A stretch of 64,000 nt of DNA. Origin: Octopus vulgaris. Its lineage: Eukaryota. Below the pieces are notes generated by a model. It searched no databases, was not told where the DNA came from, and saw only the letters and a list, made by a program, of their open reading frames with translations. Positions 1 to 64,000 of this stretch are shown here, piece after piece. Each line of letters starts with the position of its first letter. Positions within the stretch are counted from its first letter, which is position 1. Made by a program: the position numbers and the translations under genes. Location: assembly GCA_951406725.2 (NCBI GenBank), contig OX597818.1, positions 6,076,001 to 6,140,000 of the forward strand, written 5' to 3'.

Positions 1-1609
1 CCTTTTTCTATTGAGAATTTTCCTTAACTTTAGCAATGATTCAATGACTATATAACATAGAAATTATCTAGGATTCAATCCCCTTTTATGGGAAATGTGG
101 AATAATCCTTTCCATAATCTGAGCCAGGTTGTATGTGGAAAATCTTTTCGATATCCATTTCAGATGTGCATGTGATAAATCTTATTTTCCTTAATCTTTC
201 GTTTTTTCCAGTGATGACTGCAGTCATGCTGGGGCACCGCCTTGTATAAGTGTAATCAAACGTATCTACCCCAATAAACCAAATAACTTTTTGTCTAACT
301 GCTTTAGTTATGGGAACTGAAACACACCAGCAGGGGTAATCAGTCGGTAGTGGGGAACAAATGAAGACACGTAGATATCTACAAATATATATATATGTGT
401 GTGTGTGTCTGTGTGTGTGTGCGTGTGTGTATGCTTCACATATGAGAGAGAGAAGTAAAACAAGGGACAATTTATTCCTAACCACGAAGCTCGTCTCCTG
501 TAAATGTCAATATAAACCTCCAGTTGATTTTTCGTTCTATTCTGATCCCATGAATATTGTGTTTTTATATAGAGGTGTGTTGTCATCGGAGAATTACATT
601 TTATTTGATTAATTCATTTTATCTATGATACCTTATTCTTTTCTCCTTGTATACTTTATTTTATTGCTTATATGAGAAGAAATCTTCATCATATATTATT
701 TCCTTATGGGGACGCATATTACGCTACAATTACCAAAAATGTATGATCTGCCAATAATAAAAGAGATACCTTTTGAAAATTCAACTGAGGAGACGCATAT
801 GCAATAATACTATAATGCAACACAATTGTTTATACAGCATCTTACCTAAAAGTTACCGGGAACGATGGTCGAAACGATCGTAGTGATTATGAATTAAACA
901 TCTCTTAAATTCCTCTTCCTTTCTCTCATATTTTCTATTGTCTATGAAAGTAAATCCAGTGTTGTATATATCCATAATGTTCTTGACATCAGGTAGCCGA
1001 ATACTATGAATCGGCTTTAAACAGCATACTACAATGTGTATACCCGCATATACAATTATCAATTATATGTATATATACGAATTCATCATATATGACAAGT
1101 AGATCCAAATATCATTTACAAGTATTTCAAAAAATACAGAGTATTAGACAACAAAAATACGGATGGACAAAATCACATTTTAATTGGCGAATTCACCACA
1201 AAAAAGCTGACGGTAGGCTCTGCTGTATCGACACAATTTGATTGCAAATATCATTCAATTAATATATCCGAAACAAAACATGTTAACTCAACGTTTTCAA
1301 GGTGATCTGAAATTCTTTAAATTCAAAGTGAACTTAGAAAATATCTCCTGTACAGAAATGAATACAAACAGAACGTAAAGAAGAAATATAATGTGAGAAA
1401 AGCATTTTTTGCATTCGACTCTTATTGATGCCAGTGGATAACGACAGAATATAAAAAAATATACGTATGAATTCTAATTTTCGACAATTAGAAACAGAAA
1501 TTGTACGACACGAAAGTTATTTATGTATCTGATAAATATGATAGACACTTTTAGAAGAAATTTATGCTTATTATATAATAGTAAGAGAACAATAGAATAA
1601 GAATAAGAA

Positions 1610-1745
1610 CAGCAAAAGAGAACGATAGAATAAGTACTAGGCTTACAGAGAATAAGTTCTGGGTTCGATTCGTTCGACTAACGGTGGTACCCTAGTATGG
1701 CTGCAGTCAAATGACTGAAACAATTAAAAGAACAAAAGAATAAAT
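1610..1745 (+). mobile_element. 3' half of tRNA-derived SINE (octopus-type)
   Basis: gatagaataagtactaggcttac...ggtggtaccctagtatggctgcagtcaaatgactgaaacaattaaaagaa; same tail recurs at 27725-27853 and 36360-36490. Confidence 0.8.
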
Positions 1746-3011
1746 GTATATACTCAACTAAACACACTCACACGCAGGCGCGCACGCACACACACACAGA
1801 AACACACACACATATAGATGGAGAGATAGAGAGATAAATATTGATGCATGATATATATATTTTTCAAAGCTCTATTCCAAAGTAATTGTATTTACTTAAC
1901 TTTTCAAATGTTTTTACACAATTGTTGTAATCATTATTTATCAAGGTAAGTTTTTACGACATGGTTTGGTCGCTCGATTTAAACACTCCGAACACTTGGA
2001 ATTCAATAATCTTAAAAAATGGTGAAGATGTTCCAACTATTTTTTCTCATATGGTGTTCAGAATTACGCCATATAACCCATTGTAAATACTTGCCAATAT
2101 ATTCATACATTAATTAATATGTTCAGTTGAAACAAACATCGAATTACTTTCTTCGCGATAGAAAAGTGGCGAATGCTTGCTTGGAAGTTTCTTGTCAGTT
2201 GACACTTTTCTTCAGTAGCTATAATTTTAGCCTCTGTTTCCAGTTAATGATTTGTGTAAAGAGGGAGCCAACTTTTGAGTTGGGTCGTATTTACATGAAC
2301 AATGGGATCTCTGACCCATGTACAGTATTTGAAAAGCAATATCTTACTTTACCATCTAATTTTGAGTCTCTGAGATATTTTTTGATTCGGCATGTTGGTT
2401 CTCTTTCATCTGATTGCGCTCCAGTCTCGTTCCTCTTTAATCTTTGTACATATTTCTTTGCTTCTTCTGATATTTATTACAGTTTTTTAGTACTTTCTTA
2501 GATGTACACAATTGTAAGCGTCCAGTCATTATTGTTCTTTAGATAGGTGTATATCTCTAGGTTTGCTGCCTTTATAGATACACTACATCTACATTTGGGT
2601 GCTGCAAGCTTTCCGTTGTGAGGTGACTGCGTATTTATTTTACAGTTTTCACTTATGGACCATTTCATGATTTTAAAGTTGTGAGTAATAAGTGGCATTG
2701 CTTTTAAACTAATGTCATCAGCACTTTTCTTGCATTAAGTTTGCTCTTTCGGATACCGCTAACAAATTGAAATACCAATTTTTTTGGAATTTTTAACACA
2801 CTTTTGAGAGCCGTATGCCAATCCCTTCTCACACACACACACACACGTTAATATTTGTAATTTGTTTTATCTTCTAATTTTTTGCTGGTACTAATTTTGT
2901 CTTTTAGTGTGTAGTAAATTTTCAGGAGGTGTTCCTTAAAGAATATGGCTGTAGCAAATTTATGTAAGTCAACCCCCATTCCGATATCGTAACTGAAATG
3001 TTTCCTTCTTC

Positions 3012-3562
3012 CTGTTATTGTTGAGTGAGAGAGCTGTGAGTGCCATCTAAGTGACACTGGTGTAAAATATACGAAGCCCAGTATACCCGTCATGGCTATC
3101 CGTCTCACAAGGGTATACCAGGCACATGCATCACAAACATAGCGGCACAACATAGTGATATCATATCAAAACAAACAGCGCATAAGCTTGCAGGTGGGGG
3201 CCTAGTAAGAATTTTCTTCAGGCCGAGGAGCCCATCCCGCCCAAAAGGACCCTGAGTAAGGATTGTTTAAGGATGATGGATAAAACACCCATGTTTCCAA
3301 ATGTGAATTATCCAAACCCCAAAGAATTTCTCACAACACATGGCTATGATGCTCCCCCACTACTGCTGCTCGTAAACAAAGATGCACATATCATCAGCCA
3401 TTAATGGACATGCTCAACTGGTTAAGGTCAAGCAAATATGTGGTATTCAGCAGAATGTTTGCTGTGACCTATCAATTATACCAAGACAAAACAATGTACA
3501 TGATAACACTTCCAATCAGTTAAGATCAGAAGCCATGAGAGCCACTACATCAGGACATGTTT
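3012..3562 (-). mobile_element. ~550 bp non-coding interspersed repeat associated with (TAA)n tracts
   Basis: Homologous to 9010-9472 and reverse-complementary to 21253-21730 (e.g. gatgctcccccactact, acatgctcaactggttaaggtcaa, cagttaagatcagaagccatgagag). Confidence 0.75.
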
Positions 3563-3584
3563 TTATTATCATTATTCTACGTTT

Positions 3585-4412
3585 GACTTTTGCTTTATAT
3601 TTGTACGAGTTGGCTCCAAGTTTCACCCAGAGACCACAAGAGACAACAGGTTGGAATTTCATGTTGTTATGCCTAGCGTGCCATATATTTGCTTTTTTTT
3701 CTAGTGCTGTATTAGTGAATGTCTAAAAAAAATCGAAAATTATGTTTGTTTTAAAACTTGAGATTACATAGAAAGTATTTTGCGTAGGATACGAGCAGTT
3801 CCCATGAGCACTATCTTTTGAATTTCTGCCATTTTGGGGTTTCCTGGTATCTGAGTTAGGTAGCTATCAGCCCCTTTTGCTATCATTCCCAGGGCACCTC
3901 TGACTACAGGTATTGTTTTAGTCTTCAGGTTCTATATTTTATTGATTTCTATTTCAAGATCTTTATATTTGCTCAGTTTTTGGTAGGTCTTGACAGATAC
4001 GTTTATATCGATTGGGACAGTCATATCAATAAGGAGGCATGTTCTTTGTATGAAGTCTTTCAATATGATGTCTGGCCTATTTGCATCTATCTTTCTGTCA
4101 GTTTGGATGGTGAAGTTTCAGAGGAGTGAGATGTGGTCATTTTCAAGCACTGGAGGTGGTTTGTGTTCCCACCAGTTTTTTTCATGGGGCAAAATCCAGG
4201 TTTTTGCAAATTACCCAGTGAATATATTGTGCAGCTCTGTCATGCCTGTTGAGATACTCTGTAGGCGCTAGAAGACTGCACTTGGAGACAATGTGATCAA
4301 TGGTTTCATTTTGTTGTTGACATACACGACATGTTGGGCTACTACCGTTCTTTAATATGTTGGCCTGGTTGTTCCTTGTTGGTAGGCATTGATCTTGAGC
4401 TGCTATGATAAA
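3585..4412 (-). mobile_element. 3' fragment of R4/Dong-like RLE non-LTR retrotransposon
   Basis: Minus strand reads ...LLWNFTIQTDRKIDANRPDIILKD...LLIDMTVP...KYKDLEIEI...IPVVRGALG...IQKIVLMGTARILRKILSM (RPD..D restriction-like endonuclease); flanked by ATT repeats. Confidence 0.85.
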
Positions 4413-4577
4413 CCCTTATTATTATTATTATTATTATTATTATTGTTGTTGTTGTTGTTGTTATTATCATTATCATTGACATTATTATTATTATTATTAT
4501 TTTTGTTGTTGTTGTTGTTATTATTATCATTATCATTAACATTATTATTATTGTTATTTTTATTTTATTATTATTGT

Positions 4578-7050
4578 CTTTGCACAGCTTCTAATGCTGG
4601 AGATGCACTACGCTGTCAGCTATTTACTACCAGTGAACTAAGGTAACATCCCTTATTTTCGAGCGCCAACCAGAGTATTTGAGCGGCTCCAAGCAGCGCT
4701 GTTATGTGCCAGTGTCACATGCTTATTTTAGCCGCTATTTGTTCTCAAGAATTTTACACACTATTCTCACGGCTCCGACAATTATTGGTACTACTACCAC
4801 CTTTTTTCAGCGACCACAACTGCATAACCTCCCAAGCAAACCTGTCATATCTATCTACTTTTCTTTCTTCCTCATCGCATAACTTGTTGTCAGTTGGCCA
4901 TACACTATACCTATGATACAGCATCGTTTGATTTTTTTCCCGATTAACACTATATATGATTTCTCGGTTTTTGTGTCATGGTCCCACTGAATCATAAAAT
5001 CCCATAGGAACTTTGTATTATCATTTTCGATGACGCCATCTTCTTTCTATGTCTGTCTTATCTTCAATATTCCTATGAAATTATTCATGCACTCTTTTAT
5101 TTATCCACCTATTTTCAGTTTCATTCCTTCTCAGTGCTTTATCTTTGCAATCTTCCATCCTACACAAGCTTGACCTTCATACTTACAATAATAGCGTTTC
5201 TGTGACATTTATTACATACTATGTTATGTTGTTTTCTTCTGCTCTAATGATGTGTTCGCATCAAATCAGTCCTCTCTCCTTCTTTTTCTTGGTACATACA
5301 GTCTGTCAGGGTCACTTTTTGGGTGGAGTTTCCCATATCTAGTCAGCAACTTGTTTGTATTTCTGTCTAAGCTGTTTAGTTAGTCTACTGTCTATGGTAT
5401 TACCTCTGCTCCATATCTAAGGTGTGAATCCGCCCAGGTATTGATAGCTTTAATCGGATTCCGTCCGTTTAATTTCGATTCCCGTATCAATCTCAGTCTG
5501 CGCAAGTAGTCCACCTTAGATGTTTCTGCCATTTCTTTCTCTATCAATATATCCATTTTCAATATCCCCAAGTAATTATAGCATGTCTGTTCTATTTGCT
5601 TCATGACATCCCCCGATATTATCGTTAGCCCGTCCATGTATTTCATTTTGCCTCTCTTCAAGAATAACAAGTCACACTATTTCACTCCGATCACCTTTCT
5701 GGAAGTATACACCGTATCAACGAGGGAAGGGATTGGGATTCATCTTTACCATAATGTTTGAGGCCCTCCATGAATAACAAGTGGTTGACATTTTGGTGAC
5801 GGCTCATGAATACTTACCCAACCTCAGAATCGGTGTTAGTGGCATCATGCACAGTACGAGATCAGTGAGTGCCTCTCCTGATTTCTATTGTTCTTAAACT
5901 TCTTCCGTATGCTGTCAGATCCCTCCTCCACTTCGCCATAAGTTTTCCAAGAAATCGCTCAACATTCGATGCAACACCAAATAGGTTCATACATTCCATA
6001 ATACAAGAATTTGTGATTATATCGTATGCATTACGATAATCGAACCCCCTCTTGCAGTATCTAAATACAACTTTATCTACCAGCAGTTTATTTTTGGTAC
6101 CTCTGCACTTACGCTTGCACCCCTTCTGCTTATGTGGCATAACTTCATTTTTTCCAGATGTCCGTACATTGACACTGATTATTCCAGTCAATAATTTCCA
6201 CATAAAAGGCAAGTATTTCCTTTTTCGATGTTTTTCAAGCACAGCACCATCCTACTCTTGTCAACAACTCGGGTGTTACTTGGTTGGCATTGAACGAGGT
6301 GTTGAGTTGTGCAGTTATTCGTTTCTGACATTCACCAAATCTTTTGATCTTGTCCCGGGACCTTCCAGTTACCCATTTTTTTAATGATTTTCCTCACGTC
6401 CCTAACTGAAATTACTAATTCTGCCTGTTTTGTTTCGGTTCTTGCAACCATTCAGAATTCTTTTGTGTTCCTTGTCTTTGCCCCAGATGTCGTTCCAAAA
6501 CCTTTGACTTTCAATATTATCTGGTATCTACTTTTCATCTGTACACTCCATTTATTTCTTTGTAGAATATTTTCTGATCTACTCCGATCTACTGCTGGTA
6601 TTCCTTCATTGTTTGGTCGTTTCTTACCATTTTTGCTTTCTCTGCAACGAGGCATTATTTCAGTCCTTCCGTCACAACTTTCAGTCTCTTTCTTTCTGTA
6701 ACATATTTCGGCTTTAGCGCGCTGTAATTTTGTTCACTTTTAGCCTCCTCCTCTTTTCGGTCTAACGCAGAAATGTCCTTCGAGAGCATGTCTAACCCCG
6801 TCTCTATTCTTCTTCTCCTCCATGGAACTTTTCTTTTGTCACTCCCATTTTATTGCTTTTTTCTTGACACCAACACCCACATCTGCTATAAGAATACGTG
6901 CTGCCTTGATCAAATTATTTGTTCCTGTGATGTTTTTGTTCTGATGTATTTCAGAATTTCATTCACTTTTTTTTTGTTTCTTGGTTCAATTTCCAGAGAC
7001 TAACCTTTTAAAGTTTACAAATAAAGTCGCTATCGTTCTCTTGTAGCCTA
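4578..7050 (-). mobile_element. Decayed R4/Dong-like RLE LINE (RT plus RLE end)
   Basis: Fragments LPFMWKLLTGII, QKGCKRKCRGTK, DYRNAYD, IRRG, YNYLG, SKLNGRNPIKAINTWA, LWSLKKVVVVPIIVGA; many stops and frameshifts; 3' end abuts ATT/GTT tract at 4416-4575. Confidence 0.85.
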
Positions 7051-7079
7051 CTGTCGTAGATTGTCATGTCACCATTAGC

Positions 7080-7222
7080 TTTATTGCCTTCTTCCAGTTC
7101 GTTTATATGTCTTTCATAGACATATGGCTGCATACTTTGATGAATAAAACTATTCCTTGTATTTATAAAACATTAGCAAACTTTTTTTCTTTTCTACAAA
7201 TATCATACTTGAAGACCTAATA
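7080..7222 (+). mobile_element. Right-end remnant of mariner element
   Basis: gcatactttgatgaataaa...attagcaaactttt...tcatacttgaagacctaata matches right end of the mariner at 38281-38372. Confidence 0.75.
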
Positions 7223-7244
7223 GAAATATTAAAATTACTAAGTC

Positions 7245-7743
7245 TCGAAGGTTATAATGGATACAGATCGTGTATCAATAGCTATCTTGATGGCGGTGGC
7301 CTCATGGAGCTGACCAGCGGCAGCGATTATTCTTATATCTATAAGAATGCCATATTAATATGGCGATAACAATTAATTTCCAGTAAACGCTGCCGTAATC
7401 TCTTTTATAGAGACTTAGGAATTTTAATATTTCTATTATTGAAAACAAGTGGATGTATTCCACTGAAACTAGGTAAATAGAAACCTTCGAACAGAGACGT
7501 CAGTGGCGACACCTGGGGGTCTGACTGCGCTACATTGACAAGGGGCAATACCCCGAAACGCGTCTGTAGCTGTCGGACTGGCAGTGTGAAGCGGCTGACC
7601 TCCCTTGTTCGAAGGTTATAATTGATACAGATCGTGTATCAATAGCTATCTTGATGGCGGTGGCCTCATGGAGCTGACCAGCGGCAGCGATTATTCTTAT
7701 ATCTATAAGTATGCCATATTAATATGGCGATAACAATTAATTT
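7245..7743 (+). mobile_element. Partial tandem Penelope pLTR / retrozyme-like unit, 364 bp period
   Basis: 135 bp direct repeats 7245-7379 and 7609-7743 (2 mismatches) bracketing a hammerhead motif; ends in (TA)n. Confidence 0.7.
7529..7570 (+). ncRNA. Minimal type I hammerhead ribozyme, U3-A8 core variant
   Basis: GCTACA-TTGACAA-GGGG CAATA CCCC-GAA-ACGCGT-C-TGTAGC: 6 bp stem I, 4 bp stem II, palindromic stem III, GUC cleavage triplet. Confidence 0.8.
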
Positions 7744-7749
7744 ACATAT

Positions 7750-7795
<46 letters not shown>

Positions 7796-7823
7796 GAGAA
7801 AGAAGCAACAAGAATGGATTAGT

Positions 7824-7914
7824 TTTTAGTACAATTGTTTCATACAAAGACAGGCTTTATTACAAGTTGCAAAAATTGCAGCAGATAAAAGTGTCCCGTA
7901 CTCATCAGCTAAAA
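7824..7914 (-). ncRNA. Type I hammerhead ribozyme with long stem II
   Basis: Minus strand TTTTAG-CTGATGA-GTACGGGACA...TGTCTTTGTAT-GAA-ACAATTGT-A-CTAAAA; canonical core, palindromic stem III. Confidence 0.8.
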
Positions 7915-8084
7915 TACATTTCAGACATCTTAGTGGGTGAGGTTATACTCAGGAAATATTGGAGATAGTTCCATTAGAGGCAGATATAGGTTGTAAACAG
8001 TTTTCCAAAGTTCCTTAATGATGATGCACAGTCTTATCACAGATTTTTAAAAAACTTATTAGTTTCGAAGAGAAGATGAATCTG

Positions 8085-8101
8085 TATATATATATACAGA
8101 T

Positions 8102-8197
<96 letters not shown>

Positions 8198-8216
8198 TTA
8201 TATAAATATATGCATG

Positions 8217-8286
<70 letters not shown>

Positions 8287-8345
8287 CATATATAAATATA
8301 TGCATATATACATATATATAATATATATATGTGTGTGTGTGTATG
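8085..8345. repeat. Compound (TA)n/(TACA)n/(TG)n microsatellite
   Basis: Directly visible. Confidence 0.95.
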
Positions 8346-8674
8346 TATCTGTTCAATGCCTTTGTGATCGATAATGTCTAGTTTTTGTCGTTTGTTTTTA
8401 TTCGATTCGCTTATTTGTGTGACCGTTTGTTTATACATTAATTAATGTTATAGTGAAATATTAATATGTGTCCATGTAAAAATGGGGTGTAAACGTAATT
8501 AATTAGTTGACGTACGGACGTATTTTTGCTGTGTACTTAATCGGATATAATCCAATATGTACTTATTCGGACATATTCCAACAATTCGGACATACTCCAA
8601 CAATAAAGAGTATTACTTACTCGTGTGTAGTCCAGCGCTTTGTCAGTGTGGCGAGCGTAATTACAGGATTTGTG

Positions 8675-8733
8675 CGAGTGACGAAGGTGATACTCAGTTA
8701 TATATTTTAAATGAGTATCACCTTCGTCACTCG
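8675..8733. repeat. Perfect 22 bp inverted repeat with 15 nt loop
   Basis: cgagtgacgaaggtgatactca / tgagtatcaccttcgtcactcg. Confidence 0.9.
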
Positions 8734-8886
8734 TTTCATTCGAAAAATAGACATACATTTTAATGAGTATTACTTACTCAGATATATTTCAAAACTTTGT
8801 CAGTTATTTTAGGCCCCATTTGTTGCCTTTCTTCCCGATGTTTTGGGGTCGATTTCGGAGCAGTGCTTAATCGATCTTACATGATA

Positions 8887-8911
8887 TTATTATTATTATT
8901 ATTATTATTAT

Positions 8912-8992
<81 letters not shown>

Positions 8993-9002
8993 TAGTAGTA
9001 GT
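8887..9002. repeat. (ATT)n(AGT)n microsatellite
   Basis: Directly visible. Confidence 0.95.
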
Positions 9003-9009
9003 GAATTAG

Positions 9010-9472
9010 ATATCAGCGCATGCCATCAAAATGAATCTCTTTCTAATATGTGTGCCCCAGGCACATGCATAACTACCATGCTTCATTACATAGTTACCTC
9101 CTATCAAGGTAAACAACGCATGGCCTCGCATGTGGGATTCAGTTAGAATTCTCTTCACGTCGAATAGCCCGTTCCGTTCAAAAGATTCTTGAATAATGTG
9201 TGTTTAAGAATGATGATCAGAAAACACCCTTGCTTCCAGAGGTGAGTTATTCAAGGCCTGAAGAATTCATCTCAGTACATGACTCGGATGCTCCCCCGCT
9301 ACTCCTGATCGTGATCAGAGTCGCAGCTATCGTCAGCCACTAAGGAACATGCTCAACTACTTATGGTCAAACAAGTGACAGTATTGAGCATAAAATTTAC
9401 TGTAGCCCATCTTTTATACCAAGAGAAAACATGTACGTGACAGCACTTCTGATCGATCAGTTAAGATCAGAG
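9010..9472 (-). mobile_element. Second, more diverged copy of the TAA-associated non-coding repeat
   Basis: Similar to 3100-3540; abuts (ATT)n at 9474. Confidence 0.7.
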
Positions 9473-9504
<32 letters not shown>

Positions 9505-9506
<2 letters not shown>

Positions 9507-9877
9507 TTTTTTTTTCTTCTTTCAAATTTTCTTCCATTTCTTGCCGAGTGTCTTCCCGACTCCTAGGGCAAAGAAACTCATAGTGTATATTGGTAGGCCA
9601 TTAAACCAAACTCAGTAGTTCGTTAATTTTTTTTTTTTTTTTTTTAAGTTAAATTAAAATACATGAGCAGCAACAGTTCTCACATCGACAATGCTCTTCT
9701 CAATACGTGTGATGTACCAGTTAAGACAATCTTTTGCACTTCTTGCAGGGATGGTAAGCCAGGGATCATTCTCATATAATTTTCGGTTCCCTTCTTGATC
9801 ATTCCTAGTGCTCCTACGATCACTGGTATTGTAACCGCCTTGAGATGCCACATTTTCTCAATTTCAATGAGTAGGTC

Positions 9878-9880
<3 letters not shown>
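9505..9880 (-). mobile_element. Short 3' end of R4/Dong-like RLE LINE
   Basis: KDLLIEIEKMWHLKAVTIPVIVGALGMIKKG...LQEVQKIVLTGTSHVLRRALSM plus 3' UTR, between two (ATT)n tracts. Confidence 0.85.
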
Positions 9881-9970
<90 letters not shown>

Positions 9971-10002
9971 GTCATCATCATCATCATCATCGTCGTCGTC
10001 AC

Positions 10003-10079
<77 letters not shown>
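9879..10079. repeat. (ATT)n(ATC)n(ATT)n microsatellite
   Basis: Directly visible. Confidence 0.95.
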
Positions 10080-10080
<1 letters not shown>

Positions 10081-10329
10081 GTTTATTATGAAAATCCAAA
10101 AATTTATTCCCGAAAAAGATAAGCCTTTTTTGCACCATCAAATTATAGCTGCGTATTCAACAAATAAATGAATAGTAATCGTATATAAAACGCTCCTATT
10201 TTAAGAGAAAAATGAATTTTTGAGTTTTTTTCCTATTTCTATATACTTTCACACACACACAAAATTACAAATATGTTTGGAAAACCTTTTTTGAATTTTC
10301 AATTCCTCCCGTTGGAAAGCCTGTGAAGT

Positions 10330-12700
10330 TACTTTGATATTGTAAAATGAACATATATTTTTCGGTAAACCGAATCCCTAAATTTACTTTACTCATAGTA
10401 ACTTAGTTTTTTCAATTGAATACACATTACCGTTGTAAGGTAAGTTCTGCTGTTTATTGAGCTTTGCCTTTGGTATTTGTTTATTGATATGACAATTGTG
10501 TGTTTGATAATGTATTGCGCTTTCTAAAAATAAATGGCATTTATGTATCGGATGTTTTAGGCTGATACAGGAAATTACTAACATATTTTCTGATTGAAGA
10601 ACAATCAATTTATATGAATAATTGCGCTGCATACAAAAACTTTATACGTTTGGTTTGTTTTACGATTATTGGGGTTTCACGTTTGACGTTTATGAACTGT
10701 GGTCGTATAGTTGTGATGTTAAAAAATTTAAGTAATACTGAGCTACTCGACCTTCATCTGCAAAAGCACCAGTTGTTCCTTTTTGAAGATGGAATTTTAA
10801 TGGTATTAATGTGTTGCGTAGTAACAACATTCATAATTCTTTTGTTCCGCTTTGTAAAAGCTAATCACGTGTGTGCGGAAGTTGTACATGGTACATGATA
10901 TTTTCACCATGGAGTTATTTAGATTTCCCACCTCATTATTGAGTCGCAAATCTTCTCAAGATATCAAAATACGAGTTACTGCGAATATACAAATATACTT
11001 GTTGTCTGCTTTGTCCTTATTTCTTAAATTATCAGGCAAAATCTTTCCCCATGAATTCTTATTTGCCACTAAATAATGAATGACAATTATATGTGTGTGC
11101 TTCGCCCTACCAAATATACTCGAATATAACATGTACAAATTAATGGTTTCGAAGAAAAGTAAAATTGTAGCGAATTGGTATATAAACATCTATTCCATCT
11201 CTATAATTTGTGATTTTAGCTTTATCCAGTATTGTTCCTAAACAAGATAGGTATAAGATATGTTGAATGACAAGGAAACTGTCTTTAATGAGAAAACAAC
11301 ATTTTATTCTGCAAGAATTTGAAGATCCACTATATGGGAAATTTTCATATTCAAGGTACATCATCTGATTAATTTTCATAGCTAAACATGATCTACCTGC
11401 AGCAAAATTGTAGACTAATCAGACTTGAGGATATATATGTACATCTGTCGATTCACAACCTCCAGTTTTAATATGAGCTCCATTCCTTTGCATTTACCAT
11501 GCATTATATAGACTGTCATAATAGCACAGTTACTATTTTCAGTATGGGTGTAAGCATTATGACAATCTGTTCCGAGAGTTCGGTGACAATATTTGGATAA
11601 GGATAATTTAGAATTAATGCCCATGGCGTATATTCATTAGTATATTTGTTGCTGCAATAATAATCCATTTTAAAAGGTAAATTTGAATTATCTGCTTCGA
11701 ATATATTTTGCATGTGGATCCTTTGTCTCTTCGCCAAACTGTGATGACGCAATGTGCTTTTAGTGGGTTATTTAAGTTAAACATTCAGAACTAACAGGTT
11801 TATCTCTATGTTGCCGTGAATTGTCTTTATTTTGTATTTTGAATAAAAACTGACAAGACTGTAAGAATAAAAGACGATATTGTTTTTAATTCTTACTAGT
11901 GTTCAGTAAGCTATAATATTTACAGGGATGTGGGTTTCTTCCAATAACTGGCTTAACTTAAAACCTTTGCAAAGATATTTGAGAACCAAGAGCTTTCGCT
12001 CAAGACTAGTGCTTTTTATATCATTGGTAATTTTATATTACAAATGAAATTTCTCGCTATAGCCACTGTATGCTGATAATATTTTCCCATGTAATTGGAA
12101 CTGCGTGTATATGAACGTGGTTATGTATAACGGCGACCTGTATGCTCACTTCAGCATCATGAATAGGCATGAATTGCCTTTGTTAAACAATTATATAATG
12201 GCATCTCATTATTGTGCAAAAGCTTTTGTGGTGATATGAATGTACTTTAGCAAATTCAACGAAGCACTACTGTTGCAACTTGTTTGGAGTTTTATGCACT
12301 TTATTTATTTGTGGTTACGACTTTTATCCATTAAATGAAATATATAATACTGTGCAATTAAGATTTGCTGGTTGAGAATTTCAGTTAATAATCCTCCAAA
12401 AGGAGGCCTTACATTTAAAGGAAAGGCAGAAAAATAGAGTTACATAAGGATCTATGAATATTTGAATGCTTGTAGATTTTCTTCCTGCTTTTGTTAATAT
12501 CCTTCTTTCCGATTTATTTACCTTCTCCTCATTATTACTTGTTATTAGTACAGAAATTATATTGCGAGTTGTTCATTTATATCTGTCCAAATATTTTACA
12601 TTGAATTCTTTATCGATACCTTCTACGATTTTAACATTGGTTGGAATGTTGTTAGCTTCAATTTATACGTGCAGCCATATGTGATCCCTTGAGAGATCCC
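10330..12700 (-). pseudogene. Unidentified decayed coding-like block
   Basis: Stop-interrupted protein-like frames on minus strand, e.g. IEANNIPTNVKIVEGIDKEFNVKYLDRYK*TTRNIISVLITSNNEEKVNKSERRILTKAGRKSTSIQIFIDPYVTLF; no family recognised. Confidence 0.35.
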
Positions 12701-13196
12701 TTCAGACTAAACATTCTTATATTGTTTCGGAATGTTTTCACTTCATGAATTATGTTAGTACTCTTCCAGTTCACTTTTTTTCCTTTAATGCCTTATATAT
12801 TCTACTGGAGCATAGAAATAAATATTTAAGCCGAATGGTACATATTCGTTTCGGTTTGTTCTGCGTAATCTATAATTTACTATTCTTCTTTTGTGTCGCG
12901 AAGCCTATTTTCATAAGGCACATTATTATTATGCTGTTAAAGTTTGCTATATTTGAAATACATTGGTCCATTTTTGGGGGGATGGGGGGCAATTCAAGAA
13001 ACCTTGCAAGATATACGACTTGTTATTTGTGATATTAGAAAAGGTAAGGATTGCGTAGCATATTATATGGCGCCTTACTAAAATCATTAACGCTTTTCAA
13101 TTATAAAGACGTTCTTCGATAATTAAGAGGAATATCTAATTATTAACAACAACAACAACAACTATTACAAGTAGAAGTAGTAGTGGAGTAGTGGTG

Positions 13197-13263
<67 letters not shown>

Positions 13264-14367
13264 CAGTACTGGTCTATCGGTAGCTATAGTTAATTTGCAG
13301 AACACTCTTAGCATAGTCGCGGGCAGCTGTACATGCCTTGCTTATGAGAGTGTCGATATTTTTGAAAATATCTATGAAAGCCTCCACCTAGCGTTTGCGA
13401 TTTAAGGTTGGATTAATTATCAGCAAGCCTTTGCCAGCTTACATACGCTAGTTATTATGACAGCACAATATCAGATTTTTGTTACAAGAATTGTTTTGTA
13501 GAACCGGTACAATATTCAAACAAATAACTTTTAAATAATATTTATTTCTCCAATTTTTCTGACACTGACCGTACATAATAAATTATTATTTTATAGAATT
13601 GATGGAGTGTTGAAGAAATCATCTTCTGTTAATGAAATAAGGATACATATTTTCAGATTTAATATTCATCTACCATCGCGTTTGCCTCTCATGCATTCAG
13701 TTTCAATAAGATTTACATTGGACGGGCTATAATCGATTAATACCTCACCCCACAATAATTATCATTGGCAATTTCAGTTTTTATATTGTTTCATTACCAC
13801 AATGAAATATTATTGCACAACACAAACATATTTCTTCACTTACTACATTCAAGCATAACACGTTTCAGATGAGTGCCACAGAACGCTTGGCAACAGATGA
13901 CAAAGGCAGTAGCCATATTTGCTTATGAACCTAACCCAAAGAGATAGTTTAGTCAGCTAACCGTATGATATGTTTTTTTTTAGTTTTCTGACGGGGTATT
14001 TATGAGAATAGCATATGAATTCATGCGACTCCAGTTTCTCTCAATTTCCTTGAATATAAGCAATAGCGAGGTGTATATTAGTGTTGAGTAAACACATGTA
14101 AAATGAAATGTGTTTCAGCCATGAAGTTCTCCCATTTTCATCAAAATTATTATAACTTAAGCAGTGAGAATTGTTAATTAAGAAGGCATGATCTGTCTAT
14201 TGATTGTGAGAGTACGAGCTGTCGTCTCATCTTCACTTCTCCGTTAGATTACTGAAGTATAATCTTTTTATGCCAAATTCATAATTTATCTTATCATTAA
14301 TAACTGATCCTCCTGTTTGCTTTATCCAAAGCCAGAAGCTTTCCAGCCCGCCTCGCCTATATTGATG

Positions 14368-14547
<180 letters not shown>

Positions 14548-14611
14548 ATTGATCGATCGATCTATAGATAAACAGGTATGTATGCGTGGCTGTGTAGTAA
14601 GAAGCTTGCTT

Positions 14612-16400
14612 CTGCGCATGCGTGTTGGGTCCGCTTCATGCAGCTGAACAAGGAAGTCGTGAGTTTTTTTTAGCTCCGTCTTGTGAAGAATGGTGAAACC
14701 GTCGAGTGTTGTCTGTTTTTTTTGTTGTTTGGTTTTGTTGTTATGGCGTTTCTTGGACGCCATAACAAGCTGGAATTTCTTGAAAATTTATCTAAACATT
14801 GGTTTTATTTGAAGAATTCTAAAGCTACTGCATGGAGTTGGGCCTGGAGTACCCTGCGTGGCCTGAAGATTTTTAGCTGCGTTGAACTGTTGTTTTTTGT
14901 GTATACTTCATTTTTGGACTTTTTCCCGTTTTTCTGCTTGAACTGTTTTCTCTTTTCTTTTCTGTTTGGGGCCTTTTGTTGCTTGTTTTCTTTGCCTTAT
15001 TTTATGGATTTTTTTTAGAACTTTATATAATTTATTTACAACAAGGCAAAGAAAATGGAACCACTGGCTTGGATTGGGAGGTTGTCCCGCCAAAGCAGTG
15101 CCTGAAAAACTTCGAAAAAAGAACGGTGGTGCTGAGGACCTATTCTAGGTAACTTGCCACCATCGTTCAATTTAACAAGGAAATCATTGAGAAAAAGTTG
15201 GCAGACTACCTGCCAACTGTAAAAATTATCACTCGGGGAGACCAAATTTGCAACAGTCTGGTTGCTGTTTGCTACTCCCGAGGAAATTAGTAAAATTTGC
15301 CAGCAAGCCCCCTGAGGGGAACGAGATTTTGTTTCTCCCCACTTATTATGGGAGGAAGATAAGAAGAGCCTGGGTGTGCGGGCTGCACTCAGGCACGGAG
15401 GCGGGATGGATCGAGGATACCATCCGGCGAGGCCTGGGGGATAGCGGGCCCAGGCTATTGAGTGTAAATATACATCCTGCGGCCGACTGGGAGGGGGCAA
15501 AAGCAACTTTGACCCTGTGGATACCGGTGGCCGTGGGAGATATGATATTCCCAGACTTCCTAAAAATGGCAGTGTAACCGGTGATACTTGAGGACCGCCT
15601 CCCCCAAGTGTCACCTGACCATATTAGGAAGAACTGCCCCCAGGGGCGTGGTAAGGCCCTGGAGCAGAAAAAAGAAAAGGTGACCCCCCATTGGAGAGGA
15701 AGACGGTGGAAGTGGTGGTGGAAGTTGCCTTGCTCACCAAAGAATATACAGGCGGCGCAGGCGGTGGAGGAAGATAGTGATCCCCCGCGTCTGCGGACGC
15801 TGCCCCCTGTTCCCGCAGCCTCTAAGAGAAAGAGGAAAAAGAAGAGCAGGGGACAGTCGGTGGATGGCCCTGTGCCGCCGACTGAAGTGCCAGCGGAGTG
15901 CGCACCGCTGGCACGAGAGACTCCGTCAGTGAGAACTGTGTCACTGACGGAGCAGACAGGTCCCTTCTCAATCGGAAGAGGAGCTTATCCTATTTTACCA
16001 TGAGGGGGGTGGGCGTGGATGTGTTCTTGGAAGGTTTGTGCGACCAGGAACGTAGATTCTCGACATGCACATTCAATCAACAGTGGACACAGCAGATAGC
16101 TGCTGAGGTCATAAATAGAGAAAAGTTGATGTAGTCATGGGGACCTTCTCAATAGATAGTTATACCTTCCTAGTAGAGGACTCCGCCCCAACGATGCAGG
16201 CTTGTCTGATGTCGGCGGGGTATTTGTGTAGGGATTCGGACGAGGATTATTTTTTGTGATTAATTTTTGTAATTGAATAGCATTGATGTATATTGATATA
16301 TTGTAAATTATTATATATTGTTAAGAAAGTGTGATTTCGAGGGGTGTTCGGTTGGCGGGCACCGAATACCCCTCCCATTTTTTACATTCATACATATCAT
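14612..16400 (+). mobile_element. Internally deleted L1/Tx1-like element (5' UTR, decayed ORF1, 3' end)
   Basis: GC-rich island; broken ORF1-like frame from ~15055 (FLPTYYGRKIRRAWVCG...VILEDRLP...HIRKNCP half zinc knuckle, then basic KRKRKKK tract); T-rich leader and trailer; clade assignment is inference. Confidence 0.5.
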
Positions 16401-16469
16401 TCCTCATCTCATTAATGTCCAGCCCACATTGCTTCTCTGTACTGCCCTTGTCGCAAATTTAATGAAATA

Positions 16470-16602
16470 GAGAAGATTGCTCTCAGACCACATGGCTTCA
16501 GTTCCACTGCGTGGCACATTGCGTGCATCTCTTCTATATCCTCGGGTCCACAAATACTTTGTGAATAGCTTTGTAGACGGAAAGTGAAAGAAGCATGTCG
16601 TA
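16470..16602 (+). mobile_element. Degenerate tRNA-derived SINE 5' part
   Basis: accacatgg...ttcagttccactgcgtggcac...gtagacggaaagtgaaagaagc; homologous to 38700-38860. Confidence 0.65.
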
Positions 16603-16604
16603 TA

Positions 16605-17990
16605 TCTATAATATAAACCCCGTTCTGTGTGCGTATGTGTTTGTGTTTGTATTTTTAACTGATTTTCTCCCAAACTGGGACGATATATTACTTATGTTTC
16701 AGAGATGGTTTTAGACTCTTCATAGCGTTAAATTTGCCTACAAATTATTATTATTTTTTTTTACGGAATTACTGATAAAAGAAATTTCATAATTTACTGA
16801 CAGAAATAACTTCAAAAATTTCACTTAAATACGTAAATTTCCCTATAAAATTTTATTTACATATGCAACGGGTTTGTATTTTTCAGTTGTTGACGGATCT
16901 TTTCTGGTTCCGTCGATACTTGGCTCTTTGGTTCATTTAGTGACAAATTTCGCTCCAACCCGTACAATTCTTATTATCTCAAAACTTTCTTATTTACGTT
17001 CTGTCCGTCGTATTAAGAAATATAATTTCCGTTCACTGTTTACTATCTTCTGCACCCGTGTATTTCTGTGTAAATATATAACTATCCCTAGAAGGAAAAT
17101 GTCAAATTTATCTATAATATCAAAGTCAGCCAAATGAATCTTTGTCCAGGGAAAGAGAGACAGCTGTAGAAAGGGAAGCATACAAATAAGTGAACAGTCT
17201 CTGCACCACAAAAGACAGAGCATCTCAAAGTTATGAACTGAGGTATGCATGGTTGACAAGGAATAGGATCCGCATTGCAGAACGAAGAGAAGTTGCAGCA
17301 GCTTAGAGATGCAACTTCTATGAAGCAGCTTTCAATTTTAAACCAGCAGATGATTATGCAGATGACACTAGAGTTTCCAATCTTGCAATGACAACTGAGT
17401 GCATACATTATAAAGCAAGAAAGTGGCCTGGAGAGACACCTGCACTGTGCTACAGTGGTGGAAAGGTTAAACTCCCTGCAATTTGTCAGCCGCCGGAGCC
17501 ATTAAAGAAACTGTTATCATCAACTGAGCAAGATTATATGCACTTCCAAAACAAATTTAAGCAATACGACGCTGCACTACAGATAGCATCATTTGAGCAA
17601 CAGTAGATTTAACTGAGCATGATACATGAAAACTTTCAAGATCCAAGGTCAGATTTATCATTGGATTGGCTCTCTACTGCCTTTGTCAAATGAATCATCA
17701 AAAATCGACCTTTTATTGTTTATAATCTCATGCTGTTTTTTGGTTACGAAATAAGCTACACAAAACGTGATTTTGAATTACGTGTATTTATTCTATATAC
17801 ATATATGAGTTGCAAACTGTCATTTAACATTTCACTTAACGTCTATGTTCCATGCTAGCATGGTTTGGAGTGTTATTAATGTAGAATGTTGGCATTTCAT
17901 CTACTAGCAATTGAGACTTGCGTAATTTAGACGGCGCTTTTAAATTTCTTTATTCTACTTAACCCGGCAAACTCCGGGTATATCTGCTAG
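16605..17990 (+). mobile_element. Internally deleted Helitron
   Basis: 5' TC start and 3' CCCGG/CCGGG hairpin plus CTAG, inserted between A and T; Rep N-terminal remnant CIHYKARKWPGETPALCYSGGKVKLP...PPEPLKKLL...TFKIQGQIYHWIGSLLP at 17395-17683. Confidence 0.88.
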
Positions 17991-18089
17991 TATAAATATG
18001 TATCTTTTTACTATAAATATCTTTTTACGGACATTAGACTGCCGCCCTACTGGGGCACCGCTATGAGGAATTTTAGTCGAGCTAGTATA

Positions 18090-18146
<57 letters not shown>

Positions 18147-18299
18147 GAGTGTATTTTACCTTGTTAACAATTAACACGGAAAATAAATAAATAGTTACCA
18201 GGGCAGCAAAAATCTCGCAATAGTATCAGTGGAATTTTCGAAACATGTGTCGAAAGTAAAAATATTTGATTACACCTGCGTTAACTCCATTTTTTATAC

Positions 18300-18372
<73 letters not shown>

Positions 18373-19689
18373 TGTGTGCGTGTGTGTATGTGTATATGTG
18401 TGTGTGAGTGTGTGTGTGTGTGTATGTGCGTGTGTATTTTACAAATATTGAATATTCGCATACATGGATAGTAAAGGTGTCATCGTGTAAACCAGTTACG
18501 CTCATCGTGATGCATGTAAATATCACTATCATTGACATTGTAAGCTCTCTTCTACATTGTAAATCACGAAATCATGTTTCTCATCTATCAGAAAATGAAG
18601 AGTCATGATCTTAACGAAAATTCAATTAAAGGGATATACAGCAATTGACTGCTTGTGTGTGTGCTTTCATGCGCGCGTGTGCATTGGCTATGAAGTTGAT
18701 GAGATTATGATGATATGGAAACTGCAAGTTACGCAAAAGGTTTCCATGGAATATAGAGTAAAAGCATAAGAGAGCATGAATCTAGAGCAAAATAAAACAC
18801 ATGAAAGACAAGTGTGTCAGAGGTTGTGCATTATTAGTAAAGGCTGTAGTTAGTTTTACTATCGTTCCAGGAGAGAACGAATGCTGAATTTGGCTGAGAG
18901 AAGATTATGCTGGAAGATGATATTGAAGAAGGGTGAGTAGCATATCAACAGAATTATTGAGAATTGAAAAGGATAAAAAATTAACATATGTACTTAAAAT
19001 ATATGACTATAGCTGTTCGATATAAACTTATAATTCAGCAATGCTCGGCACTTGGACGGTGCAAAACAGTTTCGTAGCTCTACACGCAACGCGGATAGGT
19101 TCGGCTGATAGTACTTCTGTGCTTGTCGAGGTGAACTCGAAATGGCAATGTTCACGGTGGTACTGCTAAGCCAACGATTTCCTGAAATTAACTATAGGGC
19201 CGAGTTGAAATTCCTTCTGAAATTCAGTTAATTATTGTGGACAATCAGATTTCGTTGTTTTTCCCTGCCACTGCTACCCTGTAGAACGTCATGTGGAACT
19301 TCCAACGACTACATTAGGTTAATGACTGTGGACGGTGAGAACATGTCGATATTGCAGATGCCATGCGCCGTGCCTTGCTCTTGCTTTCTCAAGGATTGAA
19401 GATGTGTTAAATATACAATTTTTGGCAATGTGAGTTTGGCAAGTATGATAGCCGAGGAAATGCGGGATAAATCACACATCGGAAGATAATCAGCCACGGC
19501 GTGGCCAAACCTCCACTCTGCGCATATGCACTGCAAATTGAGGGCATAACTAGCAGAATGCGTCCCGGAAAATCGAAGAGTGAATGTTGGAAGCCAGGCA
19601 GACTGAATTTGAGCACGACAATTGTTCGAGCTGTCATATAAGACAGAGGCAACGTATCCGTTTGCTATATCAAGCAGACCTACAACGAA

Positions 19690-19960
19690 TAGGTATCTAT
19701 ATAAAAAGGGATGTCAAAAGCATCTAGATAATACCCCAGGAGATGGATGTCTCAGTGAAATACAAAAGATCGTGCTGACAATTATAGTCCACTTCGAAAA
19801 AGCCTATCTATTGAAGTGTCTCTGTTGTATTACATGAATATATTTCGCTACAGCCCCTGCTACATTCCCTCCCCAAGCTTTCAGTCATGTTGTAATTTCT
19901 CTTATCCTTCACTCGCCCTAGGACGCTAGGAGCATCACGGCAAGTGATTGTATGAAAAAT
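19690..19960 (+). mobile_element. Degenerate 3' end of RLE LINE
   Basis: IKKGCQKHLDNTPGDGCLSEIQKIVLT-like frame followed by UTR and (TAA)n. Confidence 0.6.
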
Positions 19961-20005
19961 TCATATTAAAACTAAATAATAATAAAAATAAAAATAAAAA
20001 TAATG

Positions 20006-20067
<62 letters not shown>

Positions 20068-20797
20068 GGCTTATTAACCCGGAACTACCAAGCCAATGTG
20101 ATAAAAAAATGGAGCTGATCCAAAATGCCAATTCTGTAGCGATGAGAATGAAACAATAGACCACCTAATCTCAGCGTGTAGAGACTTGACAGAGTCGGCA
20201 TCATAAAATCAAAACGCTGACAAATGGCATAAACACCATCCTGAAGTTGTGACTGAGAGAGAAAATGTGTCGATTCTATGGGACTTACCCGTACATACCG
20301 AAAAAATTATAAAAGCTAATAAACCGGATATTATCATAAAAGATCAGACAAAAATGCTGTGTTTATTAATTGACATGAGTATTCCTCGCGATCACAATAT
20401 AGCGGCGAAAGAATTTGACAGGATTAGTAAATATAAAGACCTGCCAATAGAAATTGAAAAAAATGTGGCATCTCAAGGCGACTACAGTACCAGTAGGATC
20501 TCTAGGAATGATAAAAAAAGGTACTGAAACCTATTTGAAAATGATACCACGCTTACCATTCCTACAGGAAGTGCAAAAAATCGTGTTAACAGGAACGGCG
20601 CATGTACTGAAAAGAGCATTATCGCTGTGAAAACAACATCCATTCATGAATATATTTATTCATTAATTTTTTAAATACATATTTTACCTATGAATTTGCG
20701 TGTGTAATCTGGGAATGCATACAATGAGCTTCTCTGCCCTATGTGTACGGAAAACACTCGGCGAGAAACGGAAGAAAATATGAAGAAAGAAGGAAAA
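20068..20797 (+). mobile_element. 3' fragment of R4/Dong-like RLE LINE
   Basis: DPKCQFC...ETIDHLISAC (CCHC), ILWDLPVHTEKIIKANKPDIIIKD, LIDMSIP, KYKDL; between two (TAA)n tracts. Confidence 0.85.
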
Positions 20798-20964
20798 ATA
20801 ATAATAATAATAATAATAAAAATAATAATAATAATGATAATAATAATAATAACAATAATGATAATAATAATAACAATAACAATAATAATAATAATAACAA
20901 TAACAATAAAAATAACAATAATAACAATAATAATAATAATAATAACAATAACAATAACAATAAC

Positions 20965-21053
<89 letters not shown>

Positions 21054-21112
21054 TGATAATGATAATAATAATAATAATAATGATGATAATAATAATAATA
21101 ATAATAATGATG

Positions 21113-21149
<37 letters not shown>

Positions 21150-21181
21150 TAATAATGATAATAATGATGATAATGATAATA

Positions 21182-21252
<71 letters not shown>
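20797..21252. repeat. 456 bp compound (AAT)/(AAC)/(GAT) microsatellite
   Basis: Directly visible. Confidence 0.95.
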
Positions 21253-21730
21253 AAATGTCCTGATGCAGTACCAGACAGTGACTCTCATGGCTTCTGATCG
21301 TAACGGATTGGAAGTTTTATCATGTACATTGTTTTGTCTTAGTATAAAAGATGGGCTACAGCAAATATTCTGCTCAATACCACAGATTTGCTTGTCAGTT
21401 GTTTGACCTTAACCAGTTGAACATGTCCCTTTGTGACTGACGATATGTGCATCTCTGCTCATGAGCAGATGTAGTGGGGGAGCATCATAGCCATGTGTTG
21501 AGAGGGATACTTTGGGGTTTGGAAACATGGGTGTTTCTTTCATCGTCCTTAAACAGTCCTTATTCAGGGACATTTTGAGCGGGATGGGTTACTCGACAAT
21601 AAGAAACTTGGCCCCACCTGCAAGGTCATGTGCTCTTTATCTTGATATGAGATCACCATGTTGCGCACATATGGTTGTGATGCATGTGCCTAGTGTGCCC
21701 TTATCAGACAGGTAGCCATGATGGGTATGC
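21253..21730 (+). mobile_element. Third copy of TAA-associated non-coding repeat, 3' truncated
   Basis: Begins aatgtcctgatgcagtaccag...; reverse complement of 3085-3562. Confidence 0.75.
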
Positions 21731-21739
21731 TAGCAAAAA

Positions 21740-21777
21740 CTGTCCGATGAACGGTAACGGGAAACTCAGAGTAACAG
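21740..21777 (+). ncRNA. Degenerate type I hammerhead-like motif in Penelope-type end fragment
   Basis: CTGT-CCGATGA-ACGGTAACGG-GAA-ACTCAGAGT-A-ACAG; U4 to C change and mismatch at base of stem II. Confidence 0.5.
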
Positions 21778-21878
21778 GTTTGTTGAATTTTCTGCTGCTT
21801 TAAATAAAGCATATTACTGTACCACTGGTATTTGAGTACTCTTTTTTCCAACTAGTTTCACATTTATGTGTTTACTCC

Positions 21879-21932
<54 letters not shown>

Positions 21933-21982
21933 CAAGTTAAAATATTGGTCATTACATATAATTACTTTATTATACCAAATTA

Positions 21983-22094
21983 GGCCTACGGCTGTTTCCA
22001 GTTCTCCTTATAGATAAGTTTACTCAATTGATCTGTTGATCAATCGAAGTAAAAGCAAAGACATAAGAAAAATTATGATACATTCATCAGAACC
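21983..22094 (-). ncRNA. Type I hammerhead-like motif with long stem II
   Basis: Minus strand GGTT-CTGATGA-...TTTTTCTTATG...TATAAGGAGAA..-GAA-ACAGCCGT-A-GGCC; base of stem II disrupted. Confidence 0.55.
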
Positions 22095-24899
22095 ATTCCT
22101 GGGTATTTCCAGCAAGTCTCTGTTAAAGGTATCATTACGAGCTTCACATCAACCCCAAAGGACGCTAAATTAGCAGCTATAACAATTACACCATTCTTAC
22201 TATCATATAAACAATTACCCAAGTGAAACAACAATATATATGCAGTAGGAAAACTAGCAAACAAAGTCACAAATCCAACAAGTAACGGAAGTAAATCAAC
22301 ACCATATAAATAAAACAATTTCATCCCCAATAGAATACATACAACATATGGTAAGATACAAAAAAAGGCGAACTGATATCTTACACGGCACAAATACAAG
22401 GCAAGATTTTGAATAAACCTACAACTAAAGTCCAGGAGTTTCCGTAATGAGTAAAGATGTATACAAAATGAAAGGGGATCTTACCCAAATTTTGGGAACA
22501 CTATCATCATGGCTTTCACGGGTAAATTCAGGGTTATCGCAACAATATTCAGAGAAAGGACTTAGATACATCTAACTGTCCACAAGAAAATCATTCATTT
22601 AGGTGAGCCGCCTGCTTCTTTGCGTCATTCCAACCAACATAAAACCTTAAAAGTGAGTAGCATAGATGCATCTGACCTGGGGGTAATAGCTCAACTTTAT
22701 TGAAGCATATTTCAAAGCATATAACCTGCAAATATCCCAACTTGTTTCATGTATAAAGAATATCTGTTATGTGCAATTTTTACAACAAAACTCAATAAAC
22801 TTATGTCTCCTCGTCCCGTTGCGCGCTCTGTGTCTTTCAACCCCAGAGACTATGCAAACCACCATACATAGTTTCTTCGGGATTTTCCAATTGATAGTAT
22901 AGATTAAGAACAGCCGCATCAATGTGACAGTTATAGGAAGTTATATATAAGCTTTTTTCAAATCTCCTATTGAAAAGTAAACCATTTCAAAATACAATTT
23001 GTACCAACATTACCTCCAACGTTTCCCTTCAATTTACAGTTGCATTTTCACCCCTATAATCGTAGCTGTATTTGTTGTCCTATTTAAAATCATAAACGAT
23101 TTCCTTACCTTCTAAGAGGAAATATTTCCCACATGCGTGTGCGTATGTGGCTGTATATATATGTCAATTTATACATGTCTTGCAAACAACTTGCACATGC
23201 AAGTGCTACCAGTTAAAAGCTCCGTATATCGGAAGCTAGCAAGTGTATGGGGTCATCAGGAGAGAATGCGCGCCGTTTCGGGGCCTACCTCTCGACGGCA
23301 TCAATGTGCACCGGCCCCCCTCACTGATATGAGGCCCCGCTTGCTAGATCAGCTGGTTATGAAGAACTCAATATACCATATATTATGTGTTTACAAATGT
23401 ATATAATGCACGTGCATATACAACTTATCAAGTGAACAATCACATCATACTTATAAAGAAACTAAAGAAACGACAAGAATGAGAAAATTCTGCTACAGCA
23501 TCGGCTACACCTACAGCTAGGATACTTAAAATCAATATAAAATTAATCATTGTTACAAAATTGGGATAAAATATCAATGCAACATAAATCATTAGGAAAA
23601 CGGTATGTAATTACGTTGGATATGTATCACATAATAAGAGTCGGTAGGAACACTGGCTCTTGCGTATTTTCATTACTCAAATACAACTTCAGATGGCGTG
23701 CAGAAATTCTATTAAGTAAGATATTGCTCAGACAATCCTTAGATATAGAATGTATTTCTTGCATACAAGCAATAAATGAAATTGCAACATTTTTATGGTA
23801 GTATCGGCACAGCTAAGCAGCACACAGTAAACGTTCCTGTGGTGGATAAATTAAACAAAATATACTCCAACATGCAAAGCGACATAACGCATATAATAAT
23901 TCACACAAAAAAAATTTTGTCGGGGAAATAAATAACACAATTTGTTTGCATGCATATATGTATGCATGTATATTGTGTGTGTGTGTGTGTGTGTGTGAAA
24001 AATCGTTATTTGCACCGTGCACAGCGAGATCTGGAACAAATATCCACATGCTTATTCTTAAAACGTCTAGGCAGGTTGAGAAGCAGAATATGTTGATGGC
24101 TAGAGAGTACGTCATGGGAGACTAACTTCTCCTTTTTAAGAAGAGTGTTCAACACAGTTGGCTCACTTGCGTAGAACATTTTTGAACCCCGGGATTCTTA
24201 TATGTTAAAATCTATGATGTGTGCAATATAATTATGTCCCGAACGATACGCAACTTATACTATAATATGTTACTAAGTACATATAGGTTCGTCCTCACTT
24301 TTTACTCCCCATGTTCTTGAGTACCATACAAAACGACAGAATATAACATTCCCAGCAAATGCTGTTACCTAAACTATATTACAATAATTGTGAATAAGTG
24401 ATATGTTATATAAAAATAAATAAGAGTAGTACCGAGCGCTATACATAATGCGATATTAAGAAAACTACTACAACCCTATGAAATGCCGCACTCTAGCCTT
24501 CCCTTGTTCGTTATATTTAGATCTGTGCTGACAATGGTCTTTTGAAAATTATAGATCAGATCAGCTTAGGTTTCCCTCCCTCCTGCTCTCTTTCCATCAT
24601 ATGGTTTTCATGCCTGTATATTCCAATTAAAGTTAATCATTTCATGATACAGCCACGATATACTGTTTTCATTTTCGTATTACTATTATTTCCTTTAGTT
24701 TTTTACTCCTATTTCCTGGTTGGTGATTTGATCTACATATGCCACATGCAGAGCATTACGCAGACACGTTTCATGAAATTAGTTCAGGCCTTTTCACAAT
24801 CTTTTCTATAAATGTCATGAATTAATGACACAGAAATACATAGGCCTATATAACTGTAAAGTAAAATTATTTTATTTTAAATACTATTTTTTAAGAAAT

Positions 24900-27360
24900 A
24901 ATTTCTAACATTATGCCCAACAAATACTGCTGCCACTTTTCCCCGTTCCGATGTTGACCTCATTCCTGCCAGTGCCTGTTTTTGCACACATTCTATTATC
25001 AAGATATGTGAAATAAGGTATATTTTCTAGGATTTGACAATTTATGACTTGGTAGATGGTACTGTATTTTATTTATTTTTTGATAATTTTGCATTATTGC
25101 GTAAATCAATTCCTCCATTAGGTATTTATCGATTTCAAACATGGCTCCAAACTTTCTTGTGTTTTTTCTATCAACGCTATTCCATTGTTAAGATGAAAAT
25201 CATGTAATATTTGCCATTAACCCGTATGAGCTTGTGAATCACTAAACCAATCAACCTGGAGAGCTATTAAAGTATGAAACGCTCTAATTTCACATCAATT
25301 TCGGCAATGAAAAACTATCAGTTTTTCAATTCCATGTAAGTACCAAGAAGAAACACTATGCATTGCCATCATTGTGTTTAGTAAGTTTTCAAATATTCTA
25401 TATCCTTTGACAATTTCTACATAACGTTTGTGTTTAATGAATACTATTTGTTGAGGTTTGCAATTTTGGTTAGCGATTGGCAATTGATATCAGATCGCCA
25501 TCAGTTTCAGGGAAATGAATATGATTTATTAGTAAAGATATAAACTTTACTTAAACCTGTGTAACGCTCTCACAGATTACTTCATGATCACTATAAGAAG
25601 AAATATATCTGTCTAGGTAAATAAAAAGTAATTAATATCCCTTTTATTAGCAGATTCGAAATTAGAGATGTGTAAAAAGCCTGGTGTTTTCTCGAGAGAC
25701 AGAGAAATGATTCTTTTCACTAGTGCTGTATAGTAACATCCATTCTGAAACTGGAAACCTATCAAGTATCCTCGCCAAATCTGTAGCCTTGCATTCTTCT
25801 CTTTTCAACGATATATCCTTTTCATGAAGTTTCTCCAATGAAATTTCTTCACTGTCCAAATAATATGATGTCTGCAAAATTTCAAGAGATCCAAATTAGT
25901 TTGATTCTTCTATAAAAAGTTACTTTTGTTTCCCTGCTTTTCTATCTTTGATCAAGGCCTCTTCGTACAATTTCTGGATTGTTATAAATTGATACCAATT
26001 GATACAGCGTTACTCAATTCTTTTTTACTTCTTTTTAGAGATATTCTGCATTTTTGTTTTTTACCCGATCATCAATAAAATGTGCTTCTATTCGGGGAAC
26101 GTCTTTTGTTCTACTACCATGTATCATATACTCCACTTTAGCGTCATGTTTGATATGATGCTTAAATAACGCCCATCTTCCTTGCCTATGACATTGCGTC
26201 TTGGCGATATTCACTACTTACTGTTTTCAAGTGGCTCATCCTATTTAAATTTGGGTTGCCTTAATTGTATGTTTATTTAATTTTCTATCATAATATCTCT
26301 TTCTGCATTTACTATACACTAGATTATTGCAATCTCGTTGGTAATATCATCGTATGTTTTCATTAAACAAGTCTCTGGTTGTATTGCTCCACTTGGCAGC
26401 TATGCAATGTATTTTAGCAAACAATAAATGATACAACCAAAAGAATACCATGTAATGGGACTAGATTAGAGATAATCGGTTTTAGCTGAGGAAACTTGAA
26501 ATAATTCAGCGGCCAAACAAGATGTAGAAACCTTATGGAAATGTAGAAATCGTTATGACGCATACGAGCAACCGCATCGGCATACTAATTCATTTATACG
26601 TCATAAATAATATAGTAAACTTATATCATAAGGGTAGAGATGTGGCATCGATACTACAGTTTTATATGGTTATATACTCATACACACTAAAGGCGCACAC
26701 GCATACATATACACCTCTATAAAGGTATGTTTGTTTGACATTAACGAAATTTCATAAAGCTTTCTGCAAATTCAAACCAGTGACAAGAGCAATAATAATG
26801 CTACTAACCCCTATCCGAGATCATAAATTTGCTTCCTATAATATTGTCTTACTTTGCCAACGCTGATACAAATGTCATACCAAATCAAGTGATGTTGTAG
26901 CAACCTGGAGCATGCAGGAATATTTTGTCGCTCATAATTTGGATCTGTTTCTGCCTTCCTCTCTAGGTTGCGGATCACTGCTTTACTTCTTAAATTCAAT
27001 AATAACTGTGAATGAACTTGTGTATTAATTTACTGAATTACGCTTCCTTCAAATGCAGCCTTACATTCAATTCATTACAACTCTCCATTTATCTGTAATT
27101 TACACAGTCTGCTGTCATTTCTCGACCTGCATCAGAAAATGAAAGATATGAAGAAGTAGCTTGGTTATTTTCCTCATTGACTTTTGCGGTACTATTGCTT
27201 TACTTCAATTTCAGTGTAGATTTTCCCTTCTGTGGACATCCCAACAGATTCGATTACGAGTTCTGTCAACACTGCAAACATGCACCTACTTCATACAAAA
27301 CTGCTGATCTTTTACACTGAGGAACGTCATCAGATAACACTAGTCAGTTCATGAAGATCA
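24900..27360 (-). pseudogene. Unidentified decayed coding-like block
   Basis: Protein-like minus-strand frames, e.g. VVNIAKTQCHRQGRWALFKHHIKHDAKVEYMIHGSRTKDVPRIEAHFIDDRVKNKNAEYL*, plus ORFs 25662-25877 and 26811-26999. Confidence 0.35.
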
Positions 27361-27514
27361 CCCATCTTAGGGTATCGTCAAATCAATAACCATGCATACT
27401 ACATACATGTTTGAGGAATGTTGGTGAAAATGTATATATGCATACATGTAAATAATTACACATATTTACATGTGTGTAATCCTCAACAAGTACGCAGTCA
27501 AACACAAACACACA

Positions 27515-27583
<69 letters not shown>

Positions 27584-27637
27584 CATGTATATTTATCTAT
27601 CTATCTATATATATATTCCTATATGCATGTATATATG

Positions 27638-27681
<44 letters not shown>

Positions 27682-27724
27682 TATATCTATGTATGTATAT
27701 GTATATATACACACCTCCCGCAAA

Positions 27725-27853
27725 AGAGACCGATAGAATAAGTACTAGGCTTACAAAGAATAAATCCTAGGGTCGATTTGCTCGACTAAAGGCGGTGCTC
27801 CAGCATGGCCACAGTCAAATGACTGAAAGAAGTAAAAGAGTAAAAGAGTTAGA
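27725..27853 (+). mobile_element. 3' half of tRNA-derived SINE
   Basis: agagaccgatagaataagtactagg...ggcggtgctccagcatggccacagtcaaatgactgaaagaagtaaaagagtaaaagag. Confidence 0.85.
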
Positions 27854-28375
27854 GTATATATACACACTTAAAGTATTGTTTTAAAATGGTGCTTATGACA
27901 CTTCGAAATTGAATCATTAAGTCATTCACATAGCATTTAAAATTATCCAAGTGTGTATGCTTTGCTGTGCCAATTATTAAAAAGAAAATGTAAAACTACA
28001 CTTGTCTAACGTATTTTGCGCTACGTGTAATAGAACGTTGCTTCTATGAATTACAATAAAGATCCTTTTCCAACGTATAATGTTATGTTTAGGCATGTAT
28101 CTCATATATTAGTGTCTGAGTAAATGTGGTATGGAATTAATATCGATTTTAGTCGAATACATAAAAAAAAAGTCGACAATTGAAATATTTTTCACAGTAT
28201 TAAACTGAAATTGACTTGTCGATGAAATGCTTTTGCCGGCAGTTCATGTCAATGGTAATTAGATTTACACTGTAAAATTATATTCTACCTGTATCTTTTT
28301 TATTTTGTTCTTGATATTTAAAAAATCCCATCAAACGTATATGTATTTCAGTATTATTGGAATTTTTTTTAATGC

Positions 28376-28416
<41 letters not shown>

Positions 28417-28616
28417 CACGTGCATACATACATGCATACATACATACATACATACATACATACATGCATGCATACATACATACATGCATGCATACATACA
28501 TACATACATGCATGCATACATACATACATACATACATACATACATACATACATACATACATACATACATACATGCATGCATGCATGCATACATACATACA
28601 TACAGTTACATATCTG

Positions 28617-29684
28617 CGAGGGGTGTATGAAAAGTCTTGAGCCTCAAAACACAAAACATGGTACAAGACTTCTGATGATTTATTTTTTCAACATAGTCCC
28701 CTCGATGGCTGAACACTTTCTCCGGCGGTGCTGAAACGCCATTATCCCGCCGTAGAAGAGCTCTTTTGTTTGAGACTTCAAGAAACTACCTACAGCATCT
28801 ATGAAGTCATTGTCACTGGCAAAATGGCGACCAGCCAGGTTCTTTTTTCATTTTTGGAAATAGATGGAAGTCAGAGGGGGCTAAGTCTGGCTAATAAGGC
28901 GGATGGGGAACTAGTTTGTATCCACAATCACGAATTATTGCCATGGCAACAACTGAGGTGTGGGCTGGAGCATTGTCGTGATGAAAAAAGACTCCTCTAG
29001 TAAGAATTCACGGCCGTTTTCCTTTGATTGCTTCCCGGAGTTGTTTCAGTAGCTGAGAATAATATAGCCCTGTCACGGTGTGATCCTTTTCAAGGCAATC
29101 GATCAGCAAGACACCTTGAGAATAAAAAAAAACGGACGTGAGGGACCCACCTTGCAGAAACCTTTGAGAAACTTTGTTTTCTTTTGTCACAATGTTGTCT
29201 ACACTTTCAGATGAGATGCCCAGTCTCTCGGATATCTGTCGATATGACATTCAGCGATTTTGCATTATCATACCAAGAGCAAAGTCAAGGTTGTCCTTAG
29301 TGGTTGCAGTTAGAGGTCTCTCTGGTCTGGGATCATCTTCCACACACTCCCTGCCACGCTTTAATTCATTTACCCAGCGTTTGACTGTTGCATATTAAGG
29401 ATCATTATCTGTTAAGGTTCTCACCATATCTTCATGGATTCCTGATGGAGTCATGCCTTTCAAATGAAGGTACTTTATGACAGCACGATACTCAGTTTTC
29501 TCTATTTTCTTTGTAAACTCGAAGCTTGCTTATTAAAAAATCTGCAACAAAAACAATTTAAATATCAGAATCATGAAAATGAGCAAGATTACCCCGAACA
29601 TACTGTACTTACTAGGAAAATTTTTTTCAGCTATATAGCAACCCCGTTTCTAGATTAGGCTCAAAACTTTTCATACACACCTCG
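28617..29684 (-). mobile_element. Internally deleted mariner transposon with both TIRs
   Basis: TIRs cgaggggtgtatgaaaagtcttgagcct / aggctcaaaacttttcatacacacctcg; remnants SVFFYSQGVLLIDCLEKDHTVTGLYYSQLLKQLREAIKGKRP, FHHDNA, PYxPDLAPSDF. Confidence 0.92.
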
Positions 29685-29693
29685 CATATCTCA

Positions 29694-29757
<64 letters not shown>

Positions 29758-29774
29758 TTATATATATGAATTGA

Positions 29775-31070
29775 AATGTATTTCACCAGTTTCAGCTCCC
29801 GAGCTGCAGCCATGCTGGCACACCGCCATTTGGTGTTGCTACATAATTTTTATTGCACTGATTCATTTTGGAACTTGACATTTGGTGCATGAGGGAGTTT
29901 TTCTGACCTGCCCTTCCTGCACTTCCTGCTGTGAAGTTGGTTCATCTGCGACTCTTGACAGTCAGAAACCTAGTTTCGTTTGGAAGAGACCTGCATCCAC
30001 CCCATTCAAGTTTCTCAGGTCCTTCGGGAGGATATTATGGAGCTGTTGCAATACATTGTCCTAGATTTTGATGGCAAAGCTGGAGTCTTTGGCACTATGT
30101 AATGGTGCCTGTTCTAGTGTTAGTGTACCTCTCATTTCCAAAGTTGGAACAAGGCACATCTCTCCCGCCTGCGCTCCAGGGAATAGAGTCTCAATCTCTT
30201 GAGTCTTTCCCTGTAGCTTATATGCTGCATATAGGCTATCTTCTTCGAGTTGCTTCATTGCATTGCCTGAAGTTCGACAATTAATTTTACACTGGTTGGT
30301 GACCATACCTGGGACCAATAGTTAGAGCGGCTTAGGACAAATGTCCTCCAGAGGACTATTATGGTTTCCTGATCTCTCGTTTTGAAAGTTCTAAGAACCA
30401 AGCCTGTCAGCCCTGCATTTCATTGCCAACTTAGTAACGTACCCATGGAATGATGCATCATTACTCAGGTAAATGCCCAGGTCTCATATTGACTGTGTCT
30501 CTGGTATTGCAATCCATCCAGGTCCAGTGAATTTAATTGGTATTGCATTTATTTCTGCATGCTGACATCATTAGGCTTGAAACTTTTCACCAAGGCAGGT
30601 TATTCTTCTTAGCTCACTTGTATGTTTAATCTAGCTAGCGTTGCAGGTGCATAACGTCTAAAGAATTCTGCATTACTTGTGAGACTTTTCTATCATCTGC
30701 ATAACTTGTGATTGTGTGTTCTGTGTGGCTGGGGCTTAATTGAGAGGACCATTATAAACTGTAATGTTCCGAAGCAGTGCCTTGCGGAACACCGCTCACT
30801 ATTTGCGCGTCATTTCAGGTGACCCGATTGGCTACTACTGCTTGATTCCTATCTTTCAGAAATTCATGCAGACATCACGCAATTTGTGATATAGTATTCC
30901 ATGATCAACTTTGTCGAACGCCTTTGCAAAGTCGAGGAATATCACATCCACATATGAGTGGTTGGGCAGCTGTTTCAACACCCGGTCATAATGTTGTTGG
31001 AGCTTAGTTAGGCAGTTTCTTCCTGGACGGAAACCATGGGTGTCAGCAAGTCATTTTTCTCAAACGATGA
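29775..31070 (-). mobile_element. Decayed 3' part of CR1-group LINE, same family as 42780-47415
   Basis: HGFRPG, DVIFLDFAKAFDKVDHG, SYADD remnants and same 3' tail (atgtagcaacaccaaatggcggtg...cagctcgggagctgaaact). Confidence 0.88.
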
Positions 31071-31160
31071 TGTGGAACAAACAGCGACACACATATACAT
31101 ACATACATATATATATATATGTATATATATATACACACATATTTACATACATACATACAT

Positions 31161-31233
<73 letters not shown>

Positions 31234-31318
31234 TCCAAACATGAAAGCAAAAAACACAACAACGCGAGGACGTGGAACAAATATAGTATTATTGGACGCT
31301 CAGGAAAGAAGGAAAGAA

Positions 31319-31372
<54 letters not shown>

Positions 31373-31403
31373 GGTTGGAGATGATATACAGGTATTTTAT
31401 ATC

Positions 31404-31727
31404 AGAAGAAATGAGGTACTCAGAAATTCGGATGGTTTTATATTTACAGATATTTATTTGTATATTACGTGTTTTTATACATCATATAACGTATATATAT
31501 CATATATATTAGCGCCTTCGTCAATTCTGGTGGAGTTTTCAAATTGCGTCCATTCTGGTGGATTTTTCTAATGGAACAGTTCCATTTGAAAAGTCCACCA
31601 GAATGGACGAAAGCGCTAATATATATGATATATGATATAAGTTATAGGATGTATAAAAACATGTAATATACAAATAAATATCTGTAAATATAAAACCATC
31701 CGAATTTCTGAGTACCTCATTTCTTCT
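31404..31727. repeat. ~325 bp palindromic element next to (TA)n, with hammerhead-like motif
   Basis: agaagaaatgaggtactcagaaattcggatggttttatatttacagat mirrored at right end; TTGAAAA-GTCCA CCAGAA TGGAC-GAA-AGCGCT-A at 31586-31618. Confidence 0.8.
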
Positions 31728-34087
31728 AATACATATATATATATATATAAAAGGAGCATCTTTCAGATTCCGTCTACCAAATCCACCCACAAGGCTGTAG
31801 TTGACTCCAGGCAAGATTCTCTCCACTCAGCATATATATGTAAATAAGTGCATATATGTAAGTATGCACATATATATCTAAGTAATCAACGGATATGAAT
31901 TAGATATACTCAACGATATGTAATAGAGTGTGTTAAATATAACAAATTCTGGTTTGCGTGTGATTGATGAGAGAATCACACACACACACAAACAAAATGC
32001 CAATATTAGCGACATATATAAATTAATATTTTTGTTTCACGGAAATCCCTGTGTTGCATCATGAAGTTCGCTTGCTGACAATTTTCCCAGTAAAATATCA
32101 TTATAAACTTTATCTTTATTCTAATGAGACTGTAATCTGTCAATGAGTACAATGAATTTATGTGTTGTAGTTTTAAATATATAAGTAAGTATAATGCCAT
32201 ATCATATATTGACTAACGACAGAGATTAAATGAATAGTTGCTAGTAACTATTAAGATAATTGGAGATTCATATTAGTTTAATCCAGGGAAGCTACAAGTG
32301 ATAGAGTGATTAATCCTGGGGAAAGTGTTAATTATTAATCTATTTATACAGTTGTTGCTCTAATATATTCCTGTTTACTATTGTGACATCTGCTAAAAGT
32401 TTTTGAATTGATATTTTTATAGTTTAAAGATATATTAATGCTGTAGCATATGGAGTTATTTTTAGGTATTGTATAATAAGAGATAATGATTTTAGTTATG
32501 AATGGATAATGATTATAGTTCTAGCTACCGAAACTAACATTCATTATATTTAGTAATACATGAAAATTTGCCTTTAGAAATATCCTAGTTTTCAAAAGAA
32601 AAAGATCTTTTGAAAATAAACCATTAGCGTGTACTTCATTTCAATAATAATTATATTGTAACGGTAAAATCATATTCTATCAGTACATTATATATTTTGT
32701 TTTTGTTAAAATTCATAAAATTGTAAATACTTATACGATTTTGCTGGTCATTTTCATTTCCATGTCAAATTTATAAATAAGAGAGTTTGCTACGAAGTAG
32801 ACTTTTTAGCGGTCAACTAAAATAAAATAGACAAGTTAAAACGATGATATAGTACAATTCCCATACCGGTAGAATGGGCTCTGGTTAAACCGCTATAACC
32901 ACGTTGAAAAATAACTGAGATTTGAATAAATTAACCAATGCGTATCACCTCTCTTTTTCTGAAATGTCTGAAATGTAATTTCGAACAATCTCACCACGGA
33001 AATTATTTTTCGGCTTTTAGTCCCATTAAGGCCCTTAGCATAATTACTACTTATGATGTTCCTCATACTGTTCATAAAAATAATATCATTTAAGTTTTGG
33101 CGATAAAATTATTTGGAGATGTTATGCCGTTGGAAATATACTTGGTCGATTGGAATTGTAAAAGATCGCATTTTATATCAATACTGTAAATATATTTCAA
33201 GAAAGTTATTTTCTGTTTACTGATGAGGAAAGTTTATTGTTTTTAATACACAATTTTCTATCGATTTTGATAGGTTTCCTGGCTGTGTAATGGTTCGTAA
33301 CTGAAGACAAACCTAAGTTATTTCCACCCAAGATTCTATGTCTGTTAAGCGAACGGTCATGTTTAGTTTGACTTAGTATGATTGAATTATTGAATGTTTC
33401 CAAGAGAATAAAATGCGTTGATGTTTTTTTTTTTTGTTATATGTGGAACTAAACCATTAAGTTTTAAATTAGGTTTCTAATACATCAATATGATATGATC
33501 TTATGAATATGAAAATATGACTGTTATATTTAGAACTTCTGTGCCTATATGCCTTCTCTGCCGTTGGATTTGGGGTGTGTAAGCATATAACGCCTGGTGG
33601 TAGTCAGAACTAAGACAATTAAGTGAATGAGCGCAGATTTCAACAGATGTTCTTTCTCTGTGCATGTCGTTTTTGAAATAGGTCAAAACGTAAGTTGATG
33701 GTAAATTCGGCTATCGAAAGTTCAGTTGTCTTGTGTATCGCAATTGCATGTGTGATGCTTTGCTTTGATATATTTTGTTGCTTTTGGTCTAAGTGTGCAG
33801 AAATAAAGGGAAATGTGTCACGTGTTGTTTTTGTGCTGTGTTGAAAAAGTGAGTATATCCTCTGTCACAGTGAGCTTACATATTGTTATGTTTGATATTT
33901 TGTGGCTACTCAGATGGTTCAGTGAAAGATGTGAGTATGGAAATTTTGTGTGATCTATAGTTCAGATGGGAAACTGGGCTTAGAATTATTTAAAAACTGT
34001 TCTAATTCTTTCGAGCTGGCGCAAAATCGCCGTTGGTGATCAACACAAAAGCACACACGCATACACTTGTGCATACACACACATATA

Positions 34088-34131
<44 letters not shown>

Positions 34132-34199
34132 AACTCACACACATACACTCCCACATTCACTCACTCACACATATAAATGATGGCTATTCACTCCTGACA

Positions 34200-34530
34200 G
34201 AGGAAGTCCACCACTGACCACCACTAAGAACACTTTGCTTTCCGACAAGATTATTCTTTAGACGAGTGTCTCTGCTGGCACTAATGAGGTAAAATCGTGA
34301 GTTACACACGCTCGCAGATACAGCAGATGATATTTCCCAAATTCACTACACTGGTGATCGATATGGAGCTGTTCGTTTTAAATTCAGCATGCTAAATGTG
34401 AGTTTCTGCAAACATATCCACTCCCACCGTTAATTGTTTTCTTTCCTGGGACAATGGTGCACAAAATGAACAATCAGAAGATCCCTAAGCAGATGCTATA
34501 GGAAGAACTATAGTCTAGAAGAAACCAGGA
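34200..34530 (+). mobile_element. Highly decayed RTE-like LINE remnant
   Basis: VHKMNNQKIPKQML*EEL resembles the RTE HVxRMxxxRxPKQxLYGEL motif. Confidence 0.4.
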
Positions 34531-34596
34531 CTAAATATTATAAGAAGGCCTATTGAAGTCACGTGAGTTATACATACATATATATTTACTTACATT

Positions 34597-34728
<132 letters not shown>

Positions 34729-36104
34729 CATACATACATACATACATACATACATACATACATACATACATACATACATACATACATACACTCGACGGTT
34801 TTCTTTCCGTTTCCGTCCACGAAATATACTCACGATGCTTCAGTCGGCTCGCTAAGTGGAACACACATGCCTATAGTGTCATGAGGTGGGACAGAAATTA
34901 TGCGTGAACTGTTTCAAATTTTATACAGGAAAAATACAATATGTAGTCCTGATTGTATAAAATTATGTAATGTGTTCTAAACTTCATATTAAAACACTCA
35001 TATTTATTATCTGGAATCGTTGACGGATCTTAAACTGTAAAACTTATATCATATTTTTCAGGTTTTAAAATTGAAGTAGCTCATCTATTTATTTAGTATG
35101 TACCAAAATAGTTTAGTAATATGCTTATATGTACATGTGTTTATATGAACACATGTTTCTAATTGCGATTACATGTAAGATATATAAATATTTCACTTCA
35201 TTCAGACAAATATTTCCTTCATATTCCGAAATTATACTTTTATATTTTCTTTCTTTTTATTATGATTTATTGGGAAAATTGAAATTATCCGCCATGTCTT
35301 TTCCGTAGCTAAGAGTAAATGTCATTACATAAATTTCGTATTTGAATATTCTATAAATTGTGGACATTGGATTAAAATATTACTGAGCATATTTTAGTCT
35401 GTTTCAGTATGAATGTGGATATGTATTCAGTCATGATTATTTCATTTGCTACATAATTTTACTTCCCAGTATCAAAATTTCATACTTATCCGACATCAAT
35501 ATCTTAAACTATATTCGAGAGCAAATGTCACTTGTGTAAAGAAACGTTATTCAAAAGGTTAAATCATAGGTCAAGTAAACAAGTTAAGTTTTGAACGACA
35601 ACACTACAATCCACATATATACATGCATGCATACATACAAACATACATACATACATACATACATATATACATACTCGTACACGTGCACATATACGCAAGT
35701 ATATATGCATTTATGTGCGTACGTGTGTATGTACATTTTCACATATTTATAAGCTCACGCCCTTATAAGCACTTTCTCCCTACAACATACGCAGAAACAC
35801 AATGACATGTTACTTCTGAAATACTGAGTATACACACTCACACACACACAAACACACACAGGCACACACAAACACACACATGTATGTGTATATTTCTGTG
35901 CGTGTATTTGTCGAAGTAAAATTAATGTACCATCATATTTTCGTAACTTCTGCAGTCACAAATTTTCTTTTTCTTTATTTGCTTTCTTCTTATTTTAAAA
36001 CTTTTTATACCCTTCCAACTTATTTCATGAATTCGTAATTTATTTCTGTTTTATACGCCTACATTTTATTCCTTCCTTATTGAATGGAACTTATTGAACA
36101 CTAA

Positions 36105-36223
36105 GCTGTGTGGTAAGAAGTTTGCTTCCCACCCACAAGGTTCCAGGTCCAGTCCTATTACGTAGATCTTGCGCAAGTGTCTTCTACTATTTTGTTAGAC
36201 AGAAACTGGAAGAAGTCCTTTAC

Positions 36224-36254
<31 letters not shown>

Positions 36255-36490
36255 CATATATATTTGTGTGTGTGTTTGTGTTTGTCCCCCACCTCGCCCG
36301 CTATCACTTAACAACCGATGTTTGTGTGTTTATGTGCACGTAACTTAGCGGCAAAAAAACAGATACAATAAGTACTAGGTTTACAAAGACTAAGTCCTGG
36401 GGACGATTTCTTCGACTAACACTCTCTAGAGCGGTGCTCTAGCATGGCCACAGTCAAATGACTGAAACAATTAAAAAGATAAGAGGAGAA
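36105..36490 (+). mobile_element. Degenerate tRNA-derived SINE with internal (TA)/(TG) tract
   Basis: gctgtgtggtaagaagtttgcttcc head; gcggtgctctagcatggccacagtcaaatgactgaaac tail. Confidence 0.8.
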
Positions 36491-36594
36491 CGTACCGTAC
36501 CACTAAACCAAGAGGGTACCTTTAATATGCACGATGTATTTTAAGTCTAAATAGCAATTCTGTTTACGCACGCGGATATATTCATGCATATATT

Positions 36595-36625
<31 letters not shown>

Positions 36626-37149
36626 ATGTGTGTGTGTGTCTGTGTGTGTGCTTTATGGTGATATATCATATGATCTGGATCATTTTCATCGTGGTTACTA
36701 GCTTGGTAGCTTCCATGAGATGATTGAATAGATTTATGTACGGAGAGAATAACGATAAATTAATTATTTAATTAATCAACTAATAATATCCGTATTTCAT
36801 TATTCTAATGAAAATTAAGAACATTTAGTTAACAATAACATTTAGTCCACATGCCAGAACTCATTAGGAACATTAATCCTGTCTGGCATGCACGAAATAA
36901 ATTCGATACCACGAGAGTGAAAGACTGCTGTTAAGTCCCGACACACAGATTGCAGTTGGATAGTATTTCATTCGTAAATTACGTGAAGCAAAACCTTATC
37001 AGTCACCTGAGCTATATTCATAAAAAGTATTTACATTTATCATAGCCAATGAATAAGCATTTATAACAAGGATTCAGCTGCTATTCGTCCTTAGTTTTTC
37101 TTTTATTTCATTTTATTGAATGTCATATAACGATACACATACACACACA

Positions 37150-38372
37150 TATTTTGGTAAAATTTACTGATATTTTCTTTTTCGTAGCACATTGCACAAG
37201 GCTGTCTCTCTTCCTCTCTCCCTGTTCATTTTGCGTCATTATTATATTTTGGCAATCTTTATTTTTTTTAGAAATCTAATACATCTAATACATCTATTTT
37301 TTTATTCTAACTCCTTTTGCACTTTATAAAGTATTTATAAATCGTTTTTTGCTATTTCTGTTTAGAGATGGATAAGTCAGAAATTCGTACAGTTTTGATG
37401 TATGAGTTCTTTCTTTGAAATACAGCATCCACAGACAGCTCGGAATATTAATGCAGCATTTCATTCTCATGTTATTACACAGCAGACAGTATCAAAATGG
37501 TTTGCAAAATTTCACTGATAACATTGACCTCACAAATGAGCAACACGGTCGACCAGAAACAAAGGTGGATAATGACGAACTGAAAGCCACCGTCGAGTCA
37601 GATCCTTCTCAAAGTGACTGCGAATTATCGTGGTTATTTGGTGTTAGCAAGCAAACAATATTGACTCACCTAGTTTAAAACAGTAAAGTGAAAAAAGTTG
37701 GATAAATTGGTTCTACATGAACTCAATGAAAATCCGAAACAATAAAGTTTGGAAGCCTGAATTATGCTACTTTCTCGTCACAAAATGAATCATATTGAAT
37801 CGAATTATAGTGTGTGGTGCGAAATCGATCCAATACAACAACTGTAAACGTTCAGCATAATGGTTGGACAAAATGGAGCTACCAAAATACAGTCCAAAAA
37901 GAACAGATGATGGTATATGTTTGGTGGTCAAGTATAGGTGTGATCCCTTATGATTTCATTAAACCTGGCTCATCATTCATGGCGAAAGTAGACTTTAGCC
38001 AACTGGACCGATTGATGCAGAAACTTATCACAAAAATGACGTTAGCGAAATTACAAGAGTTGGAAGTTCTCCATCATCCACCATACTCACTTGATATTGC
38101 CCACACTGGCTACCACTTCGTTCAGAATTTGGATAACATTTTGGTAGAAACAAATGTAATTCCGAGGATGCTGGAAAACAGGTCTTCCAGGATTTTATTG
38201 ACTCTAGATTGCCAGGCTTTTACAGTTCTGTGCTAGACAAGTTACCGCTGAAATGGCAAAAGTTTATTGACAATATAGGTGCATACTTTGATGAATAAAT
38301 CTATTCATTGTATTCATAAAATATTAGCAAACTTTTCTCCTTTTCTACAAATTTCATACTTGACAACCTAAT
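37150..38372 (+). mobile_element. Decayed mariner transposon
   Basis: MDKSEIRTVLMYEF start at 37368, HGRPETKVDNDELKA, MVYVWWSSIGVI, HPPYSLDIAHTGYH, GAYFDE*; right TIR ends caacctaata. Confidence 0.9.
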
Positions 38373-38699
38373 ACATATACAAAATTATAATTAAGGGCAT
38401 ACAAGATATTTTTCAAGCCTATAAGTCGAAGATAGACACTAAATCGCCTCACTGCTTTAAAAATCATTTGAGTTTGCCCTCCTGTAGTTATACATATATA
38501 TCTCATTTGTTTCCTGTATCTATGCTCTACTGATGAGGAAAAGACATGGCGCAGTACCAGAAATTAGCTAATCCTGGACTATATATTTCGCCGTCAAGTG
38601 ACTGAAACAAATAAAAGAATAAAAGAATATATATATAAAAGACAAATAGGCATTTATATACACGTACATATAAATCTACATATATAAATACATATATAT

Positions 38700-38860
38700 A
38701 CGAAGGACTTCTTTCAGCATCCGTCTAACAATTCTACTAACAAGGCTGTAATCAGCCCGATGTCTTAGCAGAAAATCCTTGCCCAAGGTGCCACACAGTG
38801 GGACTGAACCCGGAACCATGTGGTTGTTAGGCAAGCTATTTACCACGCAGCCACTCCTGC
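38700..38860 (-). mobile_element. tRNA-derived SINE 5' part
   Basis: Minus strand gcaggagtggctgcgtggtaa (A-box like)...gggttcagtccc (B-box like). Confidence 0.8.
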
Positions 38861-38895
38861 GTCTATATGTATGTGTATGTATGTATGTACGTATG

Positions 38896-38965
<70 letters not shown>

Positions 38966-39244
38966 CATACATACATACACAGGCACACAAACACACACAC
39001 ATATATATGTACGTATGTATAAAGTATATAAAATGTTTTTATTATACCGAGAGGAGGACCCGTAATACGATTCCTTACATGCGCAAGGCAGCTACGTCTT
39101 TATCAATTATGGATTCTAACTTAGTGTGCAAGCGTAAATATATAGTCCAGCAGTAACTAAACAAATTTAAAAACTGTGCTCTATATAGCTTCAGATTTAT
39201 AAATATTACTATCGTAATATTACTAAATATTATACCTACGGTTC

Positions 39245-39303
<59 letters not shown>

Positions 39304-39419
39304 GGTAGTTGTCTACTCCTTATATAAAGTTCGACCACATCTTCTGTCTATGCCTTAGATCCATCATGGCGTTTAATGTGGTTTTTTAAACTAGATAATG
39401 CTTCTGAAAGTCACTCACA

Positions 39420-40400
39420 TACATTCCATATCCGATTTGGAACACCATGAGCTGCACCTAAGTTCTGCTCTGTGTGCATCTTAAAATGTTTTTTGAGGCG
39501 TCCGTTAGAATTGCAGACCTTATAGCATACATGGCATTGAAAGGTGTGCGCAGATATATAGGCAAAATAGATGGTGGACGTTAGGTTTTCATGGGTCTTC
39601 AAATAAGATTTGAGCCCAGCAAAAGAAAGGCATGGTCTGTCACAAACTTTGCACAGAAAAGGTCACTGACATTCATTCCCTCGATCGCAACATTCTTCTT
39701 TAAAGCTTTCTTGAGTCTTGTATGTGTTATCTTGATCACGTTAAGAACCTTCACTCCACACTTTTGTTCGCCATCCAGCTCGATCCAAAGTAAAGGTTTC
39801 TATAGGTTTTGGATTCATTCCAATTGATTTCATGGTAGACCTTATGCTGTCCTTCAACCTCCTTTTTTTGTTTACAGCGATTGTGATTCCTCTCTGCATG
39901 CTCATCGTAAACTAGCTGTTTGGGTGTGCATTCTCCCACCATTCAAACAATGTGGTCAGACCATCTCATTTGATTTTTTCCAGAATCATTAATTCAATTT
40001 AAGTGAGGCATCTGTGTCTGGAATAAAAAGGCCCCATTTAATGTTTAAAATAGAGCGAAGCCATTATTTATGGAACCGTTCTAACAATTTGAAATATTTA
40101 ACAACACGTCCATGTTCTAGATGAATACAACAGGGATGGTAGAACAAACGATTTGTAAAGTGCCAATTTTGTGTTGTTATTTATATATCGTTGGCGCCAA
40201 ACGTGTGACTCCAAATCACCAAATGCTTGTGCTTCCCTTTCAATTTTTACAGATGTATTTTCTGTGTCCGAAATTCCATAATTTTATACAGACCTTTCAA
40301 GGTAAATAAAAGGCTCAACAACCTCAAGTAACTTATCCTTAAGGAAACTTCTAGTGGGGTGGTAAACAGCAGGTTGAAACAGTGCAACTGCTTTTTTTTC
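39420..40400 (-). mobile_element. Decayed RTE LINE 3' end with two C2H2-type fingers
   Basis: LLERFH, QMRWSDHIV*MVGECTPKQLVYDE, LDRAGWRTKV, then CKVCDRPCLSFAGLKSYLKTH and CHVCYKVCNSNGRLKKHFKMH. Confidence 0.8.
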
Positions 40401-40720
40401 TCAGGTTGGTGATGAAGCAAAAGTCATCACACACACAAACACACACACAGACGTAAGAGTATGTATATATATACATATATATGTATATGTATATCTCTCT
40501 ACCTATATATATATATATATATATATAATAGAAATAAGAAAATGGAGAAAAATTTAGTTGTTTCATTAGCTTTCGAATATTAAAATGTTGACATATTTAT
40601 TCATTTAACAAAGATGAGAACCTTAATAGCATACATATATACATTATAATTCAATACATATAATATATGAATACAATTATAAAAATCATAACATAAATTA
40701 TTGAAGTCATTACAATCACT

Positions 40721-40846
40721 TCTTACACCTGTTTCAGCGTATGGATAAAAGTAGATTTTTTCCCGTGCCTATAGTTTTCAATTATATTGTGGCTGTAGGC
40801 ATTTAAAAATAGGGTACTTATATATAACCATAAGCCTCGTCAGAGA
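40721..40846 (-). ncRNA. Type I hammerhead ribozyme with long stem II
   Basis: Minus strand TCT-CTGACGA-GGCTTATGG...CCATACGCT-GAA-ACAGGTGT-A-AGA. Confidence 0.7.
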
Positions 40847-42069
40847 TTCTAAAGAACTTTAAAATATTAATACATGAAACAGGATACACGTAGAATTTAA
40901 TATATATAAAAATATAAACAAATATCCATATACACGTACACATATACATATATACATACATAAACAGAGTATATACACTTTTACATGTGTATAAATATAT
41001 AAATAAACACAATTAAACAATAGGTCCAAGCAAATAGACAGTTCGTCATATTACTTCCGGTTTTCGCAGGGTAGAGACGTGTTGCTTTGCTCTGTGATAA
41101 AAAAACAAAAAGGTTTGCATAAATCGATGAAATAATCGACGAAAACTTGCGGTCAACTAGGATTTTTTAGTTAAAAACTGTAATATATTTCGCTTCAAGT
41201 CAAATATAATACACTAAAGTTAATTACGCACGCCAGATTTCCCGTCGAAAAAAGCACGTGGTGACATCTCTTAAGTTTATTCCCAATCGACTGTAACAAG
41301 CAAAAAGAACCGTTTTTCTTTACTTTTTTGAAAGAAAACCTCTTCGTATAGGTAGACGATTTTGGGACTTCTACCTCTTATAAGATAAGTACACTTCTTC
41401 ATTTGTTTAATTTCCCGTAATTCAATGTAAGGACCTATTCTCTGTTTACATTCTGTTAATAATCTTTCAATTTCTGTTTCAGCTCCGTTTTTTTCAATTT
41501 CACAATACATTTCTTTAAAATTGTCCAATTTTAGATAGGCATATATTTATTTGTTGCTTTATGTCTACGTTCTCTACGTTGTAATGTCTTAATATTAAGT
41601 TGAAAAACATTGAATATGGAACATATATATATTCTATTGATTTATATTATATGTATTATTATGTATATGTATATGTATAAGAGTATGAGTATATGCACTC
41701 ATATATATATGTAAATGATTTTTTATGGGTATGTACCCACACTTATATGAGTATATATGTAATTTAGTTTATACTTTAGAATCTCCGAAGAGGCCTTAAG
41801 ATATCTTTGTAAATGTCTCATTTTTAACTTCATATTGACGTACTATACATGACTAATATTTATATTTATATCTATTTATATTTATTTATTTATATCCTCT
41901 TATAATGACTGTACCTATTGTATTGTATTACTCAATCATGTACGCTGTTTTGTTATATATTTTTATGTTTAACCTTAATGTTCTTATTTAGTGGTTCAAT
42001 AAAGTATGTGATTGGGTATTATCTGGTAGTTGATTAATGATTTAGATGTATTTCTCCATTTTCTGATTT

Positions 42070-42100
<31 letters not shown>

Positions 42101-42330
42101 TTACTCAGCACCTCAATCTCCCTAAATATATAGACGCGAACATTAGGAGTATAGTCGCAATTAGTTTGGTTTAGAAGAAAACGTTTGTAGCTACGGACAG
42201 GTATATATTTATAATTTACATTCTGTTAATAATCGTTCAATTTCTGTTTCAGCTTCGTTTCTGTCATTTTCTCACTATATCTCTTTATAATTATTCAACT
42301 TTAGAGAGGTGTATATTTTATTTGTAGCTA

Positions 42331-42366
<36 letters not shown>

Positions 42367-42779
42367 CCTCTCAATCTTCCTAAATATATAGACGCGAACA
42401 CTAGAAATATAGTCGTAATTAGTTCCGAAGAAAACTCTCGTAGAAGTTTCGTAGGTATATATTTATTTGTTGCACAATCTCCTCTCTTTCATTTCTTTCT
42501 CTCTCTGTCTCTTCACTTATCTCCCTCATGCCTCTTTCTCTGTCTCTTCACTTCTCCACTCCTCTCTATCACACAATATTTTCTCTCTCAGCCTCTCAAT
42601 CTTTCTAAATATATAGACGCGAACTTTCTCCTCTCTTACTCTCTTACTCTCTTCTTATCTTCTCTCAGCTCTCAATGTCTCTAAATACACAGACACTTTC
42701 TTTCTCTATTTTTTCTCTACCCTCTATCACAATATTAAATTTTAAATATAATTAGATAAATAAATAAATAAAATATCAA

Positions 42780-45700
42780 AAAATGTCCAGAACCTGGAGG
42801 AGCATGGAATTGGCGTTGTTCCCGAGAGCCTGGAAATAATCCGAACAACATAATTACAGCTGCGCTGAAGAGCAGTGCATACACAAGGACGTTAGCACAG
42901 ATAGAGAGAAAGAAGCAGGTGTTTATACGCTTCTATGCACTCATAAGATCCCACATCGGCACGCTTGATGCCATCTTTGACAACGAACAAAGTAAAGATG
43001 GCAAGGATGGAGGCACGGGTGCTAATGAAAGATGTCACCCCACTTGGCAGACACGCAGGACAACAAAGAAGATTCAAGTGAGAAACCTGCCCGGGAAGTA
43101 AACCCAAGTGCAAGTGTCCCTACCAGCACCAAAAACCAAAACCATGAAGATGAAAGAGCCAAAAAAGAAGTAAAAGGAAGAAAACTAAAAGAAAAACAAA
43201 AGATGAAACAGCCAAGGATTGAAGCAAACCTGACTATCCATATACCAAAAAGGATAGAAAGAGACTGCGCACACGAATGTGTAAATTCTACCTGATAGGT
43301 GTCTGCTGGCATGGAGAGGAAAATGCAGGCTGCAGTTTTGCACACCAAAGACCCTGCCACATAAACATGAAACAGGGCAGAAACCAACTACCAAAAGGAA
43401 AAGGAATGGACCATGCACCACCTGCCCCAAAACGGAGGTACGCAGATGTAGTGCGTGCTACAAACCACCAACATATTATTGAAAGGGCAACTGCTGAACA
43501 AGAATATTTTTTGTGCATGGCACAAAAGATTGTATAACAGCTAACCTGGCTCCATCAAACTCAAACTCGCAGATGGGACAATCCACAATACACAAGACCG
43601 CCACAGTAAATAGACCCAAGGTGAACACCACCGGCAACAACACACACATCACCTCGATGCTCCTACTGAACATCAGAGGACTGCTAACACTCAGTAACAA
43701 GACAAAAATCCCGTTCTTGAGAGACCTTGTTGCATGCAGTCAAGCCTTATACATAGCACTTACGGAAACACACATGAAACCAGACATAGTAGATGCGGAA
43801 ATACACATACCACAGAATGTTGTACTACGGACCGACAGAAAAGAAAGGAGTCATGGAGGAGTTGCTATGTACATCCGCGAGGTCCTCACACCCCAGGTCC
43901 TTTTGTCATACTCAAATTCCGTGTGTGACACACTAATTGTACATAAAAGGCAACTTGGTGTAGTTGTGTGTGCTACATATCGCCCTCCAGATGCCCCAAG
44001 CCATGTAGGCAAGTTTGAAGAGTGCCTTATAAAAAGAGAAGACGTTCTAGTCACATTAGAACAACACATAAGTGTACTTCTTATGGGAGTCTTCAATCTG
44101 CCCAATGTCAGATGGCCCGAGGGCCTTTCTCTCCCAGGAATGACACGATGCGAACAAGGACAGGCGAGGTCCCTCCTGAACCTCATCAACATTCTGTACA
44201 TGGAGCAAATAATACTCCAGCCAACAATGGCAGGTAACATAATGGATCTCTGCTTCACAAATAATATGGACCTCATCCATAATGTGAAAGTGACACCGAC
44301 ACTGCTCTCGGATCACAACATGGTAGAGCTGACCATGTACGGGCCAAAAGAAAATCATGGACATGCAGTCTACAAGAAACTCTCAGAATCTTTCCAGCTT
44401 GAACTTCCATAAGGCAAACTGGAAACAAATTGAAAAAGAGATCCTCAAACAAAACTGGCCTGAATGTCTCTCCTCGCCAGACATCGACATGAAACTTCAA
44501 CAATTCATGTCTGTAATGCAAGCTATATGCTACAAATGTGTCCTAGAGAGAAAGGCCACTGTATACAAGAACAAAATCCCCAGAGAGAGGAGAATTCTAA
44601 TGAGACGGCGTACAAATGTTTCAAATCGACTAAACAAACAAATTGAAAGCAGTGAAAAGTCCCGCCTGAAAATAAAACTGTTGGAAATTGAAAAGTGTCT
44701 GCAACTCTCCCATGAAAAAGAAAGAGCAGACAAAGAAGCCAGGGCTATAGACAACATAAAATCTAACCCCAGAGCTTTCTACATGTATGCCAAAGAAACA
44801 GCTACGGTGCACTGTAGGATAGGGCCACTCATTGAAAAGGATGGCACACTCACAGCAAATCCAATGAGGATAAGTGAAATACTAAATGAGCAATCCAAGA
44901 GTATTTTCACTCCACCCCTAGGGCATTTTCAAGTCAGCAATCCAACTGACCTCTTTATCACTGCAGATATAAAATCAGAGGCAACGATGATTGAATACAT
45001 CAATATAAAGGAAGACGATGTAATAAAGGCTATAGATGAAATGAAAACAAACTCATCTACTGGCCACGATGGATTCCCAGCAATCCTTCTGAAAGTATGT
45101 AAGAGAGTCCTAGCAAGACCACTGCAGTTCCTCTTTCAGAGCTTCCTTGCAACTGGCAAAATTCCAAGAAAATTGAAGGAAGGTAAAATATGCCCTATTC
45201 ATAAAAGAGGTAACAGAGCGGAGGCCAAGAACTACAGACCTATCTCTCTGACCTCACACATCAGCAAGGTCATGGAACGAATAGTCAGAAGGAAACTAAT
45301 CACCTTCCTTGAAGAAAATGATTTGCTGCCTGACACCGAACATGGTTTCCGACCAGGAAGTAGCTGCCTAACACAGCTCCTATAACACTATGACTGGGTG
45401 CTGAAACCACTGCTCAACCACTCAAATGTCGAAGTCATATATCTCGACTTTGCAAAGGCCTTTGATAAAGTCGATCATGGAATGATATGTCACAAACTGC
45501 GTGATCTTGGCATAGTTGGAAAATTGGGAGAATGGCTTCATGACTTTCTGAAGGATAGAAGCCAGGTGGTAGTAGCCAATGGGGCCACTTCCATTAACAC
45601 GCAAATAGTGAGCGGTGTTCCACAAGGCACTGTTTTGGGACCACTACTGTTCATAATGGCCCTCTCAGACATGCCCTCAGCCACGCAGAGAGCCACGATC

Positions 45701-47415
45701 ACAAGTTATGCAGATGATACAAAAGTTTCACAGGCAATACAGAATCCTGAAGACACTATGCACCTGCAATGTGAGCTGGACAAAATATACAAGTGGGCTG
45801 GAAAGGATAGCATGCAGTTCAATGCTGAAAAGTTTCAAGCTTTATGCTATCAGCATGCAAAACTAAATGCAATACCCAATAAATGCACTGGACCTGGAGG
45901 GATTGCAATCCCAGAGGCACAATCAGTGCGAGACCTGGGTATTTACATGAGTGATGATGCAACCTTTTATGTGCATGTTACTAAATTGGCAATGAAATGT
46001 AGGCGGCTGGCTGGCTGGATTCTAAGAACCTTTAGAAAAAGAGACCAGGAAACCATGATGGTTTTCTGGAGGACACTTGTCCTAAGCCACTTTGACTATT
46101 GCTTTCAGCTATAGTCACCATCCAGTGTCAAGTTAATCACAGAACTTGAGGCGATCCAACGGAACGAGAGGACCGATCAGGTAAAGGACCTGGGTATCTT
46201 GGTGGATTCCTCCTTTTCGCCTTCGGCCCAGTGCGTCCATGCTGCCAACAAAGCACGCGGAATTCTGTTCTTGATTCGACGGTCATTCGGAATGCTCACA
46301 GCAGTCATATTCCTACCACTCTATGTCACGCTGGTGAGACCTATATTGGAGTATGGGATTCAAGCCTCTTCTCCTTATCTCCTCAAAGACATACAGCATC
46401 TCAAAAGAGTCCAGAAGCTGGCTACCCGCATGGTTGATGGTCTCAAAAATTTGTCCTACGAAGAAAGGCTGAGGACGTTCGACCTTTATTCTCTTGAAAA
46501 ACGCCGCCGCCGTGGTGATCTGATTCTCGCCCACAACATTATAAGCGGAAAGTGTAACCTCTCGAAAGAGCTGTTCTTCACTCCTGCTCCAGAGCGTCGG
46601 CTGCGGGGTCATTCCGAAAAGCTCTACCTGCGACGATTTCATCTCAATCGAAGGAGAGGAGCTTTCTCCGTCCGGGTTGCGGATCCGTGGAACAAGCTGC
46701 CAGACGAGATGGTGAAGATGCCGACGACCGCTTTGTTCAAACTCTTTACATGAACTCTTTACATGAACTCTTTACATGAACTCTTTACATGAACACCACC
46801 CTGTACTTAACTCCATGTCCCCCTACATGGCCTTGCTATTTGCTTTTGAGCCAAATTAACTAACTAACTAACTAACTACACGAAGATGATAGCCTCTGTG
46901 CAGCATATAAGCTACCGGGAAAGACTCAAGAGATTAAGGCTCTATTCCTTAGAGCGTATGCGAGAAAGATATGCCATAATATACATCTGGAAGATCCTAG
47001 AAGGACTTGTCCCAAACTTTGGCATCGAGAGTTACACAAATGCTAGAACTGGGCGGCACTGCATAGTGCCAAGAACTCCAAATTTGCCATCAAGATGTAG
47101 GACAAGATATTGTGATGGCCTGGACTTCAGAAGTCCACAGCTCTTCAATATCCTCCCGAAGAACCTGAGAGACCTGCATGGGGTGGATGCAAATGTCTTT
47201 AAAATAAAACTGGATCTCTTCCTGTCAGGTGTCCCAGATGAACCAACTTCACGGCAGGAGGTGCAGATGAGGGCAGCTGCATCGAACTCTCTCATGCACC
47301 AAATGGCAATTGCTAAAAAGCATTCGTGAAGTAAAATCATGTAGCAGCACCAAATGGTGGTGCCCCAGCATGGCCACAGCTCGTGAGCTGAAACTAGATA
47401 AAATAAAATAAAAAT
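42780..47415 (+). mobile_element. Near full-length, disabled CR1-group LINE (ORF1 remnant plus APE-RT ORF2)
   Basis: ORF1 Cys/His motif CKFYLIGVCWHG...CSFAH; APE motifs LNIRGL, TETH, GGVAMY, YRPP, GVFN (GDFN mutated), SDH; RT motifs NYRPISLTS, HGFRPG, YLDFAKAFDKV, GVPQGTVLGP, YADD; frameshift near 44360-44410, stops at 45383 and 46112; (TAAAA)n tail. Confidence 0.95.
46166..46876 (+). mobile_element. Nested 5'-truncated CR1-group LINE of a different family
   Basis: Open frame KDLGILVDSSFSPS...LYVTLVRPILEY...SLEKRRRRGDLI...FSVRVADPWNKLP; (TAAC)n tail; removing it restores host frame ELEAIQRN-YTKMIAS. Confidence 0.92.
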
Positions 47416-47487
47416 AAATAAAATACATATATACTGGAACATATACATACGTCTATGCTCATGACTACATAAACAATAATCAATTAT

Positions 47488-47672
<185 letters not shown>

Positions 47673-47969
47673 TTATTAGATTTAGAGTAATCTTCACTTC
47701 ACAATACATCATATATACGATACAATATATCCTATATTACGATACAATATAAACAATTTTAAATCCCAAATCCATACAAATAAATAAATATATATATATA
47801 TTTAAACATACAGTTAGATCAACGATTTTAGAATATAGTTCTTCTTCCTGCATACAAGTCCATGCGTATGGGTAACAAACAGAAGCAACATGTACATATG
47901 TATACATACGTACAAATATACATCAATATCAATATGAGGATTTGTTTTTCTTTTTCGTCAAAGTTATAT

Positions 47970-48342
47970 TATATTTATATATATAAAATTGTTAATGATC
48001 GGTAAATTAGCCCTAATTAGAAAGAAAATTTCATTAATGCATAGTGAACATTTTCTATCTATATAATTATACGCAGGTACTGATATTAGTATCTTCCATT
48101 GTAAATTATTACTTTTTTTTTTTATCCTTAAGTTCCCATATATATGTACTTAACCCAGTAGAATTACTCCTATTTCTATTTTTAAAAGTATATCTGTGAT
48201 AGTTAAGTCTTTGTTTCAAATTATTCTTCGTAGTCCCGATATAGACTTTCCTGTCGTATTGTGTTCTTACTATACATTGATATACTACTTCCTTCCTAAT
48301 GCAGTCATTATTAAATACACAATTTCTTCTTTTTAAGTTGCT
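47970..48342 (-). mobile_element. Penelope-like GIY-YIG endonuclease fragment
   Basis: [16 protein letters not shown]...KVYIGTTKNNLKQRLNYH...STGLSTYIWELKD, then WKILISVPAYNYIDRKCSLCINE. Confidence 0.88.
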
Positions 48343-48343
48343 G

Positions 48344-48399
<56 letters not shown>

Positions 48400-48408
48400 A
48401 CGGAGATG

Positions 48409-48442
<34 letters not shown>

Positions 48443-48484
48443 GGAGATGTACTTGCATATATATATATATTACGAAGATGTACA

Positions 48485-48758
48485 ATTACAGCGTGGAAGG
48501 TGTTTACATGCCATTTAAGAAACACACAAAATCCGTTAGATGCACTTGAAGATTTAAATTTCATTTCTCAAAATACTTTCGTCGCTTTGAGACAATGACA
48601 TGTTCACTGACTAAATGCAGCACGGAATTTTGTCAGGGAAGAGGTCGTGGTCTCAAAGCGTCGAACGTATTTTGACAAATTAAATTTAAATGTTGAAGTT
48701 AATCTAGTGGTTTTTGTGTGCTTCTTAAATGGCTTCCAAACACCTTCAACGCTGCAAT
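48485..48758. repeat. Diverged palindromic element, same family as 56907-57489
   Basis: cagcgtggaaggtgttt...ccatttaagaaacacacaaaa mirrored by ...cttaaatggcttccaaacaccttcaacgctg. Confidence 0.85.
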
Positions 48759-49059
48759 ATATATATATCTTTATAATCAAGGATAAGATATATATATAAG
48801 ATTTTATCAAGTAGCCAGCATGTAAGAAATCATATATGTAACAATTAATACAAAATAATTATATTAAGGGCACCAATGAGTATTTCACATGCTAGAAATA
48901 CTGAAATTCTACCATAGTGAAAACGGTAATGAGAGTTACATCTCTGAACTAGAAATCAATCTGTGGTTAAGTCATTTAAAAAATGTTTTGTTCATTTCCC
49001 ACGCTTTTAGCCTGTACCAATGTGCTAAATAATGTAGTTCTTAGAGCCATTTGGCGTCT

Positions 49060-49715
49060 GTTTCTATCATATGGCGCTCATTCAATAAAATCGCCCTTGG
49101 GTTTAACCACAGCGTTGAGACGACTTTGAAATCTACAGCAGCTCTTATGGAGGTCTCATTGTTTTATATGGTGAATGCTGCCATAATCCTTGCTCTCAGT
49201 CCATGTTTGGTGTCACAATGCGCTTTGTTGGACTCTCGCTCAACTGTTACCCGCACATAATAATTAAGGCGGTTGCAGTCTGGGAAGTTAGGTGACAAGA
49301 CTGAGATTTTTCTGCTTGTGTAGCATGATGCATAGTTCAACCTCATCCAGGAATTTGATGTAGGCCTCCGTGTTGAGTCACAGACCGTGTGGGAAAAATG
49401 CATAGAGGCATAAAGTCGCCATCACTAGTGATCACTCCAAACACCATGACGTTAACTTGATGTTTGATTTTTATCACTCTCAGTACATGTCCTCAGATTG
49501 CACTGTCCTCAGATTAACAACCAAACACTCTGAAATGCTCGTACTGGAACTTTCGGCGAAGATGCCAGTCAGTACCAGGCAGAGTGTATTGCGTATTGGT
49601 ACTGTTTTTTTCACAGACGGTGCGCAACTGAACCTACTATACTATGCAGTCGGAAAAATCAAAAGCAAACAATTTGCAAGCGCGAAATTAAAGATACGAA
49701 ATTGTGGTAATTTGG
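49060..49715 (-). mobile_element. Deleted Tc1/mariner remnant
   Basis: VMVFGVITSDGDFM, SPNFPDCNRLNYYV..TVERESNK. Confidence 0.7.
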
Positions 49716-49726
49716 GTTTATTCTTC

Positions 49727-49766
49727 TTGTAAGGGAAGGAATTGGATCCAATTCCTTCCCTTACAA
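49727..49766. repeat. Perfect 40 bp spacerless palindrome
   Basis: ttgtaagggaaggaattgga|tccaattccttcccttacaa. Confidence 0.95.
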
Positions 49767-50176
49767 TAAACCCAACCGGAATCTACCCAGTATTCATTCT
49801 ATATTGAGTGAGAAAACGGTATGGACGATTTTTTGGAGTCTAATAATACCATGTACGCCTGTTTGATTATGAGGATTTACAAACATACTTTCCCAGTGAT
49901 ACTCGGTTTACCTATCATTATAAACAATACCAAATGTTTTTTCTCAAACCTTTCATAATGTGATACAAGTCTTTGGTGTAGCAATTGCATGCGGTTGTTA
50001 TGTCGAATATGCATTGAAGTAAGAATAAGTTGTTCTATAAAGCTCGAAAAATATGTACCGCGACATCCTTTGTGTCCTGCTTTTCATTTTATTTCATTTG
50101 ATACATATATCCTCTCACCTATGCTACTAGCTGGCATATACAGGTGCTTACATTTATCAAGTATTCACCCTGAATT

Positions 50177-50230
<54 letters not shown>

Positions 50231-50254
50231 CACACGCATACACACATATGTAGT

Positions 50255-51420
50255 ATCGAGACGGTGTTTTTTTTGCCATTCCAAGCTGCTAACTTTACGC
50301 ATTTTGTTTTTATTTCGTTGTTTTTTTTTTCCTGAAAACAATAATTTTTGCTGGAATTTTTACAGAAAAGTTCACTGTGGGAAATTTTGAACATTCCCTC
50401 TGAGTCCCCAATTCCTGGAAGAGACATGCAGTCCTCCGTGTCAGAAGAACAAGGCAGGAGACCTTGGACTTGCTCAAAGTGAGCAGGAGGATGCCAGAAT
50501 ATGTAAGAAGTGATCTGAAAGAATCAGGATTCGAATACGAGGCAACGGCAGTAAGTCAAACTCTTGATTGAGGATCATACGCTATCAGAACTCTGGAATG
50601 CGTCGCCGAAATCCAGGAGATCCTGAACAATAGTCCTAGGAAGTCTATGTGTGTAATTACAGGGAATAAAGATGTAGACGAATAGCTGGTGGTGCATGAG
50701 AAATTTTGCTTCTTTTCATACAAAATTATGAAGGGATGATTTCAGTCCAAGGTAATGCAAGTAAAGCGACTTAAGCAGACTATGAAGCTGATTAACAAAT
50801 TGTAACACACACGGGAGTCAGACATGCTGTAGTTCTACGACGAGAAGAATTTCTGGCAAGATCAAACGATCGTCTCTCACAACAACAGGTCCCTCAAGGA
50901 CTTGACCGGAGTCAAGCAGTGGAGGTGACGTTATGCCACCCCACTTCTTCTCTGAGATGATTCAGATCAAAACACTGACGGCTGCATCCATCTAGTGAGT
51001 GAGATGCTGAATCCCAGAAAGCAACCTATTACCGTATGTGTTGCAGCAAGACTGTGCGTCCTGCCACACCAGCCGGAAGACACATGCATGACTGTCGGAG
51101 AATTTTTTTCGATCACACAGCACCTGGTATTTGACGTCCGAACTTGTCTGGATGTAATCCGCTCAACTTCCTTGTGTGGGGCGCAGTGGAATGAGGGACC
51201 AATAGATCCAGCTGCAAAACGAAGAACTATCTGAGAGCCAGCATTATCATAGCCTCCAAGGGTCTACAACTGGAAGTAATGACGATGTCCTCTGGCGGAT
51301 TCTGAAGTTGCTTGGCAGCCGTCATGGAGGCCAATGTCGGGTTCATCGACAGTGAAAGAAGACTATCTGATACAAATTTGACGAATATATCTCAAAAGAG
51401 TTTTTAAAACTGTTATATTT
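50255..51420 (+). mobile_element. Decayed Tc1/mariner transposon
   Basis: FYDEKNFWQDQTIVSHNNR, QQDCASCHT, DVIRSTSLCGAQ region is a frameshifted PDCNPLDFxVWGAVE motif, LAAVMEANVGFID. Confidence 0.75.
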
Positions 51421-51852
51421 TCCTCGGGCAGTCATCATGTGAAAGAATACTGTCCACTCACTCTTACTATTTACATGTAAACGCACGCATATACGCAGCT
51501 ATAAAATGTATGCAATATTTGAATATCTCGATTCGGCATAGCGAGACTAATAACCTCATTTAGGTCTCAATAGACGTATGGTCCAGGCCACAACTTTAGA
51601 TGAGTGTAGGGTGTTAACAGAGACGGAGACAACAGTAAAAATGTGCTATGTAATGTACTTCATTGGCTTATATCTGTTTCAGCAGCGGACTATTACTTAC
51701 GTATCTGAATAAAATTTTATAGCTTTATCAGAGACTTGAAGTGCACTTTATTTGGGAAAGTGACATTTTGAGAAGATACGACGTTATGAGCGTATATATA
51801 TGTAAATATAAATATATACATGTCTGTATGAATGTGAACACACACACACGCA

Positions 51853-51889
<37 letters not shown>

Positions 51890-51894
51890 GTAAA

Positions 51895-52130
51895 TGAAGG
51901 CGGCGAGCTGGCAGACACGTTAGCGCGCCAGGCGGAATGCTTAGCGGTATTTCGTCTGTCGTTACGTTCTGAGTTCAAATTCCGCCGAGGTCGACTTTGC
52001 CTTTCATCCTTTCGGGGTCGATAAATAAAAGTACCAGTTTCGTACTGGGGTCGATGTAATCGACTTAATCCGTTTGTCTGTCCTTGTTTGTCCTCTCTAT
52101 GTTTAGCCCCTTGTGGGCAATAAAGAAATA
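51895..52130 (+). mobile_element. Full-length tRNA-derived SINE with target-site duplication
   Basis: ggcgagctggcaga head, B-box gagttcaaattcc, tail gccccttgtgggcaataaagaaata; TSD tatattcaagtaaa at 51881-51894 and 52131-52144. Confidence 0.92.
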
Positions 52131-52213
52131 TATATTCAAGTAAAGGTTATAAATATAAATCTAATGAAAATATTAATAAAATATTATTTATTAATTATAA
52201 AATATGACACCAT

Positions 52214-52273
52214 TTCTGACAGGTGTTTCGATTCATGAAATTAAAATCATTATAAGATGAATCTTTTCAGAGG
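52214..52273 (-). ncRNA. Degenerate type I hammerhead motif
   Basis: Minus strand CT-CTGAAAA-GATTCAT...ATGAATC-GAA-ACACCTGT-C-AG; C3/A8 mismatch. Confidence 0.55.
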
Positions 52274-54369
52274 TAGTACAGAGATAACGAATAGAAATAC
52301 ATGTTGAGATAACGGTTATAAACAGTTAATTGATAGCAAATACACAAACAGTTAACTGATAGCAAATACAAAAGAGCCGGTTATGGAAGATCTCAATCAA
52401 ACGTAGGGGGAGAAAGTAGCATATATTTTGTGTCTTAAAGAAAGAAAAGAAGATATTGATATAATATCATAGGGTACTAAGAAGGAGAAAAGGAAAAGAA
52501 AAAAGAAGAAAACGCATTTATATATAAATATATAATAGTGCCATGTAATGTCATACGTAGCTATTATACTACAATACAAAAAATATAAAGTTATGAAATT
52601 TAAATCAATTAGAAACAAAGCGTGGCAATTATATATTAACCAAATTATCAGTAAAGGATAAATAATTTCTATATAACAACAACAACAACAGCAATAATAA
52701 TAATAATAATAATAATGATGATGATGATGATGATTATGATGTTGCTGATGATGATGATGATGATGAAGATAATGAAAATAATAATAATAATAATTATTAT
52801 TATTTATGTTTATAATAATAATGAAATAAAATTTAATGTAGATAAATAGCAAGTCTAGAATAAGATAGAAACAGAAAAATATCAAAATACATAATGTATC
52901 CTTAAATCCCTTAAGAAAATTTATTTCAAACCTTTGAGATAAAAACAAACAATAATAATAAACTATTAGATAGGAAAAAAAAATTTCATTTCAGATATGC
53001 AGCTTTCCCTTAGGGGAACCGGAAGTAAATATGCTATGGAACATGCTTAAGGGGAGAAAAGAATTATTAAGAAAATAAACATTATTGAAGAGAAAGTACT
53101 TATATATAAAATAAATTGGAAATAAAATAAAAAAGAATAACATTGAATTACGTAAAATACCTTCATGTATAGCAGGGGTGTAGGGAAAAATATATATAAA
53201 GACAGCATAGGCGGAACAAATTTAAACAGGGGCATATCTGAAAATGTTGCAAACGAGGTGATCCAGAAGACTTGCATTCTAAGGAGAATATTGTCTCTTT
53301 TAGTCATAGGAGAAGGCACTGCTTGAAACCTTTGGCAATTTGTTATTGTGTGCTTTCAAGTAAAGCATAACCGGTAATAAAGAACTATCCGAGAGTCTTT
53401 CAAATTAACAATAACAATAATAATAATTTTTTAAGTAACGAGAAGATGGACTTGGTATTAATCTTTAATTTGCACAACAGTCATTTCAACCTATTATTCT
53501 ACTATCCCTCAAGGGTGGGACTCTTTTCAGTATGTTGCATCTCATCTGTTTTGCTGCCTAGGCCTCATCAGGTACATCTATACAGAAAGGATTTTTCTTG
53601 CAAAATATCTGTCATGGCTGTCATGTTGTTACATGTCCATCTGGTTAGGGAATGAAGCATCTCTATAATTTTCAATTACTATTATCTTTTTTCAATAAGA
53701 GTTGCAAACACTTGCAGATATAGACAAACAATAATTGATTAAAAAAGGTTCGTGGGAGAAGATAATGCATGTATAGTGATGAATTGAGTCACATTGGGTT
53801 TAAGACAGAGGAACAATGTTAGAAAAGAAGGGAGAGAAATATATGCAGGCTGTAATATCTAGGGGGCGAAAGGTTGTTTAGTTAGATAAGATGTGTACAC
53901 ACACATATGCACACACACTTCCACTCGCACACTGCTCCGTCCACACATTAATGAATATTAATGAATTATTCGCTACCGTATCTAACAACATTCAATCATA
54001 CTTAGATGATACTACCCTTCATTCCTCTCCATATATCTGAACTTTGAGTGTTTCATTCACAACCTACATATCGAAAACCAAATCGAACTTGGCTCCATGA
54101 ACAAAAACCATAAAATTATCATCCATGATTTCATGAAATCAGAAAAGCACCCCGCTTGAGCTCTCACAGTTGCTCCAAATATTGATCTTCTTATCACCGA
54201 AGATACCTCGCGGAAAAAGATATTCTTAATATAACCTAATAATCTAGGAGACGAAAATCGAAGAGGTTTGTGGTGCCCATATGTATTACCAGGTAAATAA
54301 CCATAGACTTATTGACAAATAATTATTGACATATTTCAAAATACCTGTGAGTTCTATTATACTGTGTTG

Positions 54370-54800
54370 CTCTCAAACATGAGAGGACGCTGCAGCCAAA
54401 GGCGCATCCAGCCAAAATCACAACTTGATATAATGTCACTCACAGTGATACTTCAGTTCCTAGTGCAGATATTTGCTGTCTTCTCTCTCCTTTTTCGACA
54501 GCTACTATTTTGGTTTATTCTCCACAAGGTTGGTTATTCTCATCCCATCTGTATTAAGGCTTTCCGCTTCCACTCGTCTCCCTATACATTACCCATTTTA
54601 TAACCAACGTCTCCTTATGACTTCAATTAATTGCTACACTCAGACCCTCCTTCCTCAAATCTTCGGACATCTAGTATTTCATTCATTATTCATATCATGT
54701 CTATGCTGCTAGTATTGATTTACACAGTTTCAATTTCACCGGCGTAAGAGCACATACAAATGTTAGAATCACACCACTCTCCATACGCAGTACATAAAAA
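54370..54800 (-). mobile_element. Decayed RTE-like LINE 3' remnant
   Basis: EVIRRRWL..G frame and surrounding layout resemble RTE C-terminus; heavily mutated. Confidence 0.4.
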
Positions 54801-56836
54801 CAAAGGTAGATTCACAGTATAGCACACATCTTGTTGTCTTGGGTTAGTTACATTCTACGTAAGAGAAGTATTGCAGAGTATATGTTCATTAGTTCAATAA
54901 ATATTTAGTGGAAGTGGTATTGATTACATGAATAATCTACTTAAATCTGCATAGATGAGTAACAAATAATACTGGAACATGCTCTGCATCTCTTCCTGCC
55001 TGTTACACTACCAACATTCTTAAGTTAATAGAGTGCCTCTTAGATTCAACAGAAACGTATAATTGCGTAAATTATCTAAAACAGTTTTAGACATCAAGTA
55101 CTCAAAAGGAATCGTATAGATATCCTACACTTTTATTTGTGTTGTTAATTATCAAGTAAAATAAAAATAAAAATGCATTAGCATACATTTTTAACATTAT
55201 TTCAATTACTTTTCAATGTAATATTCTATAGAATATAGAAGGTATACTTGCACATATGATTTAGGGGATTACCAAATTTCCAAAATTGATCGATAACATT
55301 CCTTTTTTTTCTTTTGAATCAAACTTCCCTCGTACGCCTTTTGTCAGCTAGGCTCCCTTTAAACCGCAGTTTACGAATAAACATCAAATCGAACATAAGG
55401 CAATGCTTTCCAGCTCTGCATTTGATGCTATAAAGGTCGTATCGATTACCATGAAAGAGTCCATTGACATAAAACAGAAATCAATATGAAATGTGTGAGG
55501 ATTGAGAGATTTAGGTAGATCTGAAGAAAAAGGAGTAAAAGAATGAACATCTAAGATGGAGAAATGCATAAGTTGTATGGAAATAAGAGAATAAACGTAG
55601 AGAATTCAGAGCAGCGTAATGTGTAAATGTTCAAGAGAGTTGTTATTTCTACTTGCTATTCAATATCATCAACACTAGAGTTCCTGCTAATGTTGAGTTG
55701 TCATCTAGTGACGTGCAAGCATATTCTTCTCGAGCTGTAATTTATTTCTATTTATGTTTGTTTAATCTTCCTTATTTGTTTAATTTCTCCATATTTCTTC
55801 TTGCTATGGAAACATTGGAATTTATCTGTAACAATCTCTACAATATTTGTATTTTGTTTTAACACAAATTGATACATGCAACAGCTCCTTTTAACAGATT
55901 AAAATAAATCGATTGATGCTTCTTATCAGAAATGTGCCCAGAGAAGAGATTTCACTTGACGAATAATTCCCTGTTCTTCACTTTGTATTCTACTACTTTG
56001 ATAAATTCCAACTTTTGTTTATTCAAGATTTTCATTCTTGACTACTTTAATTGGAATTGGAAGATCGATTCCTGCCAATATATTATGAAAGATTTAAGAT
56101 GGGGTAAAACTTGTTGCCAGGTTATGAGAGATGTAAAAACACGTAATCAATAGGTAAAACTTCAACATCAACCAACGGCTTAACTGATCAATTGACACAA
56201 AAATAACGATAAAAGCTTAACAGCATAGTAATTGACACAACCTACATTTCGATTAACGTAAGCTCGTTTATAAAGGAGGGAAACATAATCCAAATCAACT
56301 GTCAAGGACATTGATTATTTCGATAGATATCATTACTTTAACTTGTTGATATGCACAAATAAAATTACAGAGATAACGCATTTTATCGATGATCGATATC
56401 AATATGTATGAAAACGGATACGCGAGGAAATGTTATCACTCTGAAAAGCACATTGATAATGTTATGATTTTCCGGACTTCAGACTGGAGTCTGAGAGAAA
56501 CAATAAAGATCAAACAGCAATATCATGAAACAGATTTCATTTACCTTACTACATAATAAAGAGAAGCGAATGATTGTTCTATATATCACTAGCATAAATT
56601 CCTTATTCCGGTTTTTTTTTATATATGCAATTCTTGTCATACTATATAAATGTCATTTAAGGAAAAGCAGTTGGTCACACTCATTTATGGCGTTGGAATA
56701 ATACAAGCAGTTGATTTCTGTGGATTTTTGAGGGGCTTTCGCGGAGCAAATTCTTGTGAAATATTTTCAAAACAGAAGAGCTAAAAGGAGTACACGATTT
56801 AAAATAGACTCAATGTATTACTCTATTGCAAGAAAG

Positions 56837-56881
<45 letters not shown>

Positions 56882-56986
56882 TGAGATCGTGTGCTGAAAC
56901 GAAAACAATTGCAGCGTGGAAGGTGTTTATAAGCCATTTAAGAAACACACAAAAGCCGTTCGATTCACTTCAACATTTAAGCTTAA

Positions 56987-57036
56987 TTTGTCAAAATATT
57001 TTCGTCGCTAAAATCCGCGACCTGTTCACTCACAAA
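56987..57036 (-). ncRNA. Hammerhead-like motif, G3-C8 variant (left arm)
   Basis: Reverse complement of 57356-57405 with one stem I mismatch. Confidence 0.6.
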
Positions 57037-57355
57037 AATCCGTGCTGCATCTGAGAAAGTAACAGTTAGTTCGTCATATATGTGTACATATGTATGTGTG
57101 AATGTATGCATACACATATGTATGCATGTATGTATGTATGGATGTATGTATGGATGTACGTACATACGCCTGTGTATGCATGTATGTATGTATGTATGTA
57201 TGTATGTATGTATATATGTATGTATGTATGTATGTATGTGTGTGTATATGCACGCACATACACACTATAAACATAAAGCTATAAACCTGTAGTGATGGAT
57301 AGATGTACATATATATGACGAACTAACTGTTACTTTCTCAGATGCAGCACGGATT

Positions 57356-57405
57356 TTTGTCAGTGAACAGGTCGCGGATTTTAGCGACGAAAATATTTTG
57401 ACAAA
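57356..57405 (+). ncRNA. Hammerhead-like motif, G3-C8 variant (right arm)
   Basis: TTTGTCA-GTGAACA-G-GTCGC GGATTTTA GCGAC-GAA-AATATT-T-TGACAAA. Confidence 0.65.
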
Positions 57406-57485
57406 TTAGACTTAAATGTTGAAGTGAATCGAACGGCTTTTGTGTGTTTCTTTCTTAAATGGCTTACAAACACCTTCCACGCTGC

Positions 57486-57543
<58 letters not shown>

Positions 57544-57644
57544 CTATACGCTCACGAACACACACACACATATATATATATGTAGATAGATATGTATACG
57601 CTTACGTACGTATACATATATATATATATATATATATATATCGG

Positions 57645-57795
57645 GATTCTTTCGGTTTCCGTCTACCAAATCAGAAGGCTTTGGTCGACACGAGGCTATA
57701 ATAGAAGCCACTTCCCCAAGGTGCTAGTCAGTGGGACTGAACCCGGAGCCGTGCTTTGGGACGCAAGCTACTTACGACAAAGCCACGCCTGCGGT
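57645..57795 (-). mobile_element. tRNA-derived SINE 5' part
   Basis: Homologous to 38700-38860 (cagtgggactgaacccgga, gccacgcctgc). Confidence 0.8.
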
Positions 57796-58305
57796 TATGC
57801 TTCATTTGTTAATAGGAGTTACGAAATTGTTCATGTATTAGAAAAGGTATGAGATAGCATCTTCCAGAAATTCATCAGAGAAAGAATCAATTACTTATGT
57901 ATTGTATTATAACATAACATTATAACATAACATTATAACAATTGTATTATAACATTATAACATAACATGTGTGTGTGTGTGTGTGTGTGTGTGTAGAAAT
58001 TGATGGTACGTTGCCAATTTAATTGGGCAGTCCCATGAAAGGGAATAATGATACTGCTATTTAGCCCTATGAAATGCCGTTTCCTGTTGGGCATATATTT
58101 TTGAAAGAGGAGATAAGCACCTCCACCCAGCAAAGTCAGCATATACACATTAGTTTCTGAGTCATTGCTAATCATCAATCTGGAGTAGCATAGTTTGCCA
58201 TCTGTCGATGCTTATTCGCCTTTGGAAACATATAGATTTCAATTGAAATACATTCACTGATTTCGAAAATAAAAATCTCTGAGATTTAGAAATATAATAT
58301 TTCTG

Positions 58306-58522
<217 letters not shown>

Positions 58523-59069
58523 TATAATTTATTGAAACAGCAAAATAGAGCTGTGTTTCACTTTGCTACAATCTTTCGAATTTTAATTTGTTTTGTAAAA
58601 CAGATTATCTAAAATCTATGGTAAAACCAATATTGATATAATTAGAGCACACTAAGTGGTTGTTGTTCGTCTATATCTAATATTTCTTTGTTCTTATCTT
58701 CAAAAATATTCTCCATACCTCAGTTGGTAACCTTCCATCAATGTTATAAATTCTTGTTTTCTTTTCAGTTTGACTATATTGTTGTAACATTGCTGTGAAT
58801 ATTAGTTTCTTTCACGTAAGCTATGTGATGTCTTATCTATGTGAATGTTAGCATATCCATAGGAATGCTTCTCCATAGAATTCTTATAGTACACAGCGTC
58901 TCCACTTTCGTTGTGCACTTTGGTGATTGCTGTATATACATTGCAGTGCTTAGTGGAAACTGTTTTAAAAGAGTATAACTCATTATGATGCGACATGACA
59001 TTTCTGCCTCTCTACTTTACTACTTTAACTTTAAACCTTATGTCACTTTGTACTTTTCTAAATTTGCCG

Positions 59070-60080
59070 ACGAATTTACCTTTGGGTAAACATTGGTTTA
59101 CATCATTCCTTGGAATTTAATTATACAACCAGGAATTATTTTGACCTGTACTTTACATTTGATTTCAATTCAGATATATTTCGCGTCCGGAATAGGTTAT
59201 CTAAAGGAACATACCGAGAAATATGTACAGATGCACATAAACTTAGATGCAAATTCGAAGCATTATGTTTATATATTTCTTGTGTTCTTTTAATTGCATG
59301 TTCTCAATGGGAACATGCAAATCTTTAAACCTAAAAGTATGAGGCAGATTGAAAAGTAATTGTGCATAAAGCCCGATATCCGTTTTAAATCAGTATCTTC
59401 CGGTTATTTTAAAAGGTCTACAGTGAGATTAGCGTCCTTAGATGGTATCTAGGAAAATAATGTAATACCTAAGAGTCTCTCAACACAAGGATGAGAAATA
59501 ATTTTGCGAAGTCTGCTCTGCATGTTAGTGAAGAAGTTCAAGTATCTTGGAGTTGAATTATACGCTAGAACTGGGGCTACTGGTACAGAAATGCCCATCT
59601 CAAACATTCAATCCTCAAAAAGCACACTCTCCTCAGTTAAGATCATAAATGTTGGGTAATGAATGAGAGAGTATGACAGAGAAAAGAATCTCCTCAGGGA
59701 TCACTGCAAAAACAAGATAGTTGGATACTATCGAAAATATCAGTTACTCACGCTTAGGAATATAACCAGAAATTCTAATGACGCTTACTTCTGATAAACC
59801 GTATGGACGCTACCTCGGCGACCTTTCGAGGAATCATGAGCAGAAAAGACTATGGTTGTTATTTCAACAAGCCATGTTATCAAACCGCTGCCTCTCCGAT
59901 TTTGCCGCATGGTTAGACAAATACCCACGTTTAAGCATATAAACGGCTGAGTTCAAAAACATTTGCAACTGTGTTATAGTTGTGAGGTGAGTATTCTCAA
60001 AGCCAAGAGGTGGAGTGGGGAATTTTGACAAAATGAAATTTTGCAAAAAAGCAATTCTTTCAAAATCGCCGCCTCCTTAG
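59070..60080 (+). pseudogene. Unidentified decayed coding-like block
   Basis: Plus-strand frame EILMTLTSDKPYGRYLGDLSRNHEQKRLWLLFQQAMLSNRCLSDFAAWLDKYPRLSI*TAEFKNICNCVIVVR*VFSKPRGGVGNFDKMKFCKK. Confidence 0.3.
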
Positions 60081-61224
60081 TTGTCGAGAGAAAATTTTTA
60101 TAAAGTAAAAAAATTAAAACAAAACAAAACATATGCTTGTGTTTGGTATTTAGATAGGAAAAAGTTTGAAAAGTTTTTCTTTCTGCTATTTTTGTAAGGG
60201 CAGGGAAATCGTAAATTCCGTGTTCGAAAACAAAACAAATTAAAATTATAAAACAGCGATTCGTGCACAAATACAAATGATTAAGAATTAAGAATTAAAT
60301 ATACTTATTTTTCGATGCAACGGAATTTATCCTAAAATATATTTTCTCCCCTTTGCAGGTAAATTCACTACAGGCTAAAGATGTATTCAGTAGACTTGAC
60401 CCCTTTTCTAATATCATCCACAAAAACTTGTAGCAAATTGCCGCAGTAAAGTGAACGTGATCACGAGGGATAACCTATTATACAAGAGTAGCCAGAAATC
60501 CTTCTCTGTATCTGGTAAAAAACTACGAAAACGGCTATGCAGTAAGATATTCCTCTCTCCTCTACTCCCTTTTCTCTGCAGCTATTCAGTTATCAAGTTA
60601 GGATGAAACAAAAACACGAACCGAAATATAATTTAAAACTGTTTTAAAACTCTGAAATACTTTGTCTCTTTTTAATAATCCTCTGTTTATGAAACTTGTT
60701 GATACTAGTTTATTTAATTAGTCTTGGGTTATGTTGTGCTGAATACTCCAATTGAAGGAGGAAATGGGCCATACACGTCAATCGTTGACTTTAAGAGAAA
60801 AGAAACTTTAAGTACTTTCTTTTGTGAAGAAATAGAAAAAAATTAAGTAGAAACAATTAAATATATATATATTCAAAAACATAACAGAAATTAACCTAGA
60901 AAGCATGTTCTCTTTCACGGTAAATTCAACACAGAAAAACCATGCTTTAGTAAACGAGGTGTCTGATGCACCTTCAACAAGCCTGACCCAATGTCGTGTG
61001 CTTACATCAGTAATTTTTTCGGAACCTACTATTTTGTTTAAGCGTAAATATGTGCGCATGAGTATCACTCTCTCTTTCTCTCTACCTCTCTCTCTCTCTC
61101 TCTCAATATATCTATCTATCTCTATCTCCCAGGCTTTCTCTCTCTTTCTTTCTCTCTCTCTCCCTCTTACATACAGATATGTATTTCTATATATATTTGT
61201 ATATATTGATTATCTACTCTAGAC

Positions 61225-61330
61225 AGAGGGGTCCAATCGCGGCGTAATTTGAACTCAGAACGTAAAGACAACGAAATACCACTAAGCAATTCTCCCAGCG
61301 TGCTAACATTTCTGGCAGCACGTCGTCTTA
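61225..61330 (-). mobile_element. Partial SINE, family of 51895-52130
   Basis: atttgaactcagaacgtaa...cgaaataccactaagca is the reverse complement of that SINE head. Confidence 0.8.
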
Positions 61331-61349
61331 ATTATATATATATATATAT

Positions 61350-61636
61350 ATCACGTTACCGACCAAGCTATCAGATGTTGCTACACATCGCTGGTCACAA
61401 TGCGCTTCGCATTGTTTTAGCCTTCAAATGACGGCACTCCACTACCTAAGCGAGCAGGCCACCAGGAGAAAGAGCGAGAGAAAGTTATGGCGAAAGAATA
61501 CAGCGGGGATTGCCACCACCCCCTGCCAGAGCATCGTGGACCTTCAGGTGTTTTCGCTCAATAAACACTCACAACGCCCGGTCTGGGAATCGAAACCGCG
61601 GTCCGCTGCCCTAACCACTGGGCCATTGCGCCTCCC
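61350..61636 (-). mobile_element. tRNA-derived SINE, third family
   Basis: Minus strand ggaggcgcaatggcccagtggttaggg (A-box), ggtttcgattccc (B-box), non-tRNA body. Confidence 0.85.
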
Positions 61637-61639
61637 CCT

Positions 61640-61700
<61 letters not shown>

Positions 61701-61719
61701 AATGTGATCATCCCGGTAG

Positions 61720-62060
61720 ATTTTGATCAGTTGTCAGAAGACATGGTACTTACCGAGCAGAATCCTTCGTCAAGTGATATGCTAATGACATCATTGCTTA
61801 TTTGATTTATAGTCCATCGCCTGTTATTCATCCCCGTGTAGTGAACACGATCGGTGGTGGCAGCTGGAGGACATTCATATCTTGGGTAATTTTCAAGACA
61901 CTCCCTTCCCCTTCTGAATTCCATTTCTCCCTATAGCATTGTTGTACGTGGTGCCTCAACCACTAATGTAGCACCCATGCCATTATGAATCTCCCTGGGG
62001 TCTCAACCAATTTTGATGTAGGTACTTGATAATGCCACGAAGAGAAGTCACCACTAGTTA
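61720..62060 (-). mobile_element. Mariner N-terminal remnant
   Basis: EFRRGRECLENYPRYECPPAATT...MNNRRWTINQI. Confidence 0.7.
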
Positions 62061-62949
62061 CTTTTGAAGTCTAATTTTAATAGCCATCACACTATCATAG
62101 TCAGTCTATGCACATTAAGCCTACCATCGAATAATAAGGAACTTAAATAATTTCAATAGACAAGATCAGAAATCGCATAATTTATAACAAAAAAAAAAAC
62201 GGACAATAAATGGGATTTGTTTCTGTAACCAATGTTCATAATTATTGTCAATATTGTTATTAGATAATTTACGAAATAATCTACTACTTCATTATTATAA
62301 TAAATGTTTTGATGGATTATTATTAAAGCAACATAATTTATTACACAAATTTTAGCCACTCATTTGCTCAAATGCTCAGAAATAATAACTCGTTACAAAT
62401 CTTACGTTACTTTCCATGTACTTTTCAGTTTACAGCACCACGTACCCAGATAGTGAGATGTAAGCATTTCGGTGTGTATTTACACCATTTGTCAAGAGCG
62501 AGACATTTTCTCAGTGACAAAACACAGTGAATGGCTTTCTTACTGGTTCGAATATGCCCCAAGCATATTTGAACTGGTAATAACCTTCTATATATACAAA
62601 TATATTTGAGCAGCATAATATTTCGATACAGTTAGGACGCGTTTACGAGCTGACTTGCAAACTATATAGTTTACAATATACAGTAACCCTGGATTTAAGC
62701 TTTATCAGCCATATTATGGTTTGAGGGGTAATGCCATCATTCTGCATTTTTTAGCCTCTAAAATGATTCGGTATTTAGTAACTTCATACTAAATCCATGA
62801 AAAGTTGTTGGATTTTATTTGAATATCAAATGGTTAATTTCACAGTAACAAAACTTTTCTATTGTTTATGTATGCGGCTATCAACTTTACTCAGGTAATT
62901 AGAAATCTGTTAATATTTATATATATTTATATATGCATTTATATATATA

Positions 62950-63727
62950 ATTGTTAATAATAAATGTAAGCAAACATGTTCATCCACTTATTTTATAGAC
63001 CATATTATTCTGACCTACACGTGTTTCCACTACGCCGACTACTCATATTTGCAGATTCAACCTTGCATTATTATCGGTGCTGCTCCATCAGGATCCAGCT
63101 ATTTCATCATCCTCAAAGTGAGGTGGGTGAAGTAAATTTATGTTAGTGTTCTGCGGGAGGTTGAGGTTTTTTATTTGTAGGCATGAGCTCTTGACATCAA
63201 ATTCACACAAGTTTCTGTCCGAAGTTAGGGCTGGGTATAAAATAAGTCAACCTTGAGAGTAGTGTTCTTGTAAGGCTTCTTGTTCATTTTAATATTTTTC
63301 GCTTCATTTTTGATTTAAAGTGTATATATAAACAAACAGGACAACATCACTATAAGAATTACATTCAAACGTTAAAATAAGTAAACGCAACCATTAAAAT
63401 GAGCAAGAAGACTTACAAGAACACTACTATCAATCTTGACCAATTTTAAACCCAGCTCTAAATTCGGACAGCAACTTGTGTGAGTTTGAGGCCAATAACG
63501 CATACCTATGAATAACACCACTTTACCTCCCGCAGAACACTAACAAAAATTTGCTTCACTTAGTACACCTTGAGCATAACCAAAGATGCAGATAATAATG
63601 CAACGTTGCATCTGCAGCCATGAGCAGGTAATGCAGTGGAAACAAGTGTTGGTCATTATTAGATGTATAAACTTATAAAATGAATTTTGTGGATGAACAA
63701 ATCTCCATACTAATTATTATTAATAAG
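62950..63727. repeat. Long diverged inverted duplication (~330 bp arms, ~100 bp spacer)
   Basis: Colinear complementary blocks, e.g. gtagtgttcttgtaag/cttacaagaacactac, ttagtgttctgcgggaggt/acctcccgcagaacactaa, ttgcattattatc/gataataatgcaa, tgttcatccac/gtggatgaaca. Confidence 0.9.
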
Positions 63728-64000
63728 AATATACACTCCAGACAATTGTTACTGTCCAGCAAATTATATAAGCTATAACCCATCGGAAGATTTTTCACGG
63801 AGTGACTAGCAACAGATAGTAGTCACAAATGTTAAATATTGAGCGAAGTCGTTAGGCGTTAACTGGAACTTAACTGAGAGCCAATATGGTATCCACCCGG
63901 AGAGCATATCACTCCAAACTCAGTTTTATACTTACGCACACACACACATGCAACAATAACATTAATGCAGCAAAATTTCATTCCATGCTACACTATACGC

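What the first reader, a model, noticed from the sequence alone, without database searches (positions are those of the whole stretch)
7219..7743. Retrozyme-like 364 bp structured unit around a U3-A8 hammerhead
Seen: 135 bp direct repeats 364 bp apart with only 2 mismatches; a clean hammerhead between them, enclosed by a 12 bp stem (aaccttcgaaca 7482-7493 / tgttcgaaggtt 7606-7617); a 28 bp inverted copy of internal sequence at the 5' junction (7219-7246 vs 7410-7437); no ORF. Established: non-LTR retrozymes are non-coding units of a few hundred nt with a type I hammerhead that yield circular RNAs, and Penelope insertions show partial-tandem and 5'-inverted ends. Inference: a 1.4-mer insertion copied from a circular or multimeric RNA by a Penelope RT.
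Basis: partly seen in the sequence, partly recalled or inferred. Interest (0 to 1): 0.75.

Follow-up and report, generated by a model that had tools for sequence, protein, structure and literature searches.

The report
Hammerhead retrozyme with Penelope insertion ends
This is one of hundreds of scattered copies of a 364-letter non-coding repeat that carries a predicted self-cutting RNA, and the fixed, paired ends of its copies suggest that a Penelope-type jumping gene pastes it in from both strands of a DNA cut; whether its RNA forms a circle is untested.

Summary
The 364-bp unit is a dispersed, protein-less family: 507 exact matches to a degenerate hammerhead-core pattern, with subfamilies about 75-99% alike, all about 360-364 bp. 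The hammerhead (7529-7570) shows compensatory stem I changes and keeps a palindromic helix III, so it is a predicted dimer-type ribozyme. U3-A8 is already known from Penelope-like elements (PLEs). Of 137 non-redundant loci, 76 are head-to-head two-arm insertions; 63 of the 65 with both ends typed pair one short end (unit ~133) with one long end (~193). Target duplications are 12-14 bp where visible, and most copies sit in (TA)n. This is the PLE tail/inversion footprint, also seen in two intact Neptune-type PLEs of this genome, neither of which shares DNA homology with the unit. No coding parent was found. Circularity is unproven: copies within an insertion share haplotypes (41 of 42 loci), but five private variants are shared by only some copies, which points to multi-unit templates. 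Verdict: a new member of the metazoan non-LTR retrozymes, with genomic evidence for PLE mobilisation. The scan has noted this kind many times before, including in this genome.

The parts
7218..7246 (-). Inverted arm (unit 192 to 164), whose outer end is the family's fixed long end
   Evidence: 29 bp, 1 mismatch; long ends at unit 183-200 across the family
7245..7743 (+). Direct arm, 1.37 units (unit 363 round to 133), whose outer end is the fixed short end
7247..7610 (+). One 364-bp repeat unit (numbering used in this report)
7245..7246 (.). 2-nt overlap shared by both arms at the inversion centre; the direct arm stops at the base of the long stem, a family truncation hotspot
   Evidence: 17 of 130 arms end at unit 356-5, 5.0 expected
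7245..7379 (+). First direct repeat (pLTR-like, ends at the short-end site)
7609..7743 (+). Second direct repeat, ends at the short-end site
7380..7439 (+). 60-nt tail between the two inferred reverse-transcription start sites
   Evidence: analogy to PMC11167929
7529..7570 (+). Type I hammerhead, U3-A8 core, palindromic helix III, predicted cut after 7564
7482..7617 (+). Long stem (rod) closed by the 12-bp helix and carrying the hammerhead
7430..7483 (+). Hammerhead look-alike with a conserved hairpin (7448-7464) just 3' of the long end; not supported as a ribozyme
7744..7795 (.). (TA)n-rich target flank; no target duplication visible at this copy

Best explanation
This is one copy of a dispersed, protein-less 364-bp repeat family with a conserved type I hammerhead fold, likely copied into new sites by a Penelope-like (probably Neptune-type) reverse transcriptase-endonuclease borrowed in trans. 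Inferred cycle: a copy longer than one unit is transcribed. Two hammerheads pair through the palindromic helix III and would cut after GUC (predicted). Monomers are probably closed to circles in some rounds, while other insertions come from uncut multi-unit transcripts. The enzyme would nick both strands of an AT-rich target about 12-14 bp apart. Each 3' end would prime reverse transcription at one of two fixed internal sites 60 nt apart (unit ~133 and ~193). Both cDNAs run upstream, often stop at the base of the long stem, and are joined head to head. Shown: family, fold covariation, fixed paired ends, target duplications. Inferred: enzyme, priming order, cleavage, circle. Odds: PLE-mobilised retrozyme about 0.9; circle as a recurring intermediate about 0.6 of that.
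For: Copies: 213 exact 34-nt cores; 507 matches to a degenerate core, reversed control 0; period 360-364 in all subfamilies. Ends: 76 of 137 loci are two-armed; 63 long+short, 2 short+short, 0 long+long, 11 with an atypical end (63 of 65, p 6e-17). Of 47 single arms, 24 are long and 22 short. Targets: 54 of 76 two-arm loci have a microsatellite flank; 11 of the other 22 show a 12-14-bp duplication. Two intact RT+GIY-YIG elements (775 and 781 aa) show the same layout: tails about 40-46 and about 36 nt, (TA)n targets, one end of each type in 3 of 3 and 2 of 2 two-arm copies seen. The 781-aa family also has a U3-A8 hammerhead. In vitro, a PLE cuts and extends both strands and starts at two internal sites that define the tail (PMC11167929, parts 1-2). 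Hammerhead: 22 double-changed cells vs 5.7 shuffled, 0 of 500 shuffles; helix III stays palindromic in three forms. Template longer than one unit: 79 of 171 arms exceed 364 nt. Haplotypes agree within a locus in 41 of 42, 14 of 15 and 14 of 15 loci.
Against: No helper is identified: neither Neptune-type family has significant DNA similarity to the unit, and their tails are shorter than 60 nt. Private variants are shared more across arms (9 in 13,878 site pairs) than along an arm (1 in 8,839; p 0.05-0.10). Five are shared by only some copies of a locus (L024, L025, L030, L149, L155), which a single monomer circle does not give. 5' ends are not enriched at the predicted cut (1 of 130 vs 1.8 expected; a weak test, because loci were chosen for holding the core). 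Hammerhead cleavage was not needed for PLE insertion in vitro (PMC11167929). Eight of nine Xenopus retrozymes did not cleave in vitro (bioRxiv 10.64898/2026.07.22.740005). Seven non-microsatellite two-arm loci and this copy show no duplication. Covariation counts are not corrected for relatedness.
Confidence: 0.58

Rival explanations
1. Same PLE-driven, two-site insertion, but the template is always a linear read-through transcript of tandem arrays. No circle is formed, and the hammerhead only trims transcripts or acts as a protein-binding fold.
For: Partly shared private variants in 5 loci; 133 of 171 arms run through the cut site, 20 of them twice; one arm mixes two haplotypes (L014); cleavage was dispensable for PLE insertion in vitro (PMC11167929).
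Against: Linear copying can only shorten arrays, yet the lineage kept more-than-unit copies across subfamilies 75-99% alike (inference). Haplotype markers are uniform within 41 of 42 loci. L142 and L113 share rare variants across all passes. Related retrozymes do form circles (PMC7229834).
Confidence: 0.3
2. The unit is the pLTR of a low-copy coding Penelope-like element, and the copies are its truncated ends.
For: It has a pLTR-like make-up (hammerhead, tail, two ends). Only 137 loci were examined, against 2140 search candidates. Retrozymes derive from pLTRs in Xenopus (bioRxiv 10.64898/2026.07.22.740005).
Against: Arms longer than one unit continue into the unit again, up to 1292 nt. The 5' flanks of 47 single-arm copies share no common upstream sequence at the junction. 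The PLE ORF beside L017 is split by the unit, so the unit is nested. No homology to GIY-YIG or RT loci.
Confidence: 0.06
3. The inversions arise by self-priming on an antisense template, as hypothesised for bdelloid Penelope elements, rather than by priming from both target nicks.
For: PMC3846280 (passages) proposes this. A few junctions are symmetric at palindromes (L132, L137).
Against: The inner ends of the two arms differ in most of the 46 young two-arm loci. The outer ends pair long with short, and either arm can be the longer one.
Confidence: 0.04
4. A DNA-level repeat (MITE, Helitron or satellite) that folds by chance.
For: Inverted ends and tandem units occur.
Against: Variable 5' truncation, unequal ends, and RNA-type covariation with G-U pairs in both halves of the unit.
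Confidence: 0.02

Closest known systems
Metazoan non-LTR retrozymes (Cervera and de la Pena 2020, PMC7229834, parts 2-4 of 6 read, supplement unreadable; Li, Clavereau and Pollet, bioRxiv 10.64898/2026.07.22.740005, parts 1-3 of 5 read)
   Same: Non-coding tandem units of a few hundred bp (mussel 350-390, axolotl 330/350), type I hammerhead with a short palindromic helix III, GC below 50%, stable fold, long target duplications, PLEs in the same genome.
   Different: U3-A8 core. Mostly dispersed 1-2.5-mers arranged as two head-to-head arms with fixed ends, which the parts read do not describe for retrozymes. RNA expression and circularity not shown here.
EN+ Penelope-like element insertions (Craig 2021, PMC8557442, passages; Arkhipova 2013, PMC3846280, passages; Frangieh 2024, PMC11167929, parts 1-2 of 4)
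   Same: Partial tandems, an inverted 5'-truncated copy, a tail at one end only, (TA)n bias, two internal start sites, target duplications of about 10 bp.
   Different: No ORF. The tail is 60 nt rather than 30-40 nt. Target duplications are 12-14 bp.
U3-A8 hammerheads of Schistosoma Cercyon PLEs (Cervera and de la Pena 2014, PMC4209133, parts 1-2 of 4)
   Same: Same core covariation; predicted dimer mode.
   Different: Here the helix sizes are canonical (stem I 6 bp, extended; stem II 4 bp) and the motif sits in a non-autonomous unit.

Membership tests
Metazoan non-LTR retrozyme | Short non-coding unit (about 150-450 bp) in tandem or partial tandem | tested here: met
   364 bp; longest ATG frame 21 aa; 79 of 171 arms exceed one unit
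Metazoan non-LTR retrozyme | Type I hammerhead in each unit | tested here: met
   Rfam models do not detect it
Metazoan non-LTR retrozyme | Multi-copy, no true LTR pair, target duplications longer than 4 bp | tested here: met
   PBS and PPT were not searched
Metazoan non-LTR retrozyme | Stable self-paired monomer fold | tested here: met
   z -7.4 (the minus strand also scores -8.3, so stability alone gives no strand); covariation in both halves
Metazoan non-LTR retrozyme | Self-cleavage | not testable with these tools
   needs in vitro transcription
Metazoan non-LTR retrozyme | Expressed as monomeric circular RNA | not testable with these tools
   only assembled contigs of runs with unrecorded library type were on hand
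EN+ Penelope-like element (autonomous) | RT plus GIY-YIG ORF | tested here: not met
EN+ Penelope-like element (insertion footprint) | Partial tandem, inverted 5'-truncated copy, tail at one end | tested here: met
   63 of 65 typed two-arm loci
EN+ Penelope-like element (insertion footprint) | Sequence shared with the pLTR of a resident PLE | tested here: inconclusive
   none with the two intact families or the remnants sampled; both searches scored only 150 of 10,810 and 150 of 6,136 candidates
Plant LTR retrozyme | Type III hammerhead in LTRs, 4-bp target duplication | tested here: not met
   type I fold; duplications 12-14 bp

The most novel reading that the evidence does not exclude
A minimal RNA replicon that has lost all sequence likeness to its helper and is recognised by a Neptune-type Penelope dimer through its fold alone. 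The two subunits prime from opposite target nicks at two fixed sites on one 364-nt RNA circle. That would make it the smallest natural substrate for working out how Penelope enzymes build tandem and inverted insertions, and the first genomic link from retrozyme circles to integration.
Probability: 0.3. Interest if true: 0.7.

Novelty: new member of a known kind. Interest (0 to 1): 0.42.

Why it matters
The retrozyme papers read here propose PLEs as the mobilising enzyme from co-occurrence and pLTR similarity; the parts read give no insertion-level evidence. This family gives it: fixed paired ends, 12-14-bp duplications and (TA)n targets, next to two intact candidate helpers. It makes the open questions testable with a 364-nt RNA: which enzyme, circle or multimer, and whether the ribozyme is needed. 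The class, the U3-A8 core and the PLE footprint are each already known, and the scan has recorded this kind repeatedly, which limits surprise.

Tried and rejected
Second hammerhead at 7430-7483: found by my descriptor and first taken as real. Rejected as a ribozyme: no double-sided change in 16 pairs, GAAA reads GAAT in the 7 oldest of 28 rows, the 3' strand of stem I has indels, and it needs bulges next to the core.

PLE ORF beside L017/L018 as parent: rejected; the unit splits an old broken element. L070 has a broken RT piece abutting the 5' end, a single case.

17-nt match of unit 5-21 to a Neptune RT motif, and a 42-nt AT-rich match to the 775-aa element's 3' region (antisense, E 9): treated as chance.

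5' ends at predicted cut sites: 4 of 130 and 1 of 130, not significant.

RNA editing fixed in copies: A>G is 2 of 12 shared private variants, no enrichment.

Expression: no RNA holder listed. Contigs from five guessed-RNA runs cover parts of the unit but cannot show ends, strand or circles; not used as evidence.

Rfam: nothing relevant. One recalled Pfam accession was not in the library.

Paper searches found nothing describing this family or this footprint in retrozymes: retrozyme+hammerhead+Penelope, octopus+retrozyme (52), cephalopod+hammerhead ribozyme (53), Penelope+non-autonomous+pLTR+target site duplication+inverted (69), retrozyme+Neptune (77). The supplement of PMC7229834 could not be read, the preprint's supplements were not seen, and either may list such a family.

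Rows dropped: 13 of 150 loci as duplicates; 14 complex loci from the arm statistics; arms under 84% identity or with atypical ends; L001-L030 from the truncation test, because they were selected for a full-length match.

Full report
Observation. All described features are present. The direct repeats 7245-7379 and 7609-7743 differ at 2 sites; the 12-bp stem is exact; the inverted piece is 29 bp with 1 mismatch. The hammerhead is type I with a U3-A8 core and a GUC site at 7562-7564. Rfam misses it. The longest ATG frame round the unit is 21 aa. The circular fold has z -7.4 against 100 shuffles; the minus strand scores similarly.

Family. The window lies in a 2.8-Gb genome. Earlier scan notes call it octopus-like; I did not test that. 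The unit gave 2140 candidates, of which 40 were scored, with full-length matches at 97-100% identity in nearly all. An exact 34-nt core occurs 213 times, a variant core 134 times and a degenerate core 507 times; reversed controls gave 0. Subfamilies at about 75-80%, 84-90% and 95-99% identity keep a 360-364 period. Contigs of runs labelled as three other organisms also carry it.

Ribozyme. In 28 natural rows the hammerhead and its rod show 22 double-changed cells against 5.7 in shuffles (0 of 500); pairs with a double change are 5 against 3.2 (50 of 500). These controls ignore relatedness. Stem I has two compensated pairs. Between subfamilies the core changes only at position 7, and helix III reads ACGCGT, ACATGT or ACTAGT, palindromic in each form. 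By PMC4209133 (parts 1-2 read), such hammerheads work as dimers, and U3-A8 was already reported in Schistosoma PLEs. The other half of the unit also covaries (27 vs 12.5 cells). A second hammerhead-like motif at 7430-7483 failed the same test. Its hairpin is conserved and lies just 3' of the long end, so it may be a binding site for the enzyme (inference).

Insertion anatomy. I mapped 150 loci and dropped 13 duplicates. Of 137, 76 have two arms joined head to head, 47 have one arm and 14 are complex. Outer ends fall at unit ~131-133 or ~190-193. Two-arm loci: 63 long+short, 2 short+short, 0 long+long, 11 atypical. Of these 76, 54 have a microsatellite flank; 11 of the other 22 show a 12-14-bp duplication, 4 lie in (ATT)n and 7 show none. 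In 130 arms not selected for length, 17 stop at unit 356-5, the base of the rod (5.0 expected, p 1e-5); the predicted cut sites are not enriched. The window copy is typical: a 29-bp long-end arm, a 499-bp short-end arm that stops at the rod base, a 2-nt overlap at the centre and a (TA)n flank, with no visible duplication. Its three internal mismatches each depart from the family majority in one copy only, so they probably arose after insertion.

Link to Penelope-like elements. PMC8557442 and PMC3846280 (passages read) describe partial tandems, an inverted 5' copy and a 30-40-bp tail at one end. PMC11167929 (parts 1-2) shows a PLE protein cutting and extending both strands and starting at two internal RNA sites that define the tail, without needing hammerhead cleavage. 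This genome holds two intact RT+GIY-YIG families of 775 and 781 aa, 47% identical. I call them Neptune-type from the cysteine linker motif (per PMC8557442; no tree was built). Both end in two positions, sit in (TA)n and carry hammerheads; the 781-aa family has a U3-A8 core with an ACATGT helix III, as in the mid-aged subfamily of the unit. Neither has significant DNA similarity to the unit, so the helper is unnamed. No sampled copy continues into a shared coding upstream region.

Circle or multimer. Of 171 arms, 79 exceed one unit and 9 exceed two; the longest is 1292 nt. Three haplotype markers agree within a locus in 41 of 42, 14 of 15 and 14 of 15 loci, against about 0.52 by chance for the two markers. 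So each insertion comes from one haplotype, and repeated copying of a monomer probably happens somewhere in the lineage. Twelve private variants are shared within 11 of 66 young loci, against about 0.2 expected by coincidence, so both arms share a template. But in five simple loci only some copies carry the variant, and sharing along one arm is rarer than across arms (1 in 8,839 vs 9 in 13,878; p 0.05-0.10). That fits templates with distinct units, or gene conversion between arms, better than one monomer circle. A>G is not enriched among shared variants (2 of 12). RNA data could not decide the point.

Comparison and verdict. It works like a PLE insertion without an ORF and meets every testable feature of metazoan non-LTR retrozymes (PMC7229834, parts 2-4; bioRxiv 10.64898/2026.07.22.740005, parts 1-3); cleavage and circular RNA remain untested. 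The parts read propose PLE mobilisation but do not report this insertion footprint for retrozymes, and eight searches found no description of the family; unread supplements may bear on this. The scan's index lists 386 findings with these words, including look-alikes in this genome; they are unchecked notes, not support. New member of a known kind; interest 0.42.

Noticed in passing
L061-L066 (e.g. L063:1637-5906): Very young Neptune-type PLE: 4270-bp unit, overlapping 454-aa and 775-aa frames, copies 99-100% identical. Its hammerhead has a C4 core variant (CCGAAGA) and a palindromic helix III.
   Followed up: partly
L217-L228 (e.g. L223:2206-4548): Second intact Neptune-type PLE (479-aa and 781-aa frames) with a U3-A8 hammerhead, a tail of about 36 nt and internal tandem repeats in its 3' region. 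Best candidate helper, not shown.
   Followed up: partly
window 7289-7291, 7480-7483, 7516 (markers across young copies): The marker at unit 234-237 occurs with both haplotypes of the two flanking markers, which are tightly linked to each other. This suggests template switching, double crossover or recurrent change.
   Followed up: no
L007, L143, L161, L138: Inversion centres join unit 236 to unit ~360-1 through the 12-bp inverted repeat, so the stem acts as junction microhomology.
   Followed up: partly
L017/L018: A unit nested in an old broken Neptune-type element, present twice 4480 bp apart (local duplication).
   Followed up: yes
L023:2231-3017: A 787-bp GC-rich tandem-repeat element, starting with (CAT)n, inserted into an array of the unit.
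   Followed up: no
window 48112-48567 (-): Fragment that looks like a GIY-YIG endonuclease of a PLE, possibly Naiad-type (label recalled; no Pfam hit).
   Followed up: no
window 4180-6250 (-), 9680-9870 (-), 43498-47326 (+): Broken non-LTR retrotransposon pieces (RT, and an endonuclease-RT element); family names not tested.
   Followed up: no
L020:1-1194 (-): A 398-aa open frame resembling a PLE reverse transcriptase of another clade (Naiad-like by recalled motifs), beside a unit copy.
   Followed up: no
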